Notes under the pieces: model-generated | Databases searched by the model: none | Told to the model about the DNA's origin: nothing | The model's input: the letters and a program-made list of their open reading frames with translations, nothing else | In this document: in pieces, positions 1 through 64,000 of the stretch | Position numbering within the stretch: the stretch's first letter is position 1 | How the letters are laid out: each line of letters starts with the position of its first letter | Source: a virus | Lineage: Duplodnaviria > Heunggongvirae > Uroviricota > Caudoviricetes | IMG/VR virus record: IMGVR_UViG_3300030339_000005 | Length of the DNA: 64,000 bases | Reading direction: 5' to 3' (one strand) | Translations under genes and position numbers: made by a program

Positions 1-1048
1 TAACAGTTCCAGTATTTCCTACTGCATCTGTTGCTGTAATTACAGAAGTTCCGACTCCAACTAATGTTACTGCTCCAGTTGTAGCATTTACTGTAACAAC
101 TGTTGGAGTTGCTGATACGAAAGCAAGGGCTCCTACTGCATTAGTAGCAGTAATTGTTGTACCTGTATCACCATCACTAACATCTAAAGTAGATTTAGCA
201 GCAGTTAAAGCAACTTTAAAAGTTAAACTAGCATCAGTTAATTCTTGTTCAAATCCAGAAACTAAGTCAGATTTAACATAGAATACATGAGTTGTAATTG
301 CAGTTCCTCCAGATACGATTCCATCATCAATGTGTTTTTCAACTTGATAACGAAGTGTATATTGTGAATAGTTTCCGCCAATAATTGGTCTTTCTTCTTT
401 GTTAGTTCCAAAATATCTTGAATTTTCGTATGTAGGAAGCATGATTGATTTAATCATGTATTCGTCATCTCCGAATCCAACTTTACCAGCTGTAGCAATA
501 TGGAAAGTTCCACCTGTTACATCTTCATATTTAGGTTCAACTAATGAGTTATTTGTATAACCAGCTTCTTTAAGAACTTTTACAGAGAAAAATGCTTGAT
601 TAGAAGTAATAGCGGTTAAGATAATATCTGCTCCATTTGTAGAAGCTGTAATATAGGAGAATCCCCATCTGTCTTTCATACCATTGATTTGTGCTGCTAA
701 AGCAGTTGCATCAGTTGCAGGAGTTCCTGTAGCAAGAACTTCTACTACTACTGGTTTCTTGAAAAATTGAGAGAAGTTAGCGTATTCAGAATCAGTTTGG
801 TTTTGAACTAGTCTTACTTCAACTTCTAATCTAGCAACTAGGCCAGAAGTAATTGCTGGAACAGTTACATGAGCAATTTCTAAAACACCAGCTTGATAAG
901 CTCTTTTATAAACACTAACAATGTTAGCTTTTTTGAAGGTCCCTACACGAGTTACTGTTAGACCTGCGGCACTTCCTGTATATCTGTCGGTTGTACCATT
1001 TGAATCTTTGTTTGAATTTAGAATTGTTGTAGTCGTAAATTGATACAT
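1..1048 (-). CDS. virion structural protein, partial (C-terminal end runs past window start); Thr/Ala/Val-rich tail suggests Ig-like decoration or fiber domain
   Basis: ATG (reverse-complement of cat) at 1046-1048, frame open to position 1; absent from ORF track only because truncated. Confidence 0.45.
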   Translation of the reverse strand, partial: MYQFTTTTILNSNKDSNGTTDRYTGSAAGLTVTRVGTFKKANIVSVYKRAYQAGVLEIAHVTVPAITSGLVARLEVEVRLVQNQTDSEYANFSQFFKKPVVVEVLATGTPATDATALAAQINGMKDRWGFSYITASTNGADIILTAITSNQAFFSVKVLKEAGYTNNSLVEPKYEDVTGGTFHIATAGKVGFGDDEYMIKSIMLPTYENSRYFGTNKEERPIIGGNYSQYTLRYQVEKHIDDGIVSGGTAITTHVFYVKSDLVSGFEQELTDASLTFKVALTAAKSTLDVSDGDTGTTITATNAVGALAFVSATPTVVTVNATTGAVTLVGVGTSVITATDAVGNTGTV

Positions 1049-1081
1049 CTTGTATTAATTTTATGATTTAAAAATTTATAT

Positions 1082-2188
1082 CTATTTTTTGGGTTGTTGT
1101 TGTTCTGCTGGATTGGCAATAGTTGTATTAATTGGAATATGTGATTGTAATCTAGGATCACTAGCATTTTCCATTAATAATTTAATTAACTCATTGACAA
1201 TCTCCTGACAAACGTAATCTGGAAATTCTAATATTTGTGTATTATCTTCAACTTCATCTATCTGATCTTGCGAAAGTCTGATAAATTGTGGTGCTTTAAG
1301 ATAATCAATAAAGATCTTTTGTAATTGAAATACGGAATCGTCTTTACCATAACGAACTTCCATTCTTACTTTTGACTTATTTCCATATCTTGTAGAGGCT
1401 TCTTTTTCAATAAAACTATGAGAACTTGTAGTTTTTAGTAATCCTGCAGTTACAGTTACATCATAAACTCCTGTAATATAAATACATGTTGGAGTTACAG
1501 CATTATCCAAATAAACTTCTTCTGAAGTTAGTCCAATTTCTCGTTTAATAGCTACAACTAATGTTGCAAGCGTTGTTCAATCACCTGGATTAGCTACAGT
1601 AATTCCATCAGCTTCAACTGTTCTTCTAACTGTTAAAGTAGTAGAATTAGTTGGAGTATTAAATGTAATTTTATAAGTTGGATTAATTACTGCTTGATTT
1701 GTAGTAGTGGGAAAGGTACTACTTGTATTAACATTATTAATATAATAATAAGGTCTTTTATAACAAGGTCTTAAGTAATAGTTGTTAATAATTTGAGAGA
1801 ACATGTCGGCTGTAAGTCTTACAGCTCCTTGATGCCATGTTGAATTCGCATCATAACATTTAAAAGTCTTTAAAAGTCTATATTCTACAACACAATTTAG
1901 AACATGCAAATAGTCGTCTGGTAATTCAACTTCATACACTTTATCAAACAATGATGTAGTTCCATAGTCTGTGTTTCCAATAGCGCTAGGAGTAAGAACA
2001 GCTGAGCTCTTTAAAACACGTAGATCATCTGTCTTTTGTTGGTTGATATCATATACGTTGTATACGCGATTAATATATTGATTAACTGCCTTATTAATAA
2101 AATAATTATAATCTTCAAGTATTAGACTTGGAGCCTCTCTTTTATTTAGTTCAATAAGTGCATATTCAAACATTTGTTTTGCAGTCAT
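1082..2188 (-). CDS. hypothetical structural protein, about 368 aa, read through one in-frame TGA at 1577-1579; ends TAG
   Basis: ORFs 1082-1510 and 1577-2188 share a frame, 22 open codons apart, separated only by TGA. Confidence 0.6.
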
Positions 2189-2196
2189 TTATATTG

Positions 2197-3093
2197 CTAT
2201 TTTTTAGGTTGTACTTTTTTTGGATTTTCAGTAACCACTGAGTCCTCAAAGTACGGAATATCTTTTGTAATTTCACTTTCCATTTCTGCAATAACTTGTT
2301 TAGGTTGCAATTCTGGATAAGTTTCACGTTTTATGGAATCTAATAGAGCCTTATATCTAAGATCTCTTAAGAATGTAATAGTAGCTTCCATAGAACCACC
2401 AAGCATTTTATCGTCATATTTATAAATTCCATCAACTCTTCTAACAACATGTCTATCGACAGCATCCATTAGGAATAATTGCATCTTCCAATCTTCTCCT
2501 TCATAAAGATCCATGATCTTTTTAGGATTTTTTTCTGCAATTTCAATCAAGAAATCAAGAACATCAGCAGGAATAGCATTTGATAAATTACGACCTAATA
2601 CTCTACATTTTTTAATTCTTTCGGCTTCAGGATCTTCGTAAATGTATTGCATTGCTTTGAATACAACTTGTTTTTTATTCATTTTAAATTGTGTAATTTC
2701 ACCAGGTCTTTCAACATATAAGTCAGCGACTCCATACTTTCTAGCCCCACCATCAACAATTAAGTTACCTTCTGCATCCCTTTGAAATCTATCTTTAGCT
2801 ATTCAATTACAATATTCAATTGCTTCTCAATTAGCTTTATCAACAACATCGTCTAAATTATAACGTGTTCCATCAATAATTTCAAAAACATGATTTGCAG
2901 CAACAAAATGAATTTCACCTCTGCTCATTTGTCTAACATCTTCTTCGGATAAAATCATATCTCCGTTTGAATCAACCGTTCTTACACAGTCTGGAAGTCT
3001 TCCAGTTCTAGGGTTTGGACAAGGTTGTATAAAGTAGGTTTGATTAACTTTTCCGTAAGCACTTCTAAGAATTATTTCATTATTCATAATCAT
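2197..3093 (-). CDS. hypothetical structural protein, about 298 aa, two in-frame TGA (2803-2805, 2827-2829); ends TAG
   Basis: ORFs 2197-2682 and 2827-3093 same frame; hand translation of the gap shows only TGA interruptions; context ...EYCN[TGA]IAKDRF... Confidence 0.6.
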
Positions 3094-3175
3094 ATATTTT
3101 GTATTTTCTAATTTCTATCTTTGTGTAAGAATCTAAATAAGGGAGAGGGCGAACCCTCCCCCTATTTGATTATTA

Positions 3176-4606
3176 TTAAACTTCTTCAATAATAAATGAT
3201 TTGTAAGGTGCAAATGCAGCAATACCAGAATAACCAGCTACGATCAATTTAGATCCTGCTACTGGGCTAGATACGATACCACTTGTGATACCATCTACTC
3301 CACCAACACCTGGGTATTTAGAAGTAACGAATTCAGCTCCTTGAAGAGTGAATGCAGCAATTGCTGGTTGATTTGTAGAAATATCCGGAGACATGTCTAA
3401 GCAAATACCATAACCTTTTCTATCGTATTCTTTTGTAAGAGCACGATCCACCATGAAAGTAACCATATTACCGGCAATTTCATAAGATGTAAATGTTCCA
3501 CCAACTTTAATAGGATTATCAGCTTTAACCATTGATTGCGTAGCTTTTGAATACATAACCGTTGGAGTTGATCCCCATAATTTTAACCAGTCACCCAGTG
3601 TTGAGTTAATTTGACCCCATAATCTATCATTTACGATAAATGTATAGCTATTACCTGTAGCATTTGCAGCTTTTTGGTTCATTTGATCAATAACTGTGTT
3701 GATTACATTTACGTTAAGTTTAGCGTATTTGTATTTAGAAGCAAATCTTTCGATTTGAGGAATAAGACCATCACCAGCAATCAAAGGACGTCCATCTTCA
3801 GTTAGAACTGTTGATTTACCATTAATATCCATGGTTGATTTACCTCATAATAGGTGATTGTTTTTAACTGTATTAAAGTTTTCTAACAAATCTTTTTCCA
3901 TTTTATTTAATTTGAAAATCTTTTCTTTAAGTTCGCCTGCGCCATCGCCTTCAGCAATTTTAATGAATTGATCTTCCATCTGAGCGTAACGAGCAGAATA
4001 AGAAATGTCATTTCTATGTTCTGTAATCCACTGACGATGTTTTTCAATGTTAGATTGATATTTTGTATATCCTTCTTCATGGTATTCAGGCATGATATTT
4101 GACAAGAATCTTGTCGTCATTCCTAATTGACATGCTGTTGAGTCTAATACTGAAGAGAAATCACTGTCAATTAATTGAGCAGTATATTCCCAGAAGTTAT
4201 CTGCTTTTCTGGTTGGGGTTGCTTTTACAATGCATTGCTGACGTGAGCCATCAATTTTGAAAGTATCATATTTTTCATAATATCTTTCTTTAAAATACAT
4301 TGTGATATCTGCTCCTCCTGCGCCATTACCCGTAGGTGCGGCTGCAAATTCGATTCTTTTAACGAATTCAACATCAATTTCCCATTCGATCATGAGAGAA
4401 TTAATTGGTTGAAATTTGTTAGCAGTTTTCGAGTTATAATAAATGTTCATTAAGGCTTCTGTTAAGAAGGTCGCTGTATTATGTGTATACATGCGAGCCA
4501 TAACTCCCATTAATTTAGGTCTTGTGCCTAAAAGTTTGTAGAAATCTTCATAAGTTCTACTATGAGCCAATTCAGGCTTTACGTTAACGTAACTTGCTAC
4601 TACCAT
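3176..4606 (-). CDS. putative major capsid protein, about 476 aa, one in-frame TGA at 3845-3847
   Basis: ORFs 3176-3832 and 3845-4606 same frame 12 nt apart; size and position after scaffold-like gene; no homology search done. Confidence 0.45.
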
Positions 4607-4617
4607 TGTAATCTAGT

Positions 4618-5595
4618 TTAAATTAAGTCGTGAATACTATTTATTTTTCGTTCGTTGTTTTTGTGAACAACAGTTGGTTTATTATCTGGTTTTTTTAGTT
4701 TAGCAATCTCGGTTTCATATGCATTTTTTAGAGCATCAAAAGATTCTTTGCCATAACGCAAGAACCACGCAGCTTCATATAACTTTTTAGGATCATTTAG
4801 AGTCTTATAAAAGGTACTCGTACCATTGTCATCTAAATCCAATAAAAATGAAAGAACCTCATTCTTTTCATCATCTTCTAACTCAATCCCATAGAATTCT
4901 GGAGTTTCTAAGGCAACATTCACCATTGTTTCAGAGAAGCGATTATACTGCTCTTCTTGTTGCTGTGCAAATTCTTGTTTTTGAGTTTCTTTGTATTGAT
5001 CTTCTAATTGTTTATATTCTGCTCTAAGAATATCAACCTTTTTCTTAAAAAGATTTTCATCTTGTAATTCTTTGTCTAGCTCTTTAACTAGTTCCTCATC
5101 AGTTAGATCATATTTATTTTTTAGATCTAAAAGAAACAGTTCTTGATCGTCATAAGCATCAATATCGTAGTTTTGATCACTAGTATTGCCTAAAGAATCA
5201 ATAATAGATTGTTTATAGTTTTCTAAAAAGTCTTCAACAGTTCAATTATTTTCGCGCAAACGATTTATTAAATCAATTTCTGAATCATCAAGATTATTAT
5301 CTTCAGGTTCAGCAATAGGATTCAATATCTCCAGCTGCTCTTCTTTACTTAAATCATTAAAGTTAACTTTTTGTTCTACTCCCTTTTCATCTATTATAGT
5401 AATCTCAGAATTAGTAATTCCTTTTGCTTTAAGAAGCTCAGTTAAGATAGAATTATCTTCTTTAATCAGTTCTGTGGGTTCTCCGAAAAGATCCTCCTCA
5501 ACTGACACTGGTTCTATTATGTCGGTACCACTATCTGGTAAATCCTCTAAGTTTAATTCGTCATCAAAAATGTCGTCTAATTCATTCATAATCAT
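4618..5595 (-). CDS. scaffold-like acidic coiled-coil protein, about 325 aa, one in-frame TGA at 5242-5244
   Basis: ORFs 4618-4926 and 5242-5595 same frame; the 315-nt gap translated by hand is open and E/K/Q/L-rich. Confidence 0.5.
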
Positions 5596-5851
5596 TTATC
5601 ATTTACAATTGTTTGGTATTTAATATCTATTTTAATCTTATATCTATATTTTAATTTTAGTAATACTCTACTATTTTGTACAAAATTACAACTAATATTC
5701 TGATTAATTTTCATAAATGAGAAATATTTTTAAATTTTATACCTAGAATACTTTTAGATAAGATTTCTTAAAAAATATATTCATACTAAATCAATAGTTA
5801 CGAGTAGCCAATAATTAGCTACTCATAACTAAGATTTGTAAATTTAATAAT

Positions 5852-6061
5852 TTATTCTTTTTTATTTATTAAACTTGGATCATCTATTTCAGTAAAATAC
5901 TCAGGTTTTTCAAGAAATGGTTCATCTAATAATCTTCCACCTATATAATAAGTATATCCTAAATGAATTACACTTCCACACAGTTGATTGTCAAATATTC
6001 TTTTAAATACTTTACCTTCATCTGCAATAATCTTTAATGTTGTTATTGTTTCTATTGTCAT
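5852..6061 (-). CDS. hypothetical protein, 69 aa
   Basis: ORF track; compact spacing downstream of giant gene. Confidence 0.4.
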   Translation of the reverse strand: MTIETITTLKIIADEGKVFKRIFDNQLCGSVIHLGYTYYIGGRLLDEPFLEKPEYFTEIDDPSLINKKE

Positions 6062-6072
6062 ATTATTAATTA

Positions 6073-9000
6073 TTAAGGAATAGCTGAAATAATTGTTGAT
6101 TTAGCACTTCAGTTTGTTGCTACTTTATAAGCATTTACACTTGCAGTTGGTACATAAATATGAATTAAATTATTAGTGTAAAGAAAATTACCTGCGTCTA
6201 ATGTAGGCGGAATAACAGTTTTAATAGTAACTGTATTTAACATTGACTGATTAAAAAATATAGATTGTAAAATAGTTTTAACTAGTCTTCCAAAAGTAAC
6301 TGTTTGTAAATTAGAATTACTTCCTACAAAACCATCTTGAAATGTTGCACATATATTAGGTAATATAAAAGTTTGTAACCTATTTAAACTATCAAATGAA
6401 TATTTAGGCATTACATTATCTTTCGTTATTCAATATTTATTTCCACTAACATTATAATAATTTCCATATGAAGTTATTCTAACTCCTGAAATATCAATAT
6501 TTTGAAGATTTCCTCCAGTAGTAGAAGATGCCATTATTTTAAGACAACTAATATCATCACCGTCAATTGTTCCAAATAAATTTATAGACGTTAAACTTAA
6601 ATAATTACTTCCTAAAACAGATCGTAATGTTCCAAATTTTGTAACAACCGTCATTGCTAATCCGAGAATTAAAGAAGAATAAGTACTTCAATTAGTTTGA
6701 TAGTTTGAAACACTTGTAGTTCTAACATTAATAGTAGTTAAAGCAGGACAATTATTAAAAATTGTTGTTCCAATTGCAGGAGCACTACTCGGAAGAGATT
6801 TAACTTTTAACAATCCTGTACAACCATTAAAAACATTGTTTCCTAAAGTCGTAGTATTATTTGGAATAATTACTTCAGTTAAACTAGTACAGCCTGCAAA
6901 AGCAGAATCTCCAACTGTTGTGCAATTATCAGATATGAATATATCAGTTAATCCCGTACAACCATTGAAAGCGTTTGCTCCAATTGAAGTTACTCAATTT
7001 GGTATTATTAAATACCTTAATCCAGTGCATCCATTAAAAGCATTTGCTGGAATTGTTGTAATTCCTTTAAAAAACTCAAACTCAGGAAATGTAGTTATTG
7101 TAGTTTGTCCTTGAAATACAGTTCCAATTGTTGTAGCAGTGTTTAAATCGTCTGGTTGAATTACTCCATCAACATTTGTATCAAAATTATTTAAACATAA
7201 AGTTCCAGTTGCACTATCCTCAAAAGACATTGTTGTTACCATTCAAGATGATTGCGTACTTCAATTTGATGCAGATTGGTAAGCTGCTAAATTTGCAAGC
7301 GGAACATATATTTTAATTGGACTCATTGCATTAAATACACCAGTTCCTAATGTTGGTGGTGTTGCACTTTTACAAATTATATATTCTAGGTTAGAACTTG
7401 ATTGAAAAGCATAACTACTAATTGAAGTTACACTACTTGGAATCACCACTCTTCTAAGATTAATACAAGATGAAAATGCATTATCACTAATATTTGTTAT
7501 AGAATTTGGAATTATAATCGAACTAAGTTTAGTACAACCTTGAAAAAATGCCTGAGATAACATAGGAACATTGTTTGGTAAAACAACATTTATTAATTTT
7601 TCACAACTTTGACAAACACCTCTATTTAAATTAGTTATATTATTATTAAAAAGAATAGTTTCTAATTTTGTATAAGAAAACATTACTGAACCAAGAGTAT
7701 TATTAATATCAATAGAATATCCGTTATAATATGATCTTCCGCCAGCTTTAACATTAGCAGCAGATATATCAAGATAATATAATTTGTATAATTTTGATAA
7801 TTCTCTTATTACATAAACATCATCTCCATTAAAATCTCCTGTAAGTTTTAAGAAAGTTAAATTATAAAAATCATTAATTTTACTTTCTAAAGTTCCTGCA
7901 GAAGCTACAGTTATTGTTCCAATTGGAAAAATAATACTTGCATAACTTGACCATGTTGTTTTATATAAATCTATACTTTCGTAAGGTACATATATGGCCG
8001 TTAAATTAGTCCCACTAAATACATTAGAACCTAAAGTAGGTGGAGTAGAAGATCAAAAAGATATATTAGTTAATGCTATACAATTAAGAAATGCATTATC
8101 TCCAACATTTGTTATACCACTTGGTAAAACAATTGAATTTAATAAAGAACATCCAGAGAATGTATTATTATTAATTATTGTTAATCCAGAAGGTAATTTG
8201 ATATTTGTTAATCCACAATTTTCAAAAGCATTTGTTCCAATAGTTAAAATATTATTAGGTAATATAATACTTCCAATTAGATTAGTACAGCCACTAAATT
8301 CAGAATTATTTAATAAAGTTAATCCAATAAAGTGATTAATTTCACTAAATGAAGTAATTCCAGTATTTCCTTGAAAATGATTAGCCAAAGTTGTAATTGC
8401 AGCAACTTCATTTCCATCAACTATTCCATTAACATTTGTATCTCAATAAGTATTAAATACAGTATTTACAGCAGATGATTGAAAATAAGCAGTTCCAATT
8501 GTTATTGGGATTGATTTATATTTTACTCCATTATAATAAGCATTTAATATTTCAACTCCACTCATCGAATTAAAACTTGTGGTACCATTACCATTAATAG
8601 TAATTTTACTATTTGTTGCAGTTCAAGTAGTTCCTGTTGATACGCCAACTGTTACAACACTTTTTACATCAGTATAATCTTCAGAAGATTGTATTATTAC
8701 AGGTTCAGAACTACCAATTATGGCATCATAAGTTTCTAATCCTTTTGGAATTGGATATCTTCCAGAATTAAATACTCAGTTTGTATCAGTAAAACCAACT
8801 CCAGAACTTCCAGTTCTCAGGGCTGTACCTATTAATTGCAGAGTTGTTTTTTCTTCAATTTGATTAGTAATATCTAATTGTCTTCCTGGATTTTTAGCTA
8901 CTTGTTTATCATAATAATTTGACAATAGTGTGCTAGATACTATTGTTTCATTAAATAATCCGATGATACTACTACTGTAAGTATAATATAAATCTCCATA

Positions 9001-12000
9001 AACTTTTCCTAAATTTAAATTGTAACGAATAGTTCCATTAACAGAATCCCCACTTATAACTTTTCCCACAATTCCACCTATATATTCAGCAGTTGAATAA
9101 ATTAGCCCATAATTAGTATTGTATTCAACAGTGCCAAATCTTATACTTCCTAAAATTCCACCACTTCCTTTACCTGAAACATTTCCCAGATTTGAGCAAT
9201 ATCTAACTCCACAACCATCACCAACAATTCCCCCTGCTATACCTGTAGTTGCATTTATATTTCCAAGATTTATACAATATTCAACTCTTATAGAATTATT
9301 TTGAGAACCTCCTGAACTAGTTCCTAAAATTCCACCTGATCCATATTGTGAAGTAATATTAACTTCATTTATACAATTACTTACTATTATATTTAGTTCT
9401 CCAGCAGATCCTACTATTCCAGCAACATTAGAATAACCACTTATTGTTCCAGAAGAATAACAATTATTAATTAGTGAATTTATTTTAACACATCCACATA
9501 TAGCCGACATATAAGGTTGAGTAGTGGTAGATAAATTAACATTTGTTACTTTTAGATTTTGTATAACTGTATCAGATACAAAACCAAATAAAGCATTTCC
9601 ATTAACGCTAGGATTCTTAATATAAAGATTACTTATCGTGTGATTATTTCCATTAAATTGTCCTAAAAAACAATAAGAATAATCATTTCCAATGGGTAAC
9701 CAATTTCCAATTCCTACACCACAAACAGTATTTAAATTTATGTCAGTAGTTAAATTAAAAATAACAGAGGCCGCCATTGCAGGTAAATTAAATCCCTTAT
9801 AATTAAACCCTATATGAGAATTTACTCCATCTCTAAGAGATACTAAATCTGATACAGAATCAACAGTTGTAGTTAATAGTATAGATAACTGAGTTGATTT
9901 ATAAATAATTCCATTTTTTGCTGTGGTTATAATTTCAGTTCCTGCACCAGTTATATTAACTGTGCCTAATGTATTGTTAATTTCGAGTGTATTATTAGTG
10001 TCATTTCATTCCACATTATCACCAACTCCTACAGTAAAAGCATTTACATTAGTGTAGTTAATCGAAGAATCTAAAAGTATAGTTTTAGATCCTGCGATGG
10101 CATCATCATAAGTTTCTAATCCTTTTGGAATAGGATAAGCTCCAGTAGTAAATATTCAATTATCGTCAGTTCATCCAGCTCCAGTAGATCCACTTCTTAA
10201 TGAAGTCCCAATTAACTCAGAGGTTAATTTACCTAAGCAGTTTACAGTATCAACATTAGCTAATCCTTTTAATAAAGTAAATTGTTTATCATAATAATTT
10301 AATATTGCATCACTTACTGTTTCTGCAATACTACCTCCAGATGTAGTACTATAACCAGATGTATTAACAAAATTAGTATTTAAACAAAATTTAATACGAC
10401 CAGAATACCCAGCCCCATTAATATATCCTGCAATACCACCATATCTTCAATTACTAGCAGCAGTTATAATACGTCCATTATTTATACTATATTCAATATA
10501 TTCTAAATACGTAGCCATACCAATAATTCCTCCTATACTATATGCACTACTATTAGTTGTTGTTATTGCTCCATTATTAATACATTTAGATATTTTTAAT
10601 CATTGACTTATAGTATTTCCACTAATTCCTCCCATATAAGGACTACTATTATTACTTGACAAAGAAGCATTATTAATACATTTCGAAATATTTAAAGTAG
10701 TTCCTCCTAGACTACCTATTAATCCTCCTATATATTGAGCTGCTGAAATGGTTCCACTTACTCTGCAATTTGTTATTAATGCTCCTGCAATTGCGTCCAT
10801 TTGTCCAATTAATCCTCCAACATAATATTGAGCATTAATCATAACATTTGTTAATGTAATATCTTGTATAATACTACTACCTGATACATATCCAAATAAA
10901 CCTATATAATTACCGCCTGTATTATTAAAATATAAATTACTAATAGTATATCCATTTCCATAAAATTTTCCTTTAAAATTATTCGTAGCATTACCAATGG
11001 GAATTCAATTTCCAATTCCAGAGCCACAAATCGTACTTAGATTTAGGTTATTCATTAAATAAAATGGAGTATTTAAAGCATAAGCTGGAACAGTTGCACC
11101 ATTATAATTAAACGATACTCCAGAATTTACTCCATCTCTAAATGCAATTAAGTCTGCAGTTGTATAAATTTCAAATTTTAATTCTAAACCTATATTATAA
11201 GTAGTATCAATAAGAGAAGATGCATAATTAAATGTTTTAGTTACAGCAGCATTTCCTCCAACATTTCCATTAAGAGCTGCATTTGAGCGTAATGTAACTA
11301 CTCCTGAGCCATTAGCATATACTTTTTCACTTCCATTTAATTGTATTCATGAATTAGTAGGAACTCCTCCTAAATCATATGTAATATTAAAAGTTCGAAG
11401 TGCTAAAGTTGTTACAGTTGTATTAATAGTTCTATTAATTGTAGAAGTAAAACTTCCACTATAGGATTCATGAATATCTGCACCATATGTAAATGTTACA
11501 TTAGCACTTACTTCAGTATAAATTTTATAAATAGAATCAGAAATTTTTACAAAAGTTTGATTAGAACTAAAATTAGAATTTGTTAATGTTAAACCTCTAG
11601 ATGAAGTAAAAGTTAATGTTGTTTCAACTAATCCTCCTCAATCTGTGGGAATTGTATAATAATCAGTTAATCCTGAGCAGTGATAAAAACAACCAGTATG
11701 ATTTGTGATTGCTGTTCCTCTTTCTCATAGTTGAGTAGTTCCATTATGAGGTGATGCAGAAGTAATAGTAGAACAACTACTAAAACAATCAGTGACATCA
11801 GTCATAGTTAAACTAGCAATAAAGTAATTTTCAATATTAGATAATAATCCGCAATTTTTAAATGTACTATTAGCTGTTGTAAGAGTTGAGATATCATCAA
11901 AAGAAGTACAATATCTTAAACTACTATTTTTAAATGCTGAATTAGCATTAATTAAACCGCTGTTTCCAAAGAAATGTGTTCCAATAGTATCTATTTTAGT

Positions 12001-15000
12001 GCTATTTTCAAATAATGAGGCAATTGAAGTTACTCTAGTAGATTGATACATAAAGTAATTACCAATTGTAGTAATATTAGTTCCTGTAAATATTCCACTA
12101 ATTGTAGTAAGTCCTGTATTTCCTCTTAAAAAATTATCACTAACATTTATAATAGCATTGTTAGAGAAAACTCCAGCTAAACTATTAATTAAATGAGACG
12201 CATATACAAAGTTTATAGGTGTAGTGACAAAAGCAGTTCCATTAAATACATCAGTTATTGTTACCAATAAAGGACAATTAGATAGTAAATTACTTTCAAC
12301 TGAAGTTAAATTATTAGCTCCCATAAATAATCCAGAAACTGTTGTAAGTTTAGGACAACTTTGTAAGAAATTATTTCCGACTGAAGTTAGTCCAGTATTA
12401 TTTTGAAAAGCATTAATAGCTGATAATAACTCAGATGAATTTTGCATTACATTATTTCCAACATCGAATGATCTTGTAATTCCAGCAAATGCTGAATTTA
12501 AAGAAGTAATTTTATTATTAATTAAGAAATTATCTCCAATAGTGCTTATAATACTATTTGCAAGCATATTTGTTGCACTATTAATAGATGGATTTGTACT
12601 TAAAAAATTATTAGGAATATTAGCAATTTGAGTATTACTAAATAAATTATTAATATTTTCTAATATATTGTTTATAGATCCACCAACTGAATCACTTAAT
12701 AATATGTCTGAGTTAATTATAGATAAATTAGTTAATCCTAAATCAGAAAATTTAAAACTGCTTAATTGTGTAGATCTTAGAAATCCTGATGGTAAAGTAT
12801 TAATATTTAATCCATTAAAAACTCCAAAAATTGTATTTAATGATCCGAGTTCAGAGATAATACCTGATGGAATAGACGTAATATTTGTTCCACCAAAAGC
12901 ATAACTTAAATCTTCTAAATTAGAAGCTGTTTCAAATATAGAACTAGGAATAGTAGATAAACTAGAATTATTAAATAAATTACTAGCATTTAGTAATTCT
13001 GGACAAGTTTGAAATAAATTAGATTGTGTTGAAGCAATTCTACTATTTTCAAACATACTTGAAGCATCTCTTAAATCTGGATTATTTACAAATAAAGATC
13101 CTGTAACATTTAAACCTAAATAAGTTCCATCAAATTCACTATTTGTATTTACAATGTTTGCAAAACAATTAATAGCAGTAGTGATTGGCGATGTTAAAAA
13201 TAAATTAGCAGGAATATTAATTAATTCAGCCCCATTAAATGCATCATCAATTGTTCTTAATTTAGGACATTCTGAAAATACATTTCCAAATGTAGATTTA
13301 AATACATTATGTGAAGTAATTCCTGTAATAACATCTCCTGTATAAACTGGAGTATATGTTTGAAGTCTTGCTCCCATAAATATTTCAGAAATATCTTCTA
13401 AATTATCAAATTTAACTAAAGCTCCACTCGGAATATTTGTTAAATAGGTACAATTTTTAAATAATCCCTTCATTTCAACTAAAGCAGTACAACCTTTTAA
13501 GAATGACGTGCTAATTGAAGAAATTTTAGAGCCCTCAAACAAGTAATTTAAGCTTGTTAATCCAATACAATTTTCTAAAAAATTATCATTAATTACTACA
13601 GCATTTTCTCTATTTCTAAATAGATTTTCAACAGTAGTTAAATTAGGACAATTTGATATATTTAACGAATTTAAACTTGTAAAGGATGTTTCATCAAAAG
13701 TTAAATTAGTTAAACCTGTATTATTTATAATTGTTAATGTTTGTAAAGCAGTATATACATTAGCTAAGTTAAATCCTAATGCTGTTTCAGTTATAGAAGT
13801 GTTAGATATATTTAATGATGTAATTATATTTTTAGTAAATAATAATGAGGTTAAAGAGTTTAGTCCATCTACATTAATAGCTTGTTGAAAATTACAATTA
13901 GTTACATTAATAATCTCTAATCTTGGATTAGTTGAGAAACTTGTTACTTGTACAGCAGAACTTGCAGCGTAAAATTCTTTAAGTCTTAAGCAAGTATTTA
14001 AACCTACTAAGAAAGGAGTTTGACGTCCTAATCCACAACCTGTTAAATTAAGAATTTCAAGATTAGTTGTTCCAGTTAAATTTAAATAAGAGTTTTGATC
14101 TGTAAAATTAGATATACCACTTAAGTTTAAAACTTTTAAATTAGGGCAACTACTAAACTTACCAGTTTTTAAAGCTATATCATTTAGTCCTTCTATTTCA
14201 GTAATTACTCCACTATTATAAATTCTTAAAATATGTTGAGTAGTATTTGAGTAGCTATAAGAAAATTCAACTACTGCATCACCACCAGCACAATGTTTAG
14301 ACATTACTTGGTTTTGAGCAAATGAAACTCGTATAAATGAGGCTATAGCAGTTTTAATTCTTAAAGTAACAGTTCCATTATAGAAATGTTCAACATAAGC
14401 CATATCATCAGCATCAGGAACATATCCCATAATACCATCAACATAGTCTAGTCTTTTCTTTAAGAAGTTCTTCATAAACATTAATTTATTACCTCTAGCA
14501 TTAGAGATATAATTGCGTTTATTGTTTATATCAGGATCTCCATCAAAACCAATATATTTATATACTGCATCTTTATTAAAATATCTTTCTCCAATACGAG
14601 CAACCATTTGTTTACTATATGTTTGAAGAATACTTGAATAATCAAAAGGTGCAGAAATTCATGAACTTGGTTCTCTTGTTCCTTTTAATGGGTCATATGT
14701 ACCAGAACGTAATTCTTGATAACGTCTTGATAATGCAGGTCCATAACATTTTGACATCCTTTTGAAGAAGTTAGTACCAAAACAGTTATATTCCCAACCT
14801 GAAGTTGGTGTTGCTGTAAAATAGTTTTGATTAGGATCTTCTCTATTAGCTCCAGCAATTGTATAAGGTCATTCAATATAAGGAGTTGCATATAGTCCCC
14901 CTTGTACGTTAGTACCAAAGGCAGTATCTATATCATAGAATACAGGATGAAATTTAATTCTTTCTCTATTCATTACTCCAGGAGTTTCTGTTTCAACAGA

Positions 15001-18000
15001 GTTTTCATCCCAACCTAACATAGTTAAGTTACGACCAACACTATCAGTTAAACAGAATGTAAAACAACATAAAACATAATCAATACAATTTCTTAAATCA
15101 AAGAATTTTTCAAATGTTAAACTATCAGCAAAAGCTTCATCAGTTGCATTTGCCATCCAATAAATTGCATTCAAAAAGTCAGTATGTTGTTGTGTAGCAA
15201 ATATTGCCTTATTTTTATTAATTCTATAAAAAGTTGATCCAGGATTAGTTAATGAAGGAAGTGTTGGACTATACGTTTCAGTTCTTTCGGACTCATTTGC
15301 TAAAAGTGAAGTATAGTAATCAACTACTTGATTTCCCGATCTATCAGCTTTTCCTGTCGTTTCTAATTTATCTCAAACTCAACGTAATGTTTTTGTAGAA
15401 TTAGGAGCATTTAAATCAAGTTCATGAGGATTAATTAAATTATAAGTTCTTGTTCAAACTCCATTTAAATATTCTTCTCAATGTCCAATTCCAAAATCAC
15501 CCGGATCTCTACATTCTCAGTCCATTACTAATTCAGCACCTTGTCTTCAAGCTAATTCTTGAGCATCATTTGTCTTATTTCAATAGTCTACTCCTTGTTG
15601 CCAAATGTGTTTTTCAGCATTATAAATTATTCCTACATGAGATTTATTAGTTGGGGAAGTTCCTAAATTCGAACCTTGATCATCAGTTGCATATCTGATT
15701 AAAGTATATGTCCCATGAGAATTTGAAATACCTTCAGAAATACTAATAGAAGATCATGTATAATCATGATAATCAGTTGATTTAATATTAGTTGTTTTAT
15801 CAACAGCTATGCCAATATATAAGTTACCAATAGGACTATTTTCGAATTGTGTATTAGTTTTCGAAACAGAGTATACAACTCATGTATATTTTCCATTTGA
15901 TTGTAGTAAACCTTCTGATGAATTAATTGGAAATCAAGTATAATCAGATGCTACTTTATTTTCAAAGAGTTCATTATTTTGAGCTGTTTCAATATATGAT
16001 GTTGATAAAACTCTTCCATAATAATCAACTAATAACTGTTCAGAACGCATATCAAGAAATTTACAATAACCAGATCTTAATTCTTCATGAACAGAGTCAC
16101 CATTAGATTCAGAACGATAAATATAATATCTTCTATTAGGATCACTCTTTTCACTAGGCATTGAATATAACTTTCTATGCTGCTTTAAATTCCAAGTATA
16201 TAATCCGGTAAATCGTTTTGAGTATCAAGTTTGATCAATTTTATAATCTCCATTCATAATAAATGGAAATCCATCAACAGCTAATCTTAATGGATATACT
16301 GGATATCTACTTAAGTTATCAACTACTGTATCAGGACGTGTTACTGTATAATTTATAAAAGGATTAGCTCTACCAAACACAGGAGTGAATTGTTCTGCAC
16401 CTTCTGAATTTTCTCAGTTAAATGGATATCTAAAGACTTGTTCTGATAATTTTGCTATAATTAGATTATTACAATGTGAACTATCAATATAGTTTGCTTT
16501 TAAATGATAAGAATCCCAATCTGGTCATGGTCTAACAATAGGATCTCCATTATTATAAACCATATTATAAAATTTTGGTGTTTTAGTTTGAGTTAGATCT
16601 CAAGCTTGACCATCAAAAATATCAATACCATAATTCTTAATAGGATAAGATAATGATGAATTACCTTGTAAGTCAACATCAACTGGAAAAGGCATAACCA
16701 TAGTTTGATAAGCTCCATCAAATTCTCCTATAGCTTGAGGATCAGGGATATAAGTATCAGCAATGTTTTCTTCGTTACCAGGATTAAAACTTAATTCTAG
16801 TTGAGTCATAATATCTTTTTGTATAGCACTTCGATCACCCTCCATATAACCAGAGGAAAGAATTGGGGTAGCTACACTATTAAGTTCTTCTAATAATGCC
16901 CGTCCCCCATCTTCAGGATAACATGCAATATAATTAGCTAAAATGTCATCAGTTGTTAAACAAGTCTTATAAACTCTTAAAAATCTAATTTTTGTTTCAG
17001 CAATTCCTACAACTTCTCCTAATAAATTTTTATAACCATTAATATAAATATGTTCGTCAGCTTGAGTTAAGAATAATTCTTGATCAACAAATGTTCCAAA
17101 TGATGAAATAACACCATTTAAATAAACATATACTTCTTTAGTATCTATATTAAAAGTAATAACAACATGAGCATATTCTTGACCTTCAACTCATTCTCCA
17201 TTCTTAGTAAGTACTCTACTATCACAGATAATAGGAACACTAATATTTGTTGATAATCCATTAATTCTTAACTCATTTGCAGTTACATAAATACCTACAG
17301 ATGGAGTAATTTCTGGTCTACCAATACTTAATTGATAAACCCCTTCTCCAACTAAAGCACCCTCTCTAATTGAGAATTCAATAGTTAAACCAGTTGTATT
17401 ATTTTCAAATCCTGCAAGTGGTGCATAATTAACTTCAACATAAGCTGAACCATTCATTGAAAGATCATCACCTAAATGTTGATTTGCTCCAGTAATTTCT
17501 CAACCATTTAATTCAGTATTAAATCCGTTAAGAACTGCATAATTATCTGGTAAATTTAATGTATATTTATTTTCTCATAATCCTCAATTTGGAGAATTAT
17601 TAGTTTTACCTTTAGCATTTAGATATAATTCTAATTTAGATATTGGTGTTTCTAATACAATATAAGAAGATTTTTGTTGTAATGATAGATTTAATAAATT
17701 AGTATTAGCCCAATAGGTTTCATTTTCAGGTAACTCTAATAGCTCTGACGTGTATCTTATTGAGATACTATTTCCACTATCAGGTAGTAATAATACTACT
17801 TCATTACCTTTTTGTGAAAGACTTGGTGCAGAAATATAATAAGGACTAACTCTTAATCCATTAATTTCTAACCATGCTTTAGATTGATAAGTATATTGGC
17901 CAATATATTCTGAATTTTCATCATAATAAATGTTTACGGGAAGTACAATAGTATCTCCAACATAATATGATAAATTAGTATTAAAATCTGTAGAAGAATA

Positions 18001-18978
18001 TAAAATTCCTGATTTATTTACAACAATGTTAATAGTAAGAGTATTAGAAATAACTCCTAATCCAGTTGCTGAGATTGTTAAATTATAATCACCAATTTCT
18101 GTAAACTCTCTAGGTATAGTATAGTTAACAAAGAATACTTGACCTGATATAAAATTTGCATCATTTGGAGTAAGTTTGTAATTAGAAACTTTATCAACTA
18201 CAGCTGCATAATCTTGATAAACTAAATGTCCAGAATTATTTGGATCATCTACTAACATTCTTCCAGATAATGTATAAGTTAAATCAATTGTATTTATAAT
18301 AGAAGACACTCCAAAACCAACAACAATAGGTGTATTTTGTCTATATGTTTGTTCAGACAAAAAGTTTGAAGTTAATGTAATTGTTCCAACTATAATAGTT
18401 AAGTTTAAAGTTGCAACTGAAGACTTTCCAAATTTATCTGTTACGTGAACATCAGAAAATACATAAGTACCTTCTGGTAATGTTACTTGATATAAATCTG
18501 AATCAGGATTATAGTACTCACTTCCATAAATTAAAGCTGTTAAGTTTAGAGTATTATTTCCATTATGTAATCCTGATAAAATAAAGGAAGTTTGTCCTTG
18601 TGCAATGTTAGGATTAGTTCCGGTTAAAGTTAACTCTCCTCCTTCGGCATCGAATAACTCAATGTCTAAAAGTAACTCATCACCTATTTTATAAATAAAT
18701 GTTGAGTTTTTAATTTTAATTATTGGTGCTGTATTATTTGTTGGAGTTGCTGCACCATATTCTGCTATATATTCAATTAATGCTTCAATAGAGTCAATTA
18801 CAACACTAGTATTAGAATCAACAATAATAGTTGTTCTTCCTAATTTATTTGTTAAAGCATCAAATGTCTGTTGTAAGGTATCTGCATTTTCATTAATTGC
18901 TATAACTACAGCATTAAATTCAGGTGCTGTTAAAGTGCTACCTTCTACTTTTGTTGGTATGTTTAAATGTGTTGTCAT
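6073..18978 (-). CDS. giant virion/tail protein, about 4300 aa, dozens of in-frame TGA; BspA-type LRRs (about 14600-11700 and 8400-6100), Gly-rich beta-helix-like repeats (about 11700-8800); ATG 18976-18978, true stop TAA 6073-6075
   Basis: Sixteen ORF-track fragments all share one frame; hand scan of every gap found only TGA, no TAA/TAG; normal TGG Trp codons also present. Confidence 0.6.
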
Positions 18979-18980
18979 TT

Positions 18981-19259
18981 CTATCTTGTTAAATAATCAT
19001 TTTCAGTATTAGTATCACCTGATAAGTTCAAAGTAAACGAATAAGTAAAAGCTCCAGATCCAGCAGATCCAAGTTTTTTAAATCCTCCATTAAATCTTAC
19101 ATATACGTTTTCATCTTCTTTACAAGCTACAATTAATCCATCATATGCATTCTCTATTGTATCTAATTCATCAACTGTTTCACATAATGTGCGAACATCA
19201 ATTGGGGATTCGCTTTTTACATCGAATCCCGCAATTATTTCAATTCCTTGTTTAGCCAT
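18981..19259 (-). CDS. hypothetical protein, 92 aa; ends TAG
   Basis: ORF track; 2-nt spacing to giant gene start. Confidence 0.5.
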   Translation of the reverse strand: MAKQGIEIIAGFDVKSESPIDVRTLCETVDELDTIENAYDGLIVACKEDENVYVRFNGGFKKLGSAGSGAFTYSFTLNLSGDTNTENDYLTR

Positions 19260-20457
19260 TTCTTGAACTTTTTATTTCTGCTGTAACTGTTGTTGAATCT
19301 GTTAATAAACCTATGTTTAGAGATTCAAAATCAATTGCGTTATTATTTGTATCTTGATATATATTAGATACTTTCTTTCTATTTCAAAGTGTATTTTTAC
19401 TATTTCCACTTATTACAGTTCCTTCATATGCAGATGCTGTAAACTCATCTGCTTGTATTCCAACCATATCTACATATCCAGCTAAGCTTGTTGTTGGATT
19501 TATTGGAATTGTTCCTGCTTCAATATCTCTATCTGTAAGTAATACAGATCCTGATTTACTTGCTAAGAAGAATATATTTTGAGATAATGCTCAAGTAACT
19601 TTATCACCAACTGCTTGTGCTCAATTTACAGATAAATCTAAATCTGGAACTGCTATAGCTCAATCTGATAATATTACTACATCAGAAGCAATTGCTGTTG
19701 GACTTAATCCTCTAATTAAAAAGTACTTATTTGCTCCAATAGTTCCTGATAAATTAGCTTTAATTCAACCAGTTTGATCAGCATTCTTTCAATAAAGTTT
19801 TGCATTATTTAAACTTAAACTAGTATTAGAAGAATTATATAAAGTAATAAAAGAATGACTAATTTTAATCTTAGTTTGTTCATTATCAATAATTGAAGTT
19901 GGTGAGAATACTTGTACTATTCTTACTACTTCAGCAACTGTTGGTAATGATTGTCCTGTAGTTACACTTAAAATAGAACTATCTGCATGATTGCCATCTA
20001 AATCGTAAACTCTAATAACAACATTATAAGTAGCATTAGTTGTTAATCCTGATATAGTTGCTGTTAAATCACTAGTTGTCGTGCGTGATACACCATTTAT
20101 TAATACATCATAATAGTCAATTCCATTATCATCCGTTGAAGCACCTCAAACTATAGTAAATCCTGTTGTTGTTACTATTGTAGCCATTACATTAGTAGGA
20201 GCTGTTGGTATAACACTTGTTGGATTTAAAGTATATCTAAAAGTTTCTTGATAAACAGTAGATAAATTATAGGGATTTTTTAATTGAAAATATACAATAT
20301 AATCTCCCTCCGCATTTGGAAGGGAGAATTCTACTGTATAATCTTCTGGCAATAACTGCCATTCAGCCTCTTCTATATTTGTTAATGATGTTCTATAATG
20401 TGTAGCACCTAATCCTTTTAGTGTACCCTTTATAAAAATATCATTAAACTGGAACAT
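19252..20457 (-). CDS. structural protein, about 401 aa, about 9 in-frame TGA; ends TAA 19252-19254
   Basis: Frame of ORF 20146-20457 scanned open down to 19252 with only TGA interruptions. Confidence 0.55.
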
Positions 20458-21535
20458 ATAAAGAATTTCTAGGTCTCATTGTAGGTGTAGCAATAATAAC
20501 TGATGCAGTCTTACTCTTAATACTTGTTGCAGTATAATCAGTTAAGTTATCAATTGAAGCTACAGTTGGATTAATAATTGTTTTAAGTTTCTGCTTTGAG
20601 TTATCATTATAATAATGAGCAATATTTTGAGGAACCAAATAATCTTCAACTAATGGAAGTATATTTGCTGTAGCACCATATAAATCAATAAAGTGAGGAG
20701 TTAATGAACCTGTATTAAATATTGTTGATGGAGGAGTAACTAATGCATTATCAGCTACAAATATTTCTGTCATTTTACTTGATACAAAAATTGTAGGAGC
20801 ATCTAAATCATAATAAAATTTTACTCCTGCATTTGCAGCATCTTCTCCTGCAATTGAAGTAAATTTAATACCAAAATTAAATGTAGCATCATCTATTGGA
20901 TTACCATTAAGAATATCATAAAAATGATTATTCATAATCTTGGCTCCTCTAATTAAGAAATATCTTCCAGGTTGAATTGTTCCACTTAAAGTAGTCTTAA
21001 CTCAATTTGTCGCTAATGCAGGATAATCCGGAATAGTTGTATATTCTGTAGCAGGTGCAACAATTGTTGATGTTGCATTTTGATGTCTTGTCCAAATAGC
21101 AACTGAACTTAAATCTATTGGACTTGCTGAATTATTATATAATGAAATTCATGAGTAATTACAATTAATTCCATCAGCATAAGTATCAGCATCAGCATTA
21201 CAACCATATGATTGTGCTATTCTTAATTTAGAATATAATGTAGAAACTGAAGGATTTAAAGATCCTAATAAAAGAACTTCTGAAGAAGCAATATCTGATT
21301 CATCTAATGAATTATTTAATTTACATTTTACATAATATGTTCCAGGAACATTTGGTAAATCATGTCTAACAACAAAAGTGCCATCTTCTTCAGGAACTGG
21401 AAGTCTTGTTGCAGTTGTAATTGCGTCTAAATTTGTAGTAGACTCAACGCTAGTTTCATGAGAAACTTTATAATGGGTTGCCCCAGTGCCATTAATTCTA
21501 ACGGCTAAGAATGGATCATTTACTTGTGTTGCCAT
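20444..21535 (-). CDS. structural protein, about 363 aa, in-frame TGA at 21149 and 21002; ends TAA
   Basis: ORFs 20444-20935 and 21149-21535 same frame; gap open; real TAA at 21539-21541 bounds the start. Confidence 0.55.
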
Positions 21536-21538
21536 GCT

Positions 21539-22546
21539 TTAATTTCAATTATTTGTTGTTATGTTATTTAATATTGCTTTAATTCCTGTTGAGACAGTAA
21601 TATCAGTTAATAATGTATCTCCCCCTTTTTCTATGGATAATCCTCATATCTCTGCATAAATACCTTTTAGAATAGTCATTGAATTAAGAATAGCAGGAAG
21701 ATTAGCATTTTCTCCAATTACTTCATTTATAATGGCCTCAACATTTAAAGCTTCTATTGAAATTGAAGTTAATAATGTTTCTACAAATACTGTAGAAATA
21801 CTTAACGAATTTACAATCGCTTTTAAACCCTCAGTAATAGTTAATGCAGTTATAATTGGTTTAATATGATTTATTTCAAATGTTCCAGAAGTTAAAATTA
21901 CTTGTACTGGTGGTCCTATTTTAGTAGTAAATGTAAGTTCTAATTCAGAATTATATTTTAATTTTGGAGTTACATATACATTATAAATATCAGGTTCATT
22001 ATTAACTTCAATTGACTTATAGATTAATTCAAAAGCATTAACAATATTTATCCCATTTGAATCTTCAATTCTTTTTAAATATCATGTGGCTGGAAGAGCT
22101 ACAATTATATAGCCTTCTGTTGTTAATTCATGATAATCAAAAGAACTATAGTCATCTATTTTAGTAAGATTATTAATTATTGTAATTGTTGGATACTCTT
22201 CAGAAAATCCTAAATAAACTGATTTATTTGGGAATTCATTATCATAGTTTGGATATAAGATTTTATTAAAAAGATCTGAATATGTTATATTTGATAAATC
22301 AGATCCTTTTAATAAACCTCCTAATTTTTCTAATGATAGAATAGAAGAATTGTAAACTCCACCACCTCCACTTGAGCCAGAACCAAGAGTAACATAATCT
22401 TGATTATTTAATGCAAAGTATAAAGATGCTAAATGAGTTTCACTATCTATAATGACAACATATAATCCACCAGTAGTTAATCTTCTTTTAAATACTAAGT
22501 CATTAAAAGCAGATTGGGTTCTTATATAATGTATTGTTGTATTCAT
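21539..22546 (-). CDS. structural protein, about 335 aa, about 4 in-frame TGA
   Basis: Frame of ORF 22082-22546 continues through TGA to TAA at 21539. Confidence 0.5.
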
Positions 22547-22875
22547 TAAATATTATCTAAAATTGGCATTTTTACATAAAGCTCGCCTGCAGCATTTCTC
22601 ATTACAGGAAGATGTCCTAATAATAGAGTATCATCTGTGGGAACTTCTAATTTAATAATGTTTGTAGTTGCTACTGAAACAATAGAGTTATCTATAAAGT
22701 ATCCAGTTACCTCTAAATTATCTATATAATATTGAGTTAATGCTGGATTATTTACACCACTCTTTGCATATATTACAGCTTCATATAATAAATCATATTC
22801 TGGAAATATTCCTAAATTTAGTTTTCCTATATGCTCACTAAAACAATTTGTTAGTTGTGTTAAAAAACTATCCAT
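22546..22875 (-). CDS. hypothetical protein, 109 aa (no TGA)
   Basis: ORF track; TAATG-type overlap with next gene. Confidence 0.5.
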   Translation of the reverse strand: MDSFLTQLTNCFSEHIGKLNLGIFPEYDLLYEAVIYAKSGVNNPALTQYYIDNLEVTGYFIDNSIVSVATTNIIKLEVPTDDTLLLGHLPVMRNAAGELYVKMPILDNI

Positions 22876-23464
22876 TACAATTACATTGAAGGTTATTAAC
22901 TAAATCATTAAAATTTCCACAGATTTGTAGATTATGAACTAAAATATTTGCTGTATTTCATTGAGAGTTTAATACAAGTGTATCTATAACATAAATTCCC
23001 ATCATTAATGTATTATTAATTAAACTTAAGGATTTATCAATTGAACAACCACTAATATTCTTAGCAATTGTCTTTTTAATAGTATTATAGTTTCTAACTA
23101 TATTATATTTATGAATTATGAATCTTTCTTCAACATCATTAGCAAAACTAGTTTGACTAAAGTCCATGTTTAATAAATCTACAGCTGTATACTCAGTAGA
23201 ATCATTATATTGTAATATTACATTATTATGAATATAAAACACACCTGATTCAGTAGGAGTTATAGTAGGTAATTTAATTGATACAATATAATATAAACTA
23301 TCTGCATTTAACGTAAAGGTTGATGTAGAGTTAATTATATTACTGTCAACTAATGAGGCAGTTGAAAAATCTACTTTAACTACAGTATGTAAATATGCAA
23401 AACCATTACTAATTGGATTTGCGACTGTAATTACTTTGCTGGTATCAGATTGTGTAATAGTCAT
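22868..23464 (-). CDS. hypothetical structural protein, about 198 aa, TGA at 22958; ends TAG 22868
   Basis: ORF 22958-23464 frame continues to TAG at 22868-22870. Confidence 0.5.
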
Positions 23465-23468
23465 AAAC

Positions 23469-23969
23469 TTAATTATAAAATTTTAATTCTCCAGTTGTAA
23501 ATAATACTGCTTCTGATTTTCTTCTATACACTAATCCAGTCAATGGAATTCCACCACCTGTTACATAGTGAGTAGTTCACCAATCATATAACTGTGGTGA
23601 GCTAGAATTAATTAATGAGAATAGAGTTGCACTTCCACCAGTATTATAAATAAAAGAGGCTAATGCTGCAATCTGATTATCATTTAATTTTACTTTAATC
23701 TTTCTTTGGATAATTGCTAGAATTGGATTCATATCAACTTCTAATTGATGATTAGCTTCATCTAATGTGTGAATAATGGATAATTGATATGCTAGAACTT
23801 TATTTTTTGGTCCCTTTACAAACTGTTTATCTGAATCTAATATTGCATGACCCCATCCCTCAGTTCATATCCCTATGGGATCCATTTTAGGTTGTAAACC
23901 TATTTCATGTAAATCTCCATCATGAAGGGATTCATAATGAGAGATTAGTTTTATAAGATTATTTATCAT
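23469..23969 (-). CDS. endolysin, GH24 phage-lysozyme-like, 166 aa, TGA-recoded
   Basis: Hand translation MINNLIKLISHYESLHDGDLHEIGLQPKMDPIGI[TGA]TEGWGHAIL... matches the E/D/T and G-x-W-T-I-G-x-G-H pattern of phage lysozymes; not in ORF track due to TGAs. Confidence 0.6.
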
Positions 23970-24205
23970 TATTGTTTTGTAATTTGAGCTGATAATCCAA
24001 TTGCATAACAAGCAGCAATAGCGTATCCAGCAATTGTAAATATAATTGCAGGAACTCCTAAAGCAACTAATCCAAATGTAGCATTTGCAGTTACTAAGGC
24101 TACTCCAATTGTTCCCAAAGATACAGAAATATTACGAACTTTTTTTCAAAAGATAGGACTTTCTGCATTTCAGCGTTCTACTAATTCTAAAAATAGTTTT
24201 TTCAT
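23969..24205 (-). CDS. holin-like small membrane protein, 78 aa, two in-frame TGA
   Basis: Hand translation MKKLFLELVER[W]NAESPIF[W]KKVRNISVSLGTIGVALVTANATFGLVALGVPAIIFTIAGYAIAACYAIGL...; two hydrophobic helices; stop overlaps lysozyme ATG (TAATG). Confidence 0.45.
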
Positions 24206-24232
24206 TGTTTTATATATTATTTATTAAATTAA

Positions 24233-26683
24233 TTACTTTGTGGCTATTTGTCTTGAACCTATTGTATCTGATTGATAATGTACTCCAATAGAGTGTACAA
24301 ACGCATTACCTGTAAAAGCATCTCCCGTTGGTCTACTTAAAGCGAATACGCAAATATCCCCAATCTTCTTTCCAGTTCCTACAATAACTGAAGCAGCATT
24401 TGCTAATTGATGTGTACCAATGACTCCACTTCCAGCTTGAGAAATAGCCATTGATGTTGAAGTTGGAAAAACTGCATTTACATTAGTTATACTATATTCA
24501 AAAGTAAAATCACAACTTCCAGTATTAGTTGACTCTGGAGATCAGTGTAAATGTACATGTAGATCAGTTCCCTCTTTATATCCATGGGGTAATTCAAAGG
24601 ATCCATAAACAGTTTCTGTAGATGCGTTTTCAAATAAAACACCATAGATTCCATTTTTAAAGATAGCCATTGGAGGAACAGTTGCTCCACCACGTAAATT
24701 TGCCGCATGAATTATAATATCATTTCAAACAACTGTATCTAAAACCATAGTTTTTTCTGCACCTGTTGTAACATATAAATCCGTTGGTGCTGCAGCATTA
24801 GTTTTTATATTTGGAGTATTGATAATATGAGAATAAACAGCAGAGAATTGTTTTGATACACTTCCCATTGGTATTAAATTATCAAATGGGGGTAGTAGAT
24901 CATCTCTTGTATATTTAGATTCTGAAAATGTCTCAGATGAATAATCATCATTCATTATTACTGCATTAATAATGCCATTTCCATTCATATTTTTACTACC
25001 ATAATTATTTGTATCAATATGACTCTTAACAATTTGTCCTTGAGTTATATCAAACATATTATATGCAAATAAATCGCTATAATAAACACTATTTAGAGTA
25101 CAAGTAGCAATACTTCCACGAATATTGTTTCCATATAGAGAGCCATTATCAATAGTAGAATTGTATAATTTAGATGGTAATATACCATTTAAAAGAAAGT
25201 TATTTCCAATAATTGATGCTGTATTTGTTAAACTAATATTATAAATTATACCATACCCAATATTATTTAAAATAGAATAAGTTCCGCCACCAAATTCAGT
25301 ATCAATTATTACATTATAAAGACGTTCTAAATTATTATTTTCAAATTTACAATATCCTTCCGCATTTAAGTTTCAATCATTATATTCAACCAAGAATCCA
25401 TCACTAGGAACAGCGGCTTCACCAAGAGAGTTTCCCTTATTATCCCATTGTCTTGAGACATAACCATAAGTTCCTTGAGTAATATCATAAGTGCAATTAA
25501 AAATTTTATCTACATATCAATTAGTAGATGTATTAAGTAAAGTTCACTCAGTTGAATTTAGTGTTCAGGTATTAGTGGCATTTAAAGTATTGGTATTGCC
25601 TTTAGCTTCTCATAATCTTCCGCCCCAAATAGTCAGTGCGCCAGCAAATACAGTAGTATTTTTAACTCATACTCCAATAGAACTAGTCATTATTGGAGTT
25701 CCACTAACTGTTCCATAGGATCCCTTCATATATGTATATGGAACACGTCCAATACGTAATCCATTCGTAAAGAAACTAGTTGTAGTTGCTGCTTGAATAA
25801 TAATTCCACTGTCGTTGGGACGTCCCATAATTTTATATAATCGACCAGGTCTTAATGTTCCACCATTAGCAGCAGTTTTTGCATCACTTACTGTAATATT
25901 AACAATTGATGGCATAACTAAAGTTGATGTTCAAGTAAATGCAGGTTCTGTAACAGTTCCTTTAATCATATATAATCCTGAATCTTGTAGTTGTAAACCA
26001 CCTTCTCCAAAGTTAACATAATATCCTGGGATTGTTGTTAAATAAAAGCAATTTTTTACTGAAGTTGGCACTGTAGTTGGAGTTGCCATACCAATAAATG
26101 TATAGCCAGCGGTATCAGCTAAGACTCCTAAGTTATTAAGAAAGGATGCTTTATAAAAATCAGAAACAGGATTTTGATATGAAAGATATGTACTTAAATC
26201 ATCTCCTACTCAAGTTCAATTACTTCAGGTATTATTTTCAACATCAACTAAATTACGCATATAAATTTTACCAGTCTCAATATACTGAATTTGAATTGAT
26301 CCAGTAGTTTCTATTAAGTTACTAAATACAATTAATTTTAAATTTATTGTGTTATTTAGAGTAGTTTCTAAAGTGCCTTCATATAACCCAGATTCAGTTA
26401 AGTTATCTAAGGACTCAATAGTAAGTAATCCAACTAATTTAGCATTAACTAATGAATTAATATTAATTCTTGCTTGTCTTTTTTCATTTGATGTAAAAAT
26501 TTGATTTTCGTTAACTCCTACTTTCTTATCTAAAATTTCTGTAGTATTTGTTAAATCATCAACAACATCAATAATATCATTAATTTTACTAACAATAGCA
26601 TTTACTTCTGTTGAAGTTAAGCCGTATTCTGTATTAGGTAATGATTGTCTAGATCTTTTTTCTGTTATATTTAATGTTTCCAT
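24233..26683 (-). CDS. tailspike/tail fiber with right-handed beta-helix-like repeats, about 816 aa, about 15 in-frame TGA; ends TAA
   Basis: ORFs 24233-24451, 24725-25057, 25667-25915, 26225-26683 same frame; gaps scanned open except TGA. Confidence 0.55.
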
Positions 26684-26685
26684 TC

Positions 26686-28908
26686 TTATTCATTTTTAAT
26701 TTCATCATTACGAGGATTAGTATCAAGTAATTGAATAGCCTCTAACTGAACACGTTTCTTTTCCCACTCTAATTTTTCTTCATTATATTTACTTTCATCC
26801 TTAGCTTTAAATCATTCTAATTCTTTAGTAAATTGAAGACGATCTTGCTCTAATTTAATTTTCTCTTGATTTAAGAATTCAACTTGTTGTTTAAGTTTTT
26901 GAGCTTCAGAAGATACTTGTTGAAGTTGTTGATTTAATTGTTGAGCTTGTTGTTGTAATTTATTTAATTGATCATCCTCTTTCTTTTTCTTCTCAATAGA
27001 TGTTTTAACATCTTCTTTCATTTTTGTTAAGCCAGTTGCAGTAACGATTTCTATCAATGTTACTGGATCAATTAAATTATTCTTTGTTAACTCCATACCT
27101 AGTTGCTTAATAATTTCTTGTTCCTTAATTACTTCAGAACTATCAGAAATATTAATATCATAATCAGTTACTGAGTAATGTTCGGGAAGTGCTGTAAAGA
27201 TTTTATTTAATTTTTCACCTAAAACTAAAGTTCCAGAAATACCATTTTTATAGACACTCTTAGTTAAATTTAATATATCTAAAAGAATTTCTCGTGTTAA
27301 TAAGTCCATTACTTGATAATATTGTTTTGTAATATATCCAGATTGACGAACTCCTACTTGAACATTTGTAACAGCATCTTTTTGTTCAATTCCACCAAGT
27401 TTTTCTTTAAACACACCTGTAATCATAGAACAAGTTTCTTCATTTCTTTGAATAGCTAGATCAATAGCTTGAATAGTTTCTAATTTAATCGTATCATCAT
27501 AACCATTAAAAGAAGTGTTTCCCATAGGTAATCCTTCTTGAGAGGAATCAAATAATGCAATTCCAGATTTCTTATAAGCTTTTCACTTCATAAGTCTGTC
27601 TGCAGTTGTAGCTCCTAAAAATATAGGAAGATGAGCAACATCTAATCAATCTCCAGTTCCACCGGATTCAGAAATAACGTTATCTCTATAAAAATAAAGA
27701 ACATCATTCTTATCTTGTAAATTAGCAGTCTTTAAAATTAATGAATATGGATCTCCATTTCTATCTGAATAGAATAGACCATTTACAGATAGATCACATT
27801 CATATGGACTATCCATACTACGAATTGGATTCTCAATTTTACCTGTTGTAATATAAATTAAAGTTCCTATACGAGTCCCTTCATATCTATTAACTACTCA
27901 GTTATCTCCCTCTTTTTCAGTTTTTAATCACTCTACATCATAGACTGGAAACAATCTAAAATATTTGGATGTATTGCGTTCAAATGGCAATAGAGGAGTT
28001 ATTTCAAATCCACCTAGAATACCATCTGATATGGTATTTCCAGTTGTACTATCATAACTTCTCAAATATGTAGTTGTTGATCCATCAACAGAATAGTCTT
28101 GTAAATTTTCAAGCTCAGCTAAGTCCTCTCTTTTAAGATCTTTTCCATATTTAGCTAAGATCTGATCTTTAGTCATATAACGACGAATAACAGATCTATA
28201 AGACTTTTTAAGGTATGGTGACTCAGGATTTCTATCAATAAAAGTATTAATTGGATTAAGTACTTCTAATTCAATGTTAGTGTTACTTGGTGAAGCAAAG
28301 ACTTTATAATAACTTGTTCCACTAATTAATAGATCAGTTAATAATAATTTTCTTTTATTACTAAAGTCTACTGCTCTTGATTGCATTGTTCAATCGGTAA
28401 TATTTTGTCCAGCAATCTCATAATCTGAAATAAAATTTCTCTCAGTAGATTGTTGTAATTCATCTAATTTAGATCCAACTTCTGCATTTGGGCCAGCTGG
28501 TCCAGGAGTTCCTGGGCCTTGTTGATCATTAATAGCACTATATAATGTAGTTTTTAGATGGCGATTTAATTCAGCAGCCATTACATTATTTACTTGGATT
28601 TGTCTATCCTTAAAGATACTTGATAATGTTTCTTTATCTTTACAAGACACTCTAGGAAGAACAGGTGTTGATAAGTATTCACCAATTAATACATCAATAT
28701 GTTTTCTAGTAAGAGGAACAAATTCTACTGAAGTAGGAGTTCCAATTCCATAATTTTCTTCCAGATGTCTAAATTGTTCTGGATCTCGTTTACCATGATA
28801 ATAATTATATGCCTTAATGATTTGAGTCTTTTCATAGACTAATTCATTAATTGCTCTATCAATATTTTCAATGATTTCTTGTTCTGTATTATTCTTCTTT
28901 TGAGTCAT
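26686..28908 (-). CDS. portal protein (putative), about 740 aa, in-frame TGA at 28390, 27928, 26812 and others; ends TAA 26686
   Basis: ORFs 28390-28908, 27928-28386, 26812-27525 same frame; frame followed to TAA; size and position next to terminase. Confidence 0.5.
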
Positions 28909-29161
28909 TTGTTCTAATTACTTTATAAATGTCTAGTCTCATATAATTTCTACTTCGTAATTCTGCATATATGAAATCTAAAAACTCTTCGTCTGTTTCA
29001 CAGTCAATATTTAAAGTAGTTGGTGTCATATAACTTGGAATACCAATAGAAAATTTATATCCAGGATTTAATTTTTCTACAGTTAATAAGCCAATATAAT
29101 CAGCTTTATACCAAGTCTTTATATATTCACGAATCGTCTGAATTAATTCTTGTTCTTGCAT
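28889..29161 (-). CDS. hypothetical protein, 90 aa
   Basis: ORF track; ends TAA. Confidence 0.45.
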   Translation of the reverse strand: MQEQELIQTIREYIKTWYKADYIGLLTVEKLNPGYKFSIGIPSYMTPTTLNIDCETDEEFLDFIYAELRSRNYMRLDIYKVIRTNDSKEE

Positions 29162-31193
29162 CTCGTTCTTCTATTGTTTTTGGTATTATACCATAATGTT
29201 TATAACCTTTACTATCTTTATATCAACCTATGTCTTCGAATTTTTTACCAATTGGTTCTCTTGCAACAGGTTTCCTAACTGATAATTCTTCATCACCTAA
29301 TTCCGCCATACCCATTGCTGCTACAATATCAAACTCTTTTTTCTTTTCATCAGAATATTCTAGCAACTGTTCTACAATTTCTCTATAAGCAATTGTATAA
29401 CAATAATCTAAACAAAAATCGTAAATTAATTCTCGATAATGATCAATAACTTTAGGACTTGTTGGAGCTCCATACATATTTGCATTACCTTTTGTAACGT
29501 CAGACATTGTAGATCTCGGCCTTTTCATTAATAAATGAAGTAATTTTTGATCTCTAAAGTGAGTTAAGATAGCAGTTCTCGAAGATTCTAATACTGCTTG
29601 GCAGCCATAATGAGTTAACATCTTTGCAGCTATCTCATAAGCCTCTCTAGGATCTCTTGGTCTATCTTTATATAGTGCAACATAACATGGATCTGAAGTT
29701 CCAAATACCCTTTTCTTAATTACTATACAAAATTGTGATGGCTTTTTATCAGTTCCAGTAGAGTCTGCAGTTCCTATATCAATGGAGTCAATGCCACCAA
29801 CATATAAATTTCTATAAGATGTTTCTGCTTCTGAGACTAATGGTTGTTCTAATATAAGAATCTTTCCATTCTCATCATCTCGAACTCACTTTGTTCCAAT
29901 AATTTGATCGTGTTGATCTCGAGTTCAAATTAAATGTCCTCTAATAGGTACTGGAACATTTTTATAAATATCAATTCGAGCGGCTTGTTCTGCTAATTCT
30001 TCACGAGGAAACATATTATCACCTTGTTGAATTAAAGCCTCTTCAATTGTAAAACAATATTCAGCTTTATAAATTAATAATCCCTTAGGATCTTCAGCCT
30101 TTAATCGTCTTTGATATTCATAATATTCTTTAGCTTTCTGTGGATCGCACCATCCGCGCTTATCAAGTAAACTAATTACCATTCGATAAGCTGGAATAAA
30201 CATTGCAGTTTCTATTGTGCGACCATCAGGAGTATAATTATGTCTATAACGTAATACATTATATGCATCAGGCTTAGTAACAATATCTTTAATACCTTCA
30301 AGTGCTGGACCTTCGTCTCCTCCAGTTCCTCATACAATTCTAGTTCCTACACGCTCTCCTCCTAATACAGTTATTAAAGCTTCTCCTTGTAGATATTTTT
30401 TCTTTAAAACTTTATCAGATCCTGCTTCTTCAAAGAATAATCGTTCAACACGGTCACCTCTAATTTTTTCTGGAGAATCGGCAATTACACCCTCAATTTC
30501 TGACATATGTCCCATCTCAACTCCATCTCGTGTTTTTACAGAAGCTCTCTTATGACTATTTGTATTAATAACCATACGAACTCTTTTAAATGCACCTTCA
30601 GTTTCTTCATTTAAATAATCAAGTTGAAGCCAAATTTTTGTTAGCAATGGTTTAAGATGTTTTTCAGAATAGGCTGACGCAAGCACACGATAGTTTGGCG
30701 TCGTTACAAATGGTCGAGCACATAATTCTGCTGCCATTTCCGAAAAGCCCAAGGCACGAGCCTTAACGAGTGCTACATCTTTTCCCAAATATTCACATAA
30801 TTCAACATAATGAAAATATTCATATTGAAAAACTAAGAACATTGGGAAGCTAATCTTTCTACCAGCTGACGCTTTAGCTCCTTCAACAGATGATTTTAAT
30901 CTATAGAAATTTAATCAAAAATAATTATCACCAGTAATTCTATAACCATTGATAGTTAACCCTTCAGTACATCGTTTAAATCTTTCTTTTCAAAATTCGA
31001 TGTATCCTCGAGAACCATAAACAGTTTTACTATATTTACCTGTTTTAACTTTAGTAATTGCATCTTCACGAAACAAATCAGGATCAAAATCAAGTCCTTG
31101 AGATTCGTTTATAGGTCTATAACCAGTTATTTCATATGATAGTGTAGGATCAAAACATTCAATCGAATCACCCAATTTTATATCTCAGTCCAT
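29106..31193 (-). CDS. terL: terminase large subunit, about 695 aa, TGA-recoded (TGA at 31185, 30990, 30330, 29925, 29223); ends TAA 29106
   Basis: Five ORF-track fragments in one frame; merged sequence has ATPase-then-nuclease order typical of TerL; ATG 31191-31193 overlaps upstream stop. Confidence 0.6.
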
Positions 31194-31195
31194 AA

Positions 31196-31789
31196 TTAAA
31201 ATCTTATTTGACCTTGATCAAAGAATCCTGCTTCAGTACCACCACGTAATCCACTATCAGGTTCTAATTCTTTTTTAACTTGAGTTTCTAATTCATTTAA
31301 ACTAGCAACAAGTTCTTTAGCATTTTTAATATTACTAATTAAATCCTTAGAACTAAAAATTGGTTTCCCAGTTACAGCATCTCGTTCATTAATATCAACC
31401 GTCTCAAAGTAAAAAATTAATTTTTCTACCGCTGACATACATGCTCTAAGCATTCTAATATTAATACCTCCATTTTGTATAGATTCATACATTCTGCAAG
31501 CACTTTTAAATTCTGGATCTTCAAATTCTTCGTCTGTTAATCCAGAATTCTCCAGTGAACGTTGATGCCTATCTTGTTCAGGCTCATTAAAGAATGGACT
31601 TTCCCAATCAAAGAAAAGGAAAATGTATGCAAATTCTTTGTAAGCTCTTATTTTATTTTTTCCTAATGGATCGGCTGTACATTTATTACGTTGCTCATTC
31701 ATTAATATAGCAAATTCCTTAACAAGAAGAATTCCTTCTCTATTAATTACTACTTGCTCATTTACATTATCATATATAAAAAATTTCAT
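31196..31789 (-). CDS. hypothetical protein, 197 aa; possible small terminase subunit by position only
   Basis: ORF track; immediately upstream of terL. Confidence 0.35.
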   Translation of the reverse strand: MKFFIYDNVNEQVVINREGILLVKEFAILMNEQRNKCTADPLGKNKIRAYKEFAYIFLFFDWESPFFNEPEQDRHQRSLENSGLTDEEFEDPEFKSACRMYESIQNGGINIRMLRACMSAVEKLIFYFETVDINERDAVTGKPIFSSKDLISNIKNAKELVASLNELETQVKKELEPDSGLRGGTEAGFFDQGQIRF

Positions 31790-31824
31790 ATTTGTTGTAT
31801 TAAATTAACTATTAATTTTGTATC

Positions 31825-33387
31825 TTATTTTTTAAGTCTATTTTTAACTTTACCACCACATTTATCAACGCTTGGATTTGGTTTATTAATATCTCCACCA
31901 GATTGTTTCTTCTTCATCTTAGCTTTTACTTTACCACCACATTTAAATTCTTGTGGCCAAGTATTTAATTGATTTGCTAATACATTTGGAATTTGTACTT
32001 GTGGAGTATTTATTCTAGGTGTTGACATCAGAACATTTGGATTAATAGGTCTAGTATCATTATAAGTAACCATTCTTGAAATTGGGGGAGCAACTAAAGC
32101 TGTTGCAGGATTTGCTTGAGCATTATTCGTAAGCATCGCTTGTCTAGTTTGTGCCCCAATAATTCCATCAGCTGTTAATCCATGTGCTTGTTGAAAAGCA
32201 ATAATTCCAGCTTTAGTATTTTTTCCATAAATACCATCAGTCTTACCTGTATTATAGCCTAAATTATTTAATGTTTGTTGGTCCTGTTTTAACTTAGCAT
32301 CTACAGCAATTCTATTAACAACTGGCTTTGTATTCGTTGTTGCTTTTGGTGCAACTGTTTTAGTAGTTGGTTTATTAACTACAGGAGTTGTTTTATTTGA
32401 TGTTGATGTAGTTGATGTAGTTGATGCAACTCTATTTGGAACAGTTTTATTACTTGGAGTTGATTGTGTTGGTTGTGTTGATTGTCCTGGCTTAGTAGTT
32501 GACTTAATAACTGGCTTAGAAGTAGGTGCAGTTTTAGTTGAAGTTGGGGCTGAATTTGATTTTTGTGTAGGAGCCTGAGGAGCCTGAGGGGCTGGTCTTT
32601 GAACGCCAGGTCCAAAAGTAGGTGCTGTAGATGCTCCTGGTCTAGCAGTTCCTTTAGCAGTTACAACTGTATCAGGTAATGTTACATTATTAACAGTAGT
32701 TGGACGCATAGGAGATCTAACACCAGTAACGGCCATGGGTGGTTTATATGGATTAAAAGGAGCTACACTATCAAATTGTCTTGCAACCTGTACATTTGGT
32801 TTAGAAGGTCCTTGAGGTATATGATTTTGATGTTGTGGAGTAGCAGCAACAATTGATGGTGTAAACATACGTTCAATTAATGGACGATGTTCAGCACGTA
32901 ATCTTTGTGATTCTGCATTACTTCTATCTATAAATCCTTGTGGAGCTTGAGCACCATCTTTAGCTTTTAGAACTAATCCACCATTTTCTTTTTTAGCCAC
33001 TTTCTTTTTAACTTTACCTCCGCCACAATTACAAGCACATCTTTCCTCCATTTTACCACCAACTTTTCTTGATAGGATGTCACATCCACAAGCACATTTC
33101 TTTGACTTTGGTTTTGCTTTTAGTTTCTTTAACTTTGCACCTTTGGCAGCAAATTGTGCAGTAGCTTGTTGTGTTTGAGCTGTATATTGCTCATCTAATT
33201 TGTTCCAGTCGTCGTCAGATAAATTATCTGCTGCAGCTGAGATTGCATTAATATCATCTTCGTTAGACTGGATTAAGCTTGTCCATTCTTCGATAGAAGA
33301 TGTGTTGCCATACTTCTCTGGATCCATTTGTTGTGAATATATATAAGCAAAGTATGGAAATAATTCTTGTTTCTTTGTGTCGTCCAT
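31825..33387 (-). CDS. peptidoglycan-binding-domain protein with Pro/Thr-rich linker and repeated Cys-Gly-Gly-Lys motifs, 520 aa
   Basis: GIYGKNTKAGIIAFQQAHGLTADGIIGAQTRQAM resembles the PG_binding_1 repeat; several CGGKVK motifs; no in-frame TGA. Confidence 0.5.
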   Translation of the reverse strand: MDDTKKQELFPYFAYIYSQQMDPEKYGNTSSIEEWTSLIQSNEDDINAISAAADNLSDDDWNKLDEQYTAQTQQATAQFAAKGAKLKKLKAKPKSKKCACGCDILSRKVGGKMEERCACNCGGGKVKKKVAKKENGGLVLKAKDGAQAPQGFIDRSNAESQRLRAEHRPLIERMFTPSIVAATPQHQNHIPQGPSKPNVQVARQFDSVAPFNPYKPPMAVTGVRSPMRPTTVNNVTLPDTVVTAKGTARPGASTAPTFGPGVQRPAPQAPQAPTQKSNSAPTSTKTAPTSKPVIKSTTKPGQSTQPTQSTPSNKTVPNRVASTTSTTSTSNKTTPVVNKPTTKTVAPKATTNTKPVVNRIAVDAKLKQDQQTLNNLGYNTGKTDGIYGKNTKAGIIAFQQAHGLTADGIIGAQTRQAMLTNNAQANPATALVAPPISRMVTYNDTRPINPNVLMSTPRINTPQVQIPNVLANQLNTWPQEFKCGGKVKAKMKKKQSGGDINKPNPSVDKCGGKVKNRLKK

Positions 33388-33400
33388 TTTTTAAGAAAAA

Positions 33401-33625
33401 TTAAAGTTTTATTAAATCTTTTGTATTGAAGATACTTTCTTGAAGTTCTCCGTTTGCTGTGAATCATTTACATAGAATGCCTTGAAAGTAATCATTCTTT
33501 ACATCTTGAGTTCGAATAGTTTTAGTAACTTTACGAACTACCAACATTGTTGGTTTATTAGGAAGTTCTTGTCTTAGAGTCACAACGTCTCCAGGTAAGA
33601 AAAATTGTTTTGTGTCATTAATCAT
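33401..33625 (-). CDS. hypothetical small protein, 74 aa, one in-frame TGA at 33464-33466
   Basis: Hand translation MINDTKQFFLPGDVVTLRQ...GILCK[W]FTANGELQESIFNTKDLIKL; not in ORF track. Confidence 0.4.
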
Positions 33626-33679
33626 ATTTTATTATTTTGCATTTCGGTTATAAAAAATAACCATTCGTTTGTATACATA

Positions 33680-34231
33680 TTATTCCATATTTAAACGTTC
33701 TTTTAATTTGTCATTTAAGAAACATAGAATTTGTGGTTCACTAGTTAGGATATACCCAAGAGACATAAAGGGAATTGGATAAACTGTTCGTGTATCATAG
33801 AATACATCATCATTTGGTTTAACAAATTTACAATCAGGCCCTACTTCAATAACTTTAGCACAAGCTACAAGTTCTTTTAAGTTATCATTCTCTCCAGAAT
33901 CGGGATTTAAGAATTGTCCTTTATACTCTCCAATAAATAAGCCACCTTGCGATAAGGTTTTCTTATATGGATTAGAAGGATAGGGAAGTAAGATAACTTT
34001 ATTACCCATTGGTAACATCTCTAGAGTTTGAATTCTTGCTTCTAATTCTTTTTGTTTTTCTAATTCTAGTTCGTATTTTAATTTACGTGCCTCTTCTTTA
34101 ACCTTATTATCTTTCTCTAGTTCTAATTCTAATTTCTCTTTTGCAAAAGGTTCAGCCATTTGAATTAAATTCTTACCCATAAAATAACTTCCATTTGCTT
34201 CATTTAAAGTCTTATCCATAATCATTATCAT
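33680..34231 (-). CDS. hypothetical protein, 183 aa, coiled-coil N-terminal half
   Basis: ORF track. Confidence 0.4.
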   Translation of the reverse strand: MIMIMDKTLNEANGSYFMGKNLIQMAEPFAKEKLELELEKDNKVKEEARKLKYELELEKQKELEARIQTLEMLPMGNKVILLPYPSNPYKKTLSQGGLFIGEYKGQFLNPDSGENDNLKELVACAKVIEVGPDCKFVKPNDDVFYDTRTVYPIPFMSLGYILTSEPQILCFLNDKLKERLNME

Positions 34232-34497
34232 TTATTTATTATACATTTTTCTTCATCTACTCTAGTCTTACTTCCTAATACACATCCACATCCTTGAATA
34301 AATCCAGGTTGTTCAATTCTAGAAACATTTCCATCTTTATTTATATATTTAGATGCATCACACATCTCTCCTCATAATTTATCTACTTTATGTAAAGGAC
34401 ATTCTCGACAAATCGTTATACGACTTTTATAAAGTTCATCTTTTTTATTTAGTAGATTATTATAAAAGCCTTCTGCTATTTGAGTAATAGAAGACAT
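34225..34497 (-). CDS. small Cys-rich (CxxC...CxC) zinc-ribbon-like protein, about 90 aa, TGA-recoded
   Basis: Hand translation MSSITQIAEGFYNNLLNKKDELYKSRITICRECPLHKVDKL[W]GEMCDASKYINKDGNVSRIEQPGFIQGCGCVLGS... Confidence 0.4.
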
Positions 34498-34931
34498 GCT
34501 CCAACAAAGCCTACTACTGTACCTCCACCAAGCCAAGCTGGCCATAAGGACGCACGTTTTTTATATTTTATCTTTAGATTAGTTTCTTTTTCTATTCTAG
34601 CATCAGCTTTTTTTAGTTCTGATTTTTGAAAAGTAACAGCATCTTCTGCTATCTTTACAGATTCATCTCTATTCTTAACTTGAATTCTTAAATTGCCAAT
34701 TTCTTTAGATTGTGCTTCAATAGATTCTTGTCCAACATAATATAATTGTGAAGTTTCTTCAAGATTAGTGATATAAATTCTTAAGTCCATTAACTCTTGC
34801 TTAGTAAATGTATATACTATTGTTGTATCTTTTCCATCTGTACTAATTTTCCAAGTTATTGATGATTGAGTCCAACCATTTAGCGTGGTTAGCAGCAGAA
34901 GCATCATGGATAATATTAATTTCTTGATCAT
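34476..34931 (-). CDS. secreted or membrane protein, 151 aa, N-terminal signal and C-terminal TM helix; spanin-like by architecture
   Basis: MIKKLILSMMLLLLTTLNG... and C-terminal LWPAWLGGGTVVGFVGACLLLLK. Confidence 0.4.
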   Translation of the reverse strand: MIKKLILSMMLLLLTTLNGWTQSSITWKISTDGKDTTIVYTFTKQELMDLRIYITNLEETSQLYYVGQESIEAQSKEIGNLRIQVKNRDESVKIAEDAVTFQKSELKKADARIEKETNLKIKYKKRASLWPAWLGGGTVVGFVGACLLLLK

Positions 34932-35205
34932 GCTTAATAAGTATTTGTTGTTTAACTTTTTCTAATGAATCTAATTTGACTTCTAAAGTCTTTTGTTCCA
35001 ATTTTAACTCAGTATAAATACTATCTTTATCATGAATTTGCTTCATGTATAATTGAATAATTAAGTCCCTATCACTACGATATTCAATATCTTTATGATT
35101 AATTATATATGCTGTTCCACCTATAACTAATAGTAGACCTACCATATGTAATCCAAGTTTAGAACGTAATTTTTTCCCTAATTCTTTTAAATTCATCATA
35201 TTCAA
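34843..35205 (-). CDS. membrane protein, N-terminal TM helix plus coiled coil, 120 aa; overlaps 34476-34931 in another frame
   Basis: LGLHMVGLLLVIGGTAYII followed by coiled-coil-rich sequence. Confidence 0.4.
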   Translation of the reverse strand: MNMMNLKELGKKLRSKLGLHMVGLLLVIGGTAYIINHKDIEYRSDRDLIIQLYMKQIHDKDSIYTELKLEQKTLEVKLDSLEKVKQQILIKHDQEINIIHDASAANHAKWLDSIINNLEN

Positions 35206-36091
35206 TTTGTTTTCTATAAAATGTTAACATTCTCTCAACGTCATTCTTTAAATACTCACATTCATATGTTGTACATCCACCATCGTGATCATAGTGTACA
35301 AGAATTAATTCTTTAATAGTAACTCCTGGGAATTGTTTTTCAATCATCCAAGCATAAGTAGATAATTGTAAACTGTAATGCCAAAAGTTAGTATCTTGTA
35401 AGTTGTTTAAAGGATACTTCATCATTTGAGACTTCTTAGTTTTTCTATCAAAATAAGAAGCCTTTTTAATTTCTTTATTTGTTTTATAATCTAAAATATA
35501 AACATCAGTTCCATCAATAATAACTAAGTCTGCTTGACCTGCAATTCTTAAAACTCTATCTTCTGATACTCGAGATAATAATAATTCAGGATATACTCCT
35601 TGTTCTCCTAAGCATATTTGATTCGTTAATCTTGGAGTAAATTTTCCACCCAATCCAAGATGTTGTAATTCTTTAGTATTACCAGCCATATGTTCCAATT
35701 CTTGAAGTCTATGGATTGCTGTCCCTCGCATACAAGAAGCCTCACGTTTGGAGGCCCACTCTTGAAGAATTTCTGCCCTAGCTTCATTAAACTCATCCTC
35801 AGTTACAGCAACTTCATCTAAGTATTTTAAATGAAATCTTTTTGTATTTAATAAGGCAGGTTTAATATTTATAAAAGCGTCAGGTACTAAAGACTCTAAT
35901 GCTTTGTAAGCTGACCAAAACTCTTCGTCAAATGTTGTAAATTGATGTATTAAAGTTGTTACTGAGATACAAGGTTCTCTGGAACTCTTTGTCCAGTATT
36001 TATGCATTTTATCATTATAACTAACAGCTGAATTTTCTTTATCAATTTCTAATTCACCATAGTTAATTTCATTTTCATTTATCATTATCAT
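35159..36091 (-). CDS. PD-(D/E)XK-family nuclease (exonuclease or Cas4-like), 310 aa
   Basis: Motif AGQADLVIIDGTDVYILDYKT (D...D-x-K) and C-terminal Cys pair. Confidence 0.5.
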   Translation of the reverse strand: MIMINENEINYGELEIDKENSAVSYNDKMHKYWTKSSREPCISVTTLIHQFTTFDEEFWSAYKALESLVPDAFINIKPALLNTKRFHLKYLDEVAVTEDEFNEARAEILQEWASKREASCMRGTAIHRLQELEHMAGNTKELQHLGLGGKFTPRLTNQICLGEQGVYPELLLSRVSEDRVLRIAGQADLVIIDGTDVYILDYKTNKEIKKASYFDRKTKKSQMMKYPLNNLQDTNFWHYSLQLSTYAWMIEKQFPGVTIKELILVHYDHDGGCTTYECEYLKNDVERMLTFYRKQIEYDEFKRIREKITF

Positions 36092-36095
36092 TATT

Positions 36096-36788
36096 TTAAT
36101 TTACAAGTTCTTCCCAATTTTCTAAACAAAGAAGTCCACTAATTTTTTGAGATGCTTCAGCGATATTAGCTATTACATCATCTACACTAAATATGTGCCC
36201 TTCTTTAACTGTTAACAATAGAACTCCTAATAATTGATCCACTCCATAAATAGCATAAAATACTGCCGATCCACAAGTATGTTGTTTTAATAAGTTATAA
36301 ATAGCTGGAAAAGTAAGTCTAATATCTTCTGAATGCCCAATATAAATATAACCAATATTTTCAACTTCCAGTAAAAAATCTGCAAAGAGAGATACATTAA
36401 CTCGTTGATATGCATATGCTATGCTTGTTGAGCCAACTGCAAAACATTCACATGTAGCATTTACAAATAAAAAAGGTAAGCCTGCTAAATTTGAACTGCC
36501 GTTTGAAAATTCAAAAAGTATAGCTCTATTAATCTTTGTATTCACAATTAAATCAGAAAGAGTTCGTGATACTTCGGCAGCTATATTTTTTCTTTTAAGA
36601 TTTGCTTTAACATGTTCTTGGGCTTGTTGTGTTTCTCGTCTATCTATATACTTCTCAATTAAAGTCGGAGACGCTTTAATAAGAGTATGTATTCCAAAGA
36701 AGACGCCTCCTAATAATAAGCACGCGATTGCAGTAGTCATTCCATAAGTTTCAGCAATCTGTTTAAAAAAAGTAAGTAGGTGTTCCAT
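36096..36788 (-). CDS. membrane-anchored protein, 230 aa
   Basis: N-terminal hydrophobic segment TAIACLLLGGVFFGIHTLI. Confidence 0.4.
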   Translation of the reverse strand: MEHLLTFFKQIAETYGMTTAIACLLLGGVFFGIHTLIKASPTLIEKYIDRRETQQAQEHVKANLKRKNIAAEVSRTLSDLIVNTKINRAILFEFSNGSSNLAGLPFLFVNATCECFAVGSTSIAYAYQRVNVSLFADFLLEVENIGYIYIGHSEDIRLTFPAIYNLLKQHTCGSAVFYAIYGVDQLLGVLLLTVKEGHIFSVDDVIANIAEASQKISGLLCLENWEELVN

Positions 36789-36964
36789 TAATTGTCGTTG
36801 GTTTAAAGTGAGTACACTATTTATTATTTATACAAAGGTATTAATAAATTTTACAACAAAAATAAGATTCAATAAAAATCTTAAACAGAATTAATCTCGT
36901 TATTGTCATTGAAATTTTTTTGCATATTAACAAAAAAGGAGGCAAATTAATTGCCTCCTCACTT

Positions 36965-37657
36965 TTATATTTGGTGTTCTCGTAAAACTGCTAAAATATC
37001 TTTAATAATTGGATTCCTAACACTATCACTATCTTCAAATTCTACTACTGAAACTACAGAACTATCTTGAAAAATCTTTGCAACTTTTAATAAACAAGAT
37101 TCTTCAATTTTTTTTCTATCTACTTGTTCAGTATCACCTAGAAAAATAAATTTACAATTACTTCCGATACGAGTAATTAAAGATTTAAATGTATGGGTAT
37201 CTATGTTCTGCGTTTCATCAACAATTACTATACAATCGTCTTGTGTAACTCCACGTACATAAGCTATAGGGAGAATATCTATCAGACCTTTCTTAATAAA
37301 GTCATTTGATACACCTTTTTTGGCAAATAATTTATCTATGTTACCTGTAAAAGAAACAATATAAGGTTCCATTTTTTCTTCCATAGATCCTGGAAGATAA
37401 CCAATGTTTTCACCTGTAATAGTTTGGACTGATTTTACAATTACAATACGTTTATACTTGTTTCCAAGTAATCCAAATGCTGTTCCTAAAGCACAATACG
37501 TTTTTCCCGTACCTGCTGGACCTGTGCAGATTGTTATTTCGCTGCTAGTAATAGCATCACGAAACTCTTCTTGTTTGTCGTTCAGACAGTGAAACCTGTG
37601 TAAATTCTGAACTTGTTCGTCTGGGACTCGTCCCTTTTCTTTGCCTTCTTTTCTCAT
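36965..37657 (-). CDS. phoH: PhoH-like ATPase, 230 aa
   Basis: Walker A ICTGPAGTGKTYCALG, Walker B IVIVDETQN, typical PhoH length. Confidence 0.7.
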   Translation of the reverse strand: MRKEGKEKGRVPDEQVQNLHRFHCLNDKQEEFRDAITSSEITICTGPAGTGKTYCALGTAFGLLGNKYKRIVIVKSVQTITGENIGYLPGSMEEKMEPYIVSFTGNIDKLFAKKGVSNDFIKKGLIDILPIAYVRGVTQDDCIVIVDETQNIDTHTFKSLITRIGSNCKFIFLGDTEQVDRKKIEESCLLKVAKIFQDSSVVSVVEFEDSDSVRNPIIKDILAVLREHQI

Positions 37658-37707
37658 AAGTTGTTGTTTAGTTCACTAAAAATATCTATCGCTATAGATA
37701 AGTAGTT

Positions 37708-37742
37708 TTAAAAAGTAGGGCCGCCTAATAACTAAGCGGCCC
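37708..37742 (-). terminator. rho-independent terminator (minus-strand orientation)
   Basis: GGGCCGC-11 nt-GCGGCCC hairpin followed by TTTTT on minus strand, downstream of the tRNA gene. Confidence 0.55.
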
Positions 37743-37817
37743 GATGGTTAATGCGAGATATCTCGTTATGCATATATATATTTATTACATCATGTGTCGC
37801 ATACCATTTAAATTTCT

Positions 37818-37913
37818 TGGCACGGGTATCAGGACTCGAACCCGAATAATGAAGTTTGGACCTCCACGTGTGGTTTTGAAGACCACTTCTATTCCCAATA
37901 GGAAAGTACCCGC
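37818..37913 (-). tRNA. suppressor tRNA reading UGA (anticodon UCA); long variable arm, G73 discriminator, encoded CCA, irregular D-arm
   Basis: Minus strand GCGGGTA...GTGGT-CTTCAAA-ACCAC...TGGAG-GTCCAAA-CTTCA...TCGGG-TTCGAGT-CCTGA-TACCCGT-G-CCA; 7-bp acceptor, 5-bp anticodon stem with loop CUUCAAA, canonical T-arm. Confidence 0.6.
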
Positions 37914-37920
37914 ATATTGT

Positions 37921-38133
37921 TTAATTTAAACTATCAATATAATCAATGTCTTTAAGTAGTTCCTCAAAGTCAATCTTACTAATTGGCCCAATATAATATT
38001 TTCCAACAGTCTTGTCCGGATCATTAAATACTTCCATAGTATTTCCATCTATTCTTACCGTCCAGTCATTTCTAGTCCATTCATTTTCATCTATATCCTT
38101 TGTAAAGCCATTTTTTCTTAAAATCATTTCCAT
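37921..38133 (-). CDS. hypothetical protein, 70 aa
   Basis: ORF track. Confidence 0.35.
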   Translation of the reverse strand: MEMILRKNGFTKDIDENEWTRNDWTVRIDGNTMEVFNDPDKTVGKYYIGPISKIDFEELLKDIDYIDSLN

Positions 38134-38392
38134 ATCATTCTCTAATTTTATAATACAAATATACGAGATTATTTTTAGAAAAAATCTACATTTTTTGCTT
38201 ATCTAAAAATTCTTTATTTAAAACTAATTACGTTAAGTTTTTTCTAAAAAAAGAGAGATCTTTAAACTACACGTAACATGAGTGACATTTAATATCATCC
38301 AATAAATAAAATTTAATAAAGATAAATTTTTTTAAAATATTTGTTATAACTTTGTGCATTAAACAAGATTATAAATAAAATCATTATAAGTT

Positions 38393-40204
38393 ATGCCAAA
38401 ACTATTAATCAATAAATCAAAGGAAAGACAAATTGCTCCGCCTGATAATATTGTCTCGCCAAATAAATTTGTTATACCTGAGGCTAAAGTATTAACTAAG
38501 ACACCTATAGGTCAAGGAATACGAATGAATTATGTGGATGCTAGTAAAGCTCCATATCAGGATCGTTATGCTGCAGAAAAAGAAGCACAAATGGCAAGAG
38601 CAAATGCTCCACTAGAAAATGTATATCCAGAATTTGATATTATTACTATGGCTGGCGGATTAGGAGAAGTAGGCAAATCTTTATTACAGAATACTTATAA
38701 AATTAATCCTCTTGCTAAGAGAGTTGTTGGGGAAGGAGATTTCTTAATGAATCCAAAACCTAATTGACTTACAGGATATAAAGTAGCACCAACTCTTGAC
38801 GATATTATTGCTCGAAATCAAGGACTTAGACCTAAGTTAAATAAGTTATTAGTTAAAGATCGTGGTATGGTGTATGGCAATGATGAAGCTTTAGTAAATT
38901 CTGCACCTATAGCATATGAAACTCATCCTAAAGGTGAGATGATTCTATATCAAGACATGGCTAATCCAGCACATCATTTCTTTGATGCTAATATGCCAGG
39001 CCAACCTTTACAAGCAGGAAGATCTTTTAATAGATTAATGACTAAAGTTCCTGTAGATGGTTATGTTGAAGAGGCTGGGACATTAAGTTTAGATGCCCTT
39101 AAGACAACTCTTAAACAAACTACAAAACCTGGCTTTAAAGGTGAATTACCTGGCACTAAAATTTCCTTAAATAATTCTGCCTTTATAAAGAAGCTGCCTG
39201 GTACTATTGATAATGGTAAAAGTCCTATTACATTTGACTCTTATTTTAAAGCAAGGGCTGGAGCTAAAGAAGTTACTAAGATGTATCAAGAATTTGGATT
39301 TCCTAAAGCTAAAGCCACTTTATATAGAAGTAATATGGATACTCAGTTTGGAATTAATGTTCCTAATATTCGTTTATCTCGAGTTCCACCAGTTAAAGAT
39401 GTATCAGGAATAACTTTAGAAGATTTTAAGAAAGTTAATTGATATAAAGAGTTAACCGCTATTCCTAATGGCGCCGCTAAAAATGCAAGAACACTTCTTG
39501 GAGAAGTCCAAGATCGTTTAAGAACTCCTGAAGGAATTCGTCGAGCTAAATCATTGGGAGTGGATTCTAGAGATTTAAATAGTAGTGTTGTAATAGATAG
39601 TTATTTAAGTCCAGCCTATCATGGTACAACTTCAATTGGAAATGGAAATGTTTTTGGCATTAGTCCAATATTAAAGAACCCAGATGTTCGTCCTATTATG
39701 CGACATGAAATTGAACACTCTTTCCAAAAGGTTAATAGTTTAGATACTAAAATGCCTACAGTTATTGATGATATATTAAAAGACTTAGAACTACAAGAGC
39801 CATTAAAAAATGTAACTCAATTAGAAAAGGCTCCAACATTAAAACAAGAGTCGTATCTAACTAAGTTACGAAATGATGAAAATGCCGCAGATTATTTTAA
39901 TTTTGGAAATAGGAAAGGGCCTTCATTAGAAAGAGCGCCTATGTTAGCAGAAGTGCAACAATATGCTTTAGATCAAGGATTAACAAAGCACCCATATGAT
40001 CCAGTTACACCTGATAAAGTTAGAGAAATATTTAACTTCTATCAATCTTCTCCCAAAGAATTTCCATTAAGAATCTTTAATATAATGCAGCCGTCAGATA
40101 ATAATATGTATACTATAGCTAAAGGATTGAATAGAATGTTATCTGTTCCTGCAGCTGGTTTAGCAGCCAAAACATTAATACCAAAAAAGAAAGCCGAGCA
40201 GTAA
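38393..40204 (+). CDS. HExxH zinc-metallopeptidase-like protein, about 603 aa, plus-strand, two in-frame TGA (38765-38767, 39440-39442); ends TAA
   Basis: ORFs 38393, 38867, 39554 share a frame with open gaps; motif PIMRHEIEHSF. Confidence 0.55.
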
Positions 40205-40218
40205 TGCCCGGCTTTTTC
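40192..40218. terminator. bidirectional rho-independent terminator
   Basis: AGCCGAGCA-GTAA-TGCCCGGCT hairpin with T-runs on both strands, between convergent genes. Confidence 0.5.
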
Positions 40219-40460
40219 TATTTAGTCTCACCACAACATGTAGTTGTAAAAGGTGGATAAAATGGAGATGCTGTTGATGATCTATTATATATGTATGTAG
40301 GATATTGTTGCCAAGAAGGTTGTGCTGGTTCTGATGTCCACCATCCTTGTATCTTCCATCCTTGTAGATTAAATTCTTCTATAAACTTACTTAACTCTGT
40401 AAGTGTAGTTAGAGATTTTAATTTAATTACTTTATCGTTTGTGTCTATTTCTACTAGCAT
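40218..40460 (-). CDS. hypothetical protein, 80 aa
   Basis: ORF track. Confidence 0.4.
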   Translation of the reverse strand: MLVEIDTNDKVIKLKSLTTLTELSKFIEEFNLQGWKIQGWWTSEPAQPSWQQYPTYIYNRSSTASPFYPPFTTTCCGETK

Positions 40461-40843
40461 TGATCAAATTGTATATTAATATGTATATCATTATCTACTA
40501 AGTTGTCATTTATCTTAGTTTGTTCTTGAATAGTAAAGGCTTCATTAATTCGAATAAGTTTTAAGAGCTCTTTCTTAATAACTTTAAGCATCTCTTCTAA
40601 TTCTTCATTAAGATTTTTTATAATCTCTTCAGTTGTAAACTCTGATTCTTCTAAGTTTTCTGTAAAGACCATCTTAGATGGTTTTCTTGTGCTATCAAAG
40701 AAGGGTGGTATTGTAACTAGTACCATTATTTCAGTACATGATGTTACTTGAGTAATAAAAAAGTCTCGAGGTTTGCCGACATTTTCCAGGAGATCATTAA
40801 GATCATCCAATAGTTTATAATTTTTGGGAGTTACTAGTTCCAT
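40454..40843 (-). CDS. hypothetical protein, 129 aa
   Basis: ORF track. Confidence 0.4.
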   Translation of the reverse strand: MELVTPKNYKLLDDLNDLLENVGKPRDFFITQVTSCTEIMVLVTIPPFFDSTRKPSKMVFTENLEESEFTTEEIIKNLNEELEEMLKVIKKELLKLIRINEAFTIQEQTKINDNLVDNDIHINIQFDQC

Positions 40844-40998
40844 ATTATTTGTATAGTATTTTAAAGATTTCTAATGGTTCATGTTTTTTAAATGTTTGAT
40901 AGAAGTATCAATTTTCATATCAATCTTCTATATACGCTAGTGTTTTAGGTTGAGGATCTATTAAATCCAACAATTTAATAATTTGTTGTAGTTCTACT

Positions 40999-41430
40999 TT
41001 ATCCATTATTACATTCTTTAAATTTTGCTATACAGTATTTTAAGGTTTTTCTCAAATATTTTAGAGTAGTTTCATAGAATGGAAATGCTCTAGACGAGTT
41101 TGCATTATTCATTACACTCATTGTAGTATCTATTTCCATCTGTGCATGTTCTATGGCTGCAGCTAATGATTGTGAATCAGATCCAAATTCATATGATTGA
41201 AATTGTTCTGACCATGGAGAAGAAATTGTTAGGTATGGGGTTAACATAAGTTTAATAATTTCCATCTCTGGTAATTCTATAAGAGATGCTGGCACAAATA
41301 CATTACTAAATGCGCATCCATTTAAATTAACTAATCCCATAACTATTGTGGCAAAATCTAACTCGTCTATATAGAGGGATACGATTGCTATCTTCCCATC
41401 ACCTGAAGTTTCACTTCTAAGTATTTCCAT
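40999..41430 (-). CDS. hypothetical protein, 143 aa
   Basis: ORF track. Confidence 0.4.
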   Translation of the reverse strand: MEILRSETSGDGKIAIVSLYIDELDFATIVMGLVNLNGCAFSNVFVPASLIELPEMEIIKLMLTPYLTISSPWSEQFQSYEFGSDSQSLAAAIEHAQMEIDTTMSVMNNANSSRAFPFYETTLKYLRKTLKYCIAKFKECNNG

Positions 41431-41729
41431 TATTTAATGTATAATAGTAAATTATAATCATCTGTATTTATTACTACGCCGCCCTCTATTACTTCGCTTT
41501 GCTGCAGTAGATAAGGTCGCGGGAGAGTTAGACATTGGAGAATAACTGTTATAACATGGTTCATAGTTTCAAGAGTTTCCTTACGGTATTCTATTTCTTG
41601 ATTCTGTTCTGGCGTTGCCATGCGGTAATTATGGAATTCTATAGATTCTATATATTCTCTCTTACGTCTTATTCTTGCTATTAGTTCTTGCTCAAGAGCA
41701 CTAATTATCTTTTCTATCTCTGTATCCAT
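41430..41729 (-). CDS. hypothetical protein, 99 aa
   Basis: ORF track; 1-nt overlap with downstream gene. Confidence 0.4.
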   Translation of the reverse strand: MDTEIEKIISALEQELIARIRRKREYIESIEFHNYRMATPEQNQEIEYRKETLETMNHVITVILQCLTLPRPYLLQQSEVIEGGVVINTDDYNLLLYIK

Positions 41730-41734
41730 TTTCT

Positions 41735-42028
41735 TTATAATAAATTAGTTAAAATTGTATCAGTAGGAACTAGTTCTACTTCTGATCTTATTAAAGATGT
41801 GTATTCATAGATGTGTGCAAACATAATTCCATTAACTTCATAAGTTGGGCTTAAAATTTCTAGTACTACTTTTTTGACATCAGGTTTTATAAATGCAGGT
41901 AAAAATATCTGATTAAATCTCTGACCTCTAAATTGATCTTTATAGTTATTAGGATTACGAGCAATATAAATACAATCTATTAGATTTAATACTAAATCCT
42001 TGACTTCACTATTCTCCACTATTTGCAT
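41735..42028 (-). CDS. hypothetical protein, 97 aa
   Basis: ORF track. Confidence 0.4.
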   Translation of the reverse strand: MQIVENSEVKDLVLNLIDCIYIARNPNNYKDQFRGQRFNQIFLPAFIKPDVKKVVLEILSPTYEVNGIMFAHIYEYTSLIRSEVELVPTDTILTNLL

Positions 42029-42220
42029 GGCTCTAATAAGGATAAAATGTTAAATTCTTCTGATGGTTTTGTATCTACTAATTCTGCTGGCATAATCTGA
42101 GCAGTCTTCATTGGATTAATAATCCCAACGCCCTGTATTTTATGTGGTCCTAATCGTTCTGCCATTACTTCTTCTCATTCTGAAGCATTGTCATATAGTG
42201 CTAAGTGTTCCCACTTTCCG

Positions 42221-42445
42221 TTATGATACATTTTCATTATTTTCTTTATTTGGTTCACTAAGCTTCCTTAGATTAAATTGTTTAATTTCACTTCCATCTT
42301 CTGTCTTAATAATAGTAAGGTAGCCCTTGGCTATTAATGATTTGTGGTATTTCTTTATTGTCTGAACACTCATTCCAATCTTCTGACTTATTTCTTCGTC
42401 CGACAATAATACATAACCAAATTCTAATTTGTTTTCTTCTTCCAT
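42221..42445 (-). CDS. small HTH DNA-binding protein, 74 aa
   Basis: LSDEEISQKIGMSVQTIKKYHKSLIAKGYL helix-turn-helix-like. Confidence 0.45.
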   Translation of the reverse strand: MEEENKLEFGYVLLSDEEISQKIGMSVQTIKKYHKSLIAKGYLTIIKTEDGSEIKQFNLRKLSEPNKENNENVS

Positions 42446-43212
42446 TATAATAATATTTCATCATTATTTTCTAAATCTCCTGTCTCTAAACGATATATTC
42501 GTTTCTTGAGCTCTTCCATCTCTAATTTAAGATTATCATTCTCTCTTAATACTACCTTTAAATCCTTAGTATTAGATTCTGTGACTTCTTTTAGTTCCTC
42601 AATATCTTCTTCATGCTTCTGAAGTGTCCAAATAATAGCCTGGCCTAGCTCATCTAAGTGAAAGAACTTCTCATTAATATGAAGGCCTGTAATTGGATCT
42701 TTAGACTCGGTCTTTACTATATTCAGGTATCCTTTCCTCACTAAAGAGTTATCAAGTCTGGATATAGTTCTGGCTGAAATATTTAGTTTCTCACTAAGCT
42801 GCTCGTTTGTAAATGTAGTCTTGCCAAATCCATCTTGATCCTTCATCATAAATTGTTGATGTGCAATTAAATAAGCTTTTTCATTTGTCTCTAAAGTCTT
42901 ATTCTCTAGAAACTTATAACTAAATGGCTCAAAGTTTTTATGAGGATTAAACTTATAGATATTTCTTCGGCCGTCTTTACGAATTGAGATGTAATTATCT
43001 GCGGATAGTAACGAGATTGCATTCCTAATAGTATTAATACTATATCCAGTATCCTTTGATAAAGTTGCCAAGGAAGGAAAGCACTCTTTTGTTTCATTAT
43101 TCATATACTTTCGAAGTGTCGCATAAACTAATAAATCTTTAGGCTCTAAACCGTCCTTTTTAGTCATATTATTTGGCACCTGAATATGTTGTTTGTTTAG
43201 TTTTTCACCCAT
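42445..43212 (-). CDS. DNA-binding protein with two winged-HTH-like segments and C-terminal coiled coil, 255 aa; candidate regulator or replication initiator
   Basis: Two LATLSKDTGYSINTIRNAISLL / LSEKLNISARTISRLDNSLVRKGYL type segments. Confidence 0.45.
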   Translation of the reverse strand: MGEKLNKQHIQVPNNMTKKDGLEPKDLLVYATLRKYMNNETKECFPSLATLSKDTGYSINTIRNAISLLSADNYISIRKDGRRNIYKFNPHKNFEPFSYKFLENKTLETNEKAYLIAHQQFMMKDQDGFGKTTFTNEQLSEKLNISARTISRLDNSLVRKGYLNIVKTESKDPITGLHINEKFFHLDELGQAIIWTLQKHEEDIEELKEVTESNTKDLKVVLRENDNLKLEMEELKKRIYRLETGDLENNDEILL

Positions 43213-43394
43213 TCTTAATTTTTATTATAAGACAAATTTAATACAATTGTATCAATAAAATTGTATAATCGTATCAATTTTTAAATTAAGAAATTTAGAG
43301 TATTCTCTAAAGAAGAATTAAAGTTTTCTATATGTCTTCTCTAAAATAAATAAAGTAAGTAAATGTTTCAAAGTATGAGGACAAAAATGATACA

Positions 43395-43460
43395 ATCTTT
43401 TGACAAAAGTGATTGAGCTTTTGGACAAAATTGATATGATGGCGAACAAAATTGATATCT
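43395..43460. promoter_or_regulatory. direct repeats (GACAAAA-TGAT-type, three copies) in divergent intergenic region; candidate operator or iterons
   Basis: GACAAAAGTGATTGAGCTTTTGGACAAAATTGATATGATGGCGAACAAAATTGATATC. Confidence 0.35.
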
Positions 43461-43709
43461 AACTATACTTATACTATACTTACTAAAACTATACATAATG
43501 ACCTCCGGCCCAAAAAAATCTTGGCAGCCATCCATTTTAGAAAGAAAGAAAGTTGGGATAACCATGATGTGCATAAATTTTTAAAAAAATTTTTTATATT
43601 TTTTCTGAGAACGAGTGGCCTGTTTCCCCATTTACCCCCTGCCTCAAAGGGCGAGAAACCGTGTTCGAATCCCAAAATCCAATTTTCAAAATCTAAAAAA
43701 TTAAGCGTC

Positions 43710-44207
43710 ATGGCTGAAATTAAAGTTTTCACAAAAGAAGAACTCAAAGGCTACGCCAATGGTTCGACCAAAAACATGGGCAAGGTCACTTTGCCGAGTG
43801 GTAAGTATCGGGTTGAAAGACTTGAACTCCGTGAACAAATGATTAAAGGTGCAGATGGCACCGAAGACAACCGTAAATGGGTTGATGTTCATTTGTCAGG
43901 TGTTGCCAAGTCAGGTGTCATCAGTGGTTCACGTTTTGCTACAGCAGGATTCGCCAAAGAACCCGTCAAAGGGAACACATCAGGCAATTATTACTTCCCG
44001 TCAGTTGCCATTGGTAGCTGTTACGAAGGTGATTTGGCTGACATGTTGGTGGACATCCAAGGCAAAGACATTGAAATTGTCATTGTTGAAGGCAACACTC
44101 CGAAGTTTACATTGAAGTCTTGGAAGACCAAAGAAGAAGCAAAAACAGCTTCTGCTGCTGGTTGGAATGCCAAACAATTTATGCGTGTTTCAAAGATTCA
44201 CGCCTAA
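43710..44207 (+). CDS. hypothetical protein, 165 aa
   Basis: ATG at 43710 (MAEIKVFTKEEL...) in frame of ORF 43452-44207; upstream part looks noncoding. Confidence 0.5.
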   Translation: MAEIKVFTKEELKGYANGSTKNMGKVTLPSGKYRVERLELREQMIKGADGTEDNRKWVDVHLSGVAKSGVISGSRFATAGFAKEPVKGNTSGNYYFPSVAIGSCYEGDLADMLVDIQGKDIEIVIVEGNTPKFTLKSWKTKEEAKTASAAGWNAKQFMRVSKIHA

Positions 44208-44286
44208 AATTTGGGCATTAAGAGGATACACCCTTCGGGGTGTATCTCTCTCTTAAAAAATAGTATATTCACTAAAGCTTATTAGT

Positions 44287-44493
44287 ATGATCACAGTGCT
44301 TGGCACATTTGGTGATTACAATATTCTCAAAGGCGATGATGGACAAGAATATAATGCTTATCCATATGCTCTTGATGCGGATAGAGTTAGTCACAAGCAT
44401 GGGTTCTTCCTTTTAAATAAGAAGAATTTTGCAGATGGTACAGAGGGGTATGTAATCACAAACTACCTTGTTGACGAAGATAACAACCAATAG
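44287..44493 (+). CDS. hypothetical protein, 68 aa
   Basis: ORF track. Confidence 0.35.
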   Translation: MITVLGTFGDYNILKGDDGQEYNAYPYALDADRVSHKHGFFLLNKKNFADGTEGYVITNYLVDEDNNQ

Positions 44494-44798
44494 ATAATTT
44501 TATCAATTTTGGTTGAGTGTTAAAAGAGTAAGTGGTCTAGCAATCCTTATTCTACACTCACCAAAAATTGTATAATCACAAGCTCTCATTTTCAACCCAA
44601 TAAAATTCGCTATATCATAATGAACACAAATGATTGGATGGTTGCCATATAATAACTGATTAAAAGTTTGTCAGTATAATCTAAAAAGAATCGCAAGGCT
44701 AGTGCTATGTTTGAAACAACATAAGCAGCTCAACTTGAAAACTCAGCATAACTGAGTGCAAAGTAAAAATATTATCAACCAACTTAAACTCAGCTAAA

Positions 44799-45239
44799 GT
44801 GAAAGTACAATCAACAATCGGTGAAGGCCTATTAGGTCAGACCATATCTTTGAACATTCAAGAAATGATTATTTTGGCAGATTTGCTTCAAGTATTTGAT
44901 GCAAGGATCTCAAAAGAATCTGATCTTGCTTTCCATAACGTCTCAGCCTTCTTGCACAAAGCTCTTGGCAATGATGTCAAAACTTTGGATCAAACAACGG
45001 AAGAAATGTTTGGTAATGCCATTCAGTTCTCATACAACCAGAAAATCAAGTGTTTGGCCAATCGTTATCAAAGCAAATCATCCCTGTTGGCCAGAGTAGA
45101 ATCTACCTTTGGCAAGGATGCAATTTTCGAAAAAGAAGAAGCTCTTAACGGAATGATGTATGTCTCTTATCAAAAGAGTAAAGATGAGCTTGAATACAGA
45201 TTCTGTGCTTGTTATCCTATTCCTCCTGTTGAAAAATAG
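44799..45239 (+). CDS. hypothetical protein, 146 aa
   Basis: ORF track. Confidence 0.45.
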   Translation: MKVQSTIGEGLLGQTISLNIQEMIILADLLQVFDARISKESDLAFHNVSAFLHKALGNDVKTLDQTTEEMFGNAIQFSYNQKIKCLANRYQSKSSLLARVESTFGKDAIFEKEEALNGMMYVSYQKSKDELEYRFCACYPIPPVEK

Positions 45240-45241
45240 CC

Positions 45242-45583
45242 ATGGAATCAGATACAAAAGATATCATGCTTGTATTAGGGAGACTCAACGCCGTTGTGCC
45301 TGAGTCTACCCTACAAGCAATTCAAGATGGAAAGCCTCTTATCATTTTTATAGACGATGAAGTAGCATTTAATAATACTGATTTGTCTGATGAAGACGCT
45401 CTTGCATTAAGAAAGATCACAGAGCAACCAGCTCTTGCACCCATAGTGAGAAGAACTTTATCAACTCACAGAATGGAACCTCTTGAGATGCCTCCATTGT
45501 ATGATGTATCTCATGATAATTTTCGTGAGCTTCAGCCTTGGCAAAAGCATGGTAAACACTGTAAACGTGGAAGATCTTACTAA
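45242..45583 (+). CDS. hypothetical protein, 113 aa
   Basis: ORF track; 2-nt spacing from previous gene. Confidence 0.45.
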   Translation: MESDTKDIMLVLGRLNAVVPESTLQAIQDGKPLIIFIDDEVAFNNTDLSDEDALALRKITEQPALAPIVRRTLSTHRMEPLEMPPLYDVSHDNFRELQPWQKHGKHCKRGRSY

Positions 45584-45788
45584 GCCTCTTAGCACACTCT
45601 TTACTCCATTAGAAGTTGAGAGTTGTGAGATGCATACTTACGTTAGTAAAGTTGATGCTTATAATTATGCGCACAAGTGTATTCCTCATGGTATGAACCT
45701 TCAAAAGATTGAAGCCATAGGACACACCACATACTACTTATTTGGTAACAATGACTGCAAATGCTATTGTTGTCTTATCGATAAGTGA
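45483..45788 (+). CDS. hypothetical Cys-rich small protein; true start probably downstream of the overlap
   Basis: ORF track; overlaps previous ORF by 100 nt. Confidence 0.3.
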   Translation: MRCLHCMMYLMIIFVSFSLGKSMVNTVNVEDLTKPLSTLFTPLEVESCEMHTYVSKVDAYNYAHKCIPHGMNLQKIEAIGHTTYYLFGNNDCKCYCCLIDK

Positions 45789-46011
45789 TCTCGTTTGAAC
45801 GCACGGAAACGTTATAACGAGAGTCTGCTTCCCCATGACTGGCAGGCAACAATGATAGATGAGTGTATCGACTCAACGGCACATTTCCGAAAACATAAAC
45901 ATTTTCTTACCTCAATATCTATTTGTACATTTGAACGATGAACAAAAGGGCCACTCATCGCGTTGTGAAACGCGGTGAGTTTTCCAATTCACTAAACAAT
46001 AATACTCTACA

Positions 46012-46275
46012 ATGCAAAAGGTCAGAACTCTCACGGATGTTGAGATAAAAGTCATAAAGACTAATCATCCGAAGTCCAACATTAAGACTCCTGAAGAAGG
46101 TTTGGAAGAAATCAAAGATCTGTTGGATCCAATAGTTTACGAGCGCTTGAGAAATGCGCCTGAACTCAAACTAGCTCTTAGAGAAGAGTTAAAGAAAGCC
46201 TATAATGTGAATTTAGACTGGGTATACGCGTTATATCACCAGTATTCATTACTTAAGAAAATAGAACTCAAGTAG
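46012..46275 (+). CDS. hypothetical protein, 87 aa
   Basis: ORF track. Confidence 0.4.
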   Translation: MQKVRTLTDVEIKVIKTNHPKSNIKTPEEGLEEIKDLLDPIVYERLRNAPELKLALREELKKAYNVNLDWVYALYHQYSLLKKIELK

Positions 46276-46276
46276 C

Positions 46277-46522
46277 ATGAAACAATTCAATAATCTTCAT
46301 ATCAAAGAACTCACAGGTTTTACTAGTGAGACTATCGTTGCCTCTTATGCTTTTGTTATAGATATGAAGACAACAAAATCTGCTCGAATCATCATTCTGA
46401 ATTCTATCAATGTATTCCGTCAGCTCTCATCAATATTAGTTGTTGAGAGGGATAACGTTGCTGTTTACAGAACACACTCTTTGCCTAAGGCTCTCAAAGT
46501 CTATAACGCAATTATACATTAA
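46277..46522 (+). CDS. hypothetical protein, 81 aa
   Basis: ORF track; 1-nt spacing. Confidence 0.4.
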   Translation: MKQFNNLHIKELTGFTSETIVASYAFVIDMKTTKSARIIILNSINVFRQLSSILVVERDNVAVYRTHSLPKALKVYNAIIH

Positions 46523-47658
46523 AACAATCCTGGTGATAAATGGTCTTAGCTGAGTGCCAAATATCTTTATTCGCAATATGCGTTACAGGAGGCTCATACG
46601 ACAACATCCAATCGTCGAGAACACTACACGCGCAAACAATATTTTTGAATGAAATGAATGAAGAACGTGATGTAGCCGTGTAAGTCGGCAGTATTTGAAC
46701 TAGATAGTTTAGTGCTAATTTTCAAGTCCTACTGGGTATGCTCATATTGAGTACGGTAATGATACTAGAGATTGGTTAAATAGCTAGTTCTTGGGTAGGG
46801 CAAACACACACGTAGTGGTGGTGAACACTGATAGAGGTAAAAAGGCTCGGGATGGGGCTACATTTGTCGGCAGTGGAGTTAATGGCATCCTATTGCTCCA
46901 TGTATTAAAGTCCGGTCTGAAGACACCTTCCTTACCCATTCCCATTTCTCTCCACAATTAATCAAGACACGAAGTCTGACGACGATTCGCCTTGGATCAC
47001 TTCACTAAGATACTTTGCTAAAGCCGAGTAGCTCAGAGCGTGGAGTATGGAGAGAGAAATCTCATTTAGTTGTACGCAACTACACATAGTAAGAATGAGG
47101 TACGAAACGTATTAAATTGTAGCGGTAGATTTAAGGCTTAGGATAAGTCCTTATCTAAAAGTATGTCTTTGACATATATACTAATTCAGACAATTAAGTA
47201 GTACGCAATATCACCACTATGTGATGAACTTTTAAGCTAGTTTTTAGAAAACAGCAACCATTGTAAACCACCGGCGCTGCAAGCTCGGACTCGGATAGAT
47301 GGAACGGTGTGATTCCCAATGCGCTAATTTGTTGAGATACTATCATGTTTGGATTATTCTGGGTAATGTTAATTCATTCTTGGGATGGACAAGACCACGA
47401 AATTCGCGGTGGCCATGATTGATATGTGGCGAGCAATTCTCAACAACCTGTGGTGGCCCATTTACTTGCGCCGATCTCCACAATGCGTTTGGCAGTCGAT
47501 TAACATTCTCTAACGAGTCTAAACATCCTCTCCCTGACACCGTTAAGCCGGGACCAGCTGCTGTAGTCATCCATCGATCTCGTGCGCTTAGCATGAGCCC
47601 ATCCTTGGATGACCGGCAGTTTTTAGTTGCCACTTCAAACCTAAAACATGTTGCCTAT
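46523..47658. other. 1.1-kb ORF-poor, GC-richer region with many stem-forming segments and a tRNA D-arm-like motif at about 47021-47045; candidate structured ncRNA or decayed tRNA array
   Basis: No credible ORF on either strand; TAGCTCAGAGCGTGGAG motif; repeated GTCGGCAGT. Confidence 0.3.
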
Positions 47659-48270
47659 ATGATTAAGATTGGATTTACCCCTCTTGAACAAGAACTCATG
47701 AAAGAGTATAATGCAGCTAATCGCTTGCATCTGCTCTTTATCCAACACCCTGAATGCGAAGAAATGATGCGTAACACAATTGAAGAACACTTTACTTGTG
47801 CTACTTTTGAAAACATCAAAGCTCGCGTTGTTGGTGTCCTTACTGGCGAAATGAATCGCCTTCATGGTACTAAGTGTCTAATCAATGATACCTTAACAGG
47901 TGTTATTCGTGCAGGCGCAGCAGTATCTGTATCATTTTCCTTTAACGAATCAGGTGATTACGAATTGGAACTCTATGTAGATACTGCGAATAAGTATACC
48001 TCTCGTATGTACAAGGTGAGCGAACTAACTATTGATGAATCCGTGTTGACAATTGCCAAGGTGGTGATTGGACAATATTCTAGTTACGCAGACTGTATTC
48101 GTGACCTAAGGCTACAAGGTTGTAAAGATCTTGGTTGGCTAAATTCTGATAACTTCACAATGCCAGCGGGCGCACACTTCACAGTGGCTTATCACACGGA
48201 TCGTGCTAAGTCGGACGTGTATTGTGATGTAATTCGGAGATTGTATTATTCAGTGGATGAAGGCGACTAA
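47659..48270 (+). CDS. hypothetical protein, 203 aa
   Basis: ATG at 47659 (MIKIGFTPLEQELMKEY...) in frame of ORF 47419-48270; upstream part looks noncoding. Confidence 0.45.
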   Translation: MIKIGFTPLEQELMKEYNAANRLHLLFIQHPECEEMMRNTIEEHFTCATFENIKARVVGVLTGEMNRLHGTKCLINDTLTGVIRAGAAVSVSFSFNESGDYELELYVDTANKYTSRMYKVSELTIDESVLTIAKVVIGQYSSYADCIRDLRLQGCKDLGWLNSDNFTMPAGAHFTVAYHTDRAKSDVYCDVIRRLYYSVDEGD

Positions 48271-48282
48271 TCGTTTAATACT

Positions 48283-48714
48283 ATGACTAAGACACAATTC
48301 AAAATCATGGCTGGCGTTCTATTGACACTAGCCATGGTTGCTTTAGTGGGATGCAGATCTCAAAAAAGCAACGAAACTCAAATCATGGAGTTGTTTAATG
48401 CTTATGATTATCATACAATTGATATGTCACCAGCAATCAATAACTTTCAACTTGAGTTTATTGAGGGCAAGTTAACTGTCCTGGACTCAACCCAATCTCG
48501 AGTGAATTCCACATCATGTGATTTTCATCAGAGCCGGTTTACCTACGTAGTATCATGCCGTAATGAGGCTTTCCTCATAAAGCAAAATCGACACAGTTTG
48601 TTATTCACCTTTCCAGATAGTATCTTATTAGGTGGAAGAATTTACTTTAAAAACTCGTGGGCTCAGCCCGATGGACATCATCAAAACAGCTCAGTGCTAG
48701 CCTTAGGATCGTAA
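48283..48714 (+). CDS. lipoprotein, 143 aa (signal peptide with lipobox LVGC)
   Basis: MTKTQFKIMAGVLLTLAMVALVGCRSQ. Confidence 0.5.
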   Translation: MTKTQFKIMAGVLLTLAMVALVGCRSQKSNETQIMELFNAYDYHTIDMSPAINNFQLEFIEGKLTVLDSTQSRVNSTSCDFHQSRFTYVVSCRNEAFLIKQNRHSLLFTFPDSILLGGRIYFKNSWAQPDGHHQNSSVLALGS

Positions 48715-48784
48715 GATCTACATACCTCTAACGAGGATGATGAATGCACACTATTGCCCGCGTAATCGTATCCGTGGGCACCTT

Positions 48785-48881
48785 TTGACAGTAGCTCAGC
48801 TTGGTTAGAGTGCAACATGGACAAAATCCTTGAGGAGTTTGGTCTATGTTGAGGTCACAGGTTCAAATCCTGTCTGTCAAT
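48785..48881 (+). ncRNA. tRNA-like element with canonical acceptor stem, D-arm and T-arm, but the anticodon arm replaced by a ~17-bp hairpin with a 4-nt loop
   Basis: TTGACAG-TA-GCTCAGCTTGGTTAGAGT...CAACATGGACAAAATCC-TTGA-GGAGTTTGGTCTATGTTG-AGGTC-ACAGGTTCAAATCCTGT-CTGTCAA. Confidence 0.5.
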
Positions 48882-49522
48882 CAATATTATAACAATTACT
48901 ACCAGTTCCATGGCGGACCGAAGGATGCTATCTGGTAGGGTAACTCTTGCACGTACGGGGCAAGGGAGTCAGATTATTGTTATTGTTTTCTTTAGCGTGC
49001 TGCTAGCTTCACTAGGCTCAGTAGACAATAGAGAGAGCATAAATCCCCGACGCAGCTTTTAGGGACTTATTGCGCTAGCTGCTATGACAACCACTCCAGG
49101 TTGAAGTGCGTGAAACTCGTAACTTACAAATCTATGGCATTCTAAACCATGAGGATTTGTAATCCGTAACAAGCCCTGCCCACATGATGGGATTTGCGCA
49201 AGAGTCGGACCTATAAAGCAAAGTAGATACAACTTGAAGAGAGCCTATGAATTCCTTCTCTTGAGGGTGAAAAGGTGGAAATATTATCATAACCTAGGAA
49301 GTGTGGTACTAAAGTAAATGTAATCTAATGTGTCAATTCATACCTGCATTAGTGCATTTGTTTTTGCTTTTAACTATTAGAAAGGACGTGATCATCGTCG
49401 TATCCCTAAGCAAGGAGAAAAACTGCAGTTACAGGTTGGGCGTCTTTAGATTATATCTAAGGAAGTCCTCATAGAAGTCAGCGATGCGCAAGCTAGCTGT
49501 GCCCAGTAACAAAAAAATTCTG
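48882..49522. other. 640-nt noncoding stretch between two tRNA-like elements; candidate large structured RNA
   Basis: No ORFs of 60 aa or more; several local hairpins, e.g. CTTGC-N9-GCAAG. Confidence 0.3.
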
Positions 49523-49593
49523 GTTGGGGTGTCGTCTAGTGGTTAGGACGGGCATCGCGAGCTAAACATGGGTTCGAATCCCAGCTCCTCCTC
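49523..49593 (+). ncRNA. second tRNA-like element or fragment: D-arm (TCGTC-TAGTGGTTAG-GACGG) and T-arm (TGGG-TTCGAAT-CCCA) present, no anticodon arm or clean acceptor pairing
   Basis: GGTTGGGGTGTCGTCTAGTGGTTAGGACGGGCATCGCGAGCTAAACATGGGTTCGAATCCCAGCTCC. Confidence 0.35.
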
Positions 49594-49691
49594 AAAGTCA
49601 GAGACCTCGAAAGAGCTCTGTGCCAGAACTCATTAAAATCGTTTATTTGTGTGGTCACATGGTGCAACACGAATGGACTTAGTGAAGTATA

Positions 49692-50012
49692 TTGAACAAA
49701 ATCTATAAAATCATGAAAAATACTAAAGAATTATTGCAGCTGGTTCTTAAAGAACTTGAGGAGGGTGAACTTTTTACCTCTGGATTGTGCATGTTAGTTG
49801 TTAATATGAAAGGTGCTAATGTATTTACTTTTAAAGAAGAAATGCAGATGTATCATTATATTCACAAGTATGGCGCACCAAAAAGGTTTACAAAACGTGC
49901 ATCTGATCAACGTGGTTCTGCTTATTACTGGCCCATGGGTCAGAAAGCTCCCAGAATTGCTTGGCTTAAGAGAAGAATTAAATGGTATAAATTCCTAAAT
50001 CATATAGTATGA
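49692..50012 (+). CDS. hypothetical small protein, 106 aa; paralog of next gene
   Basis: ORF track; ATGA overlap with next gene; shared Y-W...APR..WLK..I motif. Confidence 0.5.
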   Translation: MNKIYKIMKNTKELLQLVLKELEEGELFTSGLCMLVVNMKGANVFTFKEEMQMYHYIHKYGAPKRFTKRASDQRGSAYYWPMGQKAPRIAWLKRRIKWYKFLNHIV

Positions 50013-50320
50013 ATACTCCAAAAGTATTATTTCAATTGTTGTTAGACAACGTTGATATGATTGCAAATGAATGTCCTGGATTATGCTCATTAATTCATGC
50101 TTTATGTCGCAAAGGATATATTGATCCAGAAGAATCAAACTTTCTATTTGATGTAATATATGATCATGCTCCAAGATGGTACATGCTTCGATATTATGTT
50201 GAAGATGGTATGTTTCAAAGACGTGATTGGGATAATGCTAAGAACTATGCTTTCTATTGGAAGAAACATTCAGTGGCTCCAAGAAAAAGGTGGTTAAAGA
50301 AACAAATTGCTAAGCTATGA
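50009..50320 (+). CDS. hypothetical small protein, 103 aa; paralog of previous gene
   Basis: ORF track; ATGA overlaps at both ends. Confidence 0.5.
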   Translation: MNTPKVLFQLLLDNVDMIANECPGLCSLIHALCRKGYIDPEESNFLFDVIYDHAPRWYMLRYYVEDGMFQRRDWDNAKNYAFYWKKHSVAPRKRWLKKQIAKL

Positions 50321-50538
50321 AAAGTTTAATCTTTGAAGCTCGGCTAATAGCCCTTGGTCAATACAAAAATCTTGATGAGTGTTTGTCTGATTTACATCAG
50401 CAAAATGCTGTTGAACTTAGTGGTAATAAACCATTCCTTCCCAAGGCAGTATTTACTTGTGCATATAAAGATCCAAAAGGAGAAATATGTGTATATGTTG
50501 ATTGCTATTATGGATTGTTTTACACTGTAAACAATTAA
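50317..50538 (+). CDS. hypothetical protein, 73 aa
   Basis: ORF track. Confidence 0.4.
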   Translation: MKSLIFEARLIALGQYKNLDECLSDLHQQNAVELSGNKPFLPKAVFTCAYKDPKGEICVYVDCYYGLFYTVNN

Positions 50539-50816
50539 GTATGTTTAAAATTATCAAATTCTTAGACAAGATCTCTATTTGGACTGATGATGCAAATCAA
50601 ATTTTCAACATAGAATACCGTTATACAAAATTTGTGCCTTTATTACCTAAAGAGCATCTTATTGAGTTAAATTGCTTTGAAAGCGAGTTGTGGATAGCGG
50701 CACAACACAATCGTTACCAGTTTGAATCAAAGCTCAAAGAAAGCTTTGTTCCTGAACTTACTATTGCTTACTTAAAACAAGTGCATAGTAGACTTCAAAC
50801 AGTAACATCTGAATGA
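50502..50816 (+). CDS. hypothetical protein, 104 aa
   Basis: ORF track. Confidence 0.4.
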   Translation: MLLWIVLHCKQLSMFKIIKFLDKISIWTDDANQIFNIEYRYTKFVPLLPKEHLIELNCFESELWIAAQHNRYQFESKLKESFVPELTIAYLKQVHSRLQTVTSE

Positions 50817-51020
50817 TCTCTGTGTTTTCAATTATAAGGTGCAATCGTGAGATTGCTTTTCAATTGTCATAGGCATTGTCTATGATATACAAAAGGTTAG
50901 GTCGTGATGGCGTTGTGAAACGAAATCACCTCATCAAGGTTAGTAATCCTTGACAACGAAAGTGGGGCTGGTATTAGATTCTGGAAACAGTACTAAACAT
51001 GAAAATGTAATCTAAACTTA

Positions 51021-51557
51021 GTGCGGAGAATATGTTATTTAATTGGAAAACACATGACAGTAAGAGATGAAATTATGAAAATCTGTCTCAATGAAAGATT
51101 GGAAGGGCTTGACTTTGTAAAAGCTGTTGAGAAACAGTTAAAAGAAGTGTGCCCTTATAACCATTCTTTAGAAGGGACTTCTGAAAGCTGTGGAATTACA
51201 GGTGAATCTATGAGATTTGCTTTGGATGCTAATGGCAAAGTTTCAGAAGTAATTGAGCGTATCGAAGACCAGGCAACAAAAAGAGAATTAGCATTAGCTA
51301 ACTTCCATCTCTTAATTGAGGCTGGCAAAATTCCTGACCCAAGGAAAAGTAAATCTAGTCTGAATCAATTCGTAGCTAGTATTATGGGACAAAGAAAATC
51401 CTCAGTCCATTCTATCTCTAGCAGAGATATGCCTCCTGAGTTATTAGACATGTTATCAAAGCTTGCAGGTCATGAAGATGAGAATGAAGATCCTGATTGT
51501 GATGACGGCGAATGTTGGAAATGTTCTAAACGTGATGGCTGTAAGAAAAAGAAATAA
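51021..51557 (+). CDS. hypothetical protein with acidic, Cys-rich C-terminus (CDDGECWKCSKRDGCKKKK); start may be at 51053
   Basis: ORF track. Confidence 0.45.
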   Translation: MRRICYLIGKHMTVRDEIMKICLNERLEGLDFVKAVEKQLKEVCPYNHSLEGTSESCGITGESMRFALDANGKVSEVIERIEDQATKRELALANFHLLIEAGKIPDPRKSKSSLNQFVASIMGQRKSSVHSISSRDMPPELLDMLSKLAGHEDENEDPDCDDGECWKCSKRDGCKKKK

Positions 51558-51902
51558 AAGTTTTTGGTAACAACCACTGAGAGGTAACCAACCCAAAGTT
51601 AAAAAGCGAGTGCCCCTAGACTCGAGACTATCGGCAGCAACTGACAGCATAATATCCCTTGGTAAAGGATGGCTGGCACCAAGAACTTTTACCTAGTTGG
51701 ACACTTAGTTCAACTAGTCGCCTATTAGATAGGGAATCTGCAACAGGCGTAATACATACAAGCGAGTATGTTAATCGTGCGGAAATAGCAGACAAAGAAC
51801 GTGTGAGAAGCATGGATAAAGTTTTTATTAGATTTATGATTGCCCACCTTGAAAACCTGCGAAGGCAAGTAGAGGTTTCTTTGAAACCTAATACACAAAT
51901 AT

Positions 51903-52139
51903 ATGTCGCCATCCATTCTAATTATTGCAAAGGATTATGAACTGTTAGTTGATTCTCTTATGTGTCATATTGGTTTAGACCAATCTCTGATTGTAAAGAT
52001 TCGACCTGCAATTCATCCAACTGTAACCAATCATTATCAGGAACTTATTCGAAAGAATTATGTTAAACGCCTCTCTATTGTGGGCGGAGAATTTCTGTCG
52101 ATTGCATTAGACTCTGGATATGAGGTGCAATTGAAATAA
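51903..52139 (+). CDS. hypothetical protein, 78 aa
   Basis: ORF track. Confidence 0.35.
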   Translation: MSPSILIIAKDYELLVDSLMCHIGLDQSLIVKIRPAIHPTVTNHYQELIRKNYVKRLSIVGGEFLSIALDSGYEVQLK

Positions 52140-52202
52140 TGTTTTAGGTTCCGAACTGGAGATAATATCAAAGGGGAGGAACCTAATCTAACTTAACATC
52201 CT

Positions 52203-52499
52203 ATGACAAAAAAGGACCTGATTGAAAAACGAACAAACTATGAAAGCCTCATTATCAAAATGATTAATGAGATTGAAAGTGGTGCCCAAGACACTATTAT
52301 TGGTATCTGTATGCGAATCACAAATAACCCACGTGATTTACTAAACTTATTTAACTATTTATTTCATTGGTACATGATGTTGAAACATAACTCTGTTATA
52401 ATTTCAAGTGATGCTACCGAGTTGGGTTACAAAAATGAATTTAATTTAAGCACTGAACAAGTGCCGTTTCTTCAGCAAATTTTGATCACTGATAAATAA
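52203..52499 (+). CDS. hypothetical protein, 98 aa
   Basis: ORF track. Confidence 0.4.
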   Translation: MTKKDLIEKRTNYESLIIKMINEIESGAQDTIIGICMRITNNPRDLLNLFNYLFHWYMMLKHNSVIISSDATELGYKNEFNLSTEQVPFLQQILITDK

Positions 52500-52526
52500 C
52501 TTTTTGTCAATTAAACCTAAAACAAA

Positions 52527-53033
52527 ATGACTAAGAGCCCTTCTTCAACAGCTTTTCAAATTTCATCAGCTGTTAAACTCCTTTCTAATTTGGATAAAAA
52601 AGACTTTGATGCTAAATCTCTAACTAAGATGCTTCAAAGTGCTGGTTGTCCATACATTCAAGCTGTGCAACCTGCTTTAATTGTATCAGGGTATATTGCC
52701 AAGTTTCGCCCGAAGCATGGTGTGCCTTATTATAATTTTACAGGTAAAACTGCCTACATCAATGACTTTATTGATATGGCAGCAAAAGCTCGTGGTTCTG
52801 CGACTACAGCTACGAAAAAGTCAAAGAAAAAACTTGCACTTGTTGAAATTCCAACTGAAGATCTGGTAACAGAAATTATGTTGAGAGTTGAGAAAGTGGA
52901 GGATCTTCTCATGGATGGCCCACTCAAGCAATTGTTTGGTGAATTTTGTAAAAGAACTAATTGTGAAGTATTCCAAAAGACTCCTCCACAATATGGTTTA
53001 TTACCACCATCCTATCAACAAGTAAGATTTTAA
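52527..53033 (+). CDS. hypothetical protein, 168 aa
   Basis: ORF track. Confidence 0.45.
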   Translation: MTKSPSSTAFQISSAVKLLSNLDKKDFDAKSLTKMLQSAGCPYIQAVQPALIVSGYIAKFRPKHGVPYYNFTGKTAYINDFIDMAAKARGSATTATKKSKKKLALVEIPTEDLVTEIMLRVEKVEDLLMDGPLKQLFGEFCKRTNCEVFQKTPPQYGLLPPSYQQVRF

Positions 53034-53460
53034 CATAAGAGAGAGGACGACAAGGTCGTGGTTGCGGATGTGGCTTAGGCCCTATGAGGTGGCCTAAGGA
53101 GTAGTTGTCCTCTCTTCTTAAAAATTAACAAGATGAAACAAGAAGATAAGAGCAAGAGCTCTAGCTTTGTGAAAGAAAAGCATGATCCGTTTATTTTTGA
53201 GGGAAGTAAACTTCCTAAAGAATTGCAAAACAAAAATGTACAAGAAAAAAAGCCTAAAGAAATACATGAACATTTCTTTTAGGATTACCTAACCTTATAA
53301 CTGAAAACATGAATCCTTTTGACGAAATTTTGAACAAGATTTTAGATTCTCCACTACCTGTGGAGATTTTTACTGATGTGTTTACTAACTTAGGTCTTGA
53401 ACCCTCTGCAGTCATCAAGCAACTTGAAGAAACTTATGATGACTGGGATAAATAATTACT

Positions 53461-53811
53461 ATGGAAAATCCAATTTGGACTACGTTATGTGTTATTGCAT
53501 TAATTTTTCTGTATAGTTTTTTAACTAATCGACCTGTACTGTATCGGCATGAACTGAAAAGAATGATTGGATTATTCCGTAGACATCCTGAATTGGATGC
53601 TATGTCAGCATGCAGACAAGTGACCCATTTAGACATACAAGCTCGTAAACTCTTTCAATTTTTGGATGAGTTGTTTGTATTGTTTGACTATAATTCCAGT
53701 GCTTTTCATTGGGATGAATTGATTGAATACAAATCCCGAGAGAAATTCTTGAAGGATGCAATGGCTTATATCAAATCTACTAAGTTACCTCCTAAAAAAT
53801 CTATTATTTAA
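53461..53811 (+). CDS. hypothetical protein, 116 aa, N-terminal hydrophobic segment
   Basis: ORF track. Confidence 0.4.
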   Translation: MENPIWTTLCVIALIFLYSFLTNRPVLYRHELKRMIGLFRRHPELDAMSACRQVTHLDIQARKLFQFLDELFVLFDYNSSAFHWDELIEYKSREKFLKDAMAYIKSTKLPPKKSII

Positions 53812-53841
53812 TATGGATTACACTAAACTTAAATTAATAGT

Positions 53842-54324
53842 ATGTGGACGATGATTATTGTCGGCATTATTGCTGTGATTATTTTCTTTATCTGTGTTGC
53901 TATTTGCAGTCCTGTAGAAGAAATTGGATGTGTTCCAGCTATTATTGTTCTAATTATAGGTTTTATAATTGGAATTTGGATTGATGGAACTATCGTTCAA
54001 AAGACAACTAGGTATGAAATACTTTCTTTACAAGATGTAAGTCAAGTAAAAGGTAGATTCTTCTTAGGGTCTGGAACTATTAATGGTCAGATGGTTTATA
54101 CCTTCTACTATAAAAGTGGTCAAGACATTGTGGGTCAACAATTAAATTGGGGTGAGGTAACTCTTAGGGAAACTACAGATAAACCTCATTTTGATATCAT
54201 TACTTACAAGCAAGGAGATACTCCTAAAGATGCTTTCGCTATTGATCATATTCCTTCGGATCAGTACATTATTTACATTCCTAAGGGCACTATCAAACAA
54301 GATTTTGTCCTTGATGCCTTATAG
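53842..54324 (+). CDS. membrane protein, 160 aa (two N-terminal TM helices)
   Basis: MWTMIIVGIIAVIIFFICVAICSPVEEIGCVPAIIVLIIGFIIGIWI. Confidence 0.45.
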   Translation: MWTMIIVGIIAVIIFFICVAICSPVEEIGCVPAIIVLIIGFIIGIWIDGTIVQKTTRYEILSLQDVSQVKGRFFLGSGTINGQMVYTFYYKSGQDIVGQQLNWGEVTLRETTDKPHFDIITYKQGDTPKDAFAIDHIPSDQYIIYIPKGTIKQDFVLDAL

Positions 54325-54556
54325 TGAGAACTTAACCAATTCTTACTATCTTAAGTATTCTGCCAATATTTAAGTATTTTACCGGATGGAAGTGGCAGCT
54401 TCACAAGAACAAATAAAACTTAATGAAACAGCAAGTTCACTTCCTATTACAATCGCAATGATGAGTGCACCAAGTTCGGTAATAAGCTTCGGCTGAATAA
54501 TTCCGATAATTTGAAGTTTAGCTGATTATTTTTACAACCTTAGAAAACACAGAAAG

Positions 54557-55864
54557 ATGGGTAAAATTTGGAGATTAAAGAACCAAGAAGAATTTACAAG
54601 TACAGGGCGCTGGGACGTAGCAAAAGGAATGCCAGTTGGTTGGAATTCTGAGAAGAAAATGAACTATTTATTAGGTAAAAGACTTCCTAACTCTCAATAC
54701 AGCGCTTGCCGTAATAGTGAAGTAGTGGTTGTTGATAACTGGAAAATTGGTCCATTGGATTATATTCAAGATGAAGAACCGTTTGCAGTTACAGGAACAC
54801 CTGAAGCTCCGCATTTTGACTTTGATCGTTTGTCTAAAGAGATTAATACTATGTTTCAGAGTAAGCTTGATAAAGCTAAGGCTGATCATACCACTCTGAC
54901 TACGGGCTACAATACGCAGCTTAAAGCAATACTTGAATCTTATAAAGGACAAGTTGCTTCGATTTTTCCAGAAATCAAAAATGCTTTAATAGCAGAGATC
55001 CAACGTGGGCATACAACGATTGTAATGCCGGATCAAAGGGAAGTTAGTATCCAAGAAATGGATCATCCCAAAATGGCTGATGTTGTTCAATCTTTACAAT
55101 TGAATCATAAAGCTATGTTAGTAGGACCAGCTGGAACTGGTAAGACCTACATGGTTGCAGAAATTGCAGACCGTTTGAATTTACCTTTTTATAAATACTC
55201 TTGTTCAAGAGACTCTTCTGTTCATGATTTGCTTGGTTATAAACAACCACAATCAGAAACTTATTTGGAAACTGTCTTTTTGAAAGCTTATGAAGGTGGT
55301 GGTATCTTCTTAGTGGATGAATATGATGCTATGTCTGGTGATATGGCCCTGTTCTTTAATGGTGTAGCAGATAACTCTAAGTTTATCTCTATTCCTCATA
55401 GGGATGATAAGCCCATTGCTAAAAAGCATAAAGATTTTTATTTGATTATGTGTGGTAACACTTGGGGTAAAGGATCTGTAGAGTATTCTGGTAGAGACTT
55501 TCAAGATATGGCCTTGATGGATAGATTTAGATTCTGCCGTCATTTTATTGGCTATCACACAATCTTTGAAAAGCATGTCATGGCTAATAACTATGAATTT
55601 GCCATGTCATTAAGAGGAAGACTTGAGAAGTTTGGCAGTTACTTATCAACTAGAAATGTTGAGGATATTTCAAACTTAATCAGATGTCGTCAGACACGTG
55701 ATCAGATTGTTGAAATGATTGCTCAAGATTTATTAAAGTCTGATCAACAGAGTTTGATGGGTGAAATGAGAGATTATACGATTAAGTATGAAACTGTAGG
55801 TTCTACAACTAATTTTGATACTCATGGCAGAACAACATCAGGACAAAAAAGAGCCACTCTTTAA
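54557..55864 (+). CDS. MoxR/CobS-like AAA+ ATPase (AAA_5-like), 435 aa, with about 180-aa N-terminal extension
   Basis: Walker A VGPAGTGKTY, Walker B IFLVDEYDA, FYLIMCGNTWG and ALMDRFRF sensor-region motifs. Confidence 0.65.
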   Translation: MGKIWRLKNQEEFTSTGRWDVAKGMPVGWNSEKKMNYLLGKRLPNSQYSACRNSEVVVVDNWKIGPLDYIQDEEPFAVTGTPEAPHFDFDRLSKEINTMFQSKLDKAKADHTTLTTGYNTQLKAILESYKGQVASIFPEIKNALIAEIQRGHTTIVMPDQREVSIQEMDHPKMADVVQSLQLNHKAMLVGPAGTGKTYMVAEIADRLNLPFYKYSCSRDSSVHDLLGYKQPQSETYLETVFLKAYEGGGIFLVDEYDAMSGDMALFFNGVADNSKFISIPHRDDKPIAKKHKDFYLIMCGNTWGKGSVEYSGRDFQDMALMDRFRFCRHFIGYHTIFEKHVMANNYEFAMSLRGRLEKFGSYLSTRNVEDISNLIRCRQTRDQIVEMIAQDLLKSDQQSLMGEMRDYTIKYETVGSTTNFDTHGRTTSGQKRATL

Positions 55865-56660
55865 GTACAAAACATTACCGAGTGGCTCAAGGTTCTTGAG
55901 GTTTTCTAGTCTAGAAGATATTTTCTATTATGATGATCGTGCAGTTAATCCACATGGATTGGGTATGGGATATGATGATTATCGAGAAGGAGCTATGCAG
56001 TATTTTCAAGAAAGATTAATCTTAACGCCAACAAAAATGGCGATAATTGAAAGAGCACAAAAGGAAGTGTCCATGGATCCAGAGTTTCTAGAATTAGTTT
56101 ATAAAGGAAAGTCTCTTAAAAGACAATTCGAATTAAATCGATTCGTAGGAAATCTATCGATCCCGCATTACGCAATGCAAAATGAAAAGATATTCAAGAA
56201 AAGTGAACCTGGTGCTAAGAAGCAAACGCTTAATATGGCATTTCAGGTAGGAACTTTTGTTGGAGGAAACTATACAGAGTCTTTTGTTCGAATACTTAAG
56301 ACTATTATGATGTGTCAGGCTATGAACATTAGTGTTAATATTGATATGTTTGATTCAGATACAAGGGCCATTAATAATGGAGCTTGTTATGTTGTAGCAA
56401 ATGTTGCTCAATCTTGTGAGAAATTAAACATGAAAGCGGTGTTAGCAGCATCGCATTCAGAATTCTTTAGGATCACTCTTTTTAATGGCTATTCAGCCTC
56501 TGGTTGCCAGAAATCTATTGGAACATTTTTAGACCAAGATCGGATTATAAAGGATTTAGCTCCTATGTATGATGTCATTGGAGGTAATATGTTACCTAAT
56601 TCTAGTGCTCAGGGTAATGACATGGTTGCAAAAATATTAAAAATTGGATTAAGGAGATGA
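55815..56660 (+). CDS. hypothetical protein, about 270-281 aa, between the AAA+ and acidic genes
   Basis: ORF track; overlaps AAA+ gene end; ATGA overlap with next gene. Confidence 0.45.
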   Translation: MILMAEQHQDKKEPLFKYKTLPSGSRFLRFSSLEDIFYYDDRAVNPHGLGMGYDDYREGAMQYFQERLILTPTKMAIIERAQKEVSMDPEFLELVYKGKSLKRQFELNRFVGNLSIPHYAMQNEKIFKKSEPGAKKQTLNMAFQVGTFVGGNYTESFVRILKTIMMCQAMNISVNIDMFDSDTRAINNGACYVVANVAQSCEKLNMKAVLAASHSEFFRITLFNGYSASGCQKSIGTFLDQDRIIKDLAPMYDVIGGNMLPNSSAQGNDMVAKILKIGLRR

Positions 56661-57148
56661 GTATGATGGAAGAAGCCTCAGGGTTAAATGAATATGAGTA
56701 TGTTTCTTTTGAAGAAATTGCTACAGTTCACTCTACGATAAATACGGAATGCACTCATGCTGAATTCATGGAAGAACATCCAGAAGCAGCTGAAAATCTT
56801 TTTCCAGTAATAGCTGAGGCGGAGAGCGTTGAAGTTGAAACTATTACTGATGATGAAGAAGACTGCGGCGAAGTGGATCCCACTGAAGCAGTATGGGATG
56901 TAATTATTGATAAAACCTACTTCGAACCTCAAAAGGGTGGAGGCAATGGTCAAGGAAGTTCTGATGATAGTGGCGACGGAGATTCTGATGGCTCAGCAGA
57001 CTCAGATAATGAGGATATTGATTTAGATCCTGATGGACTAGATCCTGCCGAAGGTGGGAAGAATAGTACAGCGGGGGATAGAGAAGTAAAAGCTGTTGAT
57101 TCTGAAAGAATTAATGTTGAAACAAAGAATCGGAATTGGTTCCTGTAA
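56657..57148 (+). CDS. highly acidic Asp/Glu/Ser-rich protein, 163 aa; DNA-mimic-like composition
   Basis: GGGNGQGSSDDSGDGDSDGSADSDNEDIDLDPDGLDPAEGG. Confidence 0.5.
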   Translation: MSMMEEASGLNEYEYVSFEEIATVHSTINTECTHAEFMEEHPEAAENLFPVIAEAESVEVETITDDEEDCGEVDPTEAVWDVIIDKTYFEPQKGGGNGQGSSDDSGDGDSDGSADSDNEDIDLDPDGLDPAEGGKNSTAGDREVKAVDSERINVETKNRNWFL

Positions 57149-57627
57149 CGAACTGCAGAAGTTATAAATTAAACTGCAGAGTTAAGAGTCTTTACTGGAT
57201 TCGTCTAGTAAGTGGGTTAAACACCTGGATGTATGCTAACTCAGAGGTTCATACACGTCTAAATGCCAGAACAATTTCCTTATTGCTGGCTACGTTTGCA
57301 TGGGTCAGGACACCGCATCGGCTGTTGACGGTTGTTGCTAGAGCTCTTTTCGTGATTGTTGGTCTTGCATTGCGCGAGTTGCCCAGCCTTCGACGAATAT
57401 CTCATTCCCGGCAGTGATGTGTGTAGAAAAGCATCCGTTGGCTACGTTAGTAAATGTGGCAACCGAGAAATGGTGTAGATCTCTCGTTAAAACTTATCTC
57501 TTGTCTAGCTCTAACATTGATGAGCTCGTGCACAATGTGAAGTGTCCTTGTTTTCCACGTATTGTACGTCGGAGGTTTCGGGGTGGACAAATGAAACCTA
57601 TTTTTTTTTAAATTATAACCTTATAAT

Positions 57628-57984
57628 ATGGGAAAGACAGAAGTCAGCCATAAAATGGATCCTATGGTCCTTGTTGATGCTGTATTAGATAATCAAGATA
57701 AGTCTGACTTTGAGATTATTCATGCAGTAGAAAGTTCTATTTCGCACCAATTTCCTTATAATCATGAAGCTGATAGTGTAGACGAAGCTTGCAATCGTAT
57801 ACCTGGTGGTGATGAGAGGGATAGTACATACATGGAAAAAGAGTATGATACACTGTCTGAAGAAATTGAAGCTTTAGAGTCAACGTTTACAAAGAGAGAG
57901 ATGGCTATTATGTTAGGCCACTGTAAAAGAAAACTTGTTCGTATTAAACGAGCTGAGGAGAGCCTTGCCGAATTGATTGGATAA
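57628..57984 (+). CDS. hypothetical protein, 118 aa
   Basis: ORF track. Confidence 0.4.
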   Translation: MGKTEVSHKMDPMVLVDAVLDNQDKSDFEIIHAVESSISHQFPYNHEADSVDEACNRIPGGDERDSTYMEKEYDTLSEEIEALESTFTKREMAIMLGHCKRKLVRIKRAEESLAELIG

Positions 57985-58001
57985 CCTTAATAAAAACACA
58001 A

Positions 58002-58286
58002 ATGCCGAATATTGGACCATTGATGATGCTCTTAGCAGCATCTCTTAGTAAAGAAGATATCTTAGACAAATTACGTGAAGACTTAGCAAAGTATGACGCA
58101 TTGCCTACAGGAAAAGCAAAAGAAGAAGCATATGACTCCGTGGAAATGGATTGTGTGATTCTCATGACAAAGCGTGTAGCTCCTGATGCAGTAGCTGCAG
58201 CTAAAGTTGGGAAAGAAATGGATGAATTGGAAGCATTAAGAAGTGTTTCTCAATACAACAGCAATAACAACAACAACAAAAATTAA
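58002..58286 (+). CDS. hypothetical protein, 94 aa, Asn-rich C-terminus
   Basis: ORF track. Confidence 0.4.
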   Translation: MPNIGPLMMLLAASLSKEDILDKLREDLAKYDALPTGKAKEEAYDSVEMDCVILMTKRVAPDAVAAAKVGKEMDELEALRSVSQYNSNNNNNKN

Positions 58287-58304
58287 TCATTAATTTTTAT
58301 AAAG

Positions 58305-64000: not shown

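What the first reader, a model, noticed from the sequence alone, without database searches (positions are those of the whole stretch)
48785..48881. tRNA-like gene whose anticodon arm is replaced by a 17-bp hairpin
Acceptor stem (7 bp, perfect), D-arm (GCTC-AGCTTGGTTA-GAGT), variable loop and T-arm (ACAGG-TTCAAAT-CCTGT) are canonical. Between D-arm and variable loop sits CAACATGGACAAAATCC-TTGA-GGAGTTTGGTCTATGTTG. This folds as one nearly perfect 17-bp stem with a tetraloop and no 7-nt anticodon loop. Possible explanations: a tRNA with a short non-canonical intron, a tRNA-derived decoy or regulatory RNA, or a disabled tRNA gene. A real host tRNA gene would be canonical.
Basis: seen in the sequence. 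Interest (0 to 1): 0.6.

Follow-up and report, generated by a model that had tools for sequence, protein, structure and literature searches.

The report
Phage tRNA look-alike without an anticodon
A large bacteriophage that reads the stop codon TGA as tryptophan carries a conserved gene shaped like an isoleucine tRNA whose codon-reading arm is replaced by a long rod, so it cannot decode and probably acts as a tRNA mimic of unknown purpose.

Summary
Window 48785-48881 (+) is a complete tRNA body (Rfam tRNA 49.5 bits, gathering 29). A 39-nt hairpin sits where the 17-nt anticodon arm should be (-15.4 kcal/mol, z -4.15). The window is part of a ~178-kb phage with TGA read as Trp, and four independent assemblies carry it identically, so it is not an artefact.

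It is not an intron-bearing tRNA. No single excision restores a canonical loop, there is no bulge-helix-bulge motif, and the host looks bacterial. It is not a repeated palindromic insert.

Related phages carry the same tRNA-Ile-type body in the same genome region. Their acceptor, anticodon and T stems are kept by compensatory changes. The anticodon arm differs in each: 3 bp plus a tetraloop, a 13-nt loop, an 18-nt loop, or a canonical GAU loop with a 22-nt D-loop.

The gene is therefore best read as a maintained, non-decoding tRNA mimic. Its function is not shown. A decoy or scaffold for tRNA-binding proteins is the favoured inference. A link to the phage's Ro60/TROVE gene is weak.

The parts
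48785..48791 (+). Acceptor stem, 5' strand (TTGACAG; U1-A72 first pair)
   Evidence: Pairs 7/7 with 48874-48880. All 7 pairs covary across 20 related tRNA-like genes.
48794..48811 (+). D arm (GCTC / AGCTTGGTTA / GAGT) with the GG of the D loop
   Evidence: Aligned to Rfam tRNA positions 10-25 at high posterior probability. It is a tRNA-Ile/Met-type body: 71 of 114 canonical phage tRNAs with this body motif have CAT, TAT or GAT anticodons.
48813..48851 (+). Anticodon-arm replacement. A 39-nt hairpin made of the normal 5-bp anticodon stem CAACA/TGTTG extended by about 12 more pairs (one A.G mismatch, one bulged G) and capped by the tetraloop UUGA (48830-48833).
   Evidence: -15.4 kcal/mol, z -4.15. 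No other copy in the window on either strand at up to 3 mismatches. Orthologues have 10-, 23-, 28- and 31-nt arms at this position.
48852..48856 (+). Variable loop AGGTC
   Evidence: Invariant in all family members.
48857..48873 (+). T arm (ACAGG / TTCAAAT / CCTGT)
   Evidence: 5/5 pairs with a canonical T loop. Four of the five T-stem pairs covary in the family.
48874..48884 (+). Acceptor stem 3' strand (CTGTCAA), discriminator T (48881) and 3' trailer CAA. No CCA is encoded.
   Evidence: The trailer C74-A/T-A is the signature of bona fide tRNA genes in related phage loci (CTA 93 and CAA 77 of 269). The orthologues share it: L034 A|CAA, L039 type A|CAA, L105 T|CTA.

Best explanation
This is a phage gene for a non-decoding tRNA mimic that descends from a tRNA-Ile-type gene. 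Inferred steps: the transcript is cut out by the host tRNA-processing enzymes (RNase P at the 5' end, 3' trimming and CCA addition). It folds into the normal L shape, because the acceptor stem, D arm, T arm and the D-loop/T-loop elbow are all intact. Shown: the limb that should carry the anticodon is a ~17-bp rod capped by a tetraloop. It has no 7-nt loop and is roughly three times the normal length, so it cannot pair with a codon on the ribosome. Shown: related phages keep the same body in the same genome region while the anticodon limb changes freely (mini-hairpin, 13-nt loop, 18-nt loop, long rod). Selection therefore acts on the tRNA body, not on decoding. Inferred, not shown: the RNA works by being recognised as a tRNA by proteins that read the acceptor/T-arm/elbow, acting as a decoy, sponge or scaffold. 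The partner could be a host tRNA-targeting defence or toxin, a tRNA-processing or modifying enzyme, or a phage RNP. The variable limb would then be either irrelevant or a lineage-specific handle.
For: An intact tRNA body with an insertion only in the anticodon loop, and a stable hairpin. The locus is identical in four independent assemblies. Orthologues occur in phages whose neighbouring AAA ATPase is only 53-67% identical. L034 has an 18-nt loop, 6.5 kb upstream of the ATPase. L105:6312-6377 lies directly after the homologue of window ORF 47299-48270 and has the arm GTC-AAAT-GAC. L134:6886-6971 has the same CAACA stem, a canonical CUGAUAA (Ile GAU) loop and a 22-nt D loop. The L039 type has a 13-nt loop inside tRNA arrays. 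Between the window and L034, four pairs changed on both sides in the acceptor stem and four in the anticodon stem. T-stem pairing is kept through one-sided changes to G-U, and the flanking intergenic DNA is unalignable. Across 20 distinct tRNA-like genes with aberrant anticodon arms, 96.6% of stem cells pair, 11 of 16 pairs show double changes, 0 of 500 shuffles reach the observed score, and slid controls pair 26-48%. The 3' trailer signature is shared with genuine tRNA genes. No canonical tRNA is found in the equivalent early regions of L104-L114, apart from one tRNA-Leu, but each region has cloverleaf or minihelix look-alikes.
Against: No expression, processing or binding data exist. The function is inferred only from what is conserved. 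Only a handful of true orthologues are available, and each has a different anticodon limb. That pattern is also what repeated decay of a tRNA gene under relaxed selection would give if the decay were recent in each lineage. One orthologue (L134) still has a canonical Ile anticodon loop, so the ancestor may have decoded until fairly recently. The wider set of short-armed look-alikes was found with a pattern that demands an intact D arm and T loop, so it is biased towards intact bodies.
Confidence: 0.62

Rival explanations
1. A processing signal only ('tRNA punctuation'). The cloverleaf is kept because RNase P and 3' tRNA nucleases cut the long early transcript there, setting the ends or stability of neighbouring mRNAs or of the ~640-nt non-coding stretch downstream. 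The released RNA itself would have no job.
For: It sits 70 nt after an ORF and in front of an ~800-nt ORF-free, partly conserved region that also holds a second weak tRNA-like element. Some distant relatives keep only the acceptor plus T-arm minihelix, which is the minimal RNase P substrate (L106, L110). The 3' trailer resembles that of real tRNA genes.
Against: In the L039-type phages the element lies inside a dense tRNA array only 4-5 nt from its neighbours, where no extra cleavage site is needed. The D arm and elbow nucleotides are also conserved, which is more than a cleavage signal needs.
Confidence: 0.15
2. A Y-RNA-like partner of the phage Ro60/TROVE protein (58305-60047). Like bacterial YrlA/Yrn1, it would be a tRNA mimic that tethers the Ro60 ring to another factor.
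For: The phage encodes a TROVE-family protein on the same strand. Bacterial and phage Y RNAs are tRNA mimics without an anticodon (PMC4201824). In relatives L104 and L105, tRNA-like modules with the same body and mini anticodon arms lie immediately downstream of the TROVE gene, inside RNAs closed by a terminal stem.
Against: The element is 9.4 kb from the TROVE gene, whereas YrlA RNAs lie within 4 kb. It has a normal open acceptor stem, with no terminal Ro-binding helix and no GNCGAAN0-1G motif. Better Y-RNA candidates exist in the window at 63616-63815. The L034 phage keeps the element, but its contig was not among the TROVE hits and TROVE is absent from its syntenic region. No TROVE is found near the L039-type elements or the 19 short-armed look-alikes.
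Confidence: 0.1
3. A dead tRNA-Ile gene: a pseudogene inactivated by an insertion in the anticodon loop and not yet decayed.
For: No decoding is possible. The orthologues show different lesions (insertions in the anticodon loop or D loop, deletions), as unconstrained loops would. One orthologue still has a GAU loop. Aberrant forms are a minority among phage tRNAs with this body.
Against: All four stems and the invariant D- and T-loop nucleotides are intact in every orthologue, although protein divergence is 35-45% and the flanks are unalignable. Stems changed by compensatory pairs. The insert is itself a well-formed, low-energy hairpin rather than random sequence. The aberrant state is found in every sampled lineage of the clade.
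Confidence: 0.1
4. An intron-containing tRNA (archaeal/eukaryal-type short intron, or an unknown phage splicing system) that is spliced to a working tRNA.
For: In 185,579 species genomes, the only hits to this body with an enlarged anticodon region (51) are all archaeal, presumably intron-bearing tRNAs although their structures were not inspected. ARAGORN can force a Thr(GGU) model with a 20-nt intron. Relatives carry hairpin insertions in variable loops and D loops of tRNAs, which hints at a general tolerance of insertions or a way of handling them.
Against: Every possible single excision leaves G33, or C37 with a shifted stem. The helix is continuous, with no two 3-nt bulges 4 bp apart. L034 cannot yield U33 at all, and L105 has a 4-nt loop. 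The phage has a PG_binding_1 endolysin, PhoH and a DnaD-like protein, which points to a bacterial host lacking the splicing endonuclease. At 22-29 nt it is far too short for a group I intron.
Confidence: 0.03

Closest known systems
Bacterial and phage Y RNAs with a tRNA-like domain (YrlA of Salmonella/Mycobacterium; Yrn1 of Deinococcus) - PMC4201824
   Same: A non-coding RNA that mimics the tRNA D arm, T arm and acceptor stem, has no anticodon, is a substrate of tRNA enzymes, and occurs in genomes that encode a Ro60/TROVE protein, including phages.
   Different: YrlA is circularly permuted relative to a tRNA: its ends lie in the 'anticodon' stem and its acceptor stem is closed by a loop. It carries a Ro60-binding helix with the GNCGAAN0-1G motif and lies within 4 kb of Ro60. 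Here the acceptor stem is open as in a real tRNA, the anticodon limb is a closed hairpin, the motif is absent, the TROVE gene is 9.4 kb away, and orthologues exist without a TROVE gene nearby.
Intron-containing archaeal tRNA genes (bulge-helix-bulge introns)
   Same: A tRNA body with extra nucleotides inside the anticodon arm. The 51 cellular-genome hits to the body-plus-enlarged-arm pattern are all archaeal.
   Different: No bulge-helix-bulge motif, no canonical loop after excision, and a phage of a probable bacterial host. Orthologues have arms too short to contain an anticodon at all.
tRNA-like domain of tmRNA
   Same: An acceptor stem plus T arm recognised by RNase P and other tRNA enzymes, without an anticodon arm.
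   Different: tmRNA has a reduced D arm, a long pseudoknotted body and a tag reading frame, and is about 350 nt. ARAGORN finds no tmRNA here and this element is 97 nt with a full D arm. A true tmRNA was seen in the unrelated locus L001.
Non-canonical phage and bacterial tRNAs (allo-tRNAs with 8/4 or 9/3 branches, PMC5389517; suppressor tRNAs of recoded phages, bioRxiv 10.1101/2021.08.26.457843)
   Same: Unusual cloverleaf geometry in tRNA genes of phages, including phages that reassign stop codons. The recoding survey explicitly expects non-canonical tRNAs that escape detectors.
   Different: Those RNAs keep a 7-nt anticodon loop and are thought to decode. This one has none.
mascRNA-type tRNA-like small RNAs and the T4 'species 1/2' stable RNAs of the tRNA cluster (from my own knowledge, not checked here)
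   Same: tRNA-like RNAs made by the tRNA-processing machinery that do not decode. The T4 RNAs are phage-encoded and of unknown function.
   Different: No sequence relationship was tested. mascRNA is eukaryotic and derived from a long non-coding RNA.

Membership tests
Canonical decoding tRNA | Cloverleaf body: 7-bp acceptor stem, D arm, T arm with T-loop consensus, and a score above the Rfam tRNA gathering threshold | tested here: met
   49.5 bits against a gathering score of 29. All stems are fully paired.
Canonical decoding tRNA | 5-bp anticodon stem closing a 7-nt loop with U33, a 3-nt anticodon and a purine at 37 | tested here: not met
   29 nt lie between the stem strands and fold into a helix with a 4-nt loop. 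ARAGORN's two calls disagree.
tRNA with archaeal/eukaryal short intron | Bulge-helix-bulge motif (two 3-nt bulges separated by 4 bp) at the exon-intron junctions | tested here: not met
   The predicted helix is continuous, with only a 1-nt bulge and one mismatch. Pairing 32-35 with the nucleotides 5' of a 3-nt bulge gives U.U and G.G mismatches (read directly from the sequence).
tRNA with archaeal/eukaryal short intron | A canonical anticodon loop restored after a single excision | tested here: not met
   All prefix/suffix combinations give G33, or U33 with C37 and a shifted stem (and enumeration). L034 cannot yield U33, and L105 has a 4-nt loop.
tRNA with archaeal/eukaryal short intron | A host that has the tRNA splicing endonuclease | not testable with these tools
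   The host is unknown. The PG_binding_1 endolysin, PhoH and DnaD-like genes point to a bacterium.
tRNA with group I intron | A self-splicing intron of about 200 nt or more with the group I core | tested here: not met
   The insert is 22-29 nt, and there is no Intron_gpI hit in the window.
YrlA / Y RNA | tRNA-like D and T arms without an anticodon | tested here: met
YrlA / Y RNA | Terminal helix formed by the 5' and 3' ends and carrying the Ro60-binding motif (GNCGAAN0-1G in YrlA; GGUCCGA-type in Yrn1 and metazoa) | tested here: not met
   The ends form an ordinary 7-bp acceptor stem and the motif is absent from the element (motif taken). A GGACCGAAGG string at about 48916-48925 is at chance level by my own estimate (about 4 expected in the window) and is not in a suitable helix.
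YrlA / Y RNA | Encoded within about 4 kb of the Ro60 orthologue on the same strand | tested here: not met
   Same strand but 9.4 kb upstream. Orthologues in L034 and the L039 type have no TROVE gene detected.
tmRNA | tRNA-like domain plus a tag-peptide reading frame and pseudoknots | tested here: not met
   ARAGORN reports no tmRNA in the window, and Rfam keeps tRNA as the best clan member.
Miniature palindromic mobile insert (MITE/REP-like) in a tRNA gene | Further copies of the insert elsewhere in the genome | tested here: not met
   No other copy of the hairpin or of either arm in 64 kb at up to 3 mismatches, and none in IMG/VR by exact pattern. The other 114 kb of the phage genome were not available.
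tRNA pseudogene | Unconstrained decay: stem-breaking substitutions, loss of invariant D/T-loop bases, no conservation between lineages | tested here: not met
   Stems are intact and covary between lineages whose flanking DNA is unalignable. Recent independent inactivation cannot be fully excluded.

The most novel reading that the evidence does not exclude
A clade of large, stop-codon-recoding phages maintains a dedicated 'anticodon-less tRNA'. This would be an L-shaped RNA made by the host tRNA-processing machinery, with a freely evolving anticodon limb. Its job would be to be mistaken for a tRNA: for example to soak up or block a host tRNA-targeting defence or toxin, or a tRNA-binding enzyme, or to serve as the tRNA-like module from which the phage's own Ro60/Y-RNA particles were built. 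That would be a new class of phage counter-defence or host-takeover RNA.
Probability: 0.3. Interest if true: 0.8.

Novelty: new variant of a known kind. Interest (0 to 1): 0.55.

Why it matters
Phage tRNAs are currently explained by codon usage, by replacement of tRNAs cut by host defences, or by stop-codon suppression. All of these need an anticodon. A phage gene that keeps the whole tRNA body under selection but has discarded the anticodon points to a use of the tRNA shape outside decoding. Standard annotation either misses it (the Rfam whole-window scan did) or mislabels it (ARAGORN called it Cys, then Thr with an intron). If its partner were identified, that could reveal a new phage-host conflict around tRNA-binding proteins. 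It could also show how tRNA-like Y RNAs arise. The same phage clade carries both this element and tRNA-like modules embedded in apparent Y RNAs next to its Ro60 gene.

Tried and rejected
1. The whole-window Rfam gathering scan found nothing. Only local scans with permissive filters recover the tRNA.

2. GenBank phages have no relative at the DNA level. There were only chance 25-38-nt matches to ordinary tRNAs.

3. Exact-pattern scans for the hairpin and for the window's own body in IMG/VR found nothing, so this phage is not in that collection. The single metagenome scan recovered only the L034 and L039 types.

4. Loci fetched through the TROVE protein (L001-L022) share no other gene with the window, so they were useless for synteny. 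No Y-RNA family was reported near them by Rfam.

5. The upstream 143-aa protein is an orphan.

6. Pfam and PHROGs gave no RNA-processing enzyme near the element, either in the window or in L034.

7. The promoter and terminator scan was uninformative.

8. I looked for a shared loop motif (ACAAAA in the window, L034 and L126; CAAAAC as in tRNA-Trp loops; stop-codon anticodons at the 3' edge of the loops) and for similarity to the suppressor's anticodon arm. With three or four sequences these could not be told from chance, so I dropped them.

9. No antisense target of either hairpin arm was found in the window.

10. Literature searches found no description of anticodon-less phage tRNA look-alikes of this kind.

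Full report
**What is at the coordinates**

Window 48785-48881 (+) reads TTGACAG TA GCTC AGCTTGGTTA GAGT G CAACAUGGACAAAAUCC-UUGA-GGAGUUUGGUCUAUGUUG AGGTC ACAGG TTCAAAT CCTGT CTGTCAA T.

- The acceptor, D and T stems are fully paired, and the D and T loops carry the usual conserved bases.
- In a local scan the Rfam tRNA model scores 49.5 bits (gathering 29) and places a 28-nt insertion in the anticodon loop.
- The whole-window scan at gathering threshold missed it, presumably because of the filters.
- The 39 nt between position 26 and the variable loop fold into one hairpin of -15.4 kcal/mol. Shuffles average -6.1, z is -4.15, and none of 200 shuffles does as well.
- The hairpin has 16 standard or wobble pairs, one A.G mismatch, one bulged G and a UUGA tetraloop.
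- ARAGORN calls the gene Cys(aca) in one mode and Thr(ggt) with a 20-nt intron in another. There is no real anticodon loop to find.

**Where it sits**

The window is part of a ~178-kb phage genome.

- Contigs 100% identical over 20 kb around the element occur in four independent ENA, JGI and Logan assemblies, so the structure is not an artefact.
- The genome has a peptidoglycan-binding endolysin, a PD-(D/E)XK exonuclease, PhoH and a DnaD-like protein. It also has a MoxR-type AAA ATPase, an SPFH/Band_7 protein and a Ro60/TROVE-like protein.
- The late genes on the minus strand (1-31193) are full of in-frame TGA. Reading TGA through turns fragments into, for example, a 4301-aa ORF.
- The eight TGA positions in the terminase align with Trp (minor Phe/Tyr) in 105 homologues.
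- A UCA suppressor tRNA lies at 37818-37913 (-).

So this is a phage of the TGA-to-Trp recoded kind (compare bioRxiv 10.1101/2021.08.26.457843), most likely with a bacterial host.

**Relatives of the element**

GenBank phages hold nothing similar. Relatives were reached through the neighbouring AAA ATPase and through DNA patterns. The same tRNA-Ile/Met-type body (TAGCTCAG..TGGTTAGAG. ... AGGTC ..... TTCRA.T) is found in the same early-gene region, but the anticodon limb differs each time.

| Locus | Anticodon limb | Position |
|---|---|---|
| L034/L030 (213-kb contig, ATPase 60% identical) | TCGGC/GCCGG stem closing an 18-nt loop | 6.5 kb upstream of the ATPase |
| L105:6312-6377 | GTC-AAAT-GAC, 3 bp plus a tetraloop | directly after the homologue of window ORF 47299-48270 |
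| L134:6886-6971 | same CAACA 5' stem strand as the window, with a canonical CUGAUAA (Ile, GAU) loop, but a 22-nt D loop | 0.9 kb upstream of the ATPase |
| L039 type (human-gut phages) | 13-nt loop | inside tRNA arrays |
| L042 | 31-nt arm predicted to fold as a long hairpin | GC-rich viral contig |

More distant relatives (L106, L110, L111, L104) keep an acceptor stem and T arm around unrelated cores, or carry a 6-bp/3-nt-loop 'anticodon' hairpin. The body type is that of tRNA-Ile/Met: of 114 distinct canonical phage tRNAs with the same body motif, 71 have CAT, TAT or GAT anticodons.

**Is the body under selection?**

- Between the window and L034, four pairs changed on both sides in the acceptor stem and four in the anticodon stem. 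T-stem pairing is kept through one-sided changes to G-U.
- The surrounding intergenic DNA cannot be aligned.
- I aligned 20 distinct phage tRNA-like genes whose anticodon arm is not 17 nt, with the arm removed. In that alignment 96.6% of stem cells pair and 11 of 16 pairs show changes on both sides.
- No shuffle of 500 reaches the observed covariation, and slid controls pair only 26-48%.
- The acceptor stem was not part of any search pattern, so its 92% pairing is not an ascertainment effect. The D arm and T loop were part of the pattern, so they say nothing.
- The family also shares the 3' trailer signature of genuine tRNA genes in these phages: C74 followed by A/T, with CTA or CAA in 170 of 269 genes. 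This suggests the same 3' processing and CCA addition.

**What it is not**

- *Not an intron-bearing tRNA.* Every single excision that leaves seven loop nucleotides gives G33, or U33 with C37 and a shifted stem. The helix has no pair of 3-nt bulges 4 bp apart. L034 cannot produce U33, and L105 has only a tetraloop.
- *The archaeal hits do not change this.* The 51 hits to 'this body plus an enlarged anticodon region' in 185,579 species genomes are all archaeal. This is expected, because short tRNA introns exist only there and in eukaryotes. It says nothing about this phage's host.
- *Not a group I intron.* It is far too short.
- *Not a repeated palindromic insert.* No second copy exists in the window, and removing the palindromic part leaves a 3-nt loop.
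- *Not a tmRNA*.

**The Ro60/Y-RNA lead**

The phage encodes a TROVE protein at 58305-60047, and bacterial and phage Y RNAs are known tRNA mimics (PMC4201824).

In favour of a link:
- In relatives L104 and L105, tRNA-like modules with the same body and mini anticodon arms sit just downstream of the TROVE gene, inside RNAs closed by a terminal stem.

Against it:
- This element is 9.4 kb upstream of the TROVE gene.
- It has an ordinary open acceptor stem and lacks the Ro60-binding motif.
- The window has better Y-RNA candidates at 63616-63815, a conserved ~125-nt RNA with an invariant terminal helix AGAACAC/GUGUUCU.
- The L034 phage, the L039-type phages and 19 further short-armed look-alikes have no TROVE gene detected nearby.

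I keep this as a minority rival. It also remains a possible evolutionary link.

**Best reading**

The gene is a maintained, non-decoding tRNA mimic derived from a tRNA-Ile-type gene.

- Shown: an intact tRNA body, no anticodon loop, a limb too long for decoding, conservation of the body with a freely varying limb across a phage clade, and tRNA-like 3' trailers.
- Inferred: maturation by RNase P, 3' nucleases and the CCA-adding enzyme into a stable L-shaped RNA, and action through proteins that recognise the acceptor/T-arm/elbow (decoy, sponge or scaffold).
- The partner is unknown. I favour a decoy or scaffold role over a pure RNase P punctuation role, because the L039-type copy sits inside a tRNA array where no extra cleavage site is needed, and because the D arm and elbow are conserved as well.
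- A pseudogene remains possible if inactivation was recent and independent in each lineage. The canonical GAU loop in L134 keeps that door open.

**Novelty**

tRNA mimics are a known kind (Y RNAs, the tmRNA tRNA-like domain, viral tRNA-like structures). In the searchable literature I found no description of a phage-encoded, non-permuted tRNA body with a hypervariable, anticodon-less limb conserved across a clade. I rate it a new variant of a known kind, of moderate to good interest, with the function open.

Noticed in passing
window 1-31193 (minus strand), e.g. 6073-18978; terminase 29106-31193: The late and structural genes use in-frame TGA, with 39 in one 4301-aa ORF, while the early genes do not. 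TGA positions in the terminase align with Trp (minor Phe/Tyr) in 105 homologues. The phage is therefore TGA-to-Trp recoded in its late module.
   Followed up: yes
window 37818-37913 (-): A UGA-suppressor tRNA (anticodon UCA, loop CUUCAAA) with G73, an encoded CCA and a ~23-nt variable arm. ARAGORN labels it tRNA-SeC. It looks like a Trp-type suppressor carrying an inserted long variable arm and an odd D arm.
   Followed up: partly
window 63688-63815 (+) and 63616-63690 (+); L104:16417-16552, L105:17991-18132, L106:18716-18852: A conserved ~125-nt RNA (CUUGAUAAGAACACAU.CAGCAA ... GGAGUGUUCUG, followed by a U run in the window only) with an invariant terminal helix. It is preceded by a second element whose terminal stem covaries. 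In the relatives both lie within about 0.2-1 kb downstream of the Ro60/TROVE gene, and two of them enclose tRNA-like modules. These are candidate phage Y RNAs, and Rfam has no match.
   Followed up: partly
window 49525-49592 (+), flanked by 49477-49503 and 49597-49624: A second weak tRNA-like element (Rfam tRNA 24.8 bits, 3-bp anticodon stem, imperfect acceptor stem). It is bracketed by two copies of a hairpin GTCAG...CTGTGCC. The element and the downstream hairpin are conserved in L034 (about 540-630).
   Followed up: partly
window 46823-46913 and 49214-49374: ORF-free blocks conserved at the DNA level with relative L104 (86% and 73% identity), although the flanking genes are not conserved. 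They may be regulatory or RNA elements.
   Followed up: no
L004-L022 (e.g. L006:5084-5175, L004:4201-4288, L004:6475-6557, L004:4001-4081): Gut phages that carry a TROVE homologue have tRNA arrays in which normally short-armed tRNAs (Pro, Lys, Thr, Asn, Arg) carry inserted variable-arm hairpins. They also have a CUA suppressor with an anticodon stem extended to about 8 bp.
   Followed up: partly
L115-L133 (IMG/VR), e.g. L116:3838, L125 (- strand 727), L118 (- strand 3760): About 15 distinct phage tRNA-like genes with the same Ile/Met-type body whose anticodon arm is only 10-14 nt, often a 4-5-bp stem capped by a tetraloop such as GAAA. Many lie inside tRNA arrays and none is near a TROVE gene.
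   Followed up: partly
L001:12922-13281 and L018:12540-12755: A phage-encoded tmRNA (72 bits) and a group I intron (92 bits) lie next to TROVE homologues in two distant phages.
   Followed up: no
269 tRNA genes in the fetched phage loci: The 3' trailers almost always start with C74 followed by A or T (CTA 93, CAA 77, CTT 25, CAT 20). CCA is rarely encoded.
   Followed up: partly
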